Shown: one piece after another, positions 1 to 64,000 of the stretch | Numbering within the stretch: the first letter of the stretch is position 1 | Layout of the letters: each line of letters begins with the position of its first letter | Origin: Klebsormidium nitens | Taxonomy: Eukaryota; Plantae; Klebsormidiophyceae | NCBI GenBank assembly: GCA_000708835.1 | Contig: DF236978.1 | Coordinates: 1 to 64,000, forward strand | DNA: 64,000 bases | Direction of reading: 5' to 3' | Program-made: the position numbers and the translations under genes | Notes under the pieces: generated by a model | Told to the model about the DNA's origin: nothing | The model's database searches: none | What the model saw: the letters and a program-made list of their open reading frames with translations, nothing else

Positions 1-369
1 ATTGGCCCCACTGCGCTGACCGGAACTGATGACGACATTGCGCTCGTCCTCACTGTCTGAAAGATCTAAAATCACCCTGCGGCGTTTGCCCCGACCCCCC
101 GCCACCTCCTGGTTGCACAATTCAAAGAGTGTATCCCTCTGAAAATTCAACAAATCACCGAGAATATCCACCAATATCTCGTTTTTCTTCCTGTTCAACT
201 CTATCTCGACACGGGCCACCTCTGCCAAATCGTGAAGAAGACCCTGGCGTAGGCACTGATTCTCCTCGAATTCGTCTTGCAGCCGGCCCAAGCGCCTTTT
301 CAAAGCCGCCGCCCGGTTGACCTGGATGCTGCGCACCTGCTGAGAGGAGAGCTTGGGAGAAAACGCCAT
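1..369 (-). CDS. 5' part of an unknown protein, runs off the left edge
   Basis: ATG at 369 opens an uninterrupted 123-codon frame to position 1: MAFSPKLSSQQVRSIQVNRAAALKRRLGRLQDEFEENQCLRQGLLHDLAEVARVEIELNRKKNEILVDILGDLLNFQRDTLFELCNQEVAGGRGKRRRVILDLSDSEDERNVVISSGQRSGAN. It has a coiled-coil-like segment, a KRRR NLS-like motif and an acidic patch. It is absent from the ORF track because there is no stop. No family recognised. Confidence 0.5.
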   Translation of the reverse strand, partial: MAFSPKLSSQQVRSIQVNRAAALKRRLGRLQDEFEENQCLRQGLLHDLAEVARVEIELNRKKNEILVDILGDLLNFQRDTLFELCNQEVAGGRGKRRRVILDLSDSEDERNVVISSGQRSGAN

Positions 370-1045
370 GACGACTCTTGCGCAAATTGAGAAATGACGC
401 AGCTGTGACCATCCTTATGACTGTCCATGAATGCAAGTCGGCCAAATCTGCGCAGTGCTGCTTAACTGCAGTCATCACCATGCATATACCTAATAGGTGC
501 GGTACGTAACCGGCCGAACCTTCGAGAAATCACACGTGTCAAAATGCAGTCGAGCCTCATGGAATTATCGACGACTCATGTCCTTTCCACGTGGCAATTT
601 CCTATGTTTTTGCCCTGTCGCAACAGCACAAGAGCAGTTTCAACGTTCGACGCAGTCCGGTACGCTTAGTCGATATCCTGCGCTCGTCATCCAGAGTCAG
701 CTCCGAAGATATCTAGACTTCCGTTTTTTTTCGATCCGACGCTTTCAAACCCCAGTCTTTCGGGACTCAACTCCTAAAAGGGATGTTGTGGACACGTGTC
801 AATTTCCTATTTTCTTGCCTGTCGTGAACCATCGCGAGACAGCTTCGATGCAATTTGTCGAAAGCGTTACATGCGTTACATATATACATGTCAGTCTATA
901 TTATTATTCGATTTCGATTTCGATACACCATGTGTGACATATATAAGAGAGGCTCATTAATGCGAAAAGGCCCCATGTTTCTAGAAGGCGCGCGGAATCC
1001 GCTGTCCAGGTGGCTTTGAAAAGCTGCTGGGGCTAGCCTGAGGTA

Positions 1046-1400
1046 CCGTACCCGGCATGGGAATTCACCACCTTTTGGTGTGAAAAGTTGAAAAAACTTA
1101 ATTTCGTTCATCCTGACTCCTGAGGTTTCACCGGGCGCTTTGAGAATATATATTTCATTTCACACAAGCGGTTTTCTTGCTTTTTCCTCACCGGGCGCTT
1201 TGAGAATATATATTTCATTTCACACAAGCGGTTTTCTTGCTTTTTCCACACTCTAATTAAGCATCCCAGAATGACCTTTTTTCCAAAAAAAATGTGGTTT
1301 CACCTTTTCACAGTCGGGGTGATCTTTTAAGTTTTGATTTTTCCACACTGACCCCAAACCCAAAATAATTAATAAAAGTTGAATTCCCATGCCGGTACGG
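1046..1400. mobile_element. Non-autonomous MITE-like element with ~22-bp terminal inverted repeats and TA target-site duplication (Tc1/mariner-pogo type)
   Basis: Left 1044-1067 TACCGTACCCGGCATGGGAATTCA and right 1380-1402 TGAATTCCCATGCCGGTACGGTA are reverse complements apart from one G/C indel. Both ends are flanked by TA. The interior is AT-rich and non-coding. Confidence 0.7.
1128..1247. repeat. Tandem duplication, 2 x 60 bp, inside the MITE
   Basis: TCACCGGGCGCTTTGAGAATATATATTTCATTTCACACAAGCGGTTTTCTTGCTTTTTCC occurs at 1128-1187 and 1188-1247. Confidence 0.95.
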
Positions 1401-1867
1401 TAGAGAGCCCAGCTGGACGAGCTTGCAAAAGTCTGAGCGCAACATCTAAGTTGGTTGTGGCGTCAAAGTGGGCGTTCCGTGTCCCGGAACGCCGGACGCT
1501 GAATGCGTACCGGCTGCCGTCGGTCACAATCCGTCAGTAAACTGACCGCCGATGGCACACCTTGGCATAGGATCGACGGTTCAAAATGTACTATGCTCGT
1601 GACTCGAACCTCGGTGCTCGGTTGAAACTTGATGACTCCGCCGTACGACTCTTTGCGAATCTACCGACTCTTGACTCCCAGGCAACGGGTAGATTACAAG
1701 TCACTGTGAGCACTGAGAACTTGCAGACCTGCGCCGCAAAGCGCCGGGGTCGCCGGGTCGTACTTTGACATTGGATTTGAGCAAACAGAGTTGAGGCCCC
1801 GACTTCGATGTAGTCTGTAAAATTGAAATCACTGTGAAATCTGCATGCGCCGCTCTGCGGGAGACCC

Positions 1868-1947
1868 AAAAAGAAGGAAACTTTGCGGGATTCGAACCTG
1901 CAACTTTAGGTTTTCGTCACTCCGCTCTACCGCTGCGCTATGCTCAG
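1868..1947 (-). pseudogene. Degenerate tRNA-like / SINE-head element
   Basis: Minus strand shows an A-box TAGCGCAGCGG (1940-1930), a T-arm/B-box GCAGGTTCGAATCCCGC (1901-1885) and a downstream TTTTT. Acceptor and anticodon stems do not pair. Confidence 0.45.
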
Positions 1948-2096
1948 ATCCCCCGGGCGCAACTCTGTCCACGGAAATTCAAGCCAAAGGGGTTTTATAG
2001 GGGCACGCCCACTTCAAGGACATGGCAGTTGCTCCGAGCTGAAAGTCAAAGATCCTTGGAGGTCAGTCACAGCTGAAGCCTTGCAGAGTTGGGAGC

Positions 2097-5000
2097 ATGG
2101 CCGGGGCAGGACTGATTACCCCGCCGGTATGGGCCGCTGCACCGCAGGCCCTCATCTCGAGGGCGGGGACGTCAAGGGGCTGGCATGCGGAGGTGCCGCG
2201 CTTCCTCTGCCACTTGCACCCGCAGAATGGCTTAGCTGTGCGTCCGCTGCCTAGCAAAAGTTTGGCCGAGTTCCAAAATCCAGGAAGGAGCTTTTCCCCT
2301 ACCCAGGTTTCCTCGCATGAGCGCTCATGCAGATCTTTTGACATCAGATCTGAGGTCAGCGGGCGCAGTGGGAATTGTGCGGAGTCCTGCCAGCGCGGTG
2401 GAAGCCTGCCAGGGAAGCGAGCGCTCCCCTTTGCGGCGCCAAGTCCCCAGAGCTCAAGGGCGAGGAGTCGTTTGCATGCCCTTGCAGGACCTTTGCTAGA
2501 TAGATTGAGGGGTCAAAAGCGGCATGCAACAGAGGGCGATGAGGATCTTCAGCTCCGGGATCTCCTGGAAGATCTCAATCAGAGGATACAAGATCTGAAT
2601 AGTCAGTTGAGAAGCAGCCAGCGTGAAGATGGGGGTGGAGAGGATGGTGGCGAACGCGTGCCCTTGCTGAAGACGGTCAATGTTCCGGCACATCTTGTGC
2701 TCAAGAAAAGTGAGAGTGAAGCAGTGGCTGCTTCTGAGAAGAAGGGACAGGAGGCTGCCTTGGAAGAAGAGTGGACACCCTCGGCGCTGACCACGATGTT
2801 GGTTGACTACTCAATGATGGTCGCGAGCATCTGGGCAATGAATGGAACCATCAAGCAAGCTCTTGGGCAACAGGTATGTAAGCTGGCTGTCATGATTGGA
2901 ATGACCCTTGAATGGTTGATTGAGCTTGAAACCAATTTTAAGGGTTTGTATTATCCTTTCTTCGTTTGCATGTGGGAAAGTCATCATTTCATACTTCTCA
3001 CTAAGCAGGGTTTGGTGACAGCAACTTGGATGCTTCAAGGTTGAATATGCTGGATATTGCATTCAGACATGCTTTGCGTGTGAGCATCAGACAATTTTTC
3101 TTGAGAACCTAGACAACCAACCACTCAAGCCCTGTGCTTCTTTTCATGTCCATTTGATTTTCCTCAAGCTCATGTACTGTGACCATACAATTGCTGACCT
3201 CGACAGCGTCATGGTCAGTTTCTTCTGTTGCAAGGTTTCTCTTCAAGGTCAGCAAAGCTGGACCGTTCCTGGCTGTTTGAATGCTGTCAGGTTGTTTTCA
3301 AATGCAGTTGCAGATAGGGGTTACTGAGATTTTGGCCGTCACCATCTTAACAAAGTTGCCTTTCTTTCAGGTGCCTGCCGTGGCCATGAGTGCGGTCAAT
3401 TCCATTGGCCAACCTGCCCTCGACGCTGTCAAGAGTGTGGCGCCACCAGTGGTGAAATACATAGGGGAGCCAGCCATGGTCGCTGTGCGCTATGCAGGGA
3501 TTCCTCAGGGCATCGGCCGTGTTTCTGATTTCATCCGTTCGACCCCCGATCTCCGGGGTAGGTTGGGGGGCAACAGGAATAGGAGGAGGCTTAGCGGCGT
3601 TGCAGCAGCATCTAGGCTAGATAGGCAGGGCTCGCAGTCAGTAGATGATAACCAGTATGACTTCACGGATATAGTGTCGGCAGCTAACCGGCAGTCATTG
3701 GATTGTGACGACCAGGGTGAGGGCTCGGCAGCTGATGCCAGCCCAAGCTGGTGGAAAGGCACCCTAGGCAGCTGGGAGCCCCTTCGGTGGTGGGGCTCAT
3801 CAGGAGAGGGCAAAGCAAGTGAGGAGGAGGGAGCGGCTGCAGCGCAGGACCCTCTGATCTGGCCCCGCCTTACTGCTGCTCGAGAGGCGAGTACCGCACA
3901 AGGCAGTGGGGAGACTAGCATACCAGAAAAGCTGGGTGAGGCAGGGGTGATTGCTGCAGGGGAGGGAATTCTGGGAGCAAAGGTTGCAGGTGCTCAGGAG
4001 CAGCCGTCAGAAGCACCCGGGTGGGATGGGGGCCAAAAGGGCGAGGACCCGCAGCAGCCCCTCGGTTTCAGCTTCAGTGCGGCGGGGCTCTTGTTTCCGT
4101 ATCACCTGGGGGTGTGCCAAAAGCTTATGGAGGCGGGCCTTCTCACGGTAAGTTTGGTCTTCCACGTGCGAGTTGCTTTGACTGTACCTGGAATGCTTCT
4201 GTCCAATCCTTCTTCCTAATGCAAGTCCGGGGGTAAAATGCTTATCTGTATATACATTGTTGGCGATTGTTGGCCGCTTGACTGATCTCTGGTGCATTTC
4301 TGAATTAAGTGGTGCGCTTTATTTCTGGACATTGGTTCTTCTCCTGCCGTAAGTCCCTTCCTCCATTTGCTCACTTGTGCACCTCGTTTATGTACAGGAC
4401 AAGACTCCGCTGGCTGGCAGCTCTGCCGGTGCCATCGTTTCTGCTGCGCTTGGGGCGGGGGTGTCGCCCGTTGAAGCATTGCAGATGACCAAGGACCTGG
4501 CAAAGGACTGCCGGAAGAACGGGACTGCAGGACGGCTGGGAGTAAGGACTGGAATCAGCTCAGTGCACAGTGTGGATGCCAGCTGTTTCGATCAATCATA
4601 GCTAGTCATAGAGCCATCATAGATGTGTAGCCCTCTCTTGAACTGTGTACCATTGTAGACTAGATTAACTGCAGACAATCCAGCAAACAGGAATTGTGTG
4701 TGCAATGTTTCTTTTGACTGTTTGAGCAACACTCGTAACTCCTGCTCTTGCTGAGGTGGGTCTCCTGCATTGCAGGCTGTTCTGAGAGGCATCTTACATG
4801 AGGTCCTACCAGAGAATTGCCATGAGATGTGTAATGGCAGAGTGCGAGGTGAGCCATGGAGTGCCTTGTTCAACGTCTTTTCTCGGCCCCAAACGAAGGG
4901 CTCAGCTGTGAGACCGCTCACCTCAACGCGCGTGTCTCGCGACCATCTTGGCCAGTTCCATACGTAGGTTTTGATTCTGCTAGTTGTGTATAACTTGTGC

Positions 5001-6366
5001 ACGTGTTCACAAGCCCTGTTTTTCCTTTCCATCTTATGTAAAGCTTCTATGACTGAATGTACTCTCCTTCTGTGTGCAGTAGCGGTAACACAGCTGTTTC
5101 GGTGGCCTCGGGGCATCCTTGTGGACGAGTTTTACTCAAAACAAGACGTCATTGAAGCGCTGATTACCTCCTCGTTTATTCCTGGGTAAGGCTCGCTAAC
5201 AGTCTTTACCAAAGCCTTGGCTCGAACACTTTGGATCATTGTCGTTCTCAATCATCATATCAAGCATTTTGAGTTAGTGTATTTTTCTGACAGATGTGTT
5301 CGTGGTCTCTAGGATGCTGTTAGATCGCTTCTGGTCCTTGCACATGCCATTGAAAGATTAGCAAATGTGTTCGTGGTCTCTAGGATGCTGTTAGATTGCT
5401 TCTGGTCCTTGCACATGCCATTGAAAGATTAGCAAAGGAACAATGACTCGGATTTGCCGTCCTCTAGGGAGGCAGTGCAGCTTTGCTTCAGAACACATAC
5501 CCCTCCTGCCAAACATCATGTTGTGAAGCAACTGCAGCTTGTTGAAGAAACGCTTTGAACGATGAAGTTTTTCGAACGTGCTTCATTGCTGTCCGGTCGA
5601 TGTCTGCGAAGTGCCTCTCACATTCCCATTCTGACATCGTGTGCAGTTATCTGGCCCCAGCTGCGGCGAACGTGTTTCGAGATCGGTACTGTATCGACGG
5701 TGGTATGACGCTGTTCATGCCTCCGACAGCTGGGGAGGAAACGGTAAGGCAACTGAGCAGATTGTAGCAAATTTACTCCAGATTTGCACTCGCTTTTAGT
5801 CTCGCGAGTCCAGAGAAAAGGCCTTAAATTAGGGCGCCGTCAGTCTCTGCAGGGACCCACGTTTTATCTTTCTCGCGAAACTCACTTGACGGATCTCTGA
5901 CCCCTTTGTCCTTGTACGCAGATCCGTGTCTGCGCCTTCCCGGCTTCTGCGTATGGGCTCCAAGGTGTACAGATCTCCCCCGACTGCAATCCAGATGGCC
6001 GTGTCAGCCTCCGACAGGTGCGTCACCCGCTCTATGCGTTTATCAACGAAGCTCGCGTCTACTCAGCACAAGTAGCACTCTTGTCCTCTAGTTCGCTCAT
6101 TCCTGCAGCTCCGTGGCCCTGTAGTCGAGCTTGTCGTACTCGCAAAGGAAGGGCCGCATGCATCTTGCTGCATCGATCTGCAGCAAGGCCGCTTGAACTC
6201 ACATGTGCCTCCTCTTGTGCAGCTTTTGTCGTGGGCTCTTGAGCCGCCCTCCGACGGCATTCTGGACGAGCTGTATCTGCAAGGCCATGCGGATGCTGCT
6301 GTTTGGGTGAACAGTCGGACGTCTGCAAACAAGGAGGGCGCGGACTTTCAATTGGCTCAAGTGTAG
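2097..6366 (+). CDS. Patatin-like phospholipase / lipase (PNPLA/ATGL-like) with long N-terminal extension
   Basis: Exons 2097-2873 (start uncertain), 3371-4147, 4398-4541, 4776-4848, 5080-5185, 5647-5743, 5922-6017, 6223-6366, GT-AG and in phase. Motifs: FSFSAAGLLFPYHLGV, nucleophile GSSAG, SSFIPG and catalytic IDGG. Confidence 0.85.
5294..5435. repeat. Intronic tandem duplication, 2 x 71 bp
   Basis: Unit ATGTGTTCGTGGTCTCTAGGATGCTGTTAGAT(C/T)GCTTCTGGTCCTTGCACATGCCATTGAAAGATTAGCA at 5294 and 5365, with one internal mismatch. Confidence 0.95.
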
Positions 6367-7873
6367 GGTCCTCGGATGAGGCAGGTGGCCGCCTATTGAT
6401 GGTATAGAAAGCTATGCTAGAAAATGTCCGACATGCAAATTCAATTGCTGGCAGCAACATTGTACATACTTGGCAAAAATTGAAAGGCTTATGCTTTACG
6501 TGATAGACAACGGCTTACATAGAAAGAAGCTCATATAGAAGAGAGTAAAGCGAATTCGAGATATTTTCCAAACAACATTGCTTGCCTAAATCTGCACATG
6601 AATCTCTGCAACTTTGATGTGTTTTGTCACTTCCACTTCGCGACATTAGATAAGGAAGACAAATCTCATCATTGGTACACGGTTGAGATTGGGCCAATGA
6701 CTTCCCCATCAAACTGTGGACTTCACAGTTTTAGGTTGACCTTTGCATTTGCCTAATCTGCTTGGCGAACGTGGTGGGTCTTGCAGAAAGCTTACTGTCA
6801 TGTGAAAGCAAGATATAATGTGCCGTGCTCTAATCGTGCATCGACCGGAAGTAAACTATTGAAGGATTCTAGGTTGCATACATATTACGGTTTTACTTAC
6901 CATGCATGCGTGCAATTCTGATCGATCCGGACATCTGTCGGACTGGTTGATGCAAAGTAATGAAATCTGCTTCTAAATGCAAGCTGCTGTAGGTGGTTAT
7001 ATTGAAAAATTGTGCAGCAGTTCTCCATATGAAAGGTCCGCATATATGCATATAGGTGTAAGCAAGTGACGGGGGAGCATGCATGCATGCCACGAGCACT
7101 AGGTGTGCATGCTGCACAGTGGATGTTCAATACAAATTCTCGCCGGCAATCGGGCCAACTTGTAGATTAAATGAATGACATGTTATCTTGAATTTCCTCA
7201 AGTTATTATTGATCGCTCATGCATCAATATAGTTGCTAGCCAACATTGACAGAGTTCTTGCTCTAAAGCTTGAAAGACGGAGCTAGTGTCTAACTTGATA
7301 GCAGATTCAGACCACTCTTCGGTTTACTAGCTTTTCTACCTGGGGAACCTCAACTTGCAAGCAGTAAGAGTGCAAGGAGAGGGCTTTCCAAGTTCCGGCT
7401 CTTCGATTGAGAATAATAATAACCTAGGTCCTAACTTCTATAAGACTTTGAGGTAAGTACGTAGTAAGTACCTCAGCAGAAGAACTTTAGCCTTGGAACT
7501 TAAATTGATTGTACCATTTTGCTTTGCTTAACCGCCGTTCGATCGTGACATCTAGGCCGTCCAATCTCGTATCAGCTTTTTCACTGCCACGCGTCAGAAG
7601 GCCTGGGCCTGGACAGTGGAGGCTGGGTTGCGGATCCTGATTCTTTCTGTCGACAAGTGGACTGATCCGCTCATGGCCCGAGGATGGAAACCTCTGAAAA
7701 AATCCGTGATTCAGATGCAAGAATGCTATCTATGTGTATGTAACAGTATGTGGGAACTGTACTGCTCCTGCTTGCTGGAGACGACGCATCTCCTTCACCA
7801 CTTCTCGGATCTCCGCCCAAGATAGCTTTTCCTGCAAGCTGGGTTTGAGACAGTTCACCAGAGCGTCAGCAAG

Positions 7874-10800
7874 ATGAGAATCTCCGACCTCTTCACGTCG
7901 GTCGGCATCAATGCCGCGCTCGTGTTGCTCTTCTTGTTCCTCTATTCCATATTCCGAGTGCAGTGGATAAATGCAAGAGTTTACTATGCGCGGCACTTTG
8001 TGCGGGACAAGGGGTGGGGAAAGCGGAGAGAGCTTGGCTTTAAAGAAGAGCTGAAAAGGCAGGCGAAAGGGATGCTGGGTTGGGTCCCAAGTGCAGTGAA
8101 GACCGCAATGAATGAAGATGAGCTGCTCAGAGTGGCGGGGGTGGATGCGGTGGTCTTCATGCGCATCTTCCGAACAGCGTAAGTCCCTCATGCAGTTAGA
8201 TATGTGGCCAGAGTCAAAGTTTGTTGCTGGCCGTCGTCCTTTGTGGTGCGCTGCCCTAGAGCTGCTAACTAGGCTGATGGGGTGGGTGGCACAAAGTCGA
8301 GATCCAAGCCACAGCAGTTGCTCAAGTTTCTTCCTATCCTCCTCTCAGAAACTAGCGTCAAAGATGGACAGCAATGCTGTATGAAAATGTTCTTCGTGCT
8401 TGGAGTCGATTCGAGTTGTGTCTTCCTGTGTCCTCCTGAAGGCAAGAGTTTCAAGTTCGTAATGTTGAACATTAGGATTTCATTGACAAGAAGCAGGTTG
8501 AACAATTGACAAGAAGCGAGTTTGACATCATTCATGCATGAAGGCTGTGCGTGATTCTCACTGCCCCTCTCCCATCGTGCAGTATACACCTATTTGCAGT
8601 TGCTTGCTTTGTGGGCTTGGTTGTTCTTCTCCCAATTAACGTCACCGACGAAGCTCTGGCAATAGATGCCCAGAGATACGGCAACTTTACGGTGGACGAG
8701 CTGGACACCCTCACGATTGCGAACGTTCAGAATGGATCTAAGAGGTACAGCCCACTTGCTCTCTGCTACACAGCTTCCCACAACCCCTGCAATCTGATGC
8801 TTGCTAGCACTGCCACCTCTCAGATGATAATTCATGTTGCCAAAGTCCATTGAAGTGCTCATGATTGGGACGCAAAGCTCTTGAACGGGAGTCTTGCTAA
8901 AGTGCGTCGTATTCCAGGCTGTGGGCCCACCTGATCGCTGTCTACTTCATCACGTTCTACACCTTTGCGCTGCTCTACCGCGAGTTTCGATCCATCGCGT
9001 ATCTTCGCCAGAGGTAAGTGGGTTCCCGACAATTGATTGCCCCGAAGGCTGTTGTTTAATTACAGGGGCCCGAGCAGCTTTTGCGGACATGGCGAAGTGC
9101 TATTCTCACACCTTGGAACAGCCGCCAATGGGCACAAAGGGCCTGCTTGTAAGGATCGTTTGCGTGGTGTTAGGAACACCTGCCAGCCGTCTCTGAGCTC
9201 TTCAAGAGATGAACGAGCCGATTCTAGAAAATATGGGCTCCCAACAGGTCCTTCAAAGTCGTAATCATCATACTTGTGAACCTGACGGCACCGCACTCAA
9301 GGGGAAACTTTTGTTCACCATTATGACATGGGTGGCAGGGGGTGAAGGTCGTGGGGTGAAGGTGCGATTGTAAAAGCCTTTGAACCATTGAAAGCTGTGC
9401 TGAATTTTTTTTGTGTCGGGGCACACAGACAGATTGCGGCCGCACGCCCCGCTCCAGACCAATTCACGGTGCTGGTCATCCACGTGCCCCGGCGCCAGCA
9501 CAAGAAGGACGGCGTCAGCCGGAGCGACATGATCGAGCGCTTCTTCAACAAGTACCACGCACTCACCACTCTTGTCAACCATCCAGTCTATCGGGTGAGC
9601 GACCTCTGGCCAGCCTCTCATACATTGTCAGAACCTCAAGTTAGAAGCTGCCGCTTCTCCTCTCCGATTTGTTAATTAGTCTGCAAACAGCTTCGGCCGA
9701 ACGCTTTTTGATTGGCCGGCTCACGGGTTCCTTGTCCAGCTTTTGCACCAACCTATCTCTTACACTTTCATTGCAACGCCTTGTTGGACCGTCGTTTCCG
9801 AGTAAGGAGCCGCCTGTGGTGCAGTCCATCCACATCGTGCGCCCCAAAGCTGCACCCACGGTTGTGTGTGTTGGAAATCTTGACGGCTTATTTCCCCGGA
9901 ATATGGGGCAAGCTTCCATTCTGGATTACTTTGGCGTAATGGGTCCTTCTTCGGTTGTTGATATACTGAAACTTCTTTGTTTGAAGGAGCTGCCTGATGG
10001 CGAGGAAGCCGAGCAGCCCATTACAAGGGCCGATGAATTCTTTCGAAAGGTCCACCGCCTGACGTACCACCTGTATCAACCAGTGTACCAGGTACGCTGT
10101 GTCATAACACTCAGCGTACACGTAGCTAGTCCTATGGATGCCGCTCAAGGCATAGCCTTGCAAGATTGAGCTGTCAGCGTCCGGTGCCCCTTGTCTATGA
10201 GCTCAAAAAAGTTCGTTACACTCTCGTTTGTTTCTGACTGGTGGTTTTTCGGTGGGTGTCGAGCTTTACCAAGTTTGGGTCTGAATTTACATTGGTTTGC
10301 AAGATACGCTTTCCAACAATTTGCTCTGACTGTGAGCGGCCATGTCCACGTCTCCCGTCTATTTGTCAGCTTCTTATGTGCTGTGACCCGACGTATTGCG
10401 CTGCCAATAACGGTCTTCTAGAGACTTCGTCGAGCTGATGATTAGCCTTGACTGCTTGTTCTCAGTCAGCTGTCAAGCGGCCGCTCCTCGCTCTGCATTG
10501 GCAACAATCTGTCATACCCCTGGCGTGCGTCACATTCGCCCTTTGGTCGTCAAACACACAGCCGCTCCCTGTACCTGGTCCTCTCGTCTCCCGATGCTCA
10601 CGAATTTGCCAGAAGTGCCCTGGCCTCTGATTCCATATTTGCCACTTCGTTTCGTTACTGCCCCATTCTTCTTCCCCGCGGAAAACGACCGTCCACCTCC
10701 GAGATCACGGGTCCCCATGTATAGCCGCTCATCCTTTCCGCTCCCGCTTGACCCCACCCCCCCGCTTAAAAAAACTCACTCGAAAAGGTTTAAGACCAGT

Positions 10801-13800
10801 CCTGACCGTAAGTGGCGCGTTGTCGAATTGGGCGACTGACCCGCGAAGTGCGCTCCCCTCCCCCGCAGGCGTCCCACTTGGAGAAGCTCCATGCGAAGCG
10901 CAAGCAACTAGAGCGGCAGCTGTTCAAGGCGGGGGAGCTGCTGCGGCGCCACCCGGAGAAGCGGCCGACGATGCGGCTGGGCTGGAAGCGCTTCCTGGGG
11001 CTCGGCGAGAAAGTGGACACCATCGATTGGACGACGCAAGAGCTGACGAGGCTGACGGCCGAGGCACGTGCCGAGCGGAATAAGATCCTGGCGGAGAAGG
11101 ACGACGCGCACGTCGTGCCTGCGGCGTTTGTGTCGTTTAAGAGCCGGTGGGGCGCGGCGGTTGCGGCGCAAACGCAGCAGGTAAGAGGAGAATGGCATCG
11201 ACTGGAGCTCTTTCTTGAGACGCATATGGTAGGTTTGGGTGGTTCGTGTGCGCCTGTTCGAAGAGCACGTCGAGATTGGTTTATCACATATGGTGCATGG
11301 GTCTCCCTCTCCTTGTTAAGAAGCGGTGTTGTTCGCTGATACAATTGTGGAACCAATTCTTGCTGTGTGTGTCGCCAAGCCAGTCCGCGGCAGCCAAGGT
11401 TCCGCAGCAGTGGCAGACTTGGGTTGCCAAAAAATGTAAGAACACCTTGCCAATTCGCCTTTCCCGAAACTCCACTTTTCACGGAGGCTTCTCTCGTCAC
11501 AAACTTGCCTTCACAACGCCCTACCTCTCTACGAAGTCAGAGTCTTCGTCGCAACCGACAATTTCTCACGCCCCGCCGTGTCCCTCGGTGCAGTCCCCCA
11601 ACCCGCTGCTGTGGCAGACGCAGTGGGCCCCGGAGCCGCGCGACGTGTACTGGCCCAACCTGTCGATGCCGTACTGGGAGAACGGGACGCGCCGGCTGCT
11701 GGTCACCGCGGCGGTGTTCGCCATCGTGTTCTTCTACCTCATCCCCGTCACCTTCGTCCAGGGCCTCACCGAGCTGCGCACGCTCTCGCGCTGGGTGCCG
11801 GGGGCGCGCGCGCTCGCGTCCATGTGAGCGCCTTCGCTTTGTCCCCTTTTTGTCGTTCTCCATCCAATCGTTCCTTTGATACTTCATGTCAAGTTTCTCG
11901 GTCCATTGGATAACCAGCTCGTATCCAGGGCCCACAGGGAAAGGAAGCTTTAGGACGTACAAGGTATTTTGTGTCGGCCATTCATAGAAGGTAGCAACAG
12001 CTGACAATGGACGCGGCGGTCCAGGATATCTGGAGGCCGTGGATACGCATTTCTTCGCGCGACGGAAGGATAACTTGGCCTTTGGTTCAGCAAGCGCATA
12101 AGCATGGTCTCGAAGAGCCTCACGGCAGCACCTTTAGGTAGGTGCATTGGCTGGAGAGCTTCGTGAGGAGCGCAGCCTTGCTTCCGTAGTCTCGCATCAG
12201 TAGACACACCGTTCGAGCTGGATTCAGGACCTGAGTACCGGCGAGCCATTGCAGTGATCGTGGGCTGATTTACAGAGGCACTTTCTGATTCGTGAGCATA
12301 CGGAAGAACTTGGGAGGGGCGAAGAATCGCTCCAGAAATCTGCGGATGTAAGGGCAACCTTCGAGCTGCATCCGTACGACCTCGAACATTAGCTGGCCGT
12401 TCCGCTATCCGCTCTCAGCCACCGTTCCGTCGTGTGTGCAGCCCGGTGGTGAGCCAGCTGATCACGGGGTACCTGCCGGCGCTGATTTTGACCATCTTCT
12501 TGGCGCTGATGCCGATGGTCATGATGCTGCTCTCCAAGATGGAGGGCCGCCTCTCGCTGTCCAGCCTCGACAAGGTCGCCTGCTCCAAAATGTGTGAGCG
12601 CACCAACTCCGTGGCCCGGAAAGCATCGTTTGTTGCAAACTTTGAAAAGCACTGGCCGTGTTTTGAGTGTCGTTGCTGGTCCGGTGGTGGATCGTTCAGC
12701 AGACTGCAGGCTGCTGTGCATGGGTCTGTGACGAGTGCAGCGCTTCGAGGAGCTTCTGGGTCGAGGATTTACGCTGTTTGAATACCGGGCAGTCCAAGGG
12801 CGAACAGCTACCCTTCAAGAAACATATTCTTCGTTCCTTCACTGTGGCCACAGTCGATGTAGAGCACTAAACAAGCGATTGGACGTTGACTGGACCAGGC
12901 CGTCGACCGAAGTCACCTGTTGCTTTTCTCTTACTTCACATGCTGCATACATCAGTCCGTGACTGATCTCAGGAACTTGACTGGTGTTCGGATCGACTAG
13001 CAGTGCTCCGATGTTCATTCTGCTTTCCTCACCGCGCAGTCTACTTTTTGGTGGTCAACGTCTTCTTCGGCACCGTGTTTGCGGGCTCCGTATTCAACAA
13101 GCTCAACTCGTTCATTGACCAGCCCAAGTCCATCCCCAACGCGCTCGCCGCAGCCATCCCGCAAAAGGTGCGCGCCGCCTGCCCTGCCGCTTGTTCGCAT
13201 CTTTTTGTGTCCTCGCGAGATCCTTCTGCTCCTATAAGCCCGCGGTGTCAAGAAACGCACTGCTTCCCCGTTCGTGATGCCTTTTCTTGGCTCATCTGCA
13301 ATGCGCTTTCGTATCCCCGATACAATCGCAACCCTTCCCGTAAAGAGCCTTGATTGGTGCTGCCATATGCCCCGAAAGTTCGAGCCCAAGGACATGGACA
13401 GAGACACGAACCTGCACGATGTCACCTATCCAGTAGCTCTTGACAAGATATATCCAGAACGTTCTTCTTCTCCACACTGCAGAGCACGTTCTTCATCACG
13501 TACATCGTGACGTCATGGGCGGGGTTCGCCCAGGAGGCCCTCCAGACGTTTTCCCTGGTGCGGTACTATTTGCAGTACGGCACCACCGCGCGCACCGAGA
13601 CGGACCGCGAGCGCGCGCGCCCGCCGCCCACCATGCCCCTGCACTCCACCGCCCCCAGTGAGCCATCCGCCATACGCTATCCATTTTAGAAGTTGTCGCA
13701 CGTAGGCAGTTCGCAACAAGCAATTGAATGCTCGGTCGCACCCGCAACGTGAGCCTCCTAGAAGGCGAGGTGGTCTATGTGCAGTCTCCTGTAAGGGATA

Positions 13801-15981
13801 TAGCTTTGTGTGGGGGCCCGCTGGAAGCTCCCGTTATGCTTCATCCGCGGACGAATCTGAACCATTAGGAACATCGAAAGGACGTCGATGGGGAGACGTG
13901 CTAACGAAATCTCTGAGAATATTGACGTGTCCAAGGGAGGCGAGTTATCAGAATCAAAACAAACGGTTGCTCTTGCTTCGCATGTGACTGACGCTCGCTC
14001 AGCAGCGCTCAGAGCGGCGTTGTCACAAAGGTTTCCACTTTCCGCTTGGAGTTTGAGCGACGGCGCATCCTGATTTCGTTTCCGCTGCGCTGCAGATCTG
14101 CTGATCTTCGTGCTGCTGGGCCTGGTGTACTTTCCGGTGGCGCCCCTGCTGCTGCCCTTCCTGCTCTTTTACTTTCTGCTGGGCTTCGCGGTGTGGGCCA
14201 ACGAACTGATCCACGTCTACGAGCCCGCCTACGAGAGCTACGGCCAGTGAGCTACTCCCCCACCGCTCACAATGCCAGTGGGCAGCTTCATGTCGGTTGC
14301 CAGCATCTTCTTTCTGCATTTGTCGATGGCTCGAGTACTTAGCCGCAAGAACGCAGCTTTTCCAATCGAACAGCGCATTCGCAGAACTCTGATAACGGTT
14401 ATTTTCTCGCTCCCCTCTTTCTTATTAAGGAAGAGAAGCGTCACCCCTCGACACCGTTTTTACTCCTGCGAACAACGCATACTTTAAACTGAACTCCACC
14501 GAAATGGTCCCCGTTACTTCCCGCCCACTTTTACCCCCCAGCCAGAACTTTTTTATCCTGCCGTCTCGTCCTCATAATTGTTGGGGCTTTGCCTTACCGA
14601 ATCTATTGGTAGTCCGTGCCTAACGTCCGTGCCTTCCCCCTCGGTGCAGGTTCTGGCCGTTCGTGCACAATCGGTTCATCGCGTCCCTGGTGATCATGCA
14701 GCTCATGATGGCTGGTTTGTTGGGCTTGAAGCGCGCCCCGATTGCCGCCCCGCTCATCGTGCCGCTCATCGTGCTCACGCTGCTCTTCCACAAGTTCTGC
14801 AACGACCGCTTCCTCGCAACCTTCAGCAACTACTCGCTCCAGGTGCGCACAGTTGAAGTCCTGAGAATTGTCAACAATCTGGATATTCTTAAGTTTGCTT
14901 TCGCACTGCTCATTGAAGATTTCGAGCTAGGGGTCCAATGACCAGTTTCCTTTCACCGGCGCTACCATTCGCCTGGCTGCCTTAGTTTTCCGTTTGCAAC
15001 GTGGCTCGCACGCATTAGCGCGTATGCTCACAGACATCTCGAGGTATAGGCCGGTCGAGCATCCAACCCACGTCAGCGGTTTCCGTAGGTTTTGGTGAAA
15101 GCCTTCCTATCGCTACCACTTGAACGTTTTCCAACGGTTTACCCTTTTTTGAAAAATGCTGGACCAATTCAAGGAGGCAGGTGCTGAGCCAATCCGATAC
15201 CAATCATGAATGTCTTTGGCTCAAGGTGCGACCTCCTGCGTCAAGGACGAAACTTTTGTGTCGTCTCAGAGAGGAGCCCCTTCAAACTAGATAGTGTTTC
15301 TGCAGAGCGCTGCGGACAAGGACCTGGCCGAGAGCGACGCCGAGTTCCACCAGGACCTGGCCTTCCTCCAGGACGCCTATTTACACCCCGGCCTCCGGTA
15401 AGCGGACCCTCCGGCTTTCTCAACCGACATGTTGGGCAACACCATTATACACCCGCTTGTGGAGGACGAGTGTCTGGGCTATAAGACACTCGCACCTTGT
15501 GCACGGTTGCGAACTGCGGCATATCGTATCCAGTATCACGCTTCGTCGCACGAAGAAAGACCGTTTCAAGTCTTGAATGTTAATCCGAAGCGCAGTTATG
15601 AAAGCAATTACAGGCTCGTAATTGCTCTCTTTTTCGTACCTTGATGCTTCTCTGTGCAGAGAGGAAGCGTTCGAAGATGCTGTGAACGACGTGGAAGAAG
15701 GTCGGCGGCGGGAGGTCGAAGACGCTTTCGGGGGCCCGAGCCGGTTCATCGAAGCCCCGGGGAACATGGGCGTGGCGGTGAAGCCCACGTTGCCGGACCC
15801 GTACGACATCCCCGAGCCCAATGAACGGCTGGACGCAGCGGACGGTTCGGACACGTCCTCGCTCAGACCGCCCGGCTCGCCGCAGAGCGAACACGGAACC
15901 GGGGACAGGATCGTGCCCGCGGGGAGGCCGCATTCGGTACACGAACAGCACGCAGCGCCGGGATCGGAGATTACGGAATGA
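7874..15981 (+). CDS. OSCA: OSCA/CSC1/ERD4 (TMEM63) family hyperosmolality-gated, mechanosensitive cation channel
   Basis: Exons 7874-8178, 8583-8744, 8918-9013, 9429-9594, (9987-10091 candidate), 10869-11180, 11594-11823, 12442-12593, 13040-13167, 13483-13657, 14096-14246, 14650-14842, 15306-15397, 15660-15981. Motifs: TSVGINAALV, GVDAVVFMRIF, RLWAHL, QFTVLV, AAFVSFKSRWGAAVAAQTQQ, APEPRDVYWPNL, GYLPALIL, YEPAYESYGQFWP, AYLHPGL. Confidence 0.92.
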
Positions 15982-17369
15982 AAGTGACGTGTCGAAAGAC
16001 ACGGGGTTTTGGCAAGCACCGTATATTTGCGCGCATGTACCATGTTTACGGCTAGCCTGAGTTTGTGTAGGTAGGTAAGCTCGCTGCTTTTGTTGACGTA
16101 CTGAGGGATCATTGATGCTCGTTGCGGAATGACGCCGCCCGCGGCTTCTCTTGTCAGTAAAGGCATGCGTAGATCCAATAGGAACGGAATTCTAAATGTA
16201 ATCTACGTCCCAAAATTGCGATTGCATGCAGCTTTTCAAGGAGCGAGACCATGAACGTCGGACTTGACAGTTTGCGTTGGCCTCAACAAGTGCGCAAGTC
16301 TCATGTAGGGACGCGGGGGCTGCATCAGAAGGATTTGGTGCACGGTTTAATGCCTAACAGTACGGGCGGTGCCGGAACTCATCCATTGAGCTAAGCTGGT
16401 GAAAGTAGGCCCTGCCACACCATCAGTACCATACACTAGACATGACCTTGCGTGGGTGCATCAGTGCACGACATTGACACCGTGACCCCGCAACCGTTCT
16501 CTTTTAAAGCTATACGTTCCAGATGCACTGGCATGCAAGTGCTCACAACGATCACATGTTGCAATGCACTGAGCCGCCTGGCACAATCTACCTGCACTGT
16601 TCGAACTGAAGAGACCATATCGCTGGGCAGCGCATGCCGGACTTCGACGTACCACCGCTCGAACCACATGCCGCCTGTCACTGCGCCACATGGTGATCGT
16701 CGTTACTGTACGTGTCAATGAGATGTTTGGAAGCATTCGATATCAGAAAGTCATACTGTCGTGCTTACCGTAAAATTGCATCGCACGGCGCGCAACGTGA
16801 CGTCCAACTGGCAATTAGCTACCAAGCTTCTAGGCTCGAGCCGTATTGGAGCATGCTTAGCGGCATATCGATCGATGGGCCCGCGGCGCAACCCATACCG
16901 CAATGCCAGGTGATTGTGAGAGCTCGACATCTATCAGCACTAGCTCAGCATGAGGTTGAGTCCGGCGCAGTCTGCAGCTAGCTTGAACTAAAAGAGCCAT
17001 TCGATCCTGTCGAATGGATCTGCTGTACAGTGATTGATCTTGTGAGCTGTCATCACCGTCTCATACGCATTCCACACATTCTACTTTCCGCGAACACCTT
17101 TTGATTGGTATATCTATCCTATACCGTCTGATCTATACAAAACATTTGCCGCCCACTTGATTCATCTCGTGAAAGCGTATTATTTCTAAGATACTCATAT
17201 GAAACGCGTGCAAATCTGCTAGCTATTGCATTCTCTTTGTGTCCAACCGTTGACGTCTGTCGCCTGCCTTGATCTCTTCCATTTTCACATGCCACTTCTC
17301 GAACGTACCGTCACACTATTCTGCTGTCTCAATCCAACTGTTGCAAGCGTCTAATTCAGTGAAGCTCAG

Positions 17370-20300
17370 TCATATGCGCCCGTTTCTCAGCCTTCGTCTT
17401 TGTCGGCTGAATTCGAGCAGCACCATGTGCGGGGCCGTGAGCGCCGCGAGCCCCACGAAGATGACCTGAACACTGGCCATCTCGAACGCCGCCACGTGGG
17501 ATGCCAAGATTGGGTGCTGCAAAAGGAACCTCGTCAGATGTTGCCCTTGAAAGGCACCTCCGTTGTCGCCAAACTCTCTTTCTTCGGAGAGCGCTGTACA
17601 CCTCCAAAGAGCGCTTTGGTTTCGCGGAGAGCGCGCACATTACCCTCCCTCAGTAAAGGGGCCACTAATCAGACGAATCCAATGACAGTTGGCGTGGTAG
17701 CAAGAGAAGATAAGTTGCCGCAAAAACTGGACAAGGGATAAGCACGGCGTGAAACCAGATTGAAGGTCAGACTAACACGTGTGTCTCTGGTCAGCGTCCA
17801 GTATTCACCAAGTGCCCCCCTTCTTACCTTGAGCAGCCCCGCAAAGACGGCGAGCGCCACCAGCAGCGTGACACCTGTCACCATCCCGGCCGCCTTGCCG
17901 ACGTAGCGCAGGTCCGCCAGGCTGGCGGGCGTGCTTTCGTCCGCGAAGAACGCGAGCGTATGGCGTAAAGAATGCAGCTGCACCGAAGCGGGAACTGTAA
18001 TCAGCTGCGTGTGTCTCCAGAACTGTCATGAAACGAATCATTGGCTTCGTGTTTATCCAGCTCAACGAATGGACGGATGCAGCTGCACCAGAGTCGTCGG
18101 AGCAAAGTTCAGGATTCGGAGCTGCCCCAAAGCTGCCTCGGAGACCCCCTCGCGCCCAAGCTGTTCAAGTTCGAAGGCTGCGAAGGTGCGCCGCCATATT
18201 GCCCAATACTGGAAGCTGCCAAAGCGCTGTCACGGTGATAATAGGAACCCCGCCTTTTCCAGCTCGGCCGAGGCAGAAACCTCACCCTAGAGAACCACAA
18301 ACACGACCAATACGTGGCCGTTAGGCGCATCTCGAAGTTGCTCGACAATCTGAAGTACTCAGCAGTCGATATTGGCCTAGTCGAAACCAGGCCTCACCGT
18401 ACAGAACGCGAGGAAGAAGCCCAGGAGGGGGGGCGCCAGCGTGCACCCCAGCCCCAGCAGCGCCATCTCTAGCCCGGCCGCGAGCCGCGACTCTCGAGTC
18501 AGACCCGGACCAGACGTCAGCTGTCCTAGTGTCTTCGATGACGTCAGCTCTTCCCGGGGTACGAGCTGCTCTCGAGCTGGGGAGCCCAAATGTGTGTCGG
18601 TGCGCGGCCCTAGGTAGCAGTAGAGGCTTGTGGCGGCGACTGCCAGCGCGGTGGGCAAGGCGAGGAGGGTGCAGAGGTGGGACACGTGGCTGGCCGCGAA
18701 TGGAGGAGCGAGGTGAGAGAAGAGGAGTGACGTCTGCAGGGAAGAGGGTCGTCAGCGACGGAAAGACGATGCCAAGCAGGGTCGTGATGAGACTAGGGCC
18801 ACTCACTTCATTCGACTTGGCGTTTGACTCTCAATCAAGAACATGTATCGAGTGGCTGGTTGCCGAGCTATCCTTCAGCAAGTTCGGAGTCAACACGGAG
18901 ATAAGGAGCACACAATAGCTGTCTGTACTTTGAAAAGTTGCCGGATTTGTGCAAGCAGATGCTTCACGCAGGGAGTCAAATACTTTGCAAAGCAGTAAAA
19001 TCTTAGGATCTCCTTCCAAACTTCCGCCTTTTGGAAGCTCAAATGAGCTGACAAAACGACAAAGCACAGCTCCGACAATGCACGGCTCTTCGATTCGTGC
19101 TTTCGTATGCATCTTCGGACCTGGTTATCTACACCAATGAGCTTGATTCGAAGCTAGGTCGGCTTTTGAGGGAACCTGTATCGGACGAAGTCGAAGGTCA
19201 GAACTTTTCGGCAACACTGTATGACAAACACAGGCACCTTCGTCTCACCTCCTGTTTGTGCAAAATGAAGGGCAGCGTAATGGGTCCCAGGCCTCGGGCT
19301 GCCACCTCTACCCAGTGCCACTGCCCCGGCAACAAGCCTTGTGCATCGTTGGTGCCAAAGTGCCAGGCGCTCGCGGCCAGCAGGCCCGCCAGAGAAGCGC
19401 CCGGGAAGTGGCACCACAGGAACACAACTGGAAGGCAAACGGGCGCTGTTCAGTTTCTGATAGGGACAGGCATTTCCTCAGCTGATCATGCAAAGAAGTC
19501 ATCCGCACTCTTTCGAGGAAAGGCTCAGCCTCGCAATGGCCGAAGGCTCGATTATGCACATCACAACGGATCGGTTCGAGAACCATGAAACACATAGGAC
19601 TTGGAAACTTTCGGCCTTCAGAAACGAGCACGCCCATCTAACTCCAAACTCCAGCTTTCCTAGTACTCTACCAAAGCAATCCTGATTTAGACGGAAGCTC
19701 GACGGGAGCTTGAAAACCTTGAGTTGTGAGCTTCTCTTGACTGAAGCAGAACCCCTTATGGCATTGACATGAACAACACCGCAAACTCTTAGAGCAGCTA
19801 GCCAGCTGACAATCTCCCCTGCGTGCAGCATTAGGGCCTGGGACTCCTCACCTAAGGCGGTGCATGCAGAGTAGGCCGCCACAAAGAGGGCGAGGTTCCA
19901 GGGCTGTGGCCAGGGCCAGGCCTGCTCGCGCATCAGCCCCTGAGCTGTGACCAGGTCCAGAGCACCGTGGGGGACGCCCAAAATGGCAACTCCTAAAGCC
20001 AAAATTGTTAACTGCAAATCAAGGTGTAACACAGGGGGTTAGGACGAGTCAACCGGCAGTGTTATTTTTCAAAGGAATGCAGCTAAGCTGCAGAGAATGC
20101 TTGTGCCGGCTGTAATCTTTTGGCGTGCTATGAGTTAAGGTGAATCAGGAAGCCAAATTCAATAGATGCATCTCATGATACCTCAGAGACTTGCTGATCT
20201 TCTTGTAGGAGGAGAAGGCTCAAGCAAGCGGCCTCACCTGTACAGTTGGGGACACGATTGCTGATCCCGTCAAATAACTGATCAAGAGCAAACCCGTGAC

Positions 20301-20912
20301 CCCAGCAAAAAACTTGGGGTGTATTCGCTGGGCTTTTCTGAGCAGTACCAGGGTCTCCTCAGTGCAAAATGTGCCTGGCTGCAACCCCCCCTCACGGTTG
20401 GCGCCTGCCGCTGCAGGCTCCAGATAAACTGCATGAGCAGCCGCCTTCGTGCAGCGCCGTTCTAATGTTCTCTGGTCACAATGTGCCGTTGCTAAGGACC
20501 GTAGAGCGGAGCCATCCCAGATTTGCTGTGCCTCTACTGTATTCACATTGCAAAGCTCTCTCTTTGTCGCCAACAAACCCCGCTTTTTCCAAGCCTGCCA
20601 CTTGGAGATTTTGCAAACAGTGGAGCCTGCAAATGAGTCCCTTGCTTCCAGATTCTCCCTTCCGTTGACATCCTCACTGAGACTGGGACCGCTCTGCTCA
20701 GGAACCACATTCTGCGGGTGTGTGCGTCTTCTGCAACCGTGACTCTGAAAATTCCTTTTTGTGGCTCCCCCTCCATGTAAGGGCTTCACAGCAAAGGGTC
20801 TGACGCTGTGGCCCAATGTCTCCTTGTAAGCCCTGCTGACGATCGACTCTTCCTGGGCAACACGAATGCTGGGCGTCCCTAATCTAGTTCTATGCAAGCT
20901 GAAGCTCGCCAT
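17370..20912 (-). CDS. blh: Brp/Blh family beta-carotene 15,15'-dioxygenase (retinal-forming), 548 aa with ~200-aa N-terminal extension
   Basis: Exons (minus) 20912-20238, 20011-19852, 19427-19249, 18733-18398, 17977-17828, 17516-17370 join in phase to 549 codons. Family motifs appear in the correct order: LGVPHGALD, SAWHFGTND, RGLGPITLP..H.ET..LF..L, PPLLGFFLAFCTLHSLRH, GLAALTAPHM. The protein is multi-pass hydrophobic. Confidence 0.9.
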
Positions 20913-21626
20913 GCCGATCCGTGAGCATCACATGCTGGAGACTCGACTGCATAGCAATCTCTTTGTTTACCATCCCCTTACTGTCTTGTCTTTTAGTAAG
21001 GACGGAGCAAACGAAGAGGACATTACTTGATGTTCCATGGCGGACGTAGCCGGGGAAGGAGAGCAGAAAGGAGAGAACTCAATAATCTCTTCTCCAGAGA
21101 ACAAACCAGAACTCTTTGACATCCCTTTGACGTTCAGATATCAACGAAAGCGCAGGCAGATCTTCCTCTCGCAACACTATTAGGTGGAACCTGCTGGATT
21201 GAGAAGGGTTCTTCCCAGTTGTCCCTGTGCGCAAGCCATTGGGTTATCGATCTTAATATGGCAATCTGCACTCAAGATGATGCCATTTGGCGCTTTTCGC
21301 CGCGGCGAAGCCTGACGAACCAGCCGCACCGTTGACTGCATGAGCGCCGCACAAAGCCTAGCGCAGTACTCTACACGGCCCTTGTGTACAATCGGGATTC
21401 CATGTACGCACTCGATTGCGTAGGTACGGTAGGAGTCGGGACAGGGTAGGCACCTAGGTACATCAAGGTTCAACTGCTCGGCCTGCGTGTACAAAGCACG
21501 GCGTACGATCATCAGCAGTGCAGTGTACAACTGCTTTTACCAACCTGAGCCGATTTCGATCTGAACCGTCGTCTCGGGATTGCATGCAGATTATGAACCG
21601 TCGATGCACCGGCGGAACCTCGGATC

Positions 21627-21638
21627 GACCACGTGGTC
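21627..21638. promoter_or_regulatory. Palindromic G-box (GACCACGTGGTC) between blh and rhodopsin
   Basis: Perfect 12-bp palindrome containing CCACGTGG, near the middle of the divergent intergenic region. Function is inferred only. Confidence 0.3.
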
Positions 21639-22507
21639 CGAGCTTTGAACGCCAGCTCCAGTGTCGGCCACTGCTCGAGCCAGGCTCCGACCAGTCGGCA
21701 TGTTTTGTGGTAGGCAACGAGGCAACGGCCCCGCGGCCAGCCTGGTGAGATGTGCTGATGCTCATTGACAACTCGACAACTGGCACACAACGTCTCATTT
21801 GAAGCAGACAAATGTCTGTCTGCATTATGAAAGAAACGTGGAGCGCAGCAAAAGGCACAGCTCATCGTCAAATTTACTGCCTGATCATTCATTTATCAGT
21901 GCATCTGAGAAGCCGGCTCCTTCTCTAGCTGCCGAGTCCAGCAGCTTGCGCTTCCACTTCATGCAGCCTTTCTACCTAGCATGAAGGGCACTTTGTGATG
22001 GGTGCTCACTGCTGGGTAGACCCTGTGTCTTCGTTTCTTGTAACCGTAAGCTGCACGGTCGAATGCCTGCCCCCTGAAGTTGATGGCAGTGTATTAAACA
22101 GCAAAGTGTCCATGAGATCGGTGTAAAGCCTGCTTCAACTCAACGCATCTTTCAGCTGCTGAGGCGGCTGTCACGGTCTTTCAACGGACTTTCATTTACC
22201 TGCAGGGAGTCACCGACTTTTAGTGCGAGTTATCGGGCCAGAGCTGATCCAAGCTCGACCAGAAACTTTACCCGATTAGGTCTCGATTACCAGTGCCAGA
22301 TCTGCATGCTTCAGTACACTGGCTGCCAGCAAAACTCTCCATCTTGACGACTGATCTAGTTTGATTTGACAGCACACTCTTACATAGCAACTCTCTGCAA
22401 AAAGCTTAAGTCGCCCACATCTGACAACCTTCCCCACATTCTCGCACTCGCCGCCAGTAGTACGTGACGGGCCAAGTCCAGAGCTAACGCGCAGCACCAC
22501 CGTCACC

Positions 22508-25284
22508 ATGGTGTACTCACACGCTGACGCCGCAGGGTGGACTCTGTACTGGATCACGTATGGCATCATGGCGGTAACCGCGCTCATCTTCTTTGCGATG
22601 TCACTACGGAGACCCATCCAGCAGCGCTCGCATCACTGTAAGCAAAGCTCCTCTATCACTCCCTGAATTTGTCGGATCCTTCCATGGTTTACTCAAAGAC
22701 TGACTTTAGGGGCTCAGAAAGACTTACTGGCAGCATTGTTGTCAGGTCAAATGCATGTGTTGTCTCTGGAACGCCGGTAAAATACCCCAGGATGTGCAAT
22801 TTGTAGGAGGGGGCAAGACGAAAAGGACCCCCAAGAGGATGAAGGTTCTCGGAAGGATCCTCATTCGAAGGTCTACATTGAAATAAGTGATGATTGTGGG
22901 CCTTCGTCATTGGACTCGTAGATTGAGTAGAATTGAGACGAAGTTTGGGCATGAAGAGACTTGGCTTTTGAAGCCTTGAAAACGATCAAGCTCAGGGTTT
23001 CTGAGCGGAGATTGTTGCGACTAATCAAAAACCTGTGTTGGATGCAGATACATCCTTCCTGATCGTTGCGATTGCTAGTCTTGCCTACTACGCCATGGTA
23101 AGAGACTTGAATCGTTGCATGAAACAAAAGTTTAGCGGAGACAGTCATTCGCAAATTAGAGGTTTGTTGTCTCACATTCTGAGTGGAAAGGGATTGTGGC
23201 AAGAAGCTTCGTCTTGAAGTTGTATCTAGGCAACCTGGCTGGCGCCTTCCTGGAGGCTTGATAGAGAGAGCAATGCATGCTCCTCTTCAGGCCAGCAAAC
23301 TGTTCTAAAGTTTACCAAGGATCGCAGTTGAATCCGATCCTGTGGACTGCAAGCAAAGCGAAACTGACGTACTGTTGTCAGTCTGTCCAAGCCTCGCCTT
23401 AGAACTCCAATCTCGTTTCGAATTCACAAGCTGTAGTGCGCGGGAGATTCAGTGGGGCCTTCAGAGTTCAAAGCGAGGTTGCAAGGACTAGACTCAAGCA
23501 TAGTCATTGGCCAAGATAATGACGCAGCGAGCTCAAGCCGAGTCTACACTAAGAGCAACCTTCGCTTTTTCGCCGGCCGGCTCGCTAATCCAACTCGACG
23601 CCCATGCTTTCTGCAGGCTTCACAAGGCGGCAACACCAGGATCCGCGTTTACCAAGGACCGGCTGATTCATACCGTCAGATCTTCTGGGCGCGCTACGTG
23701 GACTGGTTCTTCACGACGCCGCTGCTCCTGCTGGACCTCGTTCTGCTGTCCAACCTGTCCAAGCTCCGAATCGCCGCCATCATGGTTGCCGACATCTTCA
23801 TGATCCTGACCGGGTTGTTTGGCGCCGTGGAGGCGCGCAGCAACAAGTGGGGCTGGTTCGTCTTCGGCTGCATTTTCATGCTCTACATCTTCTACGAGCT
23901 GCTGGTCAACGTCCGGAAGGGAGCGTATGCTCGTGGCGGCCAGCACGGTGGGTGTGCGACCAAGTCCTTATCTTCGGCAGGACGTTTATCTGACTGCCTG
24001 GTTCGATGGTTCACGTTTCTTACCACAGTGCCCGGTACAGTTGGGCCACTGTCCTCCAATATCTCAACCTGCTTGGACCAGAAATGGAAGAACGATATCA
24101 GGCGCCGGAGAGTGGGTCGACTTTTTCGCTTCAAAAGCTTCTGGAACGAACGCGTTCTGCACTAGCATGAAGGGGATGACGGGGGTCAGTATCAGAGCCA
24201 AGTCGTTCGAGGGATCTTCAATGCAGTGCGTCACACCGAAATTGGTTTGCTGTGCAGGCATGCTGTACAGCGTCCTTCTGGTGTGGCTGCTCATCCTGTG
24301 GGTTCAATACCCCGTTGTATGGGGCCTGGCAGAGGGCTCCAGCACCGTATCCTCCGACACTGAGGTAAGCGATCCACACAGCGACTACTGCCGAAGCACT
24401 TGCCAGCGTTCTAATAAATACGGACAGCACTTGCCTCTTGCTCGAGCGTCTCCTAGGATGTTGTTTCGATGTTGATTCACGGAGAACCGTTTGCTTTCTC
24501 TTCTGACGGGATGGATTTCATTCACGTACTCAGATCGCGGGCCCCAGTCTCAGAAAGATGGATCCTTTCCGAGCAACGCGTTGCCAGGACTTTTCCAAGT
24601 CGGTTTAGCCAAGCCACAACTGTAGACAAGCGTTTTTTCGTACCCCATTTTGCAGATTGCTTGGTACGCCGCTCTCGACATCTGCGCCAAGTGCGTCTTC
24701 GGCTTCATCCTTCTCCTGGGCATCGAGTCTATCGACCGCAAGAGAGCCGCCACGGGCTCGTCCAACAAACCGCCGATGCCAGCTGGCACGACCAGGTACG
24801 CTTGCAGTAGAGAGTTTGACCATATGGTGGCCGTCCTCTTTCCCTAAGTGTCCTTTATTGCTTCTTAGATTTGGCGGGGAATGTGCCGGCAGAATAAAAG
24901 CGGCCCTGAAGCTTTGCGTTAAGCTGCTTCACGTCAAATTCTTCATTGCATCAAACCACCTGATCAACCAACCGAACCTTCAACGCTTCACCTCCCCGCA
25001 CGTGAATTTTCTATGAGGGCGTCGACGCCTGATTCCTGGGCGCAAGTAAGAGGGCTTGTAAGCGCATTGTATGCTTCCATTTGTTGTCGAGAGCTGTGTT
25101 TCCAGTGTACCCTCGTAAGAATTGCGGCTACAGAGTCTCGGGTGTCTATGTTCGGATCGGCAAAGACAAGTGAGTCGACTGTTCTCCTGCTGAAGCTGTC
25201 GGCTGGTCGCCTGTGCCTTGCAGGACGGGAGCATCTGCGGCGCCCGCCGCGGCCGCCCCTGAGGTTGTCCGCGACGTTGTCTAA
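22508..25284 (+). CDS. Microbial (type 1) rhodopsin, DTD-motif light-driven proton pump, 272 aa
   Basis: Exons 22508-22637, 23048-23097, 23617-23947, 24258-24364, 24656-24795, 25224-25284 join in phase to 273 codons. Helix C WARYVDWFFTTPLLLLD, helix D ADIFMILTG, helix F LWVQYPVVW, loop AEG...DTE, helix G LDICAKCVFG containing the Schiff-base Lys. Confidence 0.95.
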
Positions 25285-26688
25285 ATTAAGGCAGTCAGCT
25301 TCTGCAGTTGCCAACTTATTGAACCCCATCGGCCCTATGGAAAGTTCACCTAGCTAGTGTACAGGAAGACAGTTTAGATCGCGGTCACCAAAACAGCGTG
25401 CTTTTGGTTGATGTAAAGTATATTGGTAGGTCATGCGAATTACCCCTCTGGACAATTTAGGAAAGTATACTTTTAAAAGGGGGATGTAGACGACAAACTT
25501 TTTTACATGTTAGGTGCACGCTATTCAGATTGGCGGCCGCCAAGCCCCCGCCGAGTGAAAACAACGGCCTTATGGAGTTCGATTGCGATATTACTAACAC
25601 TTTAAATAAGGCGGTTCATGACCATTTCTTAGCTGAACGTCCCAATATCCCAATTGTCTTCAGGCCAGTGCGCAATGCATGGCATGACGTACAGCTCTAT
25701 ATTGCGAGAAATTATCAATAAAGGAAAGAATCCGACCACCTCAGGGTATAAATATTCATGCTGAGTGGCATTGAATTGACGAAGTAAAACTTGGATGAAA
25801 CACGCCCATGAATGTGCTATAGGCGAAATATGTAGGTAGCAGATGTTATGGCGGCCGCCATGGCTGGCCGGATTTGTATGCTCCAATGGCTGCATCGGGG
25901 ATCGAGCTGGCAACAGAAGGATATAGTATGCATCTCCGGGAATCTTCTATACCATGATGAATTCACCGATGGGCTGCGCCGGAATGTCAAGTTCAATCAA
26001 GCATATTGTTCACTATGATTTCGATGATCGAGTTCGCGACTCATGAACTCAACGTTATAAAAGATGTGCATGACTTTTGAGATAACTAAAAAGTGAAACA
26101 GGCGTGTCGATCAGGCCGGCGACATATACACCAGAGGACCGCAATAGCTAGTAGGTTGAAAGGATCAACTGCAAAGCCGTTGGCCATGTGCATGCGCATG
26201 CATGCTAGCTTAATTAAGGGACTTCATTAAACTTGGCGCTGATAAGCACGAAGTTCAAGTATACATAAGGTCTGACAAAAAAGCACACGAATGCCATGAT
26301 GCGCCAAGCAAGCACTCGAAAGGAGCTTCACTCAATGTTACCCCATTGTTTCCAAACACCATTCTTCTTAACCCCTCGATCAATTGCTGCTCCTACAAAT
26401 AAGGCAAGCCAAAGCATCGACTGAGGTGTTTGCCAACTATTGTATTGATTGATGTAGCAACCCAACACTGGGCTTTGAGTCACGCTGTGGTTGCCATCCA
26501 ATTGCAATTCTTGGACAATGACATTAAATCGTGAGTCAGCTTGACTCATACAAACCCTTGACGCGACCTGATCTCGACTTAGAGCGCTTCCGGCTTCATT
26601 TACATGCTTGATGGCGACCTTCGCCCTGCAAGCAGGGTACCTAGATTATTCCCCCAGCCCATTACCCCTTCCCTCATTTGCACACTCC

Positions 26689-28855
26689 TCACAGCAAACT
26701 GTAACCATACCGTTTTGTCACTTGCTTCGCAGCCGCCATCAAAGCGGCTGTCGCTCCCCCTACCGCCCCCGCAATCACCGCCGTTCGAGGGCCTGCCGCA
26801 GCCTTATACAATGTGCCCGTTGCAAGCCCTGCCGCAATCTGGTTTAGCATATCATCCTCTCCCCGGTAGTGGTTTATCAAACTCTCGCTGCCGGCGTAAA
26901 GCAAACCCAGGATGCCTAACATGTTTCCCGCTTGCCGACCTCGGTGGCCAGAGGCGTTGAGTATCCGGTTGAGGCGCAGCTTCGTTGTGTCGGTAGCTTC
27001 TGTTCCCCGCACGCCTTCCACCAGCCCCCTGCCACCACCAACAACGGCACCTGCAGTGAAAATTCTGAACATTGAGCAGTCTGATTCACAATTTAAAAGC
27101 AGCAGCTCCCGCTTCGTGACCACTCAAGGTGCGGTTTGATCGTACCATGTTAACTTGAAAAGTGGGCACAACACTATTCTGTACGGACTCCGAAGAATCC
27201 ACTCTAAGAGCGTCCAACGCTTTGTGAGCCTGTGCCCAAACAAGGTTTACTGGATGCGGGCTCATTCCAATGCTTTCAAGTAATCTTCCCAATCGATCTC
27301 AAAACTCTTCGTCTGCCCCATATGTGTCATGACAGCTTAAAAAGTATGTCAAGCAGGACAGTCAGAGATGGATGCCTGAAACCGCGCTTTATTCCAAAGC
27401 AAAACATGTTTCAGAATCACAAAACCACGCAAAACTGAAGGCAGTGCAAAGGAGTAACTACTCAATGCCCCAATACCGACGTCCAGACCAACGCCTTGGG
27501 CAGCAGGGCCAAAAACTACACGATCAACTTGCTTTCACAAACAGTGGCGTCCGATGCATCAAGAAGAGAAGAATCATAACGGACGCTTTACTCTTAAACT
27601 CTACAAGATACAATGCTGAAACGGAAACACAGTAGTATGTCAATTGGGGCTCTCAGAAGATGCGAACCACAGCCATAAACTGGACACCAGAGCCCCGTCT
27701 CGCTTTTTCAGACTTCCATTCGTAGAGTTAGACACCCATCGGCAATGTGACCAAAAAACTCAACCCTCCGGGCACTGAATCAGAGACAAAGCGGCCATCA
27801 ACAATCAGACTGACGATGTGGCGCCACTGCCCCGTTGTAAGGACTGCATACAAGGTGTTTTTGCGCATCCTCCTTTGAGAAACTGAACTTTAGCTGCTTT
27901 CGCGCAGACACATAGACACCAAAGAATCACGGAGCCAATAGCTGCCAGACTGCTAGAATTGGAGAGCACACAAATGTGAAATGATAGACACAAAGGTCCC
28001 TGTTAGACGAAAGCATTAGGCAAAAAGACCTCTTTAACATTGCACACCGATGTCCAGCATGGCCTCTCCTCTTTTCAGGATACAACCAAATCAGCGCGAT
28101 ATTCTCGATCGATGCATACGAAGGTCCACTCCAACCCAGAAACAGAATATTCGCCGTCCAACGATGCCCAATGAACTTTCTGAGCAACTTTTGCCTACCA
28201 CCCAACATCGTTTCAGAAGCTTTAGCTCTGATCTGACATCAAGGCTGTGGTAAAAAAGCTGCGACCCACAGATGCGGCCAGAGGATCTCTGAACACCATT
28301 ACCAAGGAATTGAAAAACAATTGAGCTGAAGGCGGTCCGCAAACAGATTCAGCCACCCTCTCAACGACAAAAGAACCTTGCAAAAGCGAGCACAGATTGA
28401 TGATGAACCAGGCACTCCAAGAAAACGTCTCGAACCTCAAATTTCCGCGACCAGAATCCCAACATCTATAAATGATGAGAAGTTTTTCCGCCTAGATCAA
28501 CCAAACAGGTGCATATTGTGCTGGCCGTGCAGACCGACTCTTTAATAAGAGTACACCTAAGCCGAGCATGGTTTACCGGGCCCTGCAGCTAAACAGATCT
28601 CGTATTTAGCCAGCAAAGCATGCAGATTTTACCAGCAAGATAACCACCCCCCGTCCAGTATGTCAAGTTGTCGCTCCATGACCTCCTTTGTACCGCTGCT
28701 TCCTCTGTGAACAGAAACTCTGGTGCATCAGGGAGTCTGTAAAGATTACCAACACTCTTGCCGTCTAAAGCTCCATGCAGATCTGCGTATGGATTATACA
28801 GCCGCCCACCCCCCGAAGTGCTCTCCTGAAAATCCTCCCCAACCTTTGTCGTCAT
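26689..28855 (-). CDS. TIM23: Mitochondrial inner-membrane translocase subunit Tim23
   Basis: Exons 28855-28633 (RLYNPY...YRLPDAPEFLFTEEA..RRSWSDNLTYWTG) and 27050-26689 (DTTKLRLNRILNASG..GRQAGNMLGILGLLYAG...KQVTKRY), phase 1 junction. Confidence 0.92.
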
Positions 28856-29473
28856 CACTAATCTCTCAAACCCTCAATTGAAGCTTCTAGCAGCACAGCA
28901 GCAAGAGTTGCTCTCCCTGACAGTGCTAACAATGGGCTCCCAAGATTTTCCTATCTCTCTCCAAAAATAAAGCTTTGGCCTTCCGCTGCTTGGACGTGAG
29001 GGCGCCCTTGCGAAGAATAGCTCATATGCCAATGGCGAAGCTTAGGTAGGTACCGTAGGTTAAATATGGTAGCGCACCCTGCGACAGTTCTGGGATTACC
29101 GGTAGCTTCTGCTGTTCTCTTTTCCTGTTCACTGGCTGAGGCTGCCGCTGAGGTACGAACCCTGGTGAAGTTTTCTTCTGGTCATATCTGGGCTGTCTGA
29201 CAGCATAAGCGGATGGAAATTCCATGTTCATGTAAGTCGAATGCGCATCTGTGAAACGTCCGATAGAGAGAGTAGGTAGGCTAATCGTCGATCGACCATC
29301 CAGAGTGTATAAGCCCATGGTCCTGGAGCTATATAGGGTTATATACGGTATAAGCCGTTTACCACTGGACTGTGGACAGACTGACTCAAAAGGAGTCAAA
29401 ACGAGTTGAGCAGACTATTAGTAATAGGCTATTAGTATTGAGCTTGGATCAGGGGCACCAAGCGGAAACAGCA

Positions 29474-32400
29474 ATGGCGCTGGCAAGGCGAGCAGCCTCA
29501 TGTGGCCTCTGTGGCCGCGGTGCTCTTCTGGGTCAGCATTATGAAGCCTCCGGCAGCAATCAGCAGCAGCAACAACCACGTCTTGCGCGCTTTTCAGACT
29601 CATTAAGGGGCAAAGAAAAGTCTGGCAAGATACGGGTACACGCTGGTGAATCAGTAAGCCGCACATGGGCACAGTCGAACATCCGGGCCACTCTAGCTCA
29701 GGATAGGCCTACAACCGCAGCGTCTGATGGTTCGGCCCTTTTAGAAAAGTTTGCAGCACCCAAGGGGCAGGCAGCGGCCTCCCCCCCTAGCGTCCCTGTC
29801 ACAGCAAAGAAGCCGCCATGGCTGAGGCAAAGGGCACCGCAGGGGGAGAAGTTCGAGGAGCTGAAGGATTCTCTCCGCTCTCTCAAGCTTAATACAGTAA
29901 GTTTGGAATGGTGATCCTCCATTTCACTTTATGCAGAGATCTGATGGGGGGTGGTTCGACGTGTAGCTTCATGGATCATATGATGGAAGATGTAGCGCTA
30001 CTTGGTCACTTTTCTGAGATCAGCTTATAAAAGATTTGCTGTGCCAGATAGTGAATCATCTACTTCCCCTCAACAGGATGGGGCCTTTCCAAAAACAATT
30101 CTTCCTCATCGGGGATCCTTTTCCTGTATGTCGTTGTCACATTTCTTTCCTGATGTGTATGTCCTAGTCAGGCCCCCTCAATAGCGCTTTCCAAGAAGAA
30201 CAGCTTGTTTCAGTTTTCTCTTCTGCCCTCTCTGACTTTCATCGAAAATGTATCACGCGTATCATCTTGTAGAGCAGACCTCGCGGCCCGTACGGAAGCA
30301 CTGCAAATTGGTCAGCCAGTAATCTCCAATCGAGATCCTTTAAGTCTCGCGCTCCAGCCCCCACATTTGTCACCTGGAAGTCCATCAAGAAGTGTTGTGA
30401 ATAATCTTGAAACAGTTTCCTGGCAATCAACGATGGGGTAGAGCAGACTGACGAGTTATGATTGGTCAGGTGTGTGAGGAGGCGCAGTGCCCCAACATTG
30501 GGGAGTGCTGGAACGGGGGCGGCGGCGCCGGCGGCGACTCGAAGCACCACAAGGCGACTGCCACCATCATGCTGCTGGGGGACACCTGCACTAGGGGCTG
30601 CAGGTTCTGCGCTGTCAACACCGCCAGGATCCCCCCACCCCCAGATCCAATGGAGCCGGAGAACACCGCAAGAGCGATCGCGGAGTGGGGGTGAGCTTGA
30701 GTCTTGTTTCTTCTTGCCAAGGTGCTCGTAAGACAAGCTTGTGACTGGTTGCTATTCTCCTGCAGTACGAAGTTCTGTTGTTTTTGGGCTTTGCTTTCAA
30801 GTTCAGTGGATGATACTGATTTGCCTGAACAGTGAGTGTGTGTATGCAGGAGTCTTGTTAAGTCCTTGAAGATGCTGAATGAATACGCCTGTCAGGGTAA
30901 TGGCGTCTTAATCATCCAAGCTTTCTAATGAATACCAGGGACACACAAAACTTTTTCAAATGATCTGCGCTGTATAGTAACTTTCAAAGGACATTTGCGC
31001 AGGGTGGGCTATGTTGTGCTAACGAGCGTTGACCGAGACGATCTTCCAGATGGGGGCAGCGAGCACTTTGCGCGGACAGTACGCACACTGAAGGTGAGTC
31101 AGAAAGTCTGTGATGAGAGTTGACACAGTGAAAGAGTGACTGTGACAGCCCATGGGAATCATCATGGACAGTCGGCACTACAGCTAATTTGCAACCCTTT
31201 TCAAAGAGGGTTGTATCTTCCAACAACAGCGCATTGCGATCCTTTTCATAGAGTGTTGTGATTTCAAACAACGGCGAATCTGCGATCCTTTTCGTACAGT
31301 CTTGTGTCTCTTTCACGAAGTGTCGCGTATTCCTGGGTGCAGAGCATCACATCTTTGGTGCCTGCTTGAGCAATCTAAGCAACGCTTCAAGATCGTGGCC
31401 AAACCACTGGCATCACCTTGCCAATTCAACAGCATGACGTGCCTCGCACGCAAGCTACGTTATGTTACCAAGGCAGTGATGTCCTCTGACGTCATTACTA
31501 CGGGCTATCTACAGGCTCTCGCTCCCGAGATCTTGGTGGAGTGCCTGACGCCTGACTTCCGAGGGGACTGGGAGGCAGTGCGGCACCTCGCTGTCTCGGG
31601 CCTGGACGTCTTTGCCCACAACATTGAGACAGTGAAGCGGCTGCAACGCATCGTCCGGGATCCGAGAGCAACGTAAGCCCCTGGATGTCTCAGCAGCTTT
31701 CCGTCGACACGCTTGAGCTTTTGAGCTTCATATCAAGATCTTCTGGTAGGATGCGACTGAGGGAGGTCAATCAATGGAACTTCGACTTCCACTTACAAGT
31801 ACGACCTTCCCAGGGCCTCTTGTAACTGCATTCGCCTTTACAGGGAATGGCCTGTAAACTTACGGTGCTTCATGAACAGCACATGAAGCTGTTCAAAACA
31901 GCTTGCTGGTTCAATCCTCGATGTCTGTGCTAACTGTCTCCTCATCAAACTGGCAGAACTGGGGCAAAAGAGCCACGGCTACCGCTGCTTGAAAGCTGTG
32001 TCGAATCTACGGCAGCCTCGTCGCAGTACATTGCGCTGGCCTATTCTCTTCATCGCACAAGAATCTTACAGATTTTCCTTGGAGCAGATGCCCAGTCCTT
32101 TCGCTATTGTTGTTCCCAGGTACGATCAGTCGATGGAGGTGCTCCGGGTGGCCAAAGGGTCCAAAGCCGGCCTTGTGACCAAGAGCAGCATTATGCTCGG
32201 CCTCGGGGAGAAGGACGACGAAGTGTTGCAGACCATGAAAGACCTGCGGGATGCTGGGGTGGATATTCTCACCTTTGGGCAGTACCTGCAGGTGAGGCGG
32301 TGTGAATGGACGCTGTGTTTTATTGATACCTTCCGTGCTCTGAACTTGGGTGACAACGTCAAGTGATTTCTGCTCCTCTGTTGAAAGGGGTATCGCAAGG

Positions 32401-33342
32401 CCGTGGCGCTTTTGCAGCGGGGGAAGATCGGTCGAATGAGCACCGACATCTTCTGTCGTGGCATCGTGGTTGGAGGGGGTTGCTTTGCAGGCAGAGAGCG
32501 TATCTTAGAATGCCACTATGCAAGTAGAGTCCGTAAAGTCCGACTACCTATCTCAGCAAAAGCAAAGCGACGTGTTTGTGGTTTGCAAGCCACGAGATGC
32601 AATTGTCTGACACTGGCTCGACAAATCCTTGACCTTCAATCGGGATGATAGGCAGACGGAATGACAAAACCGTTGTCTCTTCGCACAAAGTCTGTGCAAC
32701 GCGTTGCTTTCTCTGTTGCAACGGCTTTCAGAAGGGCTGTTGAGTGGGTTCGATGACCCTCACATTCTTGTCTCATTCAGCCAACGCCGCTGCACCTGAC
32801 GGTCAAGGAGTACGTCACCCCCGAAAAGTTCGACCATTGGCGCGTTGTTGGAGAGAAACTTGGATTCCGATATGTTGCGAGCGGTCCTCTGGTACGCCGT
32901 CAACTTCACTGCCTTCACGTCGCTGCTTACTTATCTAATCAGAAGTAACTTTTGCTGTGGCCCTCGCATTTAAGACTTGTGGGCCCTTCTTGAGTGAAAT
33001 CCCTCTCGTTGCAAACCCGATTTTGGAGCGACACACAGCACCTTGCAACCCAGTTTACAGCAATGCAGAGTCAACTCGTGCTAAAGGGTTGACGCGGAAG
33101 CATACGGGTCAGCAAACACTTTGGGACGCCTTCTCAGAAGGTTTATATGCGTAGGCGGACAGTTGCTTTGGGAACACAGGGCGCAGGCCTTGGGTAACAG
33201 CAAGGAAAGGCCTCTACCGAATGTTGCGTACTCCTGTAAAAGATTTCGCCTCGTTCTGCAGGTCCGCTCGTCTTACAGGGCGGGCGAATTCTTCGTCGAG
33301 AGCATGATCAAAGAAGACAGGCAGAAGGCGGAAGCTGTGTAG
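29474..33342 (+). CDS. LIP1P: Lipoyl synthase (radical SAM), plastid LIP1p type
   Basis: Exons 29474-29896, 30470-30690, 31003-31093, 31515-31672, 32120-32291, 32781-32891, 33262-33342. Motifs: [22 protein letters not shown] (CX4CX5C), CTRGCRFC (CX3CX2C), [26 protein letters not shown]-terminal presequence-like extension. Confidence 0.93.
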
Positions 33343-34387
33343 GGCTGAGTTAAGCTTGAGGTAACATGTCTGCCTTTGAGAATCACACACGAAGATTAGG
33401 CATGAAGTTGTCACTAGCTGCGACACAAAAGGGTCAAATAGCAACACTTGGGCGCCTCTGCGGTAATCATCGTCAATCAGCCCGTGCCAGAGAGAGCGGA
33501 CCCCCTGTACAGCTGAATCTACTTTTGCAGTTGCAGAACAGTCGATGAATTGAGAGGCCTTAGTCTAGGTTCATGTAAGGAGCGGCCAGATCCCTCAGCA
33601 CGTCTTGACCTAGTCGGGTTTGACTCTGGCTGCAGGGGCCGCATCCATTCAGTTTCACGAGTGCCGGGTGTTGTTTTCACCTTACCCACTCGTTCGCTGT
33701 GGATCTTAGTGCGTCTGAGATATCAACATCGAAAAGGCACTCAGATCATGATCAATCGAAATCGTCATGTCCGACGGTGCGCATGCTGCATGCCTGCAGT
33801 GTGCTGGAGCTGCATGCCCATATAGACTGCCAGCGAAATCGCAAACATGCATATTATTGAATCAAGTCAACTGTTGCACATGCACATGCGCGATCATGGC
33901 GTCGGAAACAATTTCGCATCCGACAGGCACTGATTTGGCATATATGAATGTTGGCACATTCGTAGGTTGCCTACAAAAGACCGCTGCGCGCATAACCAGC
34001 TTGAAGTCCCAACACATGGCTGCCACATGTGCCACCTCATGTCACTCACTGCGCACTTGCGACCACTTCGATGGTCACCACTGGTTAGAGCTGCGCCGCC
34101 GGCCTGCCCTTGAACGAATCCAATCGCGCCTCGACGATTGCCAAGATATGCCGAGAAGGCCATCTGCCAAGATGTTCCAGGACCCTGATATGAGCAATTG
34201 ACATCAACCCCCGTCCTTGTGGCGACGGCAATGATCGACTACCATGAAATTTGAACACTCTGGAGGCCTTCACGACCTTGCAGACCTCTGACTATGGCGC
34301 TAGCGTCGCAACCCTGGCAGTACAGGTTGCCACGTATTTCTAAAACTCCGATTCTCCCTCTCCGATTGCGTTTGTCGACTAGACTCC

Positions 34388-37300
34388 CTACAGGCGCTGC
34401 AGCGGCTGGATGCCCAGCAGCTTGAACCCTTGTTGCATCACCTCCGCAGTCACAGCGCACAACAGCAGCCGGCTCGACTCCTCGGGCGAGTTCACCACCT
34501 GCCAATAAGGAAAATGGTCAGCTCACGGGACAACGTCACACCCGCTTCTGGGGGCTCTTGACTAGAGCGGCATGTGATCAATCAAACCGTCAATATAGGC
34601 ATTTGAAAACTGCTTCTACTGAGGTGCTCTGGTGCTGCAAAATCGTGAGGGCCCAGCCAGCTTAGCACGGCGCCGTTATGCGCCCGCTTTCTCCTGACAG
34701 GATTGCCAAGAGACAGCCATGACGGGGGGGGGGCTCGCGTTATCTTGAGGATTGTTGCGGGGCGCTCACCCGGCACTCGGCGTAGAACTCGTTGAACTTT
34801 TCGCTGAGGTCGTACAGGAACTCGCAGACGCCGTTGGGGCTCAGCTCGATGATGGCTTGCTCCACCACCTGGAGACGACCGTGCCAAGAGCGGTGTCAAC
34901 ATAAGCGAACGTGCTTAAAAATGCACGGAACTGACACTCGGTGCGTGCCAATCTCGTTCAATCGGCATGCGCTCCCGTTGAGTATGGAAGCGAAGCAGCA
35001 AGAGACGCAACAAGTAGCTTCAGCAGGAACAACCAGTAGCAACAAGTTGCAACAAGTTACCCGCTTCATAATTACTCCTTGGGATAGACAGCTTGCTATA
35101 CGGAGCGAAAGCATAAATTGCGTGGACGATTTCGCCCTAAAAGTCAAGAAAGCTGAAGACAATCCATTACAACGCCCAACCTGTGCTTAGCACTCAGCAT
35201 CGGCTCAACTTGGAGAGACTAGTGGGTATAAGCGGCCTCACCTCGGAGAAGCGCAGCAGATGCAGCCCAAGTTGTAGCTCCTTCTCGTGGGCCAATTCGA
35301 TGCGCGCGGTCTGAACAGGAAGCAGCATTTCAGAACGCGTCAGCGCGATCAGCATTCCGGTCTCGTCGCAAAATTTACCACGGATATCGAACAGGGTGCG
35401 GGACGTCTCGCGTAGTATCGTCGTGCAAAGGCCGTGACGTCATCTGTTTGTCCGAAGTGATGGAGGGTTATTCAAACCTCCAAAGCGGACACCCAACTTC
35501 GCGCGCTCGCAGGACGAGATCATCTAGCGAACCTTATGCTGCCTGCCAGTAAGTGTTTTTTTAAAACCCCTTTCCCTCGACTCGACCAGATTCCAGGAGT
35601 AAATTCGACTTGCCTGTTTCAGGTCGTCGATGCTCTTGCCGGACTTTCGGATGATGGCAAAGATTCGGGCGAGCGCGTAAAGAAGGTAGACGGCAGTGTT
35701 CCCCTGCAAACAAAGATGAGGGATGTGTAAGGAGGATCGAATCTGCTTCAGACCAACTGTGCTGAGCAGAGATCTTGTAAGTCAGCCGAAGAAAGCTTTC
35801 GCTTCGTGTGGAGGCAAAGGTAAATATTCACGGAAACGTGCAAGCGGGGAGGGTTGTGACTGTACCTTCAACTCGAGCATGCGGTCAAACGAGAAGGTGT
35901 AGTTGGTCAACCGGTTTTGCTGCAAATCAGCGTACCTGCAGGCACGGGAGTAATCTTAGTTAAGAACCGGAGAAAGAAGACCGTTTTTTTGCAAGGTGCA
36001 AGTCCCTCTCAACCGGCGGAAGCGAAAGCAGGCATAATCCCTAAACCTGAGTACCTTGAAACGTGAGCTTTTGTCAAGCAAGAACTAAGGGCCGCCCTAG
36101 CCATCGGGATCGGCAATCTTGTTTGAAAAGCAAAGCTCAAGACGGGTGACTGTCACAACCGGCACCGAGTTGTGGGACGCACAAAGTGTACCAGAGGCTC
36201 CGTGAGAGCACGTGTGCTGACTCACTTGACGGCTCCGTACCCCACGGCGGCTGCAGCATGCTCCGTCTCCTCTGCTCCGAAGTCCTCTTCTCGCCCTGTG
36301 GAAACCAAGGAAGGTCAGCGCTGCCGATTCAGCATGATTAGAACGATGACGCAAGGAAGATGTGGTCTGTGCCTCGACACGCTCGAACGTCCTGCCGCTT
36401 ATGTTCAGAAAGCTTTTTCCGGTTAAATGCACCCTGCCCGGCAACAATGTCAGTGCCAGGTACTTTGGCGGCTGTTTGCATGGCACAGTATGTCGATCGA
36501 CGGACTTGTTGCAGAAACAGCCCCAGAAGGCAACAATCACAAATCTCTTCCGACGTGGCCCGCAAGCTGTCTGCAAACCATTTTTCCAGCAAATATCCCC
36601 ATACCATCCACCTCGAAGATCCATGAAAAATCACCTCATAAGAGAGCAGAAAGCTTTCCAAAAACTCAGCCCGTTTCGACCATTTTGTGTTTGACGTGCA
36701 ACACACCTTGATGCAACACACAGTTGCCTGCCAGGCGAGCTCAGCGGAATCTCAAAACGTCAAGTTCCTCTTGATAGTCTGCAATACACTCCGTTTCTCA
36801 CCCCGTTCGACCATTTGCTGTTTGCAGCGCAGCTTGGCCTCGTCCAGCAGGTCCACGAGGCGCACCACCTCAGAGCTGCGCGTGCGGAAGCGCTTCCCGT
36901 CGTCGCCAAGCACCAGGCCGAAGCCCACGTGGTCGACACGTGGCGTGGGCGGGAGCGCGTCCTTGTCCTTGGACTCCTCGGGGATCCAGCCCGCCATCTG
37001 GGCGGCCTGCGATTTGGAAGGAGAGAGAGGTTTCGGGGCCAGAAAGGCTTTCGAAAACGCTTTTGTCATTACATACTTCAAGAACTAAATAGGACTACTA
37101 GAATCGAGAAATTGCTCTCCCCCGGGAATGGGGTAAGGTGGCCTGGTATATTCCAGGACCGTAGCTTGATCAGTACTGACAACGCAGTGAATTTCTGTCG
37201 CCTTAGCATCTGGCTACGAAACTCACGGCCGATCTAGCCGAGGAACGCTGATGTCGTCTTTCGATCCGGATAACTAACGCTACTTCGAATCAGCTTCTCG

Positions 37301-40300
37301 TCAGCTCGTTTCAGCTACGCTACTCATGTCAACGCTGTCAGCGTTTCATTTGCTGCCCCTGATCGGTCCCTCTGGACATACCCTGCAGCCTGATCCAAAC
37401 GAGCCTCGCTATCCGGACTCTCAAAAAGGCGGTTGCCCACCTTGAAGACGCTCTTGAAGTGGTTGCTCTGCCCGACGTCCGTAACATAAATGACCCAGTC
37501 CGCCTTCTCCTCGTTCAGTCTGTACCACATCGCGGTCATGTCCGTCGACGCATAATTGTACCCGCCGTCACTTTTCCGCACCATAAGCGGGTCCTTCTGG
37601 CCCGGGAAGAAGATACACGTGGCGCCGTCGCTGATGGTCGTCAGGCCCTTGTCGTCCAGCATCTTGAGCACGGCCGGGATGTGCGGGTTGTAGAAGCTCT
37701 CGCCCCGCTCCTCTAGTTTCACATCCAGCCGCTGGTACACCGCCTCGAACTCCTTGCGGCTGATGTCGCAGATCTTCTCCCAGGCCTTGCGGTGAACGGG
37801 GTCGCCGCTCTGCAACCAGAGAGAAGGGTGTGACGCCCAAAAGAGCCAAGAGAACAAGGCCTTAAGTGAGCAAAGGTTCGCACAGGCGTTGCACGGCACC
37901 GGCGCCAATGTTTTGTGGAAACAGAGCGTAAGCTTTGAGAGCCATGTCTTTTGCAGGCCCGGACCGACGGAGAGTGATCAACATCGGCTCAAGAAGCTCC
38001 GGAGGGACTACAGATCGGCCCAGATTCATCCAGTCAAGAACCAATGACCGGCCTGAACCCTCGAAACGACGCTCGTTCGGCTGTTGATCAAACGTCACGC
38101 ACCTGCAGTTTGACGACGGCCTGCTGCGAGCGTTCCTTGAAGTCCGGGTCCTCGTCGAAGCGCTTCTTGGAGGCCTTGTAAAACACCTGGAGGTCGCCAA
38201 TCTTGTGCTCGATGTCGGTCAGTGCGTCAGCGCCCCCCGCCTCATCGAACAGGTACTGGATGAGCATCCCGAACTGCGTGCCCCAATCGCCCACATGGTT
38301 CCGGCGCAGCACGTCGACGCCCGTGTACTCGATCATGCGCGCAATGCTGTCGCCTGAGAGCAGATTCGCAACGGTTCTTTAGAATCCATGAGGAGGGCTT
38401 TGAAGAACCTGAAGTTGATCAAGCTTAAGCCGAAAAACTGCAAAGCGCTTGAAAGATCTAAAAGGGGCAACTGAGACATTACTGGTCGTATCCCTGACTC
38501 TGGACTTGAGTGCCGCCCAATCGCACAACCTTTCTAGCGCACTTGATACTCGTTTCTGCTTTTCACGCAGCGCACCGTGACTCAATCATGCTCGCGATGC
38601 TGTCGCCTAGAAGATCAACGGGCAACGACCAGGAACCCACTATTGCGAGGGCAATACTTCTTTAGTCTTCACAACTTCATAAGCATCGCTGTGCAATGTC
38701 CTTCGAACATCTCGTGAACAAGCTGCGGATGACCCATCTTGTTTCGTCTGTCGTTCTAGATCGTGCAACAATCCCTAATTCAACAACCATCGATTTGTTG
38801 GGAGCTTCCACAAGCAGTGCTAATGATCGAGGGATCAACACTTTCAAATTAATGCCCTCGATCGCTTTGCCTTCTAACTTTTTTCCAAAAGCAATTTTCA
38901 AATGCAGATTCAAGGAACCGCGAACCCCTTTCGATCATGACCTCTAGGTCCCTCAAGCGATCCCACAAGGACAAGTTCGACTCCGAACTCGGTCCTCACC
39001 AATGATTGTCGACCGGAGATGCCCCACGTGCATCTCCTTTGCGATATTCGGCGACGAGAAGTCGACCACGACGCGCTTATACGGCAGCAGCGGTGCCCAC
39101 GTGGCCATGCCGTCTTTGAGCACGTTCAGTAGCCGCTGCTCCATCCATTCCGTGCTCAGCTTCAGGTTTACAAAGCCGGGGCCTGCGATGCTTGTGGACG
39201 CGACCATGGGGGACTCGGGAAGTGCTTTTTGGATGGCCTGCAAGCGAAGTGCGGTTTGTTAGAGCGAGGCCCAGGAGAGGGACTTGGAAGAATCTTCTAT
39301 CAATTCGGCCAGACACCTATCTGGAAAATGATGGGTAGCCAACAACTTTCGATCTTTCTCTTCGGAACACTTTCCTGCACGGACACAAATCAAGAAATAA
39401 AAGAGAGAAAATGAAATGAAAAGCAAACAGGCATAACCAAGGGAGCACAGCGCTTGATCTCAAGAGAGACCCAACAATACGAGCGAAACAAACAAGGCCT
39501 CACTCCGGCTGTGCAGATCAAGTAATGAGAAAATCTTCGGATGCTCACCTCGCCAACGGCGCGTGGGTTCTTGAACTCGCCCTTGCCCTTGACCTTGGCA
39601 AAGAGCGACATGGCGTTGTTGCACTGGTAGTCCCCAAACTTGGGGTTGTTGCAGGCGGCCACCTGGGGGCTCGGCGCCTCCTCCGGAAAACCCCGCTTGA
39701 GTGCCTCCCCAAAGAGAGCCGCCACCTGTGCCTTTACACTGCCCAGCGAGACAGAGGGGGCGCTGGGCTCCTGAGAAAAGGGAAAAGAGAGGCTGATGGT
39801 TTGTGAAGCCAGGAAAGAGGCGATAGAATGAAATTGAAATGGGAGAACAGTTGGGAGAGAGGGAAGAGGGGCTCTTGATGTACTAGCTGGTGGTAAGCCC
39901 AGAAATCATGGCATGAGAGGAGGTTTAAGTGAGAGGGATAAGCAGATTCGGAAGGGCCTGCCAACACAGCGCAACGTGGGGCTAGCTTTGGCTGATTGAC
40001 CATTGGGTACCAGTTCCTCTAGAAGGAGACCTGGGACAATAATGGGGTACAGACTTGCTTCTTTCCCTCTCTGAGTACCTTCTTAAACATTTAGAAGATA
40101 CGGCCCGATAAGTTCCATGAGGCCACAACCAAGCAGGAAACAGAGCCCAGTAATAATCAGGGCAACATGTGATGAACAACTTCAATGCCAGCCACCTGTC
40201 CAGAGACCTTCAATAAACAAGCCTTTGCACACTGCTCAGCAACTTGGATGTAGCAATAAGAAGAAGTTCGCCCTCACCATTGCATCGTCCACTGTCAACT

Positions 40301-40571
40301 TCGAGAGAGCCTCCTTTGTTTCAGCCTCGACCATGGCGCACTGCACTGCGGTGCTCGTGTGCAACTTGCGCTGAGGCAAGAAGGCTTTCGAGCCCTCGAG
40401 CGGGACGCCAAAGAAACTAGGCGTGCCCGCTTTGCAGAGTGTGCTGTCTAGTGTGGCGTGGTGTTTCAAGATAGTGACGGAGCGGGACTGCTTGATGGTG
40501 GCAGAGACTTGGGTTGCTAAGGGACACTGCGACAAGCTCCCTACGCTTTTTAGGCAACTGGCGCTTGGCAT
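34388..40571 (-). CDS. argS: Arginyl-tRNA synthetase (class I)
   Basis: Exons (minus) 40571-40278, 39770-39549, 39237-39000, 38353-38103, 37809-37441, 37006-36802, 36295-36226, 35935-35866, 35703-35614 (GC donor), 35310-35242, 34868-34770, 34498-34388. Motifs: [39 protein letters not shown] (HIGH), [47 protein letters not shown]. Confidence 0.95.
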
Positions 40572-41569
40572 CCGGACTGCGGAAAGAGAGAGGAAGGAGA
40601 AAACTTACAACCTGGAAGTTGTACTGAGGGCAATGCACTATAAACAAATGCTTTAAAGATGGTGCAAGCAGCTAGAAGTTCTTCCTGTACATGATAAGTA
40701 CTCAAGTCGCCACAATCCTGGAAAAAGATGAAGTGCATTGATGAAAATAAAGAGCACGCAATGCAGTACGCGGTGGTCTAAGAACCACCAGTACCAAAGG
40801 CATCGGATAGTTGATGCAAGCGGTCGCCCAACCTGCACAGTCTCCCTAGCATACTGCAAGCAAAGCAAAAGCACAACTTCAAAAACAGAAGGGCTAAACA
40901 AAACAGCAAAGAGAACCCTTCAAAGAAGCCAGGCGGACATGCCCACCAAGAGATCTAACCGATAGGACGAAGAGCATACGGGCTCCCAATCACCTCCGAT
41001 GGCACCTGATCGCTCCTCTAAGAGCCTCTCGCATCAATGTCAATCACATCGAAGAAGAAAGTGATGCTCAGCCATGCGCTACCACACTCTTTTCAAGCCT
41101 TCTCTGCGTATGAATGGGAAAATGGTGCTCATGCCTGCTCATGCGAGGCAAGTGAAGGCAGCATAGGTAGGTAGGTAGATACCTAGGTTGACGTAGAGAC
41201 CACCGGTGTGCGCCTTGGACCTTGGTTTAGTGAGACGTGACATAAACCGATATCAAAACCCAAATTTTGTTGAACGGTAAAGGTAGTGCTCGGCACGCAA
41301 GACCGTTGCCAATTCCTGATTGAACGGAACTTGGAAGTTGGAAGCTGCCTGGTTGAGGAGGGTTACAAAAACTCATTTTGAGCTTGGAGAAGCGCTCTCT
41401 GCGCGAATCAAGGGCGCTCCTCATCCAGCACCGCATACGCCATTTCTGTATCCATTACCTGAAGATTTGAAGTCACGGTTCAAAAGCAGTTCGGCGCCAA
41501 GAGACCTGTTTACAAGTATACATTGCGAGCTGCACCTGGGTTAATTGCTGAAAACGCGGGCGAGCAAAG

Positions 41570-44500
41570 ATGAGGCCTCCAAGAGGTGGCGGTGGTGGTC
41601 GAGGTGCGCAACTGGCTGAACTGCAGTTTTGCATTTTCCAGGGAGTTTCGTCGTTGTTGCCCAACCTTTTCCTCTCCGCTCTCAAAAGCAGACTTCCAAG
41701 TGTAATGAAGAGGCTTCATTACTATTTCACGCATTTTGGTAATGGTTTGCCCCGGATGTTGGTTGGGGCTTCGTCGCATGAGCAGGGAGTGTGTTGTCCA
41801 CAACCCACATTCTCTGTGGAGAAGCTTTCTGCCTCCAATCAATAACTTGCAATTGCTCCCAGAATGCATCGTCTGGGCCCTTCATATACTTTCTTTGCAT
41901 TGGCTCTCTTTGCATTTCCACTTTGACTCTAAGCTTATTGCCGGTTTGTTTTCTTAGGGGGCTTCCGGGGCGGTGGCGGCCAGGGGGGCGACCGTGGGGG
42001 CTTTGGCGGCCGGGGGGGCAGTCGAGGGGGGGGCTTTGGCGGCCGGGGGGGAGATAGAGGGCGTGGCGGAGGCAGGGGACGGGGAGGGGGCCGGGGAGGA
42101 GGACGCGGGGGCATGAAGGGAGGGGCCAAGGTGGTGATCGAGAACCACAGACATGAGGGAGTGTTCATTGCCCGAGGAAAGGAGGATGCGCTTGTGACCA
42201 AGAACATGGTGCCCGGAGACAGCGTGTATGGGGAGAAGAGAATAAGTGTGGAGGTGAGGAGCCGTTGTGCGTGGTAAAGGTGTCTCTTTGCAGCACATTG
42301 GTGGTAATGGTGGATGTCACATTGCAGTCTGTTGGCGCCGCACCCGTCCCAGCGGTCTGGAGCACTCGATCGATTGCTTCCATTTTATGTTTATTTGCAT
42401 CGGTTTGTGGTTTGACCAATGCTGTTCCAAGTTGTATAAGACAGGATTGAAACTGCTTGCAAGAAAGCCTTCACCATTCTGATGAGGTTTTTGCTCTCCA
42501 CTCGCAGGCTGAGGGAGGAGAGAAGACGGAGTACCGAGTATGGAACCCCTTCAGATCAAAGCTGGCGTCCGCGATCTTGGGTGGTGTGGACAACATCTAC
42601 ATTGTAAGCTGCAACAATTTTCATTGTTCCACTTTTTTGATGATTTGGCTTATCATATGTTTTCTATATTATGGAATCCAAGATTGTCGTATCTGAATCG
42701 TCTTGATGCAGCATTGCTCTGTGCCCAAGTATGTTGGCCCTGCGTTGCTTTCTACACGGAAACATTCTCTGCTTTTTGCACATTGTTTGGAGGGTGGTGC
42801 ATCTATTCTGGTTCTTTTGCTTGTTCATGCCAAGTGCCCGTTTGTGCTTGCGGTTTGCATTTTTGCTAGTTTATTCTGATCAAGTGAATGCACAGAAGCC
42901 TGCATCCTGCTTGTTTCTTTTTCCTTTATATGATTGCTGGTTCTTGTAACCACCTGCAGCTTATTGAAGGGAGTTTCAAGCTTGGGAGCGGTTGCTTTCT
43001 GTGTGTACAAGAAAGAAGCGAGCGGAAGTGATGAGTAGCTTGGTCCGTGTTTTTGATGCAGTGCACTCGTGCGCTCATGCAGAAAAACCAACTGCTCCGT
43101 TTTGCCAAACTGATCCGCGCCGCTCTTCCTTCCTCTCTACTTGCAAACCTGTTCTTCTGTCTTGTCTGCTTGGGCAGTGATAGTAGTATGCTTCTTCCTT
43201 TCCAGTGTGCTGTTCCATCTTACCTCATAGAATCTGAAGAGCTCATTCTGGATGCTCCACCTGCCTCTATATACGTCAAGCCTTCCCGTCTCATTGCTTG
43301 TCTCTCATTCATCGTTGCAGAAGCCTGGCGCCCATGTCCTGTACTTGGGCGCTGCATCTGGAACCACCGTTTCCCACGTCTCAGATCTCATCGGGCCGGT
43401 AAGTGGCACATCTTATCGGTCCAAGACTCCGGAAGGCTCCGGAATGTGGAAAAGCCACTGGTGTTCATTCATACCCGGTCATAAGATTCACGTTCAGGTT
43501 TTTCCGGTGGCCCGCTCTCAGTTTTATACTGTGAAAAGGACGCCTGCGTTCTGGTGCAGCGGTTTTGTAGAATAGCACCACCCGTAAGGGGAGGCCTCAC
43601 CGGCAGCCGTTCCACAAAGGACCCTCAAGGACGGTGCGCTAATAATTTGGACTTCAACCTGAATTAGCATTCGGGCAGTGCTCTCCTGCCAGCTTCATAA
43701 CCTGTTGATGAAGAATTCAAAAGTCTGGTTTTTTCGAAATCTCACTGGCTTGATCTGGATGCAGACTGGCATCGTGTACGCCGTCGAGTTCAGCCACCGC
43801 AGTGGGCGCGATCTGGTAAACATGGCCAAGAAGCGTACGAACGTGATTCCCATCATCGAGGACGCTCGGCATCCTGCCCGCTACCGCATGCTCGTCGGCA
43901 TGGTCGACGTCATCTTTGCTGACGTCGCGCAGCCAGACCAGGTGAGCCTCGTAAATTGAGGATGCGCCATCTGGCCGCTTGCGACTAGTTGCTGATGCAC
44001 TTTGTGGAAAGCTGCTTTGCTGAGGTCCGTGCGCATAAAGCGGCGTGATCTGTGGACGCACGTCTTCCCTTGGCGACTGTGACTGTTGCATCTAGTACAC
44101 GAGACTTTCGAGAAGAAAGCCAAAAACGATCTGCTAAGATCTCAGGCCATTTGTCGAAGGATGACAAAGTCTGACGACTTGTTCTTTGGTTGTTGATTCT
44201 CGTGTCTTGGCGGGGCTTCATTTGAAGTCGTGCCTCTCACGAGGGCGTCCCTTTGGATTCCGCTTTTGCTACTTCCGTTGTTATTTCATAAGGATTCGAG
44301 TACCTTCTACACTTTTGTCGGATGACTTGCACTTCTTGCCACCAAGGTAGCCCGATATTGGTTTTGCCGCGACGGTTTCGACCAGGTAATTGTACAAGTG
44401 ATACTGACTGGGCTGCTTTCAGAGTGTTGTAATTTCTGGTTCGGCATATGTTTGCTTAATCTCTGCAAGTTGTGCGTCTGATGTATTCTTTCTGGTGCAA

Positions 44501-45585
44501 AGCATGCCTTCCTTGGTTTTGCTATATGTGTGAAAGTGTGTGTTTTGACCATGAGCTGCGGACAAACGGGGGTGCTGCTTGGGGAAAGCACACACGGAAG
44601 CGGATGATGATAAACCGGATTCGGATTCCCCTTCATGATCAACCGTGAATGACTAAACAACCTGACGCTTACTAATCCGCAGCCCATGCTTTTGTGCGAG
44701 CCTGACTACAGTTGTCTCTTTGTTTACCACATGAACACGTCTTTGCTTTGGTAATAACCAAGTGGATTTCCCCGTCTGCCTTGTTGGCCTCTGTCTTTGT
44801 TGTCGTTGCTTAGCTGTTAAGGAAGCACTGCAAAGTGAGTCTGCCTCTGGTCTCTGCCTCGGTGTATTGAAGTTTGGTGCATGGCATCCGTGCTGGGAAC
44901 CTGTGCTGTTTCTCGCTATCAGGTCAATCTTGATTCTCAGGCTTTGATCATTGGGCTTGGGTGATTGAAAGGAGGCTCTACTTAGGGCTTTCTTTACACT
45001 GTAAAAATGTGTGCTGTTAGCTAACGGTTCCGGTTGCCTTGACTCGTGCTTTTCAGGCGCGTATCGTAGCTATCAACGCCCACCACTTCCTCAAGAATCA
45101 GGGCCACTTCGTTATCTCCATCAAGGTGAGGTTCACAACGGTCTGCAATTGGTTATTTTTGTTCGGCTACAATGGTTATGCCCACGGTTTGAAGATTGGA
45201 AACCAAATGTTTTTAGGGAGCTTCACTCTCAACACGTCAAACTGAAGCATTGTACTACATCAGCAGATTTTGCGGCTGCTTTAGGCAGGCCCTGTCATCT
45301 AGCTATCTCGCCGGACTCGGCCTTTGCATTGTCGCCGGACTCAGCCTTGTAACGACCTCCGCATTTGCGGGATGTTGCTTCCATGTCCTGACTTGTCCAA
45401 GTTCGTGTTTCTAGGCCAACTGCATCGACTCCACGGTTCCTGCTGAGCACGTGTTTGCCAAGGAGGTGGAGAAGCTCAAGGCGGAGAAGTTTAAGCCCAG
45501 CGAGCAGCTGACGCTGGAGCCGTACGAGAGGGACCACGCAGTAGTGGTCGGCGGATACAGGATGCCGCCTAAAAAGAAGGCCTAG
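41570..45585 (+). CDS. FIB: Fibrillarin (rRNA 2'-O-methyltransferase)
   Basis: Exons 41570-41603, 41958-42253 (GAR/RGG domain), 42508-42603, 43321-43398, 43765-43941, 45057-45125, 45415-45585. Motifs: [57 protein letters not shown]. Confidence 0.96.
43022..43118 (+). ncRNA. U18: Box C/D snoRNA, U18/snR18 (SNORD18) homologue, in fibrillarin intron 3
   Basis: Terminal stem GCGGA(43022-26)/TCCGC(43114-18), box C GTGATGA 43028-34, box D CTGA 43110-13. The guide CTTGGTCCGTGTTT (43039-52), followed by D'-like TTGA, is complementary to the conserved LSU rRNA sequence AAACACGGACCAAG. Confidence 0.85.
44598..44670 (+). ncRNA. Box C/D snoRNA in fibrillarin intron 5, guide to LSU rRNA AAGGGGAAUCCGA
   Basis: Terminal stem AAGCG(44598-602)/CGCTT(44666-70), box C ATGATGA 44604-10, guide TCGGATTCCCCTT 44621-33, D'-like ATGA 44635-38, C'-like GTGAATGA 44645-52, box D CTGA 44662-65. 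Confidence 0.75.
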
Positions 45586-46362
45586 AATCTTTGTCGAAGC
45601 ACCGTGGGCTGGTCGAGTCCGGATTGAACTAGAGCGTTATATAGGGTCGTACATATTGCAAATCAAGACAATCTCAAGCTGGCAAGCTCTTGTGGAAGAT
45701 TCCCGGTGGCGCCATGATGACGCGTGGTTGTGATCTTACTTTGCTAAGTCACCAGTCAAATGATTGATGAATTGAACTTGAATGAGACCCCGGTCCATAT
45801 GCAACAGTCCAGCAGGATGATCGCGATTGCACATTGGAGCACGATTTGTGAACCACATGAGGCCGAAGTGCAGTGACCATCATTTGTCTACTGTGGCGCA
45901 GTGTCTCTTATTGCGACATGGCGCATGCAACACAACATACACAAATGCCGCCTTTATGGCCAGTATGTCGAGCATATAGAACTGGTCAATATCGGGAATT
46001 TATCTTCTCACCCAAAACCTTAGTTCCATTGCACTGCACCATCGAGGTCGAAAGTACTCAAACCACAGCAACCCGAATGCAGATCCATGGGTTCCAAGTA
46101 TTGTTTGTGATTACGCATAACGTCGCAGCCGATCGGAGCACACTCGGGACTCAGCTGACAACAGGTGTCAAGACGATATTGGACTCATGCTCAGAGCAGC
46201 TTCTGATTTCTCAACTCCGTGAACGTCTACATCCGGCACCAGATTCTAACCGTTTGTATCAATAGTCTGTTATGAGATCTCTTCCATTCGACGTGGAAAC
46301 CAGGCCCGACCTGCTAAGGATCACTCCTACTTCCTTTCTGCCTCCGCAACAGAAGGTTTTCT

Positions 46363-47766
46363 CTAGTAGTACCCGTTGCTTCTTCCGCACTCGCTCAACA
46401 TCAGAGTTTGACAGGGCTCAGTCACCGTCAATGCCTGCTCCTCAGCCTGGCTGAAGTGAGCCCTCCATGCCCGGTCCTCACAGAGGCGCACGCAAAGTTT
46501 GACGTATCTCAACATCTCCTTGTCCTGCAGACATCGGAGGAAGGGTGTTAAAAGCAAATCGACATATGCAAGAGCAACATAGCAACATCTCAAGAAGGGC
46601 CAAATACACAGCCGAGAAATCTGTAACCTCAAAATGGAACTCTTTGCCAATTGTTTTTGAACTCCGACAAGGACTTCCAACACAACTTGATCTCATTCTG
46701 GCCTCTTAAAAATGACTTGAGTTGATATTTTGGCTGAATCCCAAGGCTTTTGCTTCCTGTTCAAACAGCTAAAAGGGTTCAGAGCGCCAAAGCCTGAGGG
46801 TAACTAGTGCACTACGAGAACGCTGTTAGCTTGTGACACCTTGATGAGCAGCAAAGTAATTGAAACTCAAGTTGCAGAACCCCACTCTGCTGAGAGTTGC
46901 CCTTTCCTTTCTTGCAACTTATCTTTGTCTGAGACAGACAACGTGGCAATGTGGTGGACACATATTGCCAGAACAATAAAACTTCCAGACAAGCAGGACT
47001 GCTGCAATGATGCCACATTCTTTCTGCATTCTCCGTTCACACATTCGTAAGTCCACAGAAGATGGCACGTCGCACCGCCTACCTTCTGACTGCCTGGCAC
47101 GATGTTATGGATCTTCCTGACCGACTTCCACTCTGCAAGCATGCTCAAGAACCGCAGCCGAACTGGGGCCGAGCTGGTGCCAGGCTCCGCTGAGAAGGTC
47201 GCCCTCCTGGCAGCCTCAAACTGCCTGCGCTCTTCCAATGACAGCTGGCAGTCTGCATCGAGGTCACTGTCCAGTGCCTGCTGCTTGTCTGGGAAGCACT
47301 TGACGCTGTTCTCCTGAGCAAAGTTGCGCTCCGACATCCCAAACACAGGCTCTGCCCTGTAGGCATTGCTGAAATGCAAGCCTCCACCTGATGCTGGGGA
47401 CAAGTGTTGGGGTTGGGCAGTGGGGGTGTTAAGCGGGGGCCTTGAAAAGCTGCTACATTGGTAAAGGCTCTGCTCGGAGGAGAGAGCGCCAACGACTTGA
47501 GCTTCATACGTTATGTCTTCTAAAGGAAGTCTGACAGCATGGAAGGCTTGCGGGAAGGGCTCCTCGGTGCCGCGGATGTGCTGGCGTTTCGCAGCTTGCT
47601 GGAAAAGGGTTGCGCATTCAGTGTCGTCAAAAGCATACTTCCTCCTGCGCGTGCCGCCTGGGGCTTGGAGAATGTCCACAGCGTCGTTCATCTCACAGTC
47701 CATTGCGGGCCTGCTCGGATCTTCCGTGTGCAACGCGCGGCCAGACGCGCCCCTTTCAAATGACAC
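46363..47766 (-). CDS. Hypothetical protein (two-exon model, 281 aa)
   Basis: Long ORF from ATG 47766. Donor AAG|GTAGGC at 47083 and acceptor TGCAG|GAC at 46524 join in phase 0 (…HNIVPGSQK-DKEMLRYVKLCVRLCEDRAWRAHF…GYY*). No family recognised. Confidence 0.5.
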
Positions 47767-49273
47767 TCGAGCAGATTATCGCCAGGACCTAGATACACCA
47801 CCTCATTACCTACATGCTTCTCTTCCTCCCGCCAGCAGGGCCGTCACGGGCCACGGCGCCAGCTCTACCTACGGTACCCAGGTTTTTGAAATTGAAGTAG
47901 GTAGGTACTGTAGGTTACCAACAATTTCTGGCTGGTCTAGGTACGGTAAGCCAGTGTGCCCCAGCAGGACCTTTCCCGCGAAAAACCACGACTTGGGACC
48001 CGATGAGGAACCTGTCGAATTGCGTGTATAGCTACTAACCGCCAAAATCAACCTAGCCTCTAGGTATTCAATATCCCACCACCTGGTAGCAGGATTTCAC
48101 GGGCGGCTCCTTAACTCGAATTATATCAGTAACATGAGTGTCAGTGTCCTCTGGCTGGCATGTAGACGGGTTTCAAAATGTTCAGTAGATAGGTAATGGA
48201 GCCTTCAGGCTTGGCGGCAAGAACCGTTACCGTCTTGAGCCGGTATCGACGAAGAGGTGACAAGTGGCAATCGATCTCTACCAATGATGATGGCTTGCTG
48301 AGGTCATCGCGGTGACGCCACCGTTCGCAACTATTCGCAACCCAGTATGATCCATGCAGCTGTCAAGGTCAATGCGCCTCAAAATCCATTTCATTACGGA
48401 ATGTGGAGAGGGAGTCGTCCAGGGAGTCTTCGAGAGGGTCAATGCATGGGCTGCACATCACGGTTGGGACGACATTTGAACTCGAATCCTTGTTCAAGAA
48501 GAAAACTGAAAGATACCTTAGATCAGTTGATGCTGCTATAGGTAGAATTGAAGCTCACTTACAGAAATTTCAACCAAGCCAGTCCTCCTGCATTCTCAGA
48601 TTTCATCACCCAGTACCAATCCTTCTAGCAGATCTGTTTGTAACTGGTGTGCGAGGCGTGCGCATCTCGACTAATCATCGCAAGTTTTGAGGACGGAGCG
48701 GAGCGGGCACATATACGCAGCAGAAGAGGGCTCAGCTTGCAGACGGTTGCATATGGTCAGCCCACAGTGCATCCTTGACCTTTTGCTTACAGCTGCCTTC
48801 TTTTGTGCTTCATCAAGATTCTTCAGGACATGGTACTTGTTTTGACCTATGCCAATGTGATAATTTAAGAAACAGACGTGCCTTGTGCTAGTTGTTGACG
48901 ACCGAAGGACTCAAAGGTCCGCTTCAGTCTTAGTTGCAATATCGAAAGATCCCGAATCTTTGCCTATTCTTGGATCGCCAGAGGACTTTGGCCCCACTTT
49001 GGCTCACATGTCAAGATGGGCATTGACAGCACACCATTTTGGAATGGTCGATGTTTGGGCTTCTTGCAATCACCAACGTGCAAGTGAAGGAAGACACTCT
49101 TTTCTTACATAGCTTTCCTCGTTCATCTGGATGCCGCAGGCAAGAAAGAAACTAGATGATGGTGGCACTATCTGCATTTGGGTTAATCGGCCCGCTTCCA
49201 CAAGTCTCTGCCTAACTGCACTGCCTCAATAGCCTGACAGCTATTTGGACAATGAGCCCCCTTGCTTCTGCAG

Positions 49274-52200
49274 GCGGGCTCCTCAACCGGGGAGATTGTG
49301 GCGGTTTCCCAGCAGACCCGCTTCCATTCCTACAAACTGGAGTCCCTCTCCAAAGACATCGATCTCAAGGGGGTCCAGCTCTCCATCGGCGACCGGAAGC
49401 TCCTTACGGACGCTGAACTCAAGCTCTTGTCCGGCGTCCGCTACGGCCTCATTGGACGCAATGGGGTGGGCAAAACCTCCCTCCTGAAGGCCATCGGATA
49501 TGGGAACCTCGTCGGCCTACCCCAAAACATCAAGGCCTTGTACGTTGATCAGCTTGAGAGCACCGACACCGAAGCCCGTGTCATCGACGTTGTCTTGGCC
49601 AGCAACCATGCGCTGAAAATAGCAGAGAGGCAGGTGGGCCTCTTGTCGGAAGCGATCGAGAATGGTGACCCGGACACGGTGCTCCGGGTTTACCGCAGGG
49701 TTAGGCTTGACCAGCTGGTTGCAGAACGAGAGGAGGCGCAGAAAGTGGCGACAAAGAGGAGCGGGCAAAGGGGGCTCGAGGCGCGGGCTGCCCTGATCGA
49801 AGCAGAGGCACGAGAAAAGAAGGCGAGGGAGGAGCTGGCGAGGGGCACGGCTGACGTGAGTGACGAGGAGAAGGCCCGCGCAGTGATGTCAGCACAGGAG
49901 ATGCTGACAGTGGCGTTTGAGAGCCTGGAGCTGATGGATGCGGGGGCGGCTGAGGGGAAGGCGCGCAAGATCCTGAGGGGGCTGGGTTTTAGGGTGGAGA
50001 GACAAGATGGGCCGCTGCGGCTCTTGTCAGGTGCGTAATTTGCTTGCGTTTTTGCATGTTGGATCGCTCAAGTGTCGACATCTAGCACCAGGGGAGCCCA
50101 CAAAGTTTTAAAAAAAGTGGGCTGAATCCCCACGAACTCTTCAGCTTCATTGGGTGATCACATCTGAGCTCGCACCGACCCTTGGGGCCAGAATGCCGAT
50201 CCTCGGGGAGGGAGGTTCCTACCCTAAGCCTATTGCTTCGCAGCATTTCGAGGGTGGGGCTAACCGATAACAGAACTCCAAAAAAATATAGGGTCAGTGC
50301 GCACAGTATACAATGTTGACTTAGAACTGCAAAGATCTACCCGTCCGTTAGAGTGTCCCCAAATGTAAATATGACTAGAGTGGCTTTCCAGGGTCGGTGC
50401 GCACCCTTGGGGCCGGTTTGTCGACGTTCCAAAGGACCAGATGTGACCACCCTAGCAAGCGGAGCAATGCTTCATCTCTCGGTCTTGCTTTCTGCGTCAA
50501 GGGAGGCCTCCAACGCTCTCGCATCCGTGCGATTCAAAGCATTCGCCTGCTGAAGAGCACCACTCACGACCATGTTTTCTCCATTCAAAGTTTGCTGGTC
50601 ATGAACACTTCTTCGAACTTCCCCTCGAACTTCCAAGCCGAACCGATGTCCGAAGTCAAAATCTGCCTTGCCTTTCTTCAGGTGGGTGGAAGGTGCGTGC
50701 CGCGCTGGCCCAGGCCTTGTACGTGGAACCGGACCTCATCCTTTTGGACGAGCCCACAAACCATTTGGACCTGCCCGCCATCCTTTGGCTGCAGAACTAC
50801 CTGCAGTCGCTGGAGAACACAACGGTGGTCATCGTGTCCCACGACAGGGCCTTTCTGAACGCGACTGTGGACGAGATTATTGAGCTCAAAAAGGAGGCCC
50901 TGTTTTGCCACGTGGGCAACTTCGACGAGTTCGTGCAGAACGAGGCCGAGCGGCGCGGGCACATGGAGCGGCTCAAGGCGAACGACGACAGGAAGAGGTG
51001 AGGAAACGGTTCCTCTTGGAACGGAACGCCCGAAAGGAGTTGCCTGAGGACGTGTACGGTGCAGCAATGTCGTTCGGAGAGGTCCTCACGAGAGGTTTTC
51101 AATTATTACCTTTTTGGGTCGTGCATTGATGTGTTGTGCTGGATGCGATGAAAGATGAGATCTTGATGTGCGCCATATCGTATATCATGTACAAGCGCAG
51201 GTTGATCAGACGTCTTCGATGAGCAAGCATGTTCCACACGAGTTGCCAGATAGGCATTAAACCCGCACGCTCAAAGTCTTGCATCATTGAATGCCAAACT
51301 TTCAAGATTCAATACTTGGCTGCGGTTTCTGCCTAGATAACCTATCACAACATGGCCCCAGATTGGCCTTCTAAACTCTTTCCGCTTATGCCTCCGCTGT
51401 CGACTGCCAGGGCGACCATCCAGAAGACAATCCAAGAGAACATCCGGCACGCTGCGCGCAGCGGGGACGACAAGAAGTTGAACCAGGTCGCGTCCCGCAA
51501 GAAAAAACTAGAGCGGCTGGGCCTGGAGGCGAACTCCAAGGGCCACAAGTTTAAGCTCAACCGGGACCGCCCTGGGTACCATAATAGCGTCCGAGACGAG
51601 ATCGTGGTCGACCGGGAGGATCCCCCGGTCACCTGGAAGTTCCCTGAGCCGCCCGAACTGCGGCACCACGGGCCGGTGGTAGCGCTGGAGGGAGTCGGGT
51701 TTGGGTACGAGAGAGGTGAGGCCCAGGAAGCTCTGATCGGCTTTTTTGCGGCTGGTTCGGTCTTTTAAATGGACACTGCCAAGGACGTTCGAAATCACTG
51801 CCTGTGGGTACTGACTTCTTGTTTGCCAACGATTGTTTTTGCAGGTTTTTCTGGTGTTTCTTAGCAAACCTTTGAGATATGAGGAGGAAGTTCGGGTGGG
51901 TGGAGGCCCCTGCTGTGTGGTGACGGCTAGTTTGGATTTGGTTTGCAGCGAGCTTATTCAAGCGAACCTAACTTTCGAGCTCTTTTTAGCATACTGAGTA
52001 GCTCAAGTGCCAACCTGCTCTGCAAGCTCCGGAATGGAATGGTTTGGATACGCTCCCTGAATCCAAAGAACGAAGCCTCTCAATATGAACAGTCGACCGC
52101 TATCAAATAGGCGTTGGATTTGCCGGAAGTGAGTTCAAGTGGTTCTTACCTGTGCTCCTTTCACCCCCTCGTTCTGCGACAGGGCTGGTAGCTTTTGCTT

Positions 52201-53032
52201 AAGGATTTGATTGATACGGACCTTCGCTGAGCCCTGTGGAGAAGTTGACAACAAGAGGAGGCGTCCTGTATCGCAGTCCGTTGCGAAAAAGAAAGAAGGG
52301 CTCGTTTTCTGTTGTGTCCGACTCAGGCTTCGTACCGGAAGTCTCGAAACTCGAAGAGGAGACGGTTCACAAAAAGTCACCAATCCATTTTAAGTTCTGA
52401 TGACAGGTGGAAAGAAAATCTTGAAAGACGTCACCCTCAACATCGAGCTGGGCGAGCGCGTTGCCCTCCTCGGCGCGAACGGCGCGGGCAAGACGACTCT
52501 CGTCAAACTAGTTCTCGGGCTGTTGTTCCCCGACGCTGGGACCGTCACGCGGCCGCCCCAGGTGAAGGTCGGGTACTACTCCCAGAACCACGTGGAGGTT
52601 CTGCGCGCCGAGCATGGCGCGCGGTGCGCGCTCGCGCACTTCAAGGAGGCCTTCCCCGGCGAGGGCGAGCAGGAGCTGCGCGCGCACTTGGGCGCGTTCG
52701 GGATCAAGGGCGCGCTCGCGACGCAGCCGATCGCGTCGCTGTCGGGGGGGCAGACGGTGCGCGTGGCGCTCGCGCACGCCGTGCATTCGCACCCCCACTT
52801 TCTGGTGTTGGACGAGCCGTCGAATCACCTGGACGCGGAGACGGTCGAGGCGCTCGTCGAGAGTCTGCGCGAGTTTGCGGGCGCGGTTCTTCTGGTGACG
52901 CACGACCAATATGTTGTGGAACAGGTGGCGACGACGACGTTCCTGGTGCAGAGGACCAAGCTGCAGCGGTTGGAACACGGGATCGCAGATTACAAGAAGA
53001 TGCTGGCTAAGAAGGTTGACGCGCTGCTGTAG
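49274..53032 (+). CDS. ABC-F family ATPase (two NBDs, no membrane domain); first exon/start unresolved
   Basis: Exons 49274-50030, 50682-50997, 51411-51715, 52407-53032. NBD1: GRNGVGKT, LSGGW, LLDEPTNHLD, VSHDR. NBD2: GANGAGKT, LSGGQ, VLDEPSNHLD, VTHD. Possible ATG-only first exons at 48753-55 or 48830-32. Confidence 0.88.
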
Positions 53033-54710
53033 GAATGCCTGAGCGGCGGGCTTCAGAATGTCGGTGAATCGTGTCTGGTAGGGAAAGTGCTATATGCAGG
53101 CGATAGTTATGGCTGCGCGGATGCGTTGGGTACAGTCAAAAGTGCTTGCTGAAACGTTGACTTCCAGACGACTTGGGGTGTATTCTACACAAATAGGTGG
53201 CTCCGACTTCGGGCTTCGGGCGAGTCAAAAGTCCTCTTGTAACATAACGCATAGAAAAGGCGCACGCGACGTACTGATCCTTTGCAAGAATGTAAGACAG
53301 TCGCATCTGTTGAGGGAATTCCGGTTACAGCTTCGCCGCCTGTGGCTTTAGTAGAGCAGCGGTTCCTGCGTAAAATCCGTAGCCGAACCCCTCGTAGTCG
53401 TCTGAACCGTCTATCAGGCCGTATACTTCGTAGTCTCGGATCATGAAGCATCGGGTCTATCAGCATTTGAAGGCGCCAGCCTGCGAACGCGGGCTGGCTC
53501 TCCGTACGGACCGTCTGTAGCACGCGGTCAGTTCACTACAGCAGATCCGATAAGCGACGACGGTTGTATGCGCTTGCTCGGCTGCCGCCGCCTATAGGGT
53601 ATATGACATGTGTTGGCACTCATGTGTTTCAAATGTGAGATACGGATTCGATCGACGCATTCCAAGTCGATCATGCTCCGTCGTGACACTTTTTAATTGG
53701 ACGTCCCTATATAGCCACGGACGGTCGGTTATATACACTTAAACGGAGGCGTATATAGCAGCTCTAGCATGTGCACGAAAAGAATTATATCGTCCTTCCG
53801 ACGTGCTATAGCTCTGCAGGCGCTATCAGTATTAGCATATATCATGCCATGTGCAGCATCATCGACTCATACATGTATGCCATGAGAAGCCTATGGCCTA
53901 TTTGGCTACGGCGAGAACGAAAAGAGACCATCGACCGTAATCCTTTTCCGAAGTTCAGCTCTTAACCACTGCACTCATGTGGCGAGCTAGGCTAGTCGAT
54001 CATGTGCATGCAGTGCCAGATCTAGCTCCTCGCTGACTGACGTGTCGCCCGGACCGTTGTACAAGTGGAACGTGGATGATATCGCGACCAACTGGAAGGC
54101 TAGTATATACATATTGCACTGCACGCACACAGTGAGCTAGTCGATAGCCACCGCCCATTGCGTATGCTGTAGCTGGGCCACGCACGTCATGGTGTGGGTG
54201 CGCATATGCAGTGACGCTGGAACCGGTATGCGGGCCAGAGTGCCATCTCAGGCTTGCACATCGAATACTGAGGCGGGTTGTTTAAGTCAAAGCTCTTGCC
54301 AGCTCTGAGGGCCTCATGCGCCGCTCAAAGTTAAAACGACCAAATACCCCCTGTTACCCTGACCGGTGGCACGAGAGCTGACCTGCTTCTCCAACTTTTT
54401 CTCTGAACTGCTTTGAGCTACGAAGATCTGGTGCAGACAAAAGAACCATCTGCCTAGTATTAGACTCCGTTTGACTGCTTGTATCATCCTGCATAACGCT
54501 CAAGTTAGTTCCTCAACTGGATGCCCTGGTTCGTCTGGCCTGTCGGCGGGTGTATTCCGAAAATCGTTGTTGACACGCTTCTTAGCCAAGGAAAGTAAAG
54601 CTCAAACGGTTCCACTGTAAAGCTGTGCGGAGTCCTCGCCCACAAATGTGGCTGACAGCTACAAAGCGACCATAGACAGCACAACCGTTTGCCAGGCTTA
54701 GTTATGCTAG

Positions 54711-57700
54711 TTAGTCGACCTGCACCATTGACACTACCCTCTGGTTTTGGATCCTCTGCATGACTACCACGTTGTCCCTTTCTTGACACAGACCGAGTGA
54801 TTTGCCGAAGTCGATGGCGACTCCCAGTGCCGACTTGTTAGCGTCTATGGTCGCCGGGTCGGCGAGAACGGGGATCACCCCGTAGGACAGGAGCGTCTGC
54901 CGAGCCTGGTTGAGCAAACAGCAGCGCGCGTGAGATTGACAAGAAATCATTTCAATGGTCTAAGGACGGGGAATCGGTACCGGTATTTGAACATTGGAAA
55001 GCCCGAGCAAGCGGACAAAAGGAGCCCACACAGTCTCGATGTTGGAGCGAACTGTGAATGTGTCAAGAGAGTGCACCGAAGCTCCGGCCAACCAAATCAG
55101 GCTCGTAAACTGTTTGGACCTTAGCTTTTGGGGTGAGTCCCATGTGAGGAAGCCCGCACCCAAGCGCTCTTGCTGCTTACAGCCTAGTCGATGCTAGTCC
55201 CATACGTCGTTGCATCGAGCTTGTACTATACGGAGCCACACAAGCATCTTTTGAATGCACAGAAACACACTGGCACACACCAACCCATACATTCCAGTCT
55301 GCGTCAGCTTTGTTGACAAGAAGACAGACTCAACATTTGTTTACGGCGTACCTTATGCGTGCCAGAGGCCCACCACCGCATTGTGCGGCGGTCGATCCCG
55401 AGCGTCGGCAGCTGCACTGACAAGATGGGCACCTTGGACCGGAAGACCGCCGCATAGCGTGGCGTGCTGCCCAGCGTCGTGATGGCGATGATAAGGGCGG
55501 CGCCCGTCTTGTTGGCTGCTTGGACCTGGACGGGAGAATCTTGGGTTTCGTCATGCGATTTTCAAGAGAGAATGCTTGGCAGCGTGAGAGTCTTGACTTT
55601 GGGATGCGAGTGATCGAGCCCAAACAGAACCGAACCCAGTTTCCTGTACTTTCAATGATGTTGACAGCCCGGATTCCAACGATTGGATAACAGCCAGGGA
55701 AAAAAACGAGTCCCATTGCCAAGCAACGTTCTGAAGGAGCCGCGGACGACCTGATTCAAGAATAAGAGCGACGTAATGGTTCAATGCACTCGTTCGTCCT
55801 TCAAAATGTGCAGTAGAAGATTCACTGCTAGTACTCAAGCTTTAGGTTCGGAGCGAGAGTAAGTATCACGGCCGAAAGGACAGGGGAGTCGTATCAGACT
55901 CGCTATATCCGTATAAAACCACTTCGTTTAAATCCTCTATGTCTCCAACATTTGTCTCCCTCTGCAAAAGCCACGTTGTTTTTAGAACGCCAGCGATGGT
56001 TCAAGCGTACTGTCCGCGGTGTTACTTAGTCCGGAAGGAGATCTTAAAGGTTGTTCCTCCCTCCAGTCAAGTTCAGCGTCTGCGACTTTGCAGAAGCACG
56101 CCGGTCTCCAGCACGCCAGTAACAGAAAGACGTTCTGATGACGACAACAGAAATACTTATGATGATCGAATATGATTGAACGGTGCAACCCACCGCAGAG
56201 GAGGCGATGGCCATCTGGCGCGGCATGGGCGAGGGCAGCTCCTTGAGCATAACTTTGAAGTGGTGCCCGTTGTTGTACACCATCTCCGCCTCGCGCGCAA
56301 TCGCCAGCACCGTGCGCGCCGCCTCCACCGGGAACTGGCCCCGCACCGTCTCCGCACCCAGCAAAATGCAGTCCACGCCTGCGCGCACCAAGAGCCGTTG
56401 CTTAACACAGCTTCGCTAGATGTACTTATTTAGGAGGACCGTACTGCTTTTTCATTTCGGCAGAAGAAATTTATCAGGTGCCCTGCCGAGCGTCAGTGGT
56501 CAATACCAGTATGTTTTAGCAGGTTACACTAGGTCTGCCGAAAAGATAGAAAGTTTCTTAAGTTTCAAAGGTTTCATTTCGGCGTCGAAGGTGCCGAAAT
56601 CAGATAACAATACAGTATTTCACCCACAACCCTCTTGTCACAGGGGTTGGACTTTCTGCTTCGAAGTAGGTGGTGAACCTTCGAGACGCTGTTCACGTCT
56701 TCACCAAACAATTTCCGTTCCTGCCGTTCTTTCGGAATGCGCTGCTTTGTTTCTAAAAAGAGCTCCGCCTGTCGAAGCTTGCGGATCAACGTGCTCTCGT
56801 CGAGACCAGGCCTCCGCACGAAGGTGAAAAATACATTCACAAACACGAGGTCAGACGTCACGAGGGCCACTGACCGTCGAGCACGGCGTTTGCGACGTCG
56901 GTCGCCTCGGCGCGCGTGGGGCGCGGCCACTGCTGCATGGTGTCCATGACGCGCGTGATGATGGCCGGCTTGGCGGACACGTTGCACTGGTGGAGCACGT
57001 ACTTCTGGATGGGGTTCAACTGCACGACGCGGAATCAGAATGTGAGAAAATGCACAGAGGGCGGACGGCTGTGTCTCGCTTTTGGTTGCGGTACTCCGGG
57101 CCGTCTTTGAGCTGTTCAAAGACTTGCATCTTGTTGAGGCTCACTCTCAGGCGATGAAAGTGGAGACTTTTTCGTTCAGGTTCTGAGTTCTACATACTTT
57201 AGCACAGAATGAGTCTAGAATGGCGATCGGGTAAGGAGTTCTGCCAATCGACCGAGTTTACTAAGAGGAGATTGAAAGGTGCAACTGAATGTCAAAAAGC
57301 TTTTCCATGGCACTGAGTACTCGTCAGGAAAAGCAGGGTGAATGGATGTTAACAGCAGAATTGGATACTCGACAGCCTTACCACAGATCAGACAGTTGTT
57401 CGTAAAGGGCAATTTGGAAAGCGGATTGCAGTCGTCAGTTAGCACAATAAGAAATATTTACTAGGCCGGGCCCGAACCTTTTCGACTGGAATTGACGACC
57501 CCAGGTCCCCCCTTGAGACCATGATGGCGTCAGCCTCCTTGAGGATCTCGTCGAAGTTCTCCAGGCCTTGCCTGCGGAAGGAGAAAAAGACTTGATGACA
57601 CAATATTAACACCTCGGCAACCAGACCTGGAATCGTACGCAGTCGCAAATCTCTGCTAAGATTAGTTCAATTTGTGCATTAGATTCGATATTTGTCAACA

Positions 57701-60254
57701 AGAGACATTGAATCTCAGATTGGGTACGTTCCTGTCGATCTTCGATCGACGATGTTTTATCAGAGACTAAACGCTTGCCACCCAGCAAACCGAGAGCGCC
57801 CATCATAGACAATCACAATTTGGGCGTCAAAGAGTCGACAATCCTGTATACTAACTTTTGAAACGGTGCTTCGAGTCTTACTTGCTCTCGACCTTCGCAA
57901 TGATCTGCACTTCCTGCATGTAGTTCGTCCCTTTCAGGAACTTCCGCAGCTGCAGGCATATGAAAAGAGTTACAACCGGCGCGCAACGGCCCTGGTGTGA
58001 CAAAGCTGCAAACGTGAACGAAACAGGACCCCCGCCACTCACATATCTCTGCACCCCGATCAGTTGTCGAAACACGCCGCAACAACAGTCAAAGGATAAA
58101 GGGGAAAAGCTAAGCAGCGAAGTCAGCCGATGCCGACAGTCACGTAGAACCTGCTAGCTCCGTCCTTTTTGGAAACGCGAGCAGTCCAGCAACTCGACGC
58201 AAACCTGTGAGTGGGACGGTCACCGACATGCGCAGCTGGCAACATGGATGTGGAACACACCACCGGGAAGACCTGGTTCTAAATAAGGACAACGTCTTTT
58301 CGGATGTATGCGTGAGGTGTCTGAATGTGCTCACTTCTGTGACGTCCTCCCCGCTCCGTGTGCACGACAGGGACACGAAGTCCACCAAGTTCGGCTCGTC
58401 CCACCTCCGAAGCTCCTACGATGGAAAAAATAGCAAGTGCTTGGATCAATATCCAGCTTGCCTGCCTGCTTCTACTTCTCGTTCTTCGGGATGGCAGTAC
58501 ACGGGGTCAGGACGTGCTCTGCTGTCAAAGTCGCCGGAAGACAATTTCTCGTTTGCAGGGAATCATTCGGGTGAGGACTGACAAGAGCTGCTGCCCTCTT
58601 GTCGAAGTCTGAGCTCATCTCTACGAGCACACCGCCTCTGTCTTTTCAAGCGAAGCGGAGCCCTGCAAAGACTGCTGCTGTCCATTTCCAGTGTCAGGCA
58701 ACGAAAGCGGCACTGCTTGCCTGCAGATTGCCCATGTTGCCATCGAGCCCCGTGGGAAAAAACCCTTCCGTAATGTATGATCTCAAGCTTTGTCGTACGA
58801 AAAGAAGCTATCAATCAGCGCACCTTATAATCTGCCTCCTGCATGGTTGGAATGCAGTCCCTTGTGGCATTCACGATCATGCAGGTGACTTTCCCCACTA
58901 GAGTGGCTGGCTCGATGCACGTGCACTGGACTGCATCGCCCTCTTGTTTAACGACCTGCATCCACCAAATGCCCCAAGTGATAAGCAATTACTTTATCAG
59001 GTGCAGAAGGGTTCGAGCAGTAGCCCGACCCCAGCATACGTCGACTGCGTCTTTCTCGCCCCAACAAATGCGGCCACACAGAATTTCTCGAACCTTGACA
59101 AGAGTTGAGGTTTCGTTCCTGACTACAAATACTCAGCTACCCGAGCAAAGAGTTTGTGCGTATTTTCCAGAGAGCCAAACAGGTCGAAGAGTAGCGGTGG
59201 TATATCGCTTGAGTTGCATCAGGAAGGAAACAACAAAAACAACCGGCTCTCAGTCAGGTCGGAAGAGCTCACCTGAAGTACTGCAGATGCATCGTCGCTT
59301 CCACTCGCAAGATACTTTCCAATCACAATCTTTTCACCGGGGTTGACGCACCTGCAGAGACGACCAATTGTCGAGTTGACACCCTTAATTCCGAAACCGG
59401 GGGTCGCAGAGGACGTTCTGGGGCTTTCCTGAGAGTTTCAAAGGGTAGCCAGGGCGAAGCCCAAAGGCTCTGACTGATGCCAAAAGCTACTGTGCCCTCG
59501 ACAAAGCAGGGCGTTTCGATCCCCCTTCTCACTTCTGAATCGCTTGATTTCAACGTTTTGAAAGAATATGAGATCGACAGTAAGAGTGGAAGCCTGAAGC
59601 TTACTTGACGACTCTTGGGTCCGAGATTGGCAGCACTTCGGGCGAGGCCGCTCTGTTGGGGTCTGCTACTAGCAGAACCTGCGAGCCAGCTGTAAGCTCC
59701 ACCTGCTCCCCTTCTTTCAACAGGACCGTTGACGTTGGACCATTCGTGTCCACGATTGTCTGCATCAAAGTCGAAAGGCAAGTTTGTTGCAGATTCAAAA
59801 GTGATGTCTTGGAGATAATTCATTGCCACTTCGCTTGGTGGGAGGGGTATTTAGTTGCAGACAGAATAAGGCAAGTTAAGCTCCGAAGGTGCACTTCAGA
59901 GTCAAACGAAGAAGGCACATCTTGAATGGAAAAAGGCATGCACCCAATAGCTGCCCATTCTGTTTGCGGATGTTCTGTGTTCCACAACACCCTGACGGCA
60001 ACTCTCTGATTCAGAAGCGTTAGAACCTCTCAGCAAGCTTCAGGGAAACTCACCGTCACCATCTTGCCGGTCTTTCTTACAGCGGCCGCCAAGTTCTTGA
60101 CCGCTTCATCATAAGCGGCCCGGTCTCCGATGGTGAAGTCCAAGCGGACAGCTGTCATGCCGGCGTGGATGAGGGCCGTCAGCAGCTCTGTGGAGCAGTT
60201 GGCCGGGCTGATAGTGCAGATGAGCTTGGTGCCGACTCGATCCCGTAGGTCAGT
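54711..60254 (-). CDS. PK: Pyruvate kinase, plant cytosolic subgroup-2-like, divergent; first exon unresolved
   Basis: Exons (minus) 60254-60054, 59759-59605, 59351-59273, 58955-58824, 58415-58335, 57949-57882, 57571-57478, 57019-56875, 56378-56194, 55525-55352, 54905-54711. Motifs: [78 protein letters not shown]. Confidence 0.88.
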
Positions 60255-61980
60255 CTGGATAGGGATCGAGTGCGGTCAACCAATCAATCCTTGGTTTGTT
60301 GCATTGAGACTTGATGCAATGACTCTCGCTGCTCGGTTCGTTGCTCGAACTTGATTCGGAGTGTATTGAAAAACTGCGTGCTTTGTCATTGGTTGCATCG
60401 ATCCATCTCGCGAGATTTGCCAGCTGCCATTCCCAAAGGGCCAGGCAGAGATGCTTCAGCTGGACTATATGAATAGACAATCAACCCATTCATACAAGTA
60501 ACGAACAATCTCAGAAGCTGCACGGATAGCCTCAAGCAATTCGACCAATTTCTCTCCAAGCGACCAGCATATCTTGGGAGACCTGGTTGAGAAATAAATC
60601 ATACACGGAGGTTTTAGCAGCGAGGCATCTTCCTGTGATGCCGCCTCATTTGGGTGCTAATTGCGCTGTCCATTGCGCTGTGCAGCGCTCTTGTACTTGT
60701 TTAAACCAAAAATTGACTTTCTTGCTGTTGTCGTCATGTAAATAGTTTCAATGCAAAAGGACAAGGCATAAAGTAGGAAACCAGCAAAAAGTTGCTCACT
60801 ATGCAGTTACTTCCTGGTTCACTAGCTGCGCACCTTTCAGAACTTTGGAGGCAATCGTATTTGCTTGCAAACATCGTAAATAGTGGCGGATAGGACAGCA
60901 GTAACCAACTTATTAAGCTCTATCCACAAGAATCCTGCGGCGACAATCCAAGTTCAACACAAGTAAGGCACTCTGCGCGCCATATTGATAACCTTCTTTC
61001 AGATACACTGCCGATGCAAGCAGCAATTCATTGGAGGTTCAAACTTACCGAGCAGTCTGTGCTCCTTTCCAGAACAGCAGAGACACTCCTGGGAAAGTGG
61101 AGAGAGTCACTAGACTCTCCCACTCCAAAGTCGAGTGTAGAGGACGAACCGGACACACGCAGATTCGCCCTGCTGGAGTCGCGCTCAAGAGGTGCCATTG
61201 TGCCGTGCTTTTAGGACGCCTTCACCTCGAAAAGAGTTCGTGAGCTGAGAATCAGTCGCTTTTGCTGCCCCAAGAGTGAGACCTAAATACTGAAACGGAC
61301 ATCAGAAGGTGCAGCACCTTTGGTGTAAGATTAGTCAATCAGGCTACACAACCACCCCGAAGGTAGAGAAAAAGCGCCTCGTTGCGGGCATTTTGCATTG
61401 CACACTGGCTCCAAATTCAGCAATTTCCACGGCCGCTGCTAAGTATGGGCGCCCTTTCTTGTTCGCGCTGGTTTGGTGCATTTGAATGCGTGCAGCGGAA
61501 CCCTAATCTCATGCCCCTGACGAGGGCCGGTTGACAGCTTGGGGTTAACACTAACCTGCGCAGTTTCAAGCTCGAGAATTGAAAATTATAAAAGAATGGC
61601 CCGTCTTTGCCTAGTCGAATTTTCAGTGAGCCTTCCCTTCCTAGCACACACAATTTCAATTCACAGGGTGTTGGACCAGCCAACGAGAGTAGGTAGTGTG
61701 TCAATGAAAGCTCACTGTTGACAGGCTGGCCGCCGCTGAGCCTGCTGAGGTCCGTCCCCGGCCGCGGCCAGAGCTAGACAACTCGCGACCCAAGACAGCT
61801 CCTACCGGTGATAGGCTTTTAAAGGCTTGGAGCACTGCGTCCATCTGAAGGCGCAGGAGAGGGCTTGGAACGGCTTCTGACGCCAATATCTAGACTCAGT
61901 GAATGCACTTTCTTGGTGGGCCTTCTTGGGGAAGAGAAGCCTTCGACCAGCTTGCCTAACTAGTTTCTACAAGGAAGCAA

Positions 61981-63924
61981 ATGTCCTCCTTTGGTGGCTC
62001 GAAAGGGTTTGGTATTGGAGCAAAGCCCCCATCAGCCGCGGGGCTGGATGGGGTTGAAGCAGCGGGCACGCAGCATGGCACTATAAAAAGGAGGACAGAT
62101 AGTGACGGCGCAATGGACATGGAAATTGAGCACGGACGATCAGGTTTGGGGCCTGGTGCCCTGGGGAGCTCTCACATGGGGACCTCTGGGAGTGCTGCTA
62201 ACCTGTCGAGGAAGAAAGCCGTTCCTCCTCAACCTGCCAAAAAGCTGGTCATCAAGCCCTTCAAAGGTGGGGTGCAACCAAGCACAGGTCTACATTCTCC
62301 ATCATTCAGGAGAAGAGCTGACGGCTTTGCTTAGTTGAAGGGATCAGTGGTCGTTGCTCCAGCATGCTTATGTCTTGTCTTTCAGTGTAGCTACGTCACA
62401 AGCAAGCTACTGCTTCTGATGTGTCCACTTAAGGATGGGTTAACCTGTCAGCATTTAACGGTGCAAGAAGAATTTCTTTCAGCCATTGATTGGAGAGGCT
62501 GACTGGCGGTTGCATGGTATATTCTTTTCGCAGAGAAACCCAAGCTGCCGGTGGACTTTGAGGAGAAAACATGGTCTAAATTGAAGGAGGCCGTCAAGGC
62601 GGTGCATGAGAAGAGGCGCATCGAGTACAGCCTGGAGGAGCTTTACAGGGTCAGTTAACACATCTTTGCCCCTTTGGGATGTCAATGTTGCAGTTGACTT
62701 CTTTGATGGATTCGAAAGGTGCGCTTATCACTGTTGAATGAAGCTTCTAAATGATTCGCGCTCCTAGGTTACTCTTCTGGATCGCTTAGCCTCATGCAGC
62801 GTCCAAGTCCATTCCGCACTGCAGTTGCATTTGCAAGCTTGCAGTTGCACCTGTAATCATTTCAAGGTTTTGGAGGTTGTGGGACTTTAGTTTTGATGCA
62901 AACTTGCAATTGTCAAGCATGCTGAGTTTTCGTCTACCCCAGCTCTGACTGCAACAGTCTTCAATTTCGAATGCAGATGACTACCTCCTTATATGATTGC
63001 TGTGTTTGCTGACTGTACTGCCTTGGCAATCAATCAACCCCAAAGTTTAACCATGATGTGGAGCGACTGACTGGCACCATCATGCAACTTTCTCGAGCCG
63101 CCTTTCCATCGTCGAGAGCCGTGTTTTTGGGAAGCTTTGTGCCCCATCTTCAGTCTGACATATGCATTACTTCTACGCTGTTCTTCAGGCGGCGGAGAAC
63201 ATGTGTGTGCACAAGATGGCGAGCAAACTGTACGCACGGATCCAACAGGAATGCGAGGCCCACATTGCAGCCAAGCTCCTGAGCCTTGTCGGGCAGACGC
63301 TGGATCCAGTCGTCTTCCTGGGCCATGTTGATGCCACTTGGCAGGACCACTGCGAGCAGATGGTAAGCATTATGACTGAACTTAGTCTCTGTGTTGAGCC
63401 TGGTTCAATAGCAGGTCTGATGAATACTGAGAATAAGTTGGCAAGCAGCTGCCATAGAATCATCAAGTCTTTCCTAGTGATGAGTGTTTCAACCTCATGA
63501 TGCACCAGATCATCCGAGTTGTGGTTGTTTCCAGGTGCTCCTTTCTCGCTGCATTCTGACAAGTGCGCCAACCTCCTCCTTGCAGCTTATGATACGGAGC
63601 ATAGCTTTGTACCTGGACCGTACTTATGTCATTCAGACCACCAACGTACGCTCCCTGTGGTGAGCAGTTCTGAGCCTCGCATGTTCATAAAAGTACCGGA
63701 GATACGGAGCTTTCATTCTTTGACTGAGGTTGCGGTCGGCTGCTATGAGTTCAGTTCGATGTTGCCTGCATCAAGAATGGCGCATTGGTATTTGTACTGA
63801 CGTCCTTTGAGTTTGTTTTGAATAGGGACATGGGCCTCCAGCTGTTCCGGAAACACTTGGCTGCGGTTCCTGAAGTGGAGGGAAAGACAGTGAAGGGCCT
63901 CTTAACATTGATTGAGCGTGAGCG
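61981..63924 (+). CDS. CUL4: Cullin-4, 5' part (continues beyond the window)
   Basis: Exons 61981-62266, 62534-62649, 63189-63362, 63586-63659, 63826-63924. Motifs: [76 protein letters not shown]. Confidence 0.92.
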
Positions 63925-64000
63925 GTAAGCATCGACCCTCCCCCCCAGGACACAAAGCTTTCTGTCACTTTTGTGTTTCCTCTGCAGATAATCTGCGTGC

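Follow-up and report, generated by a model that had tools for sequence, protein, structure and literature searches.

Klebsormidium nitens is a streptophyte alga and not a land plant. On its scaffold DF236978.1, a Brp/Blh gene on the minus strand and the gene of a DTD rhodopsin on the plus strand are divergent neighbours (Table 1). An opsin gene is thus physically adjacent to the gene of a predicted retinal-forming oxygenase. The start codons are separated by 1595 nt (22508 - 20912 - 1) and the mRNA 5' ends by no more than about 580 bp. Does the pair constitute a unit that supplies a pump with its chromophore, or did the two genes become neighbours by chance? We lean, somewhat beyond an even chance, towards a chromophore-supply module that was assembled in the algal genome. 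In such a module, Blh would cleave beta-carotene at the 15,15' position to all-trans retinal, which would bind Lys218 of a bacteriorhodopsin-like outward proton pump, and a shared bidirectional promoter would couple the production of apoprotein and chromophore. Blh would probably supply the other rhodopsins of the alga, too. Retinal production, pumping in vivo, co-regulation, plastid targeting of Blh and selection for adjacency are what we infer from the observations below.

We found no paper reporting the adjacency of Blh and rhodopsin genes in K. nitens. The novelty implied by an earlier note on this DNA was nonetheless too high: the two protein sequences are already public, a published dataset includes the Blh, and a K. 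nitens rhodopsin is in use as a voltage indicator.

Gene models and genomic setting

Table 1. Features of the Blh-rhodopsin locus. Positions refer to the window, the first 64,000 nucleotides of DF236978.1.
Feature	Position	Strand	Details or basis
Brp/Blh-family beta-carotene 15,15'-dioxygenase gene (predicted), KFL_000290030	20912-17370	-	548 aa, six exons
Blh exons	20912-20238, 20011-19852, 19427-19249, 18733-18398, 17977-17828, 17516-17370	-	five GT-AG introns
Blh 5' UTR, extent of RNA contigs	20913-21247	-	RNA contig ends
Gap without RNA contigs between the two mRNA 5' ends, candidate shared bidirectional promoter	21248-21829		RNA contigs
Palindromic G-box CCACGTGG, one copy in the gap	21629-21636		motif search
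Rhodopsin 5' UTR, extent of RNA contigs	21830-22507	+	RNA contig starts
Type-1 rhodopsin gene, bacteriorhodopsin-like DTD motif	22508-25284	+	272 aa, six exons
Rhodopsin exons	22508-22637, 23048-23097, 23617-23947, 24258-24364, 24656-24795, 25224-25284	+	five GT-AG introns

The spliced Blh and rhodopsin are identical, residue for residue, to the annotated K. nitens proteins P0246 and P0001, respectively. RNA contigs from four runs confirmed all five Blh junctions at the exact positions of the model. For the rhodopsin, the junction of intron 1 was confirmed, and intron 2 was supported via a loose contig end running into exon 3. The gene structures given in the earlier note, with five GT-AG introns each and the same spacing of the ATGs, agree with the public annotation and with those junctions that the RNA contigs cover.

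The Blh family is mostly prokaryotic according to our profile and structure searches, which could raise the suspicion of an assembly artefact or bacterial contamination. This explanation is already refuted because the RNA contigs are spliced, confirming spliceosomal introns in both genes. Moreover, the pair is embedded in a 347-kb scaffold with ordinary eukaryotic genes on both sides, and the same arrangement occurs on an independent metagenome contig (L002).

A more serious alternative, although we regard it as rather unlikely, is a chance or inert neighbourhood, in which Blh is a general supplier of retinal for channelrhodopsins, enzyme rhodopsins and the pump without any shared regulation. 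The head-to-head orientation does not help to decide. The six annotated genes here alternate strands and each belongs to a head-to-head pair, so the orientation of this particular pair is uninformative, as the earlier note had rightly cautioned. The identity of the partners, on the other hand, argues against chance. With a gene number of roughly 16,000, which we assume for K. nitens, the chance that one of the two neighbours of the single Blh gene encodes a rhodopsin is expected to lie below 1 in 1,000.

The two proteins and their origins

Profile searches bore out the Brp/Blh identity proposed from the DNA. PF15461 matched the Blh with 115 bits (cut-off 28) over profile positions 2-264 of 267, and TIGR03753 with 140.7 bits (NCBIfam cut-off 95.25). 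In the protein, an N-terminal extension of about 195 residues precedes the Blh membrane domain (residues ~196-548), in which hydrophobic stretches span residues 201-537, as in a multi-pass membrane protein. H240, H301, H452 and H456 align with the invariant histidines of five full-length bacterial Blh in an overall collinear match, and the histidine of the C-terminal PHM motif, H530, is likewise retained. The four conserved histidines of Blh are putative iron ligands. The predicted fold compares with a bacterial BCD cluster at TM 0.70/0.81. The first 20 residues are rich in Ser, Thr and Arg and contain no acidic residue, a composition that may point to plastid targeting; the extension is poorly conserved on L002.

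Characterised members of the Brp/Blh family are beta-carotene 15,15'-dioxygenases. The same reaction, 15,15' cleavage of beta-carotene with all-trans retinal as the product, is the most likely activity to be predicted for the K. nitens enzyme as well. The N-terminal extension of 195 residues and a loop insertion of about 40 residues, both absent from bacterial Blh, might instead indicate a homologue that does not form retinal but acts on a different carotenoid or serves in regulation, as a Brp-like protein, in which case there would be no chromophore-supply unit. We consider this improbable in view of the activity of the characterised members, the collinear match to the whole profile above the subfamily cut-off, the retention of all conserved histidines and the purifying selection on the gene.

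The assignment of the partner as a DTD rhodopsin also held when the profile was run. PF01036 matched residues 11-228 with 143.8 bits, and the pump residues and K218 are kept. The RYVDWFFTTPLLLLD motif (pattern RY.DW..TTPLLLLD) contributes R86, D89, T93 and D100 and aligns with the same motif in the Coccomyxa rhodopsin CsR. The WxxYPxxW (W185/Y188/P189/W192) and DxxxK motifs are present as well, and in the latter (DICAK) D214 precedes the Schiff-base lysine K218. We take these pump residues to be equivalent to D85, T89 and D96 (acceptor, Thr and donor), R82 and D212 of bacteriorhodopsin. From this conservation we infer that the rhodopsin would act as an outward proton pump in vivo. Its best solved relative is CsR (PDB 6gyh), a proton pump, with 43% identity. 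In a preprint, the K. nitens rhodopsin 'KnR' is regarded as a proton pump whose pumping is blocked by a grafted mutation, and a K. nitens rhodopsin already serves there as a voltage indicator. KnR is probably encoded by the rhodopsin gene of the present pair, the preprint giving no accession.

Where did the two genes come from? Beyond the L002 orthologue, the closest Blh relatives in our searches were, by rank, bacterial, which would fit a direct bacterial origin as well as a transfer between eukaryotes. In a representative library of 1.84 billion proteins, exon 3 of Blh (59 aa) matched only the L002 orthologue and some bacterial Blh with scores of 35-42 bits, apart from two spurious hits. Of these, P0117 is a bird repeat protein, and P0123 is a bacterial protein of 1264 aa that lacks a Blh domain. 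A profile built from our first alignment (A1) missed the K. nitens Blh itself; a second one, whose alignment had a longer first row, recovered it.

One of the closest bacterial Blh, P0116, is encoded in an operon together with a rhodopsin and a lycopene cyclase. Together with the bacterial relatives of the enzyme, this operon could suggest that both genes were acquired from a bacterial rhodopsin-crtY-blh type operon by one horizontal transfer and gained their introns later. The pump makes this history highly improbable. It shares only 26% identity with the rhodopsin of the P0116 operon, as opposed to 43% with CsR. In the tree it groups with the algal pumps, and a branch with 99% support divides it from the bacterial clades. 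With a pump of green-algal type beside an enzyme whose nearest relatives found are bacterial, the two genes probably came together within the genome of the alga and did not arrive as a unit. Of the two origins considered in the earlier note, therefore, assembly in place is favoured over a single co-transfer.

According to the portion of PMC10016063 available to us, a published dataset of Blh includes K. nitens as its sole green-lineage entry, without any discussion of it, and the family also occurs in the rhodopsin-rich nuclear genomes of cryptophytes, dinoflagellates, chytrids and Thecamonas. In the available part of PMC7714340, blh and several rhodopsin genes of Guillardia theta rise together under nitrogen depletion. 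A blh-rhodopsin gene pair as in K. nitens is not reported in these portions of the two papers.

Transcripts and the intergenic region

The RNA contigs on the Blh side ended at 21157, 21166, 21192 and 21247 in four runs, and those on the rhodopsin side began at 21830 (X5, X7) and 22040 (X5), continuing into exon 1. Depth was zero across 21280-21677 in all four RNA runs, and no contig piece fell anywhere in the gap. Since the mRNA starts are thus so close to each other, a shared bidirectional promoter could couple both products, which argues against an inert neighbourhood. Both genes were assembled in runs X5-X7. However, the number of RNA runs with assembled contigs was higher for Blh than for the pump, as the chance neighbourhood would predict. 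Blh was the only one near full length in X25-X27, X12 and X13, and in X25 and X12 the rhodopsin was absent or partial, suggesting that the expression of the two genes is not tightly coupled, although the shares of contig words are not a measure of expression. The co-regulation suggested earlier is accordingly supported only in part, by the shared libraries and the short gap, and weakened by the broader presence of Blh.

The intergenic regions of K. nitens and L002 were not alignable at the DNA level, and we found no conserved non-coding block between them. All five intergenic regions that we examined contain a single G-box CACGTG, each time as CCACGTG. In Coccomyxa elongata, however, the site lies within the annotated coding range of the carotenoid oxygenase (CCD) gene. 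As CCACGTGG is over-represented throughout the window (7 matches versus 0.68 expected), we regard the G-box as a lead and not as evidence. A scan for bacterial-type promoters and terminators, a method not applicable to a eukaryote, returned nothing notable.

Adjacency in other algae and known clusters

The head-to-head order of Blh and rhodopsin is also found on L002, which derives from a diverged Klebsormidium relative. Both genes are under purifying selection, with a dN/dS of about 0.10 against the L002 orthologues at a dS of about 1.1. However, the neighbouring Tim17 and lipoyl synthase genes, unrelated to the pair, are syntenic on L002 as well, so the retention of the pair may reflect inertia. 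Synteny, which the earlier note had proposed as a check, therefore gave a mixed answer: the pair recurs on L002 and has an analogue in Coccomyxa, but its L002 neighbours are syntenic, too.

The Coccomyxa locus is more informative. The gene of CsR, to which the K. nitens pump is closest among solved structures, is likewise arranged head-to-head with a carotenoid oxygenase gene. The CsR-type pump has this RPE65/CCD-family partner in all three genomes, C. subellipsoidea, C. elongata and Coccomyxa sp. Obi. For two of them the annotated gap between the genes measures 325 and 536 bp, respectively. In Coccomyxa sp. Obi the pair is kept even though both flanking genes differ from those of the other two species. 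At E<0.01, the only solved relatives of the oxygenase are structures of the retinal-forming apocarotenoid-15,15'-oxygenase (ACO) from Synechocystis. The partner is thus an ACO-like enzyme, as opposed to Blh in K. nitens. We found no paper mentioning this pair. The reading of the locus as a pump plus its chromophore supply hence stood up to an independent comparison, in which a predicted retinal-forming but non-homologous enzyme was found beside a related pump, and the same pairing with an unrelated enzyme suggests that the arrangement is functional rather than due to chance. Conversely, at two other eukaryotic rhodopsin loci (L004-L007 and L013-L017) neither Blh nor CCD was present within 10 kb, as would be expected from a chance neighbourhood.

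We tentatively propose, with slightly less than even confidence, that a pump and a retinal-forming oxygenase form a unit around a bidirectional promoter in green algae, the slot for the enzyme being filled by Blh in Klebsormidium or by an ACO-like CCD in Coccomyxa. If so, either the two pairs would have been assembled convergently, or one enzyme would have displaced a non-orthologous one in an ancestral pair. To our knowledge, the source of the retinal for the many rhodopsins of green algae is not firmly established. The gene pairs nominate Blh in Klebsormidium and the ACO-like CCD in Coccomyxa by genomic association, and the long-unidentified retinal-forming enzymes of green algae would thereby be named if the proposal is true. 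Coupling in two lineages would also be an unusually clean case of selection for joining chromophore and apoprotein in eukaryotes, which lack operons. The Blh, with its five introns and N-terminal extension, also shows that a membrane enzyme of bacterial type has become fully domesticated in the nuclear genome of a streptophyte. A compact, matched retinal synthase could help optogenetics in hosts lacking retinal, a K. nitens rhodopsin already being a scaffold for voltage indicators.

Among known clusters, the haloarchaeal bop/brp/blh genes and the bacterial rhodopsin-crt-blh operons (e.g. rhodopsin-crtY-blh at locus L010) similarly place a PF15461 enzyme next to a retinal-binding ion pump, so that the chromophore supply is encoded together with the apoprotein, as in K. 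nitens. The K. nitens genes differ in being separate, divergent eukaryotic genes with five introns each and a shared gap, in the eukaryotic algal type of the pump, and in the N-terminal extension of the Blh. In Fusarium, the nuclear carX/carO cluster unites an opsin gene and the gene of a carotenoid oxygenase that forms retinal, as the K. nitens pair would do. There, however, the oxygenase belongs to the RPE65/CCD family and lies in a four-gene cluster with genes of carotenoid synthesis, whereas the K. nitens locus is a two-gene head-to-head pair with the unrelated Blh.

The gene pair and its products

In the first 64 kb of scaffold DF236978.1 (assembly GCA_000708835.1), we modelled a Brp/Blh-family gene and a type-1 rhodopsin gene with 1595 nt between their start codons and GT-AG borders at all ten introns (see the table below). 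The modelled translations were identical to annotated K. nitens proteins, one named "hypothetical protein KFL_000290030" (P0246; UniRef name beta-carotene 15,15'-dioxygenase) and the other "Bacteriorhodopsin-like protein" (P0001). The spliced Blh matched the whole PF15461 profile with 115 bits and NCBIfam TIGR03753 with 140.7 bits, above the cut-off of 95.25. The gene identities and the observation in the earlier note, which had proposed the pair as a retinal-supply and light-pump module, were correct. Its caution that neighboring genes are also head-to-head was equally justified: the six annotated genes (RSN1-type channel, Blh, rhodopsin, Tim17, lipoyl synthase, and arginyl-tRNA synthetase) alternate in strand, so the head-to-head orientation is the rule in this stretch.

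Coordinates of the features in the K. nitens window and at the compared loci
Feature	Position	Strand or layout	Remark
Blh gene, six exons, 548 aa	20912-17370	minus	gene model built here
Rhodopsin gene, six exons, 272 aa	22508-25284	plus	gene model built here
Blh N-terminal extension	20238-20912, residues 1-195	minus	not in bacterial Blh
Blh mid-loop insertion	residues about 390-430	minus	not in bacterial Blh
Palindrome CCACGTGG	21629-21636		in the RNA-uncovered gap between Blh and rhodopsin
CCACGTGG copies in the window	587, 17492, 21629, 36925, 39097, 50908, 52588		
Coccomyxa pump-oxygenase loci	L003:3873-13668; L008:3988-13405; L009:3693-13772	head-to-head	
Additional RPE65 N-terminal exons/ORFs of the C-169 gene	L003:8542-8691; L003:8919-9185	minus	upstream

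K. nitens Blh is collinear with bacterial Blh and keeps H240, H301, H452, and H456, which are invariant in five full-length bacterial sequences, as well as the C-terminal PHM histidine. The same alignment revealed an N-terminal extension of ~195 aa and a loop insertion of ~40 aa, both poorly conserved in the orthologue on a metagenome contig (L002), where only residues 177-227 align (49%). Residues 1-20 are rich in Ser, Thr, and Arg and contain no acidic residue, a composition that might suit a plastid transit peptide; such a peptide would put Blh where beta-carotene is.

The rhodopsin carries the RYVDWFFTTPLLLLD motif, which is equivalent to R82, D85, T89, and D96 of bacteriorhodopsin, together with WVQYPVVW and DICAK, the Schiff-base lysine being K218. 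Among proteins of solved structure, the closest to it is CsR, a proton pump of Coccomyxa (PDB 6gyh; 43% identity over 256 residues). Retinal formation by Blh and pumping by the rhodopsin are inferred, as are co-regulation of the genes and plastid targeting. In a preprint, the voltage indicator 2Photron is built on a K. nitens rhodopsin termed "KnR", given without an accession, whose proton pumping is reported to be blocked by a mutation; "KnR" is probably the product of the rhodopsin gene in this window.

Relatives and origin of the two genes

A quick maximum-likelihood analysis of 93 rhodopsins placed the K. nitens protein with two metatranscriptome sequences (99% support). This trio was nested in a eukaryote-type group that also contains the Coccomyxa clade (90% support, without resolution inside); two fungal clades and the bacterial clades lie apart from this group. 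For Blh, a search with exon 3 against 1.84 billion representatives returned one close relative, the L002 orthologue (84%), followed by bacterial Blh at 45-51%. The best relatives fetched for the full Blh domain were bacterial (about 95-100 bits), as were all of the nearest ESM Atlas clusters, in a comparison in which K. nitens and L002 provided the only eukaryotic Blh. The protein is listed in the Blh dataset of Rius et al. (2023) as A0A1Y1HL64 (548 aa), the sole green-lineage entry and one not discussed in their text.

The earlier note had considered acquisition of both genes together by horizontal transfer. A bacterial metagenome contig does bear blh in one operon with genes for a rhodopsin and a lycopene cyclase (L010:5904-8948), and the Blh encoded there (P0116) belongs to the closest relatives of K. 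nitens Blh, but the operon rhodopsin shares only 26% identity with the K. nitens pump. That the two K. nitens genes have different nearest relatives speaks against their joint import. Blh itself may have arrived by a eukaryote-to-eukaryote route.

Adjacency in a Klebsormidium relative and in Coccomyxa

Taking the K. nitens gene number to be roughly 16,000, with two neighbors per gene, one Blh would be expected beside any of a few rhodopsin genes by chance in fewer than 1 in 1,000 genomes, a figure to be read with the post hoc nature of the initial find. The synteny check suggested by the earlier note was possible on L002, a 65-kb JGI metagenome contig. Its orthologues of the two genes match the K. 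nitens pair in exon structure and are likewise head-to-head, and the Tim17 and lipoyl synthase genes come next. Across the conserved exons of both genes, dS was ~1.1 and dN ~0.11 (dN/dS ~0.10), and the introns and intergenic DNA had no alignable sequence between K. nitens and L002. The two species are thus well diverged, and purifying selection acts on both genes in each of them. The order of the pair is kept, but since the unrelated neighbors are syntenic, too, its retention is no proof that the pairing itself is selected.

Were the pairing functional, a retinal-forming enzyme might be encoded next to related pumps in other genomes as well. In all three Coccomyxa genomes examined, a CsR-type pump gene indeed lies head-to-head with a gene for a carotenoid oxygenase of the RPE65/CCD family. 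This was a single prediction at a single locus, with a prior improbability similar to that of the Blh-rhodopsin adjacency. In C. subellipsoidea C-169, the partner of the CsR gene is an RPE65-family gene; the annotated coding ranges are separated by 325 bp in C. elongata and by 536 bp in Coccomyxa sp. Obi, where both flanking genes are unlike those in the other two species. Among solved structures, a conserved exon of the Coccomyxa oxygenase matched only the retinal-forming apocarotenoid-15,15'-oxygenase of Synechocystis at E<0.01. One kind of pump thus has a head-to-head carotenoid oxygenase partner in two green-algal lineages, and the partners, Blh in Klebsormidium and a CCD in Coccomyxa, are unrelated to each other; we consider this parallel the part most worth pursuing.

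The C-169 RPE65-family gene, annotated with 487 aa, appears too short at its 5' end; the RPE65 N-terminal motif (48 bits) is encoded in ORFs upstream of it, as is a segment that is conserved in the orthologues of 578 and 668 aa.

Clusters of an opsin gene with a retinal enzyme gene are already known from prokaryotes and Fusarium, and the K. nitens pair resembles them in this grouping. Both K. nitens proteins are already public, and we found no published report of their genes' adjacency, nor a paper mentioning the Coccomyxa CCD-pump pair. At two other eukaryotic rhodopsin loci, one of fungal type (L004-L007) and the other on L013-L017, neither a Blh nor a CCD gene lies within 10 kb, which speaks against a universal rule of an oxygenase beside a rhodopsin. 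In an intron-rich eukaryote, an algal-type rhodopsin gene is followed ~4 kb downstream by a second rhodopsin fragment (L013:10001-14267; L016:5715-9891), possibly a tandem pair.

Transcription and the intergenic region

Contigs of 2.1-2.3 kb from RNA runs carried the whole Blh mRNA and confirmed all five modelled junctions (17516|17828, 17977|18398, 18733|19249, 19427|19852, and 20011|20238). For the rhodopsin, RNA contigs contained the intron 1 junction (22637|23048), and a loose contig end at 23098 continued into the start of exon 3. These data show that both genes are expressed. Blh was covered up to 21247 and the rhodopsin from 21830, which leaves at most ~580 bp uncovered between the mRNA 5' ends. 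Both mRNAs were essentially complete in runs X5-X7, with word shares of 0.42-0.47 (Blh) and 0.22-0.26 (rhodopsin), which reflect assemblies rather than expression levels. In runs X25-X27, X12, and X13, Blh was near complete and the rhodopsin absent or partial, hinting, on the same word shares, at wider expression of Blh.

The most likely account is that the Blh-type retinal synthase and the bacteriorhodopsin-like proton pump would share a compact bidirectional promoter region, that the pair would have been assembled inside the alga from genes with nearest relatives in different groups, and that Blh probably also serves other rhodopsins of K. nitens.

In all five regions examined between a rhodopsin gene and its Blh or CCD partner, CACGTG occurred exactly once, always as CCACGTG. 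The K. nitens palindrome CCACGTGG resembles the G-box of plant light-regulated promoters, and a G-box as promoter element of the pair is a lead rather than evidence. CCACGTGG is over-represented throughout the window (7 copies, where shuffles predict 0.68) and is probably a general cis-element of the K. nitens genome.

Follow-up and report, generated by a model that had tools for sequence, protein, structure and literature searches.

The Klebsormidium nitens locus described here is a single, already annotated gene for a beta-carotene 15,15'-dioxygenase of the Brp/Blh family, and its product carries, ahead of a bacterial-type core, an N-terminal extension of about 195 amino acids. This extension is genuine coding sequence and is peculiar to the eukaryotic gene. 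The explanation we favor, at a probability of roughly 45%, is that the extension, encoded by exon 1, combines a leader that is a cleavable organellar presequence, with the chloroplast as its likely destination, a fast-evolving linker, and a basic helix that is retained. The window is the whole stretch of DNA that was analyzed, the first 64,000 nucleotides of scaffold DF236978.1 (GCA_000708835.1), and all coordinates refer to it.

Gene model and annotation

The gene occupies positions 20912 to 17370 on the minus strand, and the annotated product of this CDS is 548 aa long, the same total as had been proposed in an earlier reading made from the letters alone (here, the sequence-only reading). 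The same protein is already in the NCBI annotation, and it carries a precomputed PF15461 match. It is also included, as A0A1Y1HL64, in the supplementary Blh table of Rius et al. (2023), where it has 548 aa and a Pfam domain at 231–535 (PMC10016063). The public gene models of K. nitens were produced by Augustus with mapped transcripts, and the genome paper applied TargetP and iPSORT to all of them (PMC4052687). A literature search on the Klebsormidium Blh or its UniProt accession found nothing relevant, and an Rfam scan of the window gave no matches.

All five introns have GT..AG ends (Table 1). For the comparison of exon 1, two related algal contigs were used, L001 and L002, the second of which contains all six Blh exons in the same order. 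Against L001, exons 2 to 6 begin and end where conservation does; in exon 5, for instance, it starts exactly at the acceptor ggtgcag/CTGCAT. Immediately before the exon 2 acceptor there is an in-frame TAA.

Table 1. Features of the Blh locus and its neighbor, in window coordinates
Feature	Position	Strand	Description
Conserved leader 5' of the start codon	20913..21050	-	blastn match to L001 runs 138 nt past the ATG
Blh exon 1	20238..20912	-	225 codons: whole N-terminal extension and first hydrophobic helix; donor cag/gtgagg kept in L001
Residues 1-60, presequence-like leader	20733..20912	-	MASFS start, basic, few acidic residues; MASF invariant in three species; pLDDT <50
Residues 61-140, fast-evolving, without confident predicted fold	20493..20732	-	dN/dS 0.57 for codons 60-130 against L001; pLDDT 26-33
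Residues 141-200, conserved block ending in the basic membrane-adjacent helix TEETLVLLRKAQRIHPK	20313..20492	-	dN/dS 0.32; invariant columns
Residues 201-221, hydrophobic helix "TM0", FFAGVTGLLLISYLTGSAIV	20250..20312	-	Hydropathy maximum; no other strongly hydrophobic stretch in exon 1
Intron 1	20012..20237	-	GTGAGG...TTGCAG, phase 0; unalignable with L001 though both flanking exons align
Blh exon 2	19852..20011	-	First family motif PHGALD, His240 at 19969-19967; TIGR03753 positions 2-44, E 1.7e-5; PF15461 positions 2-42
Blh exon 3	19249..19427	-	WHFG histidine; TIGR03753 positions 50-109, E 4.5e-11; 41-50% identity to bacterial Blh
Blh exon 4	18398..18733	-	Variable loop of ~45-55 aa, missing from bacterial relatives
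Blh exon 5	17828..17977	-	HSLRH, third and fourth histidines; collinear with bacterial H-x3-H region
Blh exon 6	17370..17516	-	Stop codon, LTAPH motif; TIGR03753 positions 238-259; annotated CDS end at 17370
Opsin gene	22508..25284	+	272 aa, bacteriorhodopsin-like, presumed retinal user; transcribed divergently from Blh; P0003 100% identical, named Klebsormidium nitens

Membership in the Blh family

Searches were run exon by exon, not on the joined 548-aa protein. The matches to TIGR03753 were collinear, with 24.6 bits for exon 2, 42.8 for exon 3, and 22.9 for exon 6, and the same exons matched PF15461. Exons 4 and 5 had no family match singly, but they aligned collinearly to bacterial Blh. 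Four conserved histidines are present, His240 in PHGALD, one in AWHFG, and two in HSLRH, and all are kept in L001 and L002. In bacterial Blh these histidines (PHG, WHFG, H-x3-H) are the proposed iron ligands. Hydropathy, calculated for each exon separately, reached windows of at least 1.5 in every exon. The K. nitens protein is a predicted enzyme that would cleave beta-carotene to retinal.

The algal protein shares with bacterial and archaeal Blh/Brp (TIGR03753, PF15461) the collinear family match, the motifs PHGALD, WHFG, H-x3-H, and T-x-PH, the identity in exon 3, and a hydrophobic helix placed before the PHG helix at the same spacing. It differs from the bacterial enzymes in the added N-terminal residues, in the exon 4 loop, and in five spliceosomal introns. 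The most similar bacterial Blh found came from metagenome-assembled genomes of Acetobacteraceae and Rhodospirillales (L004–L009). A scan of JGI metagenomes with the exon 3 alignment yielded one marginal fragment, L003, which was left unused. The claim that prokaryotic Blh have the PHG motif within their first few tens of residues held for the closest bacterial proteins found, which belong to Acetobacteraceae and Myxococcota and have about 35–60 residues before PHG, in a set that was fetched through shared motifs and is therefore biased in what counts as closest. In the published table, the prokaryotic Blh domain also starts mostly at residues 35–60 (PMC10016063).

The sequence-only reading had placed the first hydrophobic helix at about residue 202 and the PHG histidine at residue 240; the helix begins at residue 201, and the histidine is the 15th codon of exon 2, which begins at 20011. 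The bacterial relatives L004–L010 have a hydrophobic helix at the position equivalent to algal 201–221. Thirteen residues separate "PGVQ" in L004, and the similar "LGAQ" in L005, from PHG, and the junction of exons 1 and 2 restores exactly this spacing in the alga (VQ, 13 residues, PHG). BLAST of exon 1 against bacterial Blh ORFs gave no significant match, and the algal and bacterial helices are therefore equated by position, hydropathy, and spacing, not by sequence score. Probably the helix is an ancestral trait of this Blh subfamily and lies outside the extension, and because it has a bacterial counterpart, the eukaryote-specific part amounts to about 195 aa. Basic residues (RKAQRIHPK) lie on its N-terminal side. 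With these residues before it and about 200 aa between it and the start, the helix would be equally suited as a signal anchor of the ER pathway.

Coding status of exon 1

Minus-strand translation of 20238–20912 gave 225 aa starting with MASFSLHRTRLGTPSIRVAQ, in agreement with the exon proposed by the sequence-only reading. The exon lies in a stop-to-stop ORF of 230 aa (20220–20912), which runs only five codons beyond the cag/gtgagg donor at 20238/20237. Its sole methionine is Met1 (ATG 20912), with an in-frame TGA five codons upstream, and no ATG in frame precedes His240 in exon 2. Because ATG 20912 is the only in-frame start upstream of the first histidine ligand, the extension is obligatory for making the enzyme.

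The frame is also open in L001 (233 aa, 59% identical to exon 1) and in L002 (213 aa), and in all three species its translation starts MASFS or MASFT and a stop codon closes the frame 3–13 codons upstream. In shuffled windows, open stretches of at least 225 codons occurred 0.3 times per 64 kb. When 180 substitutions, the number separating exon 1 from L001, were placed at random, the frame stayed open in 79 of 20,000 sets. Against L001, dN/dS was 0.41 in the true frame versus 0.88 and 0.95 in the shifted frames, and the core exons gave 0–0.28. Each quarter of the exon was below 0.6, with uniform synonymous divergence (0.55–0.71), and the exon aligned throughout with one indel of 3 nt, while the true introns were all unalignable. 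Exon 1 is coding.

A reading of exon 1 as a small gene of its own was rejected: in each of the three species the frame stops 2–7 codons past the conserved donor, and exon 2 lacks a start codon.

Four ATGs precede the start codon, at -61, -40, -21, and -16. L001 shares the ATGs at -61, -40, and -16, and L002 two of these, at -40 and -16. Upstream ATGs overlap the Blh start codon.

Architecture of the N-terminal extension

The N-terminal extension of about 200 aa expected by the sequence-only reading was recovered as about 195 aa, and its frame is kept in both comparison contigs. Its parts evolve differently: residues 1–20 and 145–200 are conserved, and residues 20–140 diverge fast and have pLDDT <40; against L002, residues 61–140 were saturated and unalignable. 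The conserved blocks of the extension are residues 108–127 and 145–200, and a Gly-Gly(-Gly) run at residues 47–49 is kept in all three species. An AlphaFold2 model of exon 1, based on the three-sequence alignment, had a mean pLDDT of 34.7, with values <50 for residues 1–191, and predicted helices of low confidence at residues 151–168 and 185–197. Since residues ~145–200 are conserved across the three species and contain predicted helices, they look like mature protein.

No match to exon 1 was obtained in the Pfam and NCBIfam scans or in a sequence search of solved structures. The word-index protein search returned one relative, P0001, and the exon 1 profile matched P0002 over positions 143–226 only (E 3e-12). 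A profile search of the whole library returned only P0001 and P0002, and as it also missed the 548-aa protein of the window itself, the absence of relatives of the extension beyond two close algal genomes is not absolute.

Comparison of the leader with transit peptides

The first 60 residues had been described as rich in Ser, Thr, and Arg and poor in acidic residues. The second part of this description stands, as there are three acidic residues (all Glu) versus nine Arg/Lys, but the enrichment in Ser and Thr is modest (18%). The leader starts with MASFSL, has no Asp or Glu in residues 1–20, and has a net positive charge, features that mitochondrial presequences have as well. Residues 6–25 have a mean Kyte-Doolittle hydropathy of -0.27 and thus lack a signal-peptide core. 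Asp and Glu make up 5.6% of the first 54 aa, with Glu at positions 21, 22, and 31, and the orthologue in L002 has a Glu at position 10. Inspection of the leader revealed no clear cleavage motif of the VRA/A type.

Arabidopsis transit peptides have a mean length of 53.6 aa, with 19.3% Ser and 6.9% Thr (PMC2291561). Measured against this reference, which is Arabidopsis and not Klebsormidium, the first 54 aa have 11% Ser and 7–11% Thr in the window and L001, and 11% Ser and 5.6% Thr in L002. The extension as a whole (~195–225 aa) exceeds the Arabidopsis mean three- to fourfold, and the range of transit-peptide lengths could fit the first 40–60 residues alone, not the whole. Like the N-terminal domain of Arabidopsis transit peptides (PMC2291561), that of the leader, MASFSLHRTRLGTP, has Pro as its last residue. 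The proposal that the extension resembles a plastid transit peptide therefore holds in part: its first tens of residues are broadly presequence-like (MA start, basic, no signal core, no confident fold), but ~195 aa is too long overall, Ser is low, residues ~145–200 are conserved, and residues 201–221 have a bacterial counterpart. At most residues ~1–60 may be a transit peptide, and in composition these resemble one only moderately.

Long N-termini are found on other organelle-targeted proteins of K. nitens. In a CrtB entry, probably phytoene synthase, the PF00494 domain starts at residue 178, and in a lycopene-cyclase entry the family domain starts at residue 126. The lipoyl synthase encoded in the window has about 120 aa ahead of its conserved part, with a GC3 as low as that of exon 1 (0.53 versus 0.56).

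Other eukaryotic Blh and plant carotenoid cleavage enzymes

Other eukaryotic Blh are stand-alone or fused domains, and several have extra N-terminal sequence; the domain starts at residue 77 in Guillardia theta, at 67 in Hanusia, and at 136–138 in chytrids (Rius et al. 2023, PMC10016063, sheet "Blh"). Among the stand-alone entries, the K. nitens domain has the latest start (231). K. nitens is the sole Viridiplantae entry in the dereplicated Blh list, and the paper makes no comment on the extension or targeting of its Blh (PMC10016063). Because the Blh of chytrids, which have no plastid, carry about 90 extra N-terminal residues, an extension on a eukaryotic Blh is not itself a plastid signal.

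The plastid carotenoid cleavage dioxygenases of plants (RPE65/CCD, PF03055: NCED, CCD4, CCD7, and CCD8) offer a functional analogy only. These enzymes enter plastids by means of N-terminal transit peptides, and their apocarotenoid products exit the plastid. They belong to an unrelated fold and family, being soluble or peripheral beta-propellers, whereas the K. nitens Blh is a putative multi-pass membrane protein, and their targeting was shown experimentally, while that of the K. nitens Blh is predicted.

The neighboring opsin gene

Blh and the opsin gene are arranged head-to-head, 1.6 kb apart, and this arrangement is kept in the three algal genomes. The best match of the opsin among solved structures was the Coccomyxa rhodopsin 6GYH. 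As the sequence-only reading had it, the opsin lacks a transit peptide: there is no N-terminal extension, and the sequence begins directly at helix A. In prokaryotic clusters of rhodopsin and blh the opsin likewise adjoins the gene for the retinal-forming enzyme, but the K. nitens pair is divergent, eukaryotic, and interrupted by introns, and it is not an operon.

Discussion

In the arrangement that we favor, the core of the enzyme begins with the hydrophobic helix 201–221, behind which come the PHG helix and the remaining three histidine ligands, and ahead of this core the alga has added about 195 residues, all encoded by exon 1. The basic leader with its MA start (approximately the first 40–60 residues) would most likely act as an organellar presequence that is cleaved off. 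Its likely destination is the chloroplast, because beta-carotene is there; green plants make and keep this carotenoid in plastids. The middle part would be a rapidly evolving linker that has no confident predicted fold, and the conserved basic helix next to the membrane would be kept by the mature enzyme and lie on its stromal or cytoplasmic ("positive-inside") side. Plastid import, cleavage, and this membrane orientation are predictions, and the plastid reading is plausible. A more extended scenario, which we put forward tentatively, is that a streptophyte took up a bacterial-type Blh and supplied it with a new plastid presequence and a stromal tail, so that retinal made in the chloroplast would feed a proton-pumping rhodopsin outside, with a control region shared by both genes.

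A serious rival to the plastid reading is that the extension is a cytosol-facing, largely unstructured tail for regulation or interaction, with helix 201–221 serving as a signal anchor by which the enzyme enters the ER or a different membrane outside the plastid, near the opsin that it supplies. We consider it a genuine possibility, if a somewhat doubtful one. It would account for a region (residues 1–191) that has neither a confident fold nor any family or structure match, for conserved blocks (108–127 and 145–200) that are scattered and not just N-terminal, and for the basic residues before the first helix. The extended Blh of the plastid-free chytrids, a leader whose composition is only moderately transit-peptide-like, and an opsin that has no presequence and diverges from the same 1.6-kb intergenic region also agree with it. 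However, a Blh outside the plastid would have no obvious pool of substrate, as beta-carotene is held in the plastid, and the MA start, the acid-free first 20 positions, and the positive charge give the chain the look of an organellar presequence. In addition, the invariance of MASF, set against the drift of the following 100 residues, fits a recognition signal at the very N-terminal end.

Three further explanations concern the extent of the N-terminus or its destination. It is improbable that the 548-aa model overstates the extension through a hidden intron in "exon 1" or another first exon, with a true N-terminus that is much shorter: the entire exon can be aligned to L001, a 3-nt indel being the sole gap, whereas the introns cannot, every quarter of it shows constraint and uniform synonymous divergence, three genomes keep the open frame with a MASFS-type start and an upstream in-frame stop, translation cannot begin in exon 2 before His240, and the junction fits the bacterial spacing. 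For a shorter protein speak the upstream ATGs that crowd the start, the exon 1 GC3 of 0.56, which is near the non-coding level, the fact that neither protein search returned a spliced, transcript-derived protein containing exon 1, and the origin of the public model in Augustus with mapped transcripts (PMC4052687). The leader might instead be a mitochondrial or dual-targeting presequence, given that its N-terminus is basic and acid-poor, that the presequence properties of the two organelles overlap, and that an S-[RK]-x-[YQF] pattern occurs near residues 27–29. This pattern loosely resembles an R-3 processing site. Yet green-algal mitochondria are not known to contain a carotenoid substrate, Gly12 and Pro14 break the expected amphipathic helix, and the putative processing site is not kept in L001, which makes this destination very unlikely. 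We find it equally hard to credit that nearly all of the 195 aa form one long bipartite cleavable targeting sequence, with a stromal signal and a part for sorting within the plastid, as the sequence-only reading implied. Unusually long bipartite signals for the envelope or thylakoid do exist in plants, the whole region has no confident fold, and the Gly-Gly(-Gly) at 47–49 is invariant in the three species; however, the length would be three to four times that of a mean transit peptide, and conservation is strongest at residues 145–200, where all the predicted helices lie as well, adjoining the membrane helix, a pattern typical of mature protein.

The locus is of limited novelty: the public annotation and a published Blh table already contain the 548-aa model, and in plants plastid carotenoid cleavage with export of the product is routine. 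The synthesis of retinal for green-algal rhodopsins is poorly defined, and K. nitens, a streptophyte green alga and close relative of land plants, offers a candidate enzyme that adjoins an opsin, so that a single gene pair is enough to put the question to the test. If the leader is not a transit peptide, the conserved tail would point to an unknown regulatory or anchoring function. If it is one, it would show how a bacterial-type membrane enzyme joined the plastid carotenoid pool, and retinal would have to exit the plastid, as other apocarotenoids do. Should the plastid-retinal reading be true, this would be the first defined route of retinal synthesis in the green lineage and a rare case of a transferred integral-membrane enzyme retargeted to the plastid.

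Gene structure and coding status of exon 1

In the annotation of GCA_000708835.1, window positions 20912–17370 encode a product of 548 residues that matches PF15461 (BCD), the same model as that of the sequence-only reading. Rius et al. 2023 (PMC10016063) list this protein, UniProt A0A1Y1HL64 (548 aa, domain 231–535), in the Blh table of their supplement. Thus, both the Blh model and its late domain start are already public. No discussion of the K. nitens Blh extension was found in the literature searched, nor any paper pairing "Klebsormidium" with "Blh." Our Blh searches were run exon by exon, and statements on the whole protein come from the precomputed Pfam match and the PMC10016063 table. 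In the family-model scan, exons 2, 3, and 6 gave collinear matches to TIGR03753, and exon 1 gave no family-model match. All five introns have GT..AG ends.

Exons of the K. nitens Blh gene (window coordinates)
Feature	Position	Strand	Remarks
Blh exon 1	20912–20238	minus	225 residues by translation
Blh exon 2	20011–19852	minus	TIGR03753 positions 2–44; codon 15 encodes the PHG histidine (residue 240)
Blh exon 3	19427–19249	minus	TIGR03753 positions 50–109
Blh exon 4	18733–18398	minus	
Blh exon 5	17977–17828	minus	
Blh exon 6	17516–17370	minus	TIGR03753 positions 238–259

The residue count of exon 1 and the position of the PHG histidine given by the sequence-only reading were both reproduced, and the first hydrophobic helix, placed at about residue 202, corresponds to the only strongly hydrophobic stretch of exon 1 (residues 201–221). 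The weak point was the description of the start as Ser/Thr-rich, as these two residues make up 18% of the first 60.

The exon 1 open reading frame (20220–20912, 230 aa) ends five codons beyond the cag/gtgagg donor; Met1 is the only methionine of the exon, and a TGA in the same frame precedes it by five codons. Because an in-frame TAA lies ahead of exon 2 and the exon itself contains no ATG before His240, ATG 20912 is the only start at this locus for a Blh with the first histidine ligand. Exon 1 relatives were obtained from two related algae, P0001 from a Logan genomic contig (L001) and P0002 from contig L002 of a JGI metagenome; on each contig, all six Blh exons are present, with the opsin upstream in the opposite orientation. 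The exons can be aligned with L001 at the nucleotide level, the introns cannot, and exon 1 aligns over its full length (73% identity, a single indel of three bases), along with 138 nt of the upstream leader. Its dN/dS was 0.41, compared with 0.88 and 0.95 in the two shifted frames and 0–0.28 in exons 2–6, and the frame stayed open in only 0.4% of trials with 180 random substitutions. In all three algae, the encoded N-terminus is MASFS or MASFT, a stop in the same frame precedes it by 3–13 codons, and the frame closes 2–7 codons past the conserved VQ/GT donor. Judged from these comparisons, exon 1 is coding and part of the Blh gene.

Extent and anatomy of the N-terminal extension

Bacterial and archaeal genomes were scanned with the exon 3 alignment, and this motif-driven retrieval found Blh genes in assemblies of Acetobacteraceae and Rhodospirillales and in one of Myxococcota. 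In the retrieved genes, the PHG motif lies ∼35–60 residues from plausible starts, in line with the earlier statement that prokaryotic proteins have it within a few tens of residues. Each also has a hydrophobic helix ahead of the PHG helix, as in K. nitens Blh: in the bacterial locus L004, LLPPGVQ is followed by 13 residues and then PHG, and in the alga IVSPTVQ is followed by 13 residues and then PHG, spanning the exon 1/exon 2 junction. The correspondence of helix 201–221 rests on position and hydropathy, because BLAST detected no bacterial counterpart; on that basis, the helix is suggested to be ancestral, in which case the part specific to the eukaryotic gene would span residues 1 to about 195. 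Domains start mostly at residues 35–60 in the prokaryotic entries of the published table and at 8–138 in those of other eukaryotes, the K. nitens start at 231 being the latest among stand-alone entries (PMC10016063). The exon 1 profile search of a library of 1.84 billion representatives found nothing else similar to the extension, an absence that is weaker evidence than it appears, since the search also missed the annotated 548-aa K. nitens protein, which is present in the gene-position index.

The three-way alignment, the profile search, the dN/dS blocks, and an AlphaFold2 model (mean pLDDT 34.7) agree on a division into three parts. Residues 1–20 are conserved, within a basic stretch (residues 1–60) with few acidic residues. 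From about residue 60 to 140, the sequence evolves fast, is not alignable with L002, and lacks a confident fold. The block at about 145–200 is conserved, contains the only predicted helices besides the membrane helix, and ends in the basic RKAQRIHPK directly adjoining it. The GC3 of exon 1 is 0.56, compared with 0.68–0.82 in the Blh core exons. A similar value (0.53) was observed for the lipoyl synthase gene in its N-terminal extension (window 29474–29914), both being far below the 0.72–0.86 of the conserved exons of the window. From these two cases, N-terminal extensions in the K. nitens genome seem to be without the usual codon bias.

Two further observations concern the core. The middle of exon 4 (window about 18480–18610) encodes a hydrophilic loop of ∼45–55 aa, missing in the bacterial relatives, whose length and sequence differ from alga to alga within the set of three; it is a second eukaryote-specific insertion. 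Within the motif-driven set, the loci L004–L009 are the most similar bacterial Blh in exon 3 (41–50% identity, with FLAASAWHFG in common with the alga), one of their contigs being labelled as a Lobaria lichen metagenome. These matches may be a hint of a terrestrial alphaproteobacterial donor.

The transit-peptide question

The substrate of Blh is located in the plastid, and the extension had been read as a plastid transit peptide, which is plausible for its first part only. The leader has a positive net charge, no acidic residue in the first 20 positions, and no signal-peptide core, and it begins with MA followed by an S/L/T-rich stretch closing in Pro, like the N-terminal domain of Arabidopsis transit peptides (PMC2291561). 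Long stretches also precede the domains of two K. nitens carotenoid entries, of the phytoene synthase (CrtB) family (178 aa) and lycopene cyclase (126 aa). Against a transit peptide, the extension as a whole exceeds the mean transit-peptide length three- to fourfold, residues 145–200 are conserved, Ser accounts for just 11% of the first 54 residues, Glu occurs at positions 21, 22, and 31, and plastid-free chytrids also carry extended Blh proteins (PMC10016063). The most likely arrangement, to which we give a probability of about 45%, would be a presequence some tens of residues long with a tail behind it that is kept on the enzyme. The main rival, a cytosol-facing tail followed by a signal-anchor helix, is a serious one and held to be only somewhat less likely.

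The opsin neighbor and the shared intergenic region

A word search with the opsin exon retrieved a fully (100%) identical protein of 272 aa, named "Bacteriorhodopsin-like protein [Klebsormidium nitens]." The gene for it is on scaffold DF236978.1 of GCA_000708835.1, and from the offsets the window corresponds to the initial 64 kb of this scaffold. KnR, a K. nitens rhodopsin described as a proton pump, underlies the voltage indicator 2Photron (bioRxiv 10.1101/2024.11.15.623698) and may be the opsin at 22508–25284. In line with the proposed lack of a transit peptide, this opsin and its orthologs begin directly at helix A.

Opsin and Blh are transcribed divergently from a common intergenic region of ∼1.6 kb (window 20912–22508), and this head-to-head pair, a eukaryotic chromophore-plus-apoprotein gene pair recalling bacterial rhodopsin and blh clusters, is kept in all three algal contigs (intergenic regions at about 8548–10001 in L001 and 8160–9632 in L002). 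The downstream RSN1/OSCA gene is kept in the window and L002. A 93-nt intergenic block (21565–21656), which includes GCATGCAATCCCGAGA, is 82% identical to L001, with flanks that do not align, and has no match in L002; it is a candidate for a shared cis-regulatory element or an untranslated exon. Immediately upstream of the Blh start (20913–20973) are ATGs at −61, −40, and −16, in a frame crossing the main ATG (uORF of 27 codons), and an ATG-TGA start-stop at −21. L001 shares all three ATGs with K. nitens, and L002 has those at −40 and −16. These ATGs may regulate the translation of Blh; alternatively, the transcript may begin downstream of them.

The extension is a real feature of an already annotated gene model, and K. 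nitens Blh represents a lineage-specific variant within a known enzyme family. Retinal would have to exit the plastid if the enzyme is plastidial. Leaving the plastid is ordinary for plant apocarotenoids, so retinal export would in itself be no surprise.

Follow-up and report, generated by a model that had tools for sequence, protein, structure and literature searches.

The question raised by this locus of Klebsormidium nitens is whether its six-exon rhodopsin gene, located at positions 22508-25284 of the forward strand, encodes a light-driven proton pump or a rhodopsin of the channel, sensory or enzyme-linked class. All positions refer to the window, i.e., the whole 64,000-nucleotide stretch of contig DF236978.1 that was analysed. 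The product can be read with good confidence as a eukaryotic bacteriorhodopsin-like rhodopsin of the DTD clade, which would most likely act as a light-driven outward proton pump. The gene is already known: the public protein GAQ79355.1, annotated as "Bacteriorhodopsin-like protein [Klebsormidium nitens]", matches its 272-aa product at every residue, and the family has been characterised by crystal structures and electrophysiology. With an existing annotation and a family that has been studied in depth, the K. nitens rhodopsin is ordinary; the gene itself adds little, and its interest is contextual.

The gene model is well established. Its five introns (410, 519, 310, 291 and 428 nt) are all of the GT..AG type, the in-frame translation of each exon is found in order within the 272 residues of GAQ79355.1, and the three split codons TAT, GGC and AGG encode its residues Y44, G171 and R253. 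All five splice joints are carried with zero mismatches by a single RNA contig, X1, which includes 260 nt upstream of position 22300 and is collinear with the window over 22300-22637 and again over 25221-25500. Individual joints recur in other RNA contigs: 22637>23048 in those of X1, X2 and X4, 24364>24656 in X1 and X2, and 24795>25224 in X1, X2 and X3, while 23947>24258 is found in X1; the splice joints of exon 3 are likewise confirmed by RNA contigs. The upstream ATGs of the 5′ leader (22063, 22083, 22112 and 22306) open reading frames of 4-13 codons. Comparison with the ortholog on contig L002 (from a genome contig of 73% identity), which also has a six-exon layout, gives a dN/dS of 0.18 over 223 aligned codon columns pooled from four exons. 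The gene is thus real, expressed and under purifying selection, and a pseudogene or a mis-spliced model is excluded by the RNA contigs bearing all joints and by the dN/dS value. Because one RNA contig bears the five predicted joints, exons 4-5, which encode helices F-G, are spliced in; the original prediction had singled out their absence from cDNA as a finding that would overturn it. The K. nitens proteome supplement, which comprises 1190 proteins, contains neither this protein nor any other rhodopsin entry.

Table 1. Features of the rhodopsin gene and of its divergent neighbour (positions in the window).
Feature	Positions	Strand	Remarks
5′ leader	22040..22507	+	at least ~468 nt; start inferred; four short upstream ORFs
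Exon 1	22508..22637	+	Met1-His43 and first base of Tyr44 codon; short N-terminus, helix A
Exon 2	23048..23097	+	residues 44-60; helix B, including S46 (BR T46) and Y57
Exon 3	23617..23947	+	residues 61-170 and first base of G171 codon; B-C hairpin, helices C, D and E
Helix C motif RYVDWFFTTPLLLLD	23692..23736	+	R86, D89 (Schiff-base proton acceptor), T93, L97, D100 (cytoplasmic proton donor)
Exon 4	24258..24364	+	residues 171-206; helix F (W185, Y188, P189, W192), proton-release pair E196/E206
Exon 5	24656..24795	+	residues 207-252 and two bases of R253 codon; helix G, start of cytoplasmic tail
Exon 6	25224..25284	+	end of Ala/Pro-rich tail (…APEVVRDVV), TAA stop
3′ UTR	25285..25500	+	X1 covers 25221-25500; extends at least ~60 nt past 25500
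Blh/BCD-family beta-carotene 15,15′-dioxygenase gene	17370..20912	-	548 aa; called gene with PF15461

The protein is a type-1 microbial rhodopsin (PF01036) with a seven-transmembrane fold. Exon 3 alone matches the Pfam profile with an E-value of 6.8e-24, and weaker collinear matches follow on exons 4 and 5. Among proteins of solved structure, the best sequence matches are CsR (6GYH, E 6.9e-59; 1.4e-23 with exon 3 alone), AR1 (4.7e-46), LR (8e-45) and AR2 (4e-39), followed by archaerhodopsins and bacteriorhodopsin (BR), and proton pumping has been shown experimentally for all of these pumps, LR being also known as Mac. The AlphaFold model (pLDDT 90.2) displays seven helices and a B-C hairpin and superimposes on CsR with a TM-score of 0.97 and an rmsd of 0.9 Å at 46% identity; over the solved rhodopsins compared, TM-scores normalised to the solved chain range from 0.82 to 0.97. 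In a tree without Acetabularia sequences, the protein falls within the green-algal branch (Trebouxia, Coccomyxa) that is sister to the fungal pumps. No land-plant or other streptophyte relative appears among the named matches of the searches.

Both ends of the protein are short. In-frame stops precede the ATG, and helix A begins at about residue 8, so there is no presequence, in agreement with the earlier statement that no transit peptide was obvious; an N-terminal extension is ruled out by these stops and by the collinear RNA contig. The 272-aa reading frame, bounded by the upstream stops and the TAA within one mRNA contig, also bears out that no enzyme domain is fused. The C-terminal tail, described earlier as about 40 residues long, Ala/Pro-rich and ending in RDVV, comprises 44 residues (229-272) with 10 Ala, 5 Pro and the RDVV end, unlike the long tail of a channelrhodopsin.

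The residues of the proton path are kept throughout. BR numbering was transferred by aligning the K. nitens protein with CsR and then using the CsR-to-BR correspondences printed in PMC4657025. By this route, every residue listed in the original prediction, from BR R82, D85, T89, L93 and D96 to K216, was recovered exactly, the 16 positions being R86, D89, T93, L97, D100, D119, M122, W185, Y188, P189, W192, E196, E206, D214, A217 and K218; S46 (BR T46) and Y57, which the list did not include, are kept as well. These residues lie in the motifs RYVDWFFTTPLLLLD (86-100), VADIFM (117-122), WVQYPVVW (185-192), AEGSSTVSSDTE (195-206) and DICAK (214-218). The D85-T89-D96 motif of helix C is present as D89, T93 and D100, a DTD combination found in 139 of 142 relatives, and R86, D89, T93, D100, D214 and K218 are invariant in alignment A1. 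Helix G, on exon 5, carries D214 and A217 as well as K218, the residue that binds retinal (codon 24689-24691); K218 corresponds to BR K216 and aligns with CsR K215. The counterion complex and proton shuttle (BR D212, R82 and Y57) correspond to D214, R86 and Y57, and the proton-release pair (BR E194/E204) to E196 and E206, whose spacing to D214 equals that of CsR E193 and E203 to D211. The hydroxyl partner of the donor is a serine, S46, a conservative change from BR T46 shared by 18 of the 142 relatives. In the retinal pocket, BR W86, W182, Y185, P186, W189, M118 and D115 are retained as W90, W185, Y188, P189, W192, M122 and D119. The pocket differs from that of BR by W138F, S141G and T142C; F, G and C are common at these positions in the family, and the substitutions could shift the colour or kinetics of the K. 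nitens rhodopsin.

The nearest solved relative is CsR of Coccomyxa subellipsoidea (6GYH; PMC4657025), with which the K. nitens protein has the DTD pump architecture in common. The two are 43-46% identical, align without gaps except for a 3-residue difference in the B-C loop, and match one-to-one at S/T46, Y57 and the R, D, T, D, E/E pair, D and K positions. Each has a short N-terminus, and in each the cytoplasmic tail is unstructured, with Val as its last residue. They differ in length (272 vs 304 aa, the K. nitens tail being the shorter), in the pocket, where K. nitens has G144, M148 and F141 and CsR has S, F and Y, and in their hosts, a streptophyte and a trebouxiophyte, respectively. CsR generates outward photocurrents and absorbs at 545 nm (PMC4657025), and it resides at the plasma membrane of its own alga. 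LR/Mac (7BMH) and AR1/AR2 (5AWZ, 3AM6), which are also eukaryotic outward proton pumps with the same motif set, are more distant than CsR (35-37% identity, TM-score 0.90-0.93 normalised to the solved chain), and the N-terminus of LR is longer. BR and the archaerhodopsins (e.g., 1C3W, 6GUX) share the fold (rmsd 1.1-1.6 Å) and all proton-path residues at only 32-33% identity; by contrast with them, the K. nitens host is eukaryotic, its gene has introns, and its protein has one residue less between BR W189 and E194.

The voltage sensor 2Photron is built on a K. nitens rhodopsin, KnR, which is reported to traffic to neuronal membranes and to have been mutated "to block proton pumping" (bioRxiv 10.1101/2024.11.15.623698). 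KnR is treated there as a proton pump, and among the best 120 of 185 full-length search matches, GAQ79355.1 is the only protein named from K. nitens and the only bacteriorhodopsin-like one of that species; we infer that KnR is GAQ79355.1. The portion of the preprint text available gives no accession, sequence or residue number for KnR. A literature text search returned no mention of the accessions GAQ79355 and A0A1Y1HL70, and no photocurrent, spectrum or localisation of the K. nitens protein was found in the searchable literature.

Altogether, the evidence supports the original proposal that the protein falls in the DTD class of outward proton pumps and is neither a channel nor a sensory or enzyme-linked rhodopsin: the closest solved relatives are all proven proton pumps and the whole catalytic set is kept. 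By homology, an outward pump is the best reading because there is no fused domain, N-terminal presequence or channelrhodopsin signature. The mechanism would then follow that of BR and CsR, from which its steps are derived. All-trans retinal would be bound at K218 as a protonated Schiff base and, upon photoisomerisation, the proton would move to D89; R86 would swing outward, the E196/E206 pair would free a proton on the extracytoplasmic side, and the Schiff base would be reprotonated from the cytoplasm by D100, held by S46. Since the N-terminus comprises only about 7 residues with no presequence, entry into the secretory pathway is expected, leaving the N-terminus outside and the C-terminus in the cytoplasm. 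The retention of the residues corresponding to BR L93, A215 and P186, together with the 545-nm absorption of CsR, suggests that the protein is green-absorbing. The lack of a presequence and the position of CsR in Coccomyxa point to the plasma membrane or an endomembrane as its location. There, the pump would export protons from the cytosol and, under green light, hyperpolarise or energise its membrane.

It is somewhat unlikely that the pump works not at the plasma membrane but in an endomembrane, be it that of a vacuole, a lysosome-like or a contractile compartment, whose lumen it would acidify in light. The topology would be identical in both cases, with the N-terminus lumenal or outside, and the 44-residue cytoplasmic tail with its VV end could hold sorting signals; yet CsR, the only close relative whose native localisation is known, is at the plasma membrane, as is KnR-HaloTag in neurons, if KnR is GAQ79355.1. 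In fungi, relatives that carry the complete pump motifs can serve mainly in signalling or development. A similar role for the K. nitens protein, as a slow-cycling or signalling photosensor whose proton transport would be incidental, a view that has been put forward for certain fungal opsins, appears improbable. The fungal pump CarO does have a developmental phenotype, spore germination being retarded according to the title of PMC4295100, and it is not obvious why an alga with chloroplasts would need a second energy source. On the other hand, sensory types lose the carboxylic donor, while the K. nitens protein retains D100 together with S46, R86 and the E196/E206 release pair, and for sensing this alga has other rhodopsins, of the enzyme-linked and channel types. 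The genes on either side encode a BCD enzyme and a Tim17 protein and no transducer-like product, and the 272-aa frame contains no kinase, cyclase, PDE or other signalling domain; a sensory or enzyme-linked rhodopsin was discarded on these grounds, and the earlier statement that the protein is not of the sensory type holds.

It is scarcely credible that the gene encodes some other member of PF01036, i.e., a channelrhodopsin or a chloride or sodium pump, or that it is an inactive relic, and no specific observation favours any of these readings. Channelrhodopsins are marked by a Glu-rich helix B, a Lys at the position of BR Y57, a residue other than Asp (His) at that of BR D96 and a long cytoplasmic C-terminal domain. 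Here, helix B (residues 41-61) is free of Glu and so lacks the Glu ladder, Y57 is not replaced by Lys nor D100 by His, and the tail stops after 44 residues; the channelrhodopsin reading, dismissed from the outset, was therefore discarded on motif, helix B composition and length. The DTD motif, which is neither TSA, NTQ, NDQ nor DTE, likewise led to the rejection of chloride and sodium pumps and of proteorhodopsin or xanthorhodopsin types. A relic is at odds with a gene that is spliced, expressed and under purifying selection.

Of more interest than the rhodopsin gene itself is its neighbour, which lies head-to-head with it, the two start codons being 1596 bp apart. Three exon pieces of this neighbour match positions 2-42, 46-107 and 236-264 of the BCD profile in collinear order, and the arrangement BCD(-)/rhodopsin(+)/Tim17(-) recurs on contig L002. 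The Blh/BCD enzyme is likely the retinal supplier, and the pump would probably obtain its chromophore from it. Between the BCD and rhodopsin genes, comparison of the window with L002 revealed no conserved non-coding blocks, exon 1 being the only match. Rhodopsin genes of three Coccomyxa species, including the CsR locus, are also head-to-head with the gene of a carotenoid-cleaving enzyme, but theirs is an RPE65-type carotenoid oxygenase that is not homologous to the Klebsormidium Blh/BCD enzyme. The pairing is not universal, as no carotenoid oxygenase stands beside the opsin in Trebouxia, two fungal-type metagenome contigs and Candelina. In the Fusarium car cluster (carX-carRA-carB-carO; PMC5715946), a pump-type opsin gene is physically linked to that of the enzyme making its retinal and regulated together with it, but this is a fungal four-gene cluster with the RPE65-type CarX, whereas the green-lineage alga has a divergent two-gene pair with a Blh/BCD-type enzyme. 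The chances appear evenly balanced that two-gene "rhodopsin photosystem" modules arose in green-lineage algae on two or more independent occasions, each placing a DTD pump divergently from one of these non-homologous enzymes.

What matters is that a streptophyte alga near the land-plant lineage expresses a bacteriorhodopsin-type pump, encoded beside a retinal-forming enzyme, and maintains it under purifying selection. Among the candidate roles of the pump in a chlorophyll phototroph is sustaining the membrane potential in green or shaded light, or during desiccation, cold or low-oxygen stress, and the conserved gene pair offers a concrete handle on them. If such pairs share a bidirectional light-regulated promoter, they would form a eukaryotic counterpart to the PR-blh operon of bacteria and to the car cluster of Fusarium, which would argue for a real physiological role of the pump beside chlorophyll photosynthesis.

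The rhodopsin gene, originally predicted at 22508-25284, was confirmed by reading window 22000-26000 and locating the splice signals, which give six plus-strand exons (see table), five GT..AG introns of 410, 519, 310, 291 and 428 nt, and a coding sequence of 819 nt (272 codons plus TAA). When the model was searched one exon at a time, exon 3 by itself matched the Pfam family Bac_rhodopsin (PF01036; E 6.8e-24) and, among PDB chains, the crystal structure of the Coccomyxa subellipsoidea proton pump CsR (6GYH; E 1.4e-23), while exons 4 and 5 matched PF01036 farther along the profile, collinear with exon 3. A word search with the exon-3-containing open reading frame, its scoring limited to the exon, retrieved the 272-aa public protein P0001 ("Bacteriorhodopsin-like protein [Klebsormidium nitens]"; GAQ79355.1, UniRef100_A0A1Y1HL70), with 100% identity across exon 3. 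The spliced and public models are identical, since all six exon translations are found in P0001 in order and residues Y44, G171 and R253 of that protein come from the three codons divided by introns; P0001 therefore served as the reference sequence for later analyses. Positions in the window are also those of scaffold DF236978.1 (assembly GCA_000708835.1), whose first 64 kb it comprises. The gene is already annotated, and its family is well characterised.

Coordinates of the rhodopsin gene, its leader and opsin-oxygenase pairs
Sequence	Feature	Position	Strand	Remark
K. nitens window	Rhodopsin mRNA leader	22040-22507	+	at least ~468 nt; presumed start, from RNA contig
K. nitens window	Rhodopsin exon 1	22508-22637	+	
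K. nitens window	Rhodopsin exon 2	23048-23097	+	
K. nitens window	Rhodopsin exon 3	23617-23947	+	
K. nitens window	Rhodopsin exon 4	24258-24364	+	
K. nitens window	Rhodopsin exon 5	24656-24795	+	
K. nitens window	Rhodopsin exon 6	25224-25284	+	
K. nitens window	Blh/BCD beta-carotene 15,15'-dioxygenase-family gene	17370-20912	-	548 aa; PF15461, collinear exon matches
L002, metagenome contig	BCD	4870-5424	-	
L002, metagenome contig	Rhodopsin	8832-12158	+	
L003, C. subellipsoidea (CsR locus)	Oxygenase	3873-7951	-	
L003, C. subellipsoidea (CsR locus)	Opsin	10001-13668	+	
L005, C. elongata	Oxygenase	3988-9675	-	
L005, C. elongata	Opsin	10001-13405	+	
L006, C. sp. Obi	Oxygenase	3693-9464	-	
L006, C. 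sp. Obi	Opsin	10001-13772	+	

Three runs of one study (X1-X3) contain ~0.26-0.31 of the words sampled from a 3.2-kb stretch, which is about its exonic share. A single 1564-nt X1 contig carries all five predicted joints with zero mismatches, and most of them are seen again in contigs from X2, X3 and another run, X4. Because intron-less contigs arise from RNA only, the gene is transcribed and spliced as modelled; the X1 joints include those of exons 4 and 5 (helices F and G), on whose splicing-in the original prediction had hung. The same contig reaches 260 nt upstream of 22300 and ~60 nt past 25500. The leader holds four short uORFs of 4-13 codons (uATGs at 22063, 22083, 22112 and 22306), and translational control through them is possible. 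One low-depth X3 contig joins exons 1 and 2 two nt short (22636/23049), skipping 412 instead of 410 nt with TG..GA ends, which would shift the frame; this joint is canonical in the other three runs, and the odd one probably reflects misassembly at a CTATAC sequence.

In a full-length search, the closest relatives of P0001 are two proteins from JGI environmental data (81% and 73% identity), beyond which identity is at most 49%; named relatives include Trebouxia (47%), Coccomyxa CsR (43%) and many ascomycete opsins (~38-42%). A quick maximum-likelihood tree, with moderate deeper supports, joins the Klebsormidium trio (support 100) to a further clade (89) and both to the green-algal branch of Trebouxia and Coccomyxa (82), with the fungal clade standing separately. 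The gene of the 73% relative lies on the 65-kb contig L002 and shares the six-exon organisation, and the K. nitens gene is under purifying selection (dN 0.18, dS 0.99, dN/dS 0.18 over 223 aligned codons against this ortholog). The JGI entry P0004 (249 aa; L002 10001-10750, plus strand) is a prokaryote-style call running from exon 3 into the intron, the correct product being the transcript-derived P0005 (271 aa).

An AlphaFold2 model of P0001 built with a 32-sequence alignment (mean pLDDT 90.2, pTM 0.83) has seven helices, a B-C beta-hairpin and a tail disordered from about residue 243. Its top Foldseek match is CsR (TM-score 0.97 by target, rmsd 0.9 Å, 46% identity), followed by Leptosphaeria LR/Mac, Acetabularia AR1 and AR2, archaerhodopsins and bacteriorhodopsin (BR; 32-33% identity). 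Basic residues are concentrated in the A-B loop and C-tail, and the predicted topology fits that of BR, with the N-terminus outside and the C-terminus cytoplasmic. Helix A starts at about residue 8, too near the N-terminus for a transit or signal peptide to precede it; as stops also close the frame upstream of the ATG, the predicted lack of an obvious transit peptide is borne out. The otherwise divergent and disordered cytoplasmic tails of P0001 (268-272), P0002, P0005 and P0064 all end in valine (RDVV, RNVV, SSVV and, in CsR, AAEV), and such an ending may act in export or sorting.

P0001 aligns with CsR without gaps except for three B-C loop residues, and BR numbering was transferred through this alignment and published CsR/BR correspondences (K215/K216, D86/D85, D211/D212, R83/R82, E193/E194, E203/E204, D97/D96, T46 and Y57; PMC4657025). 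The BR-type pump residues listed in the original prediction proved correct item by item: R86 (BR R82), D89 (D85), T93 (T89), L97 (L93) and D100 (D96) in helix C; then D119 (D115), M122 (M118), W185 (W182), Y188 (Y185), P189 (P186), W192 (W189), E196 (E194), E206 (E204), D214 (D212), A217 (A215) and K218 (K216). S46 (BR T46) and Y57 in helix B are present as well. Compared with BR, the pocket differs at three positions (W138F, S141G and T142C), where the P0001 states are common in the family. The D85-T89-D96 (DTD) motif is present in 139 of the 142 relatives that reach 200 aa or more, and R82, D85 and T89 are invariant in this set; the pump signature of P0001 is real, yet it is the family norm.

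The interpretation of P0001 as a proton pump is supported as a prediction. By homology, it would run the BR/CsR photocycle, in which the K218 Schiff base would protonate D89, a proton would be released outside by R86 together with the E196/E206 pair, and D100, held by S46, would resupply the Schiff base with a proton taken from the cytoplasm. [quoted passage not shown] Since CsR shows both properties, green absorption and a plasma-membrane location are reasonable expectations for P0001. Retention of L93, A215 and P186 also argues for green absorption; S141G might move the absorption maximum slightly blueward.

A screen of 31 rhodopsins led to the voltage sensor 2Photron, built from the K. nitens green-alga rhodopsin KnR, for which the accessible preprint text gives no accession (10.1101/2024.11.15.623698). 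Of the matches listed in the full-length search, P0001 alone carries the name K. nitens, and KnR very probably corresponds to this gene, because the other K. nitens rhodopsins are one channelrhodopsin and enzyme-linked types. The literature searched yielded no report of photocurrents, spectrum or native role for GAQ79355.1, and P0001 is absent from a K. nitens proteome table of 1190 proteins.

The rhodopsin gene lies head-to-head with a Blh/BCD gene, their start codons 1596 bp apart, at least 468 bp of which is occupied by the rhodopsin leader. The first Blh exon (20220-20912, minus strand; ~230 aa) has no Pfam match. Downstream of rhodopsin lie Tim17 (-), lipoyl synthase (+) and arginyl-tRNA synthetase (-), and the order BCD(-)/rhodopsin(+)/Tim17(-) is kept on L002; comparison of the two intergenic regions between BCD and rhodopsin found no conserved non-coding blocks. 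Opsin orthologs in three Coccomyxa genomes, the CsR locus included, are likewise head-to-head with a carotenoid oxygenase, here of the RPE65 family (PF03055), the retinal-making class in fungi. This neighbour is non-homologous to Klebsormidium Blh and occupies the same position beside the opsin. No carotenoid-cleaving neighbour was found beside the opsins of Trebouxia, two other contigs and the lichen fungus Candelina. The Fusarium carX/carRA/carB/carO cluster is a precedent for the clustering of an opsin with a retinal enzyme (PMC5715946), and no description of the algal opsin-retinal-enzyme pairs came up in a brief query of the literature. It is this conserved pairing with retinal-forming enzymes that is the aspect of the locus meriting more study.
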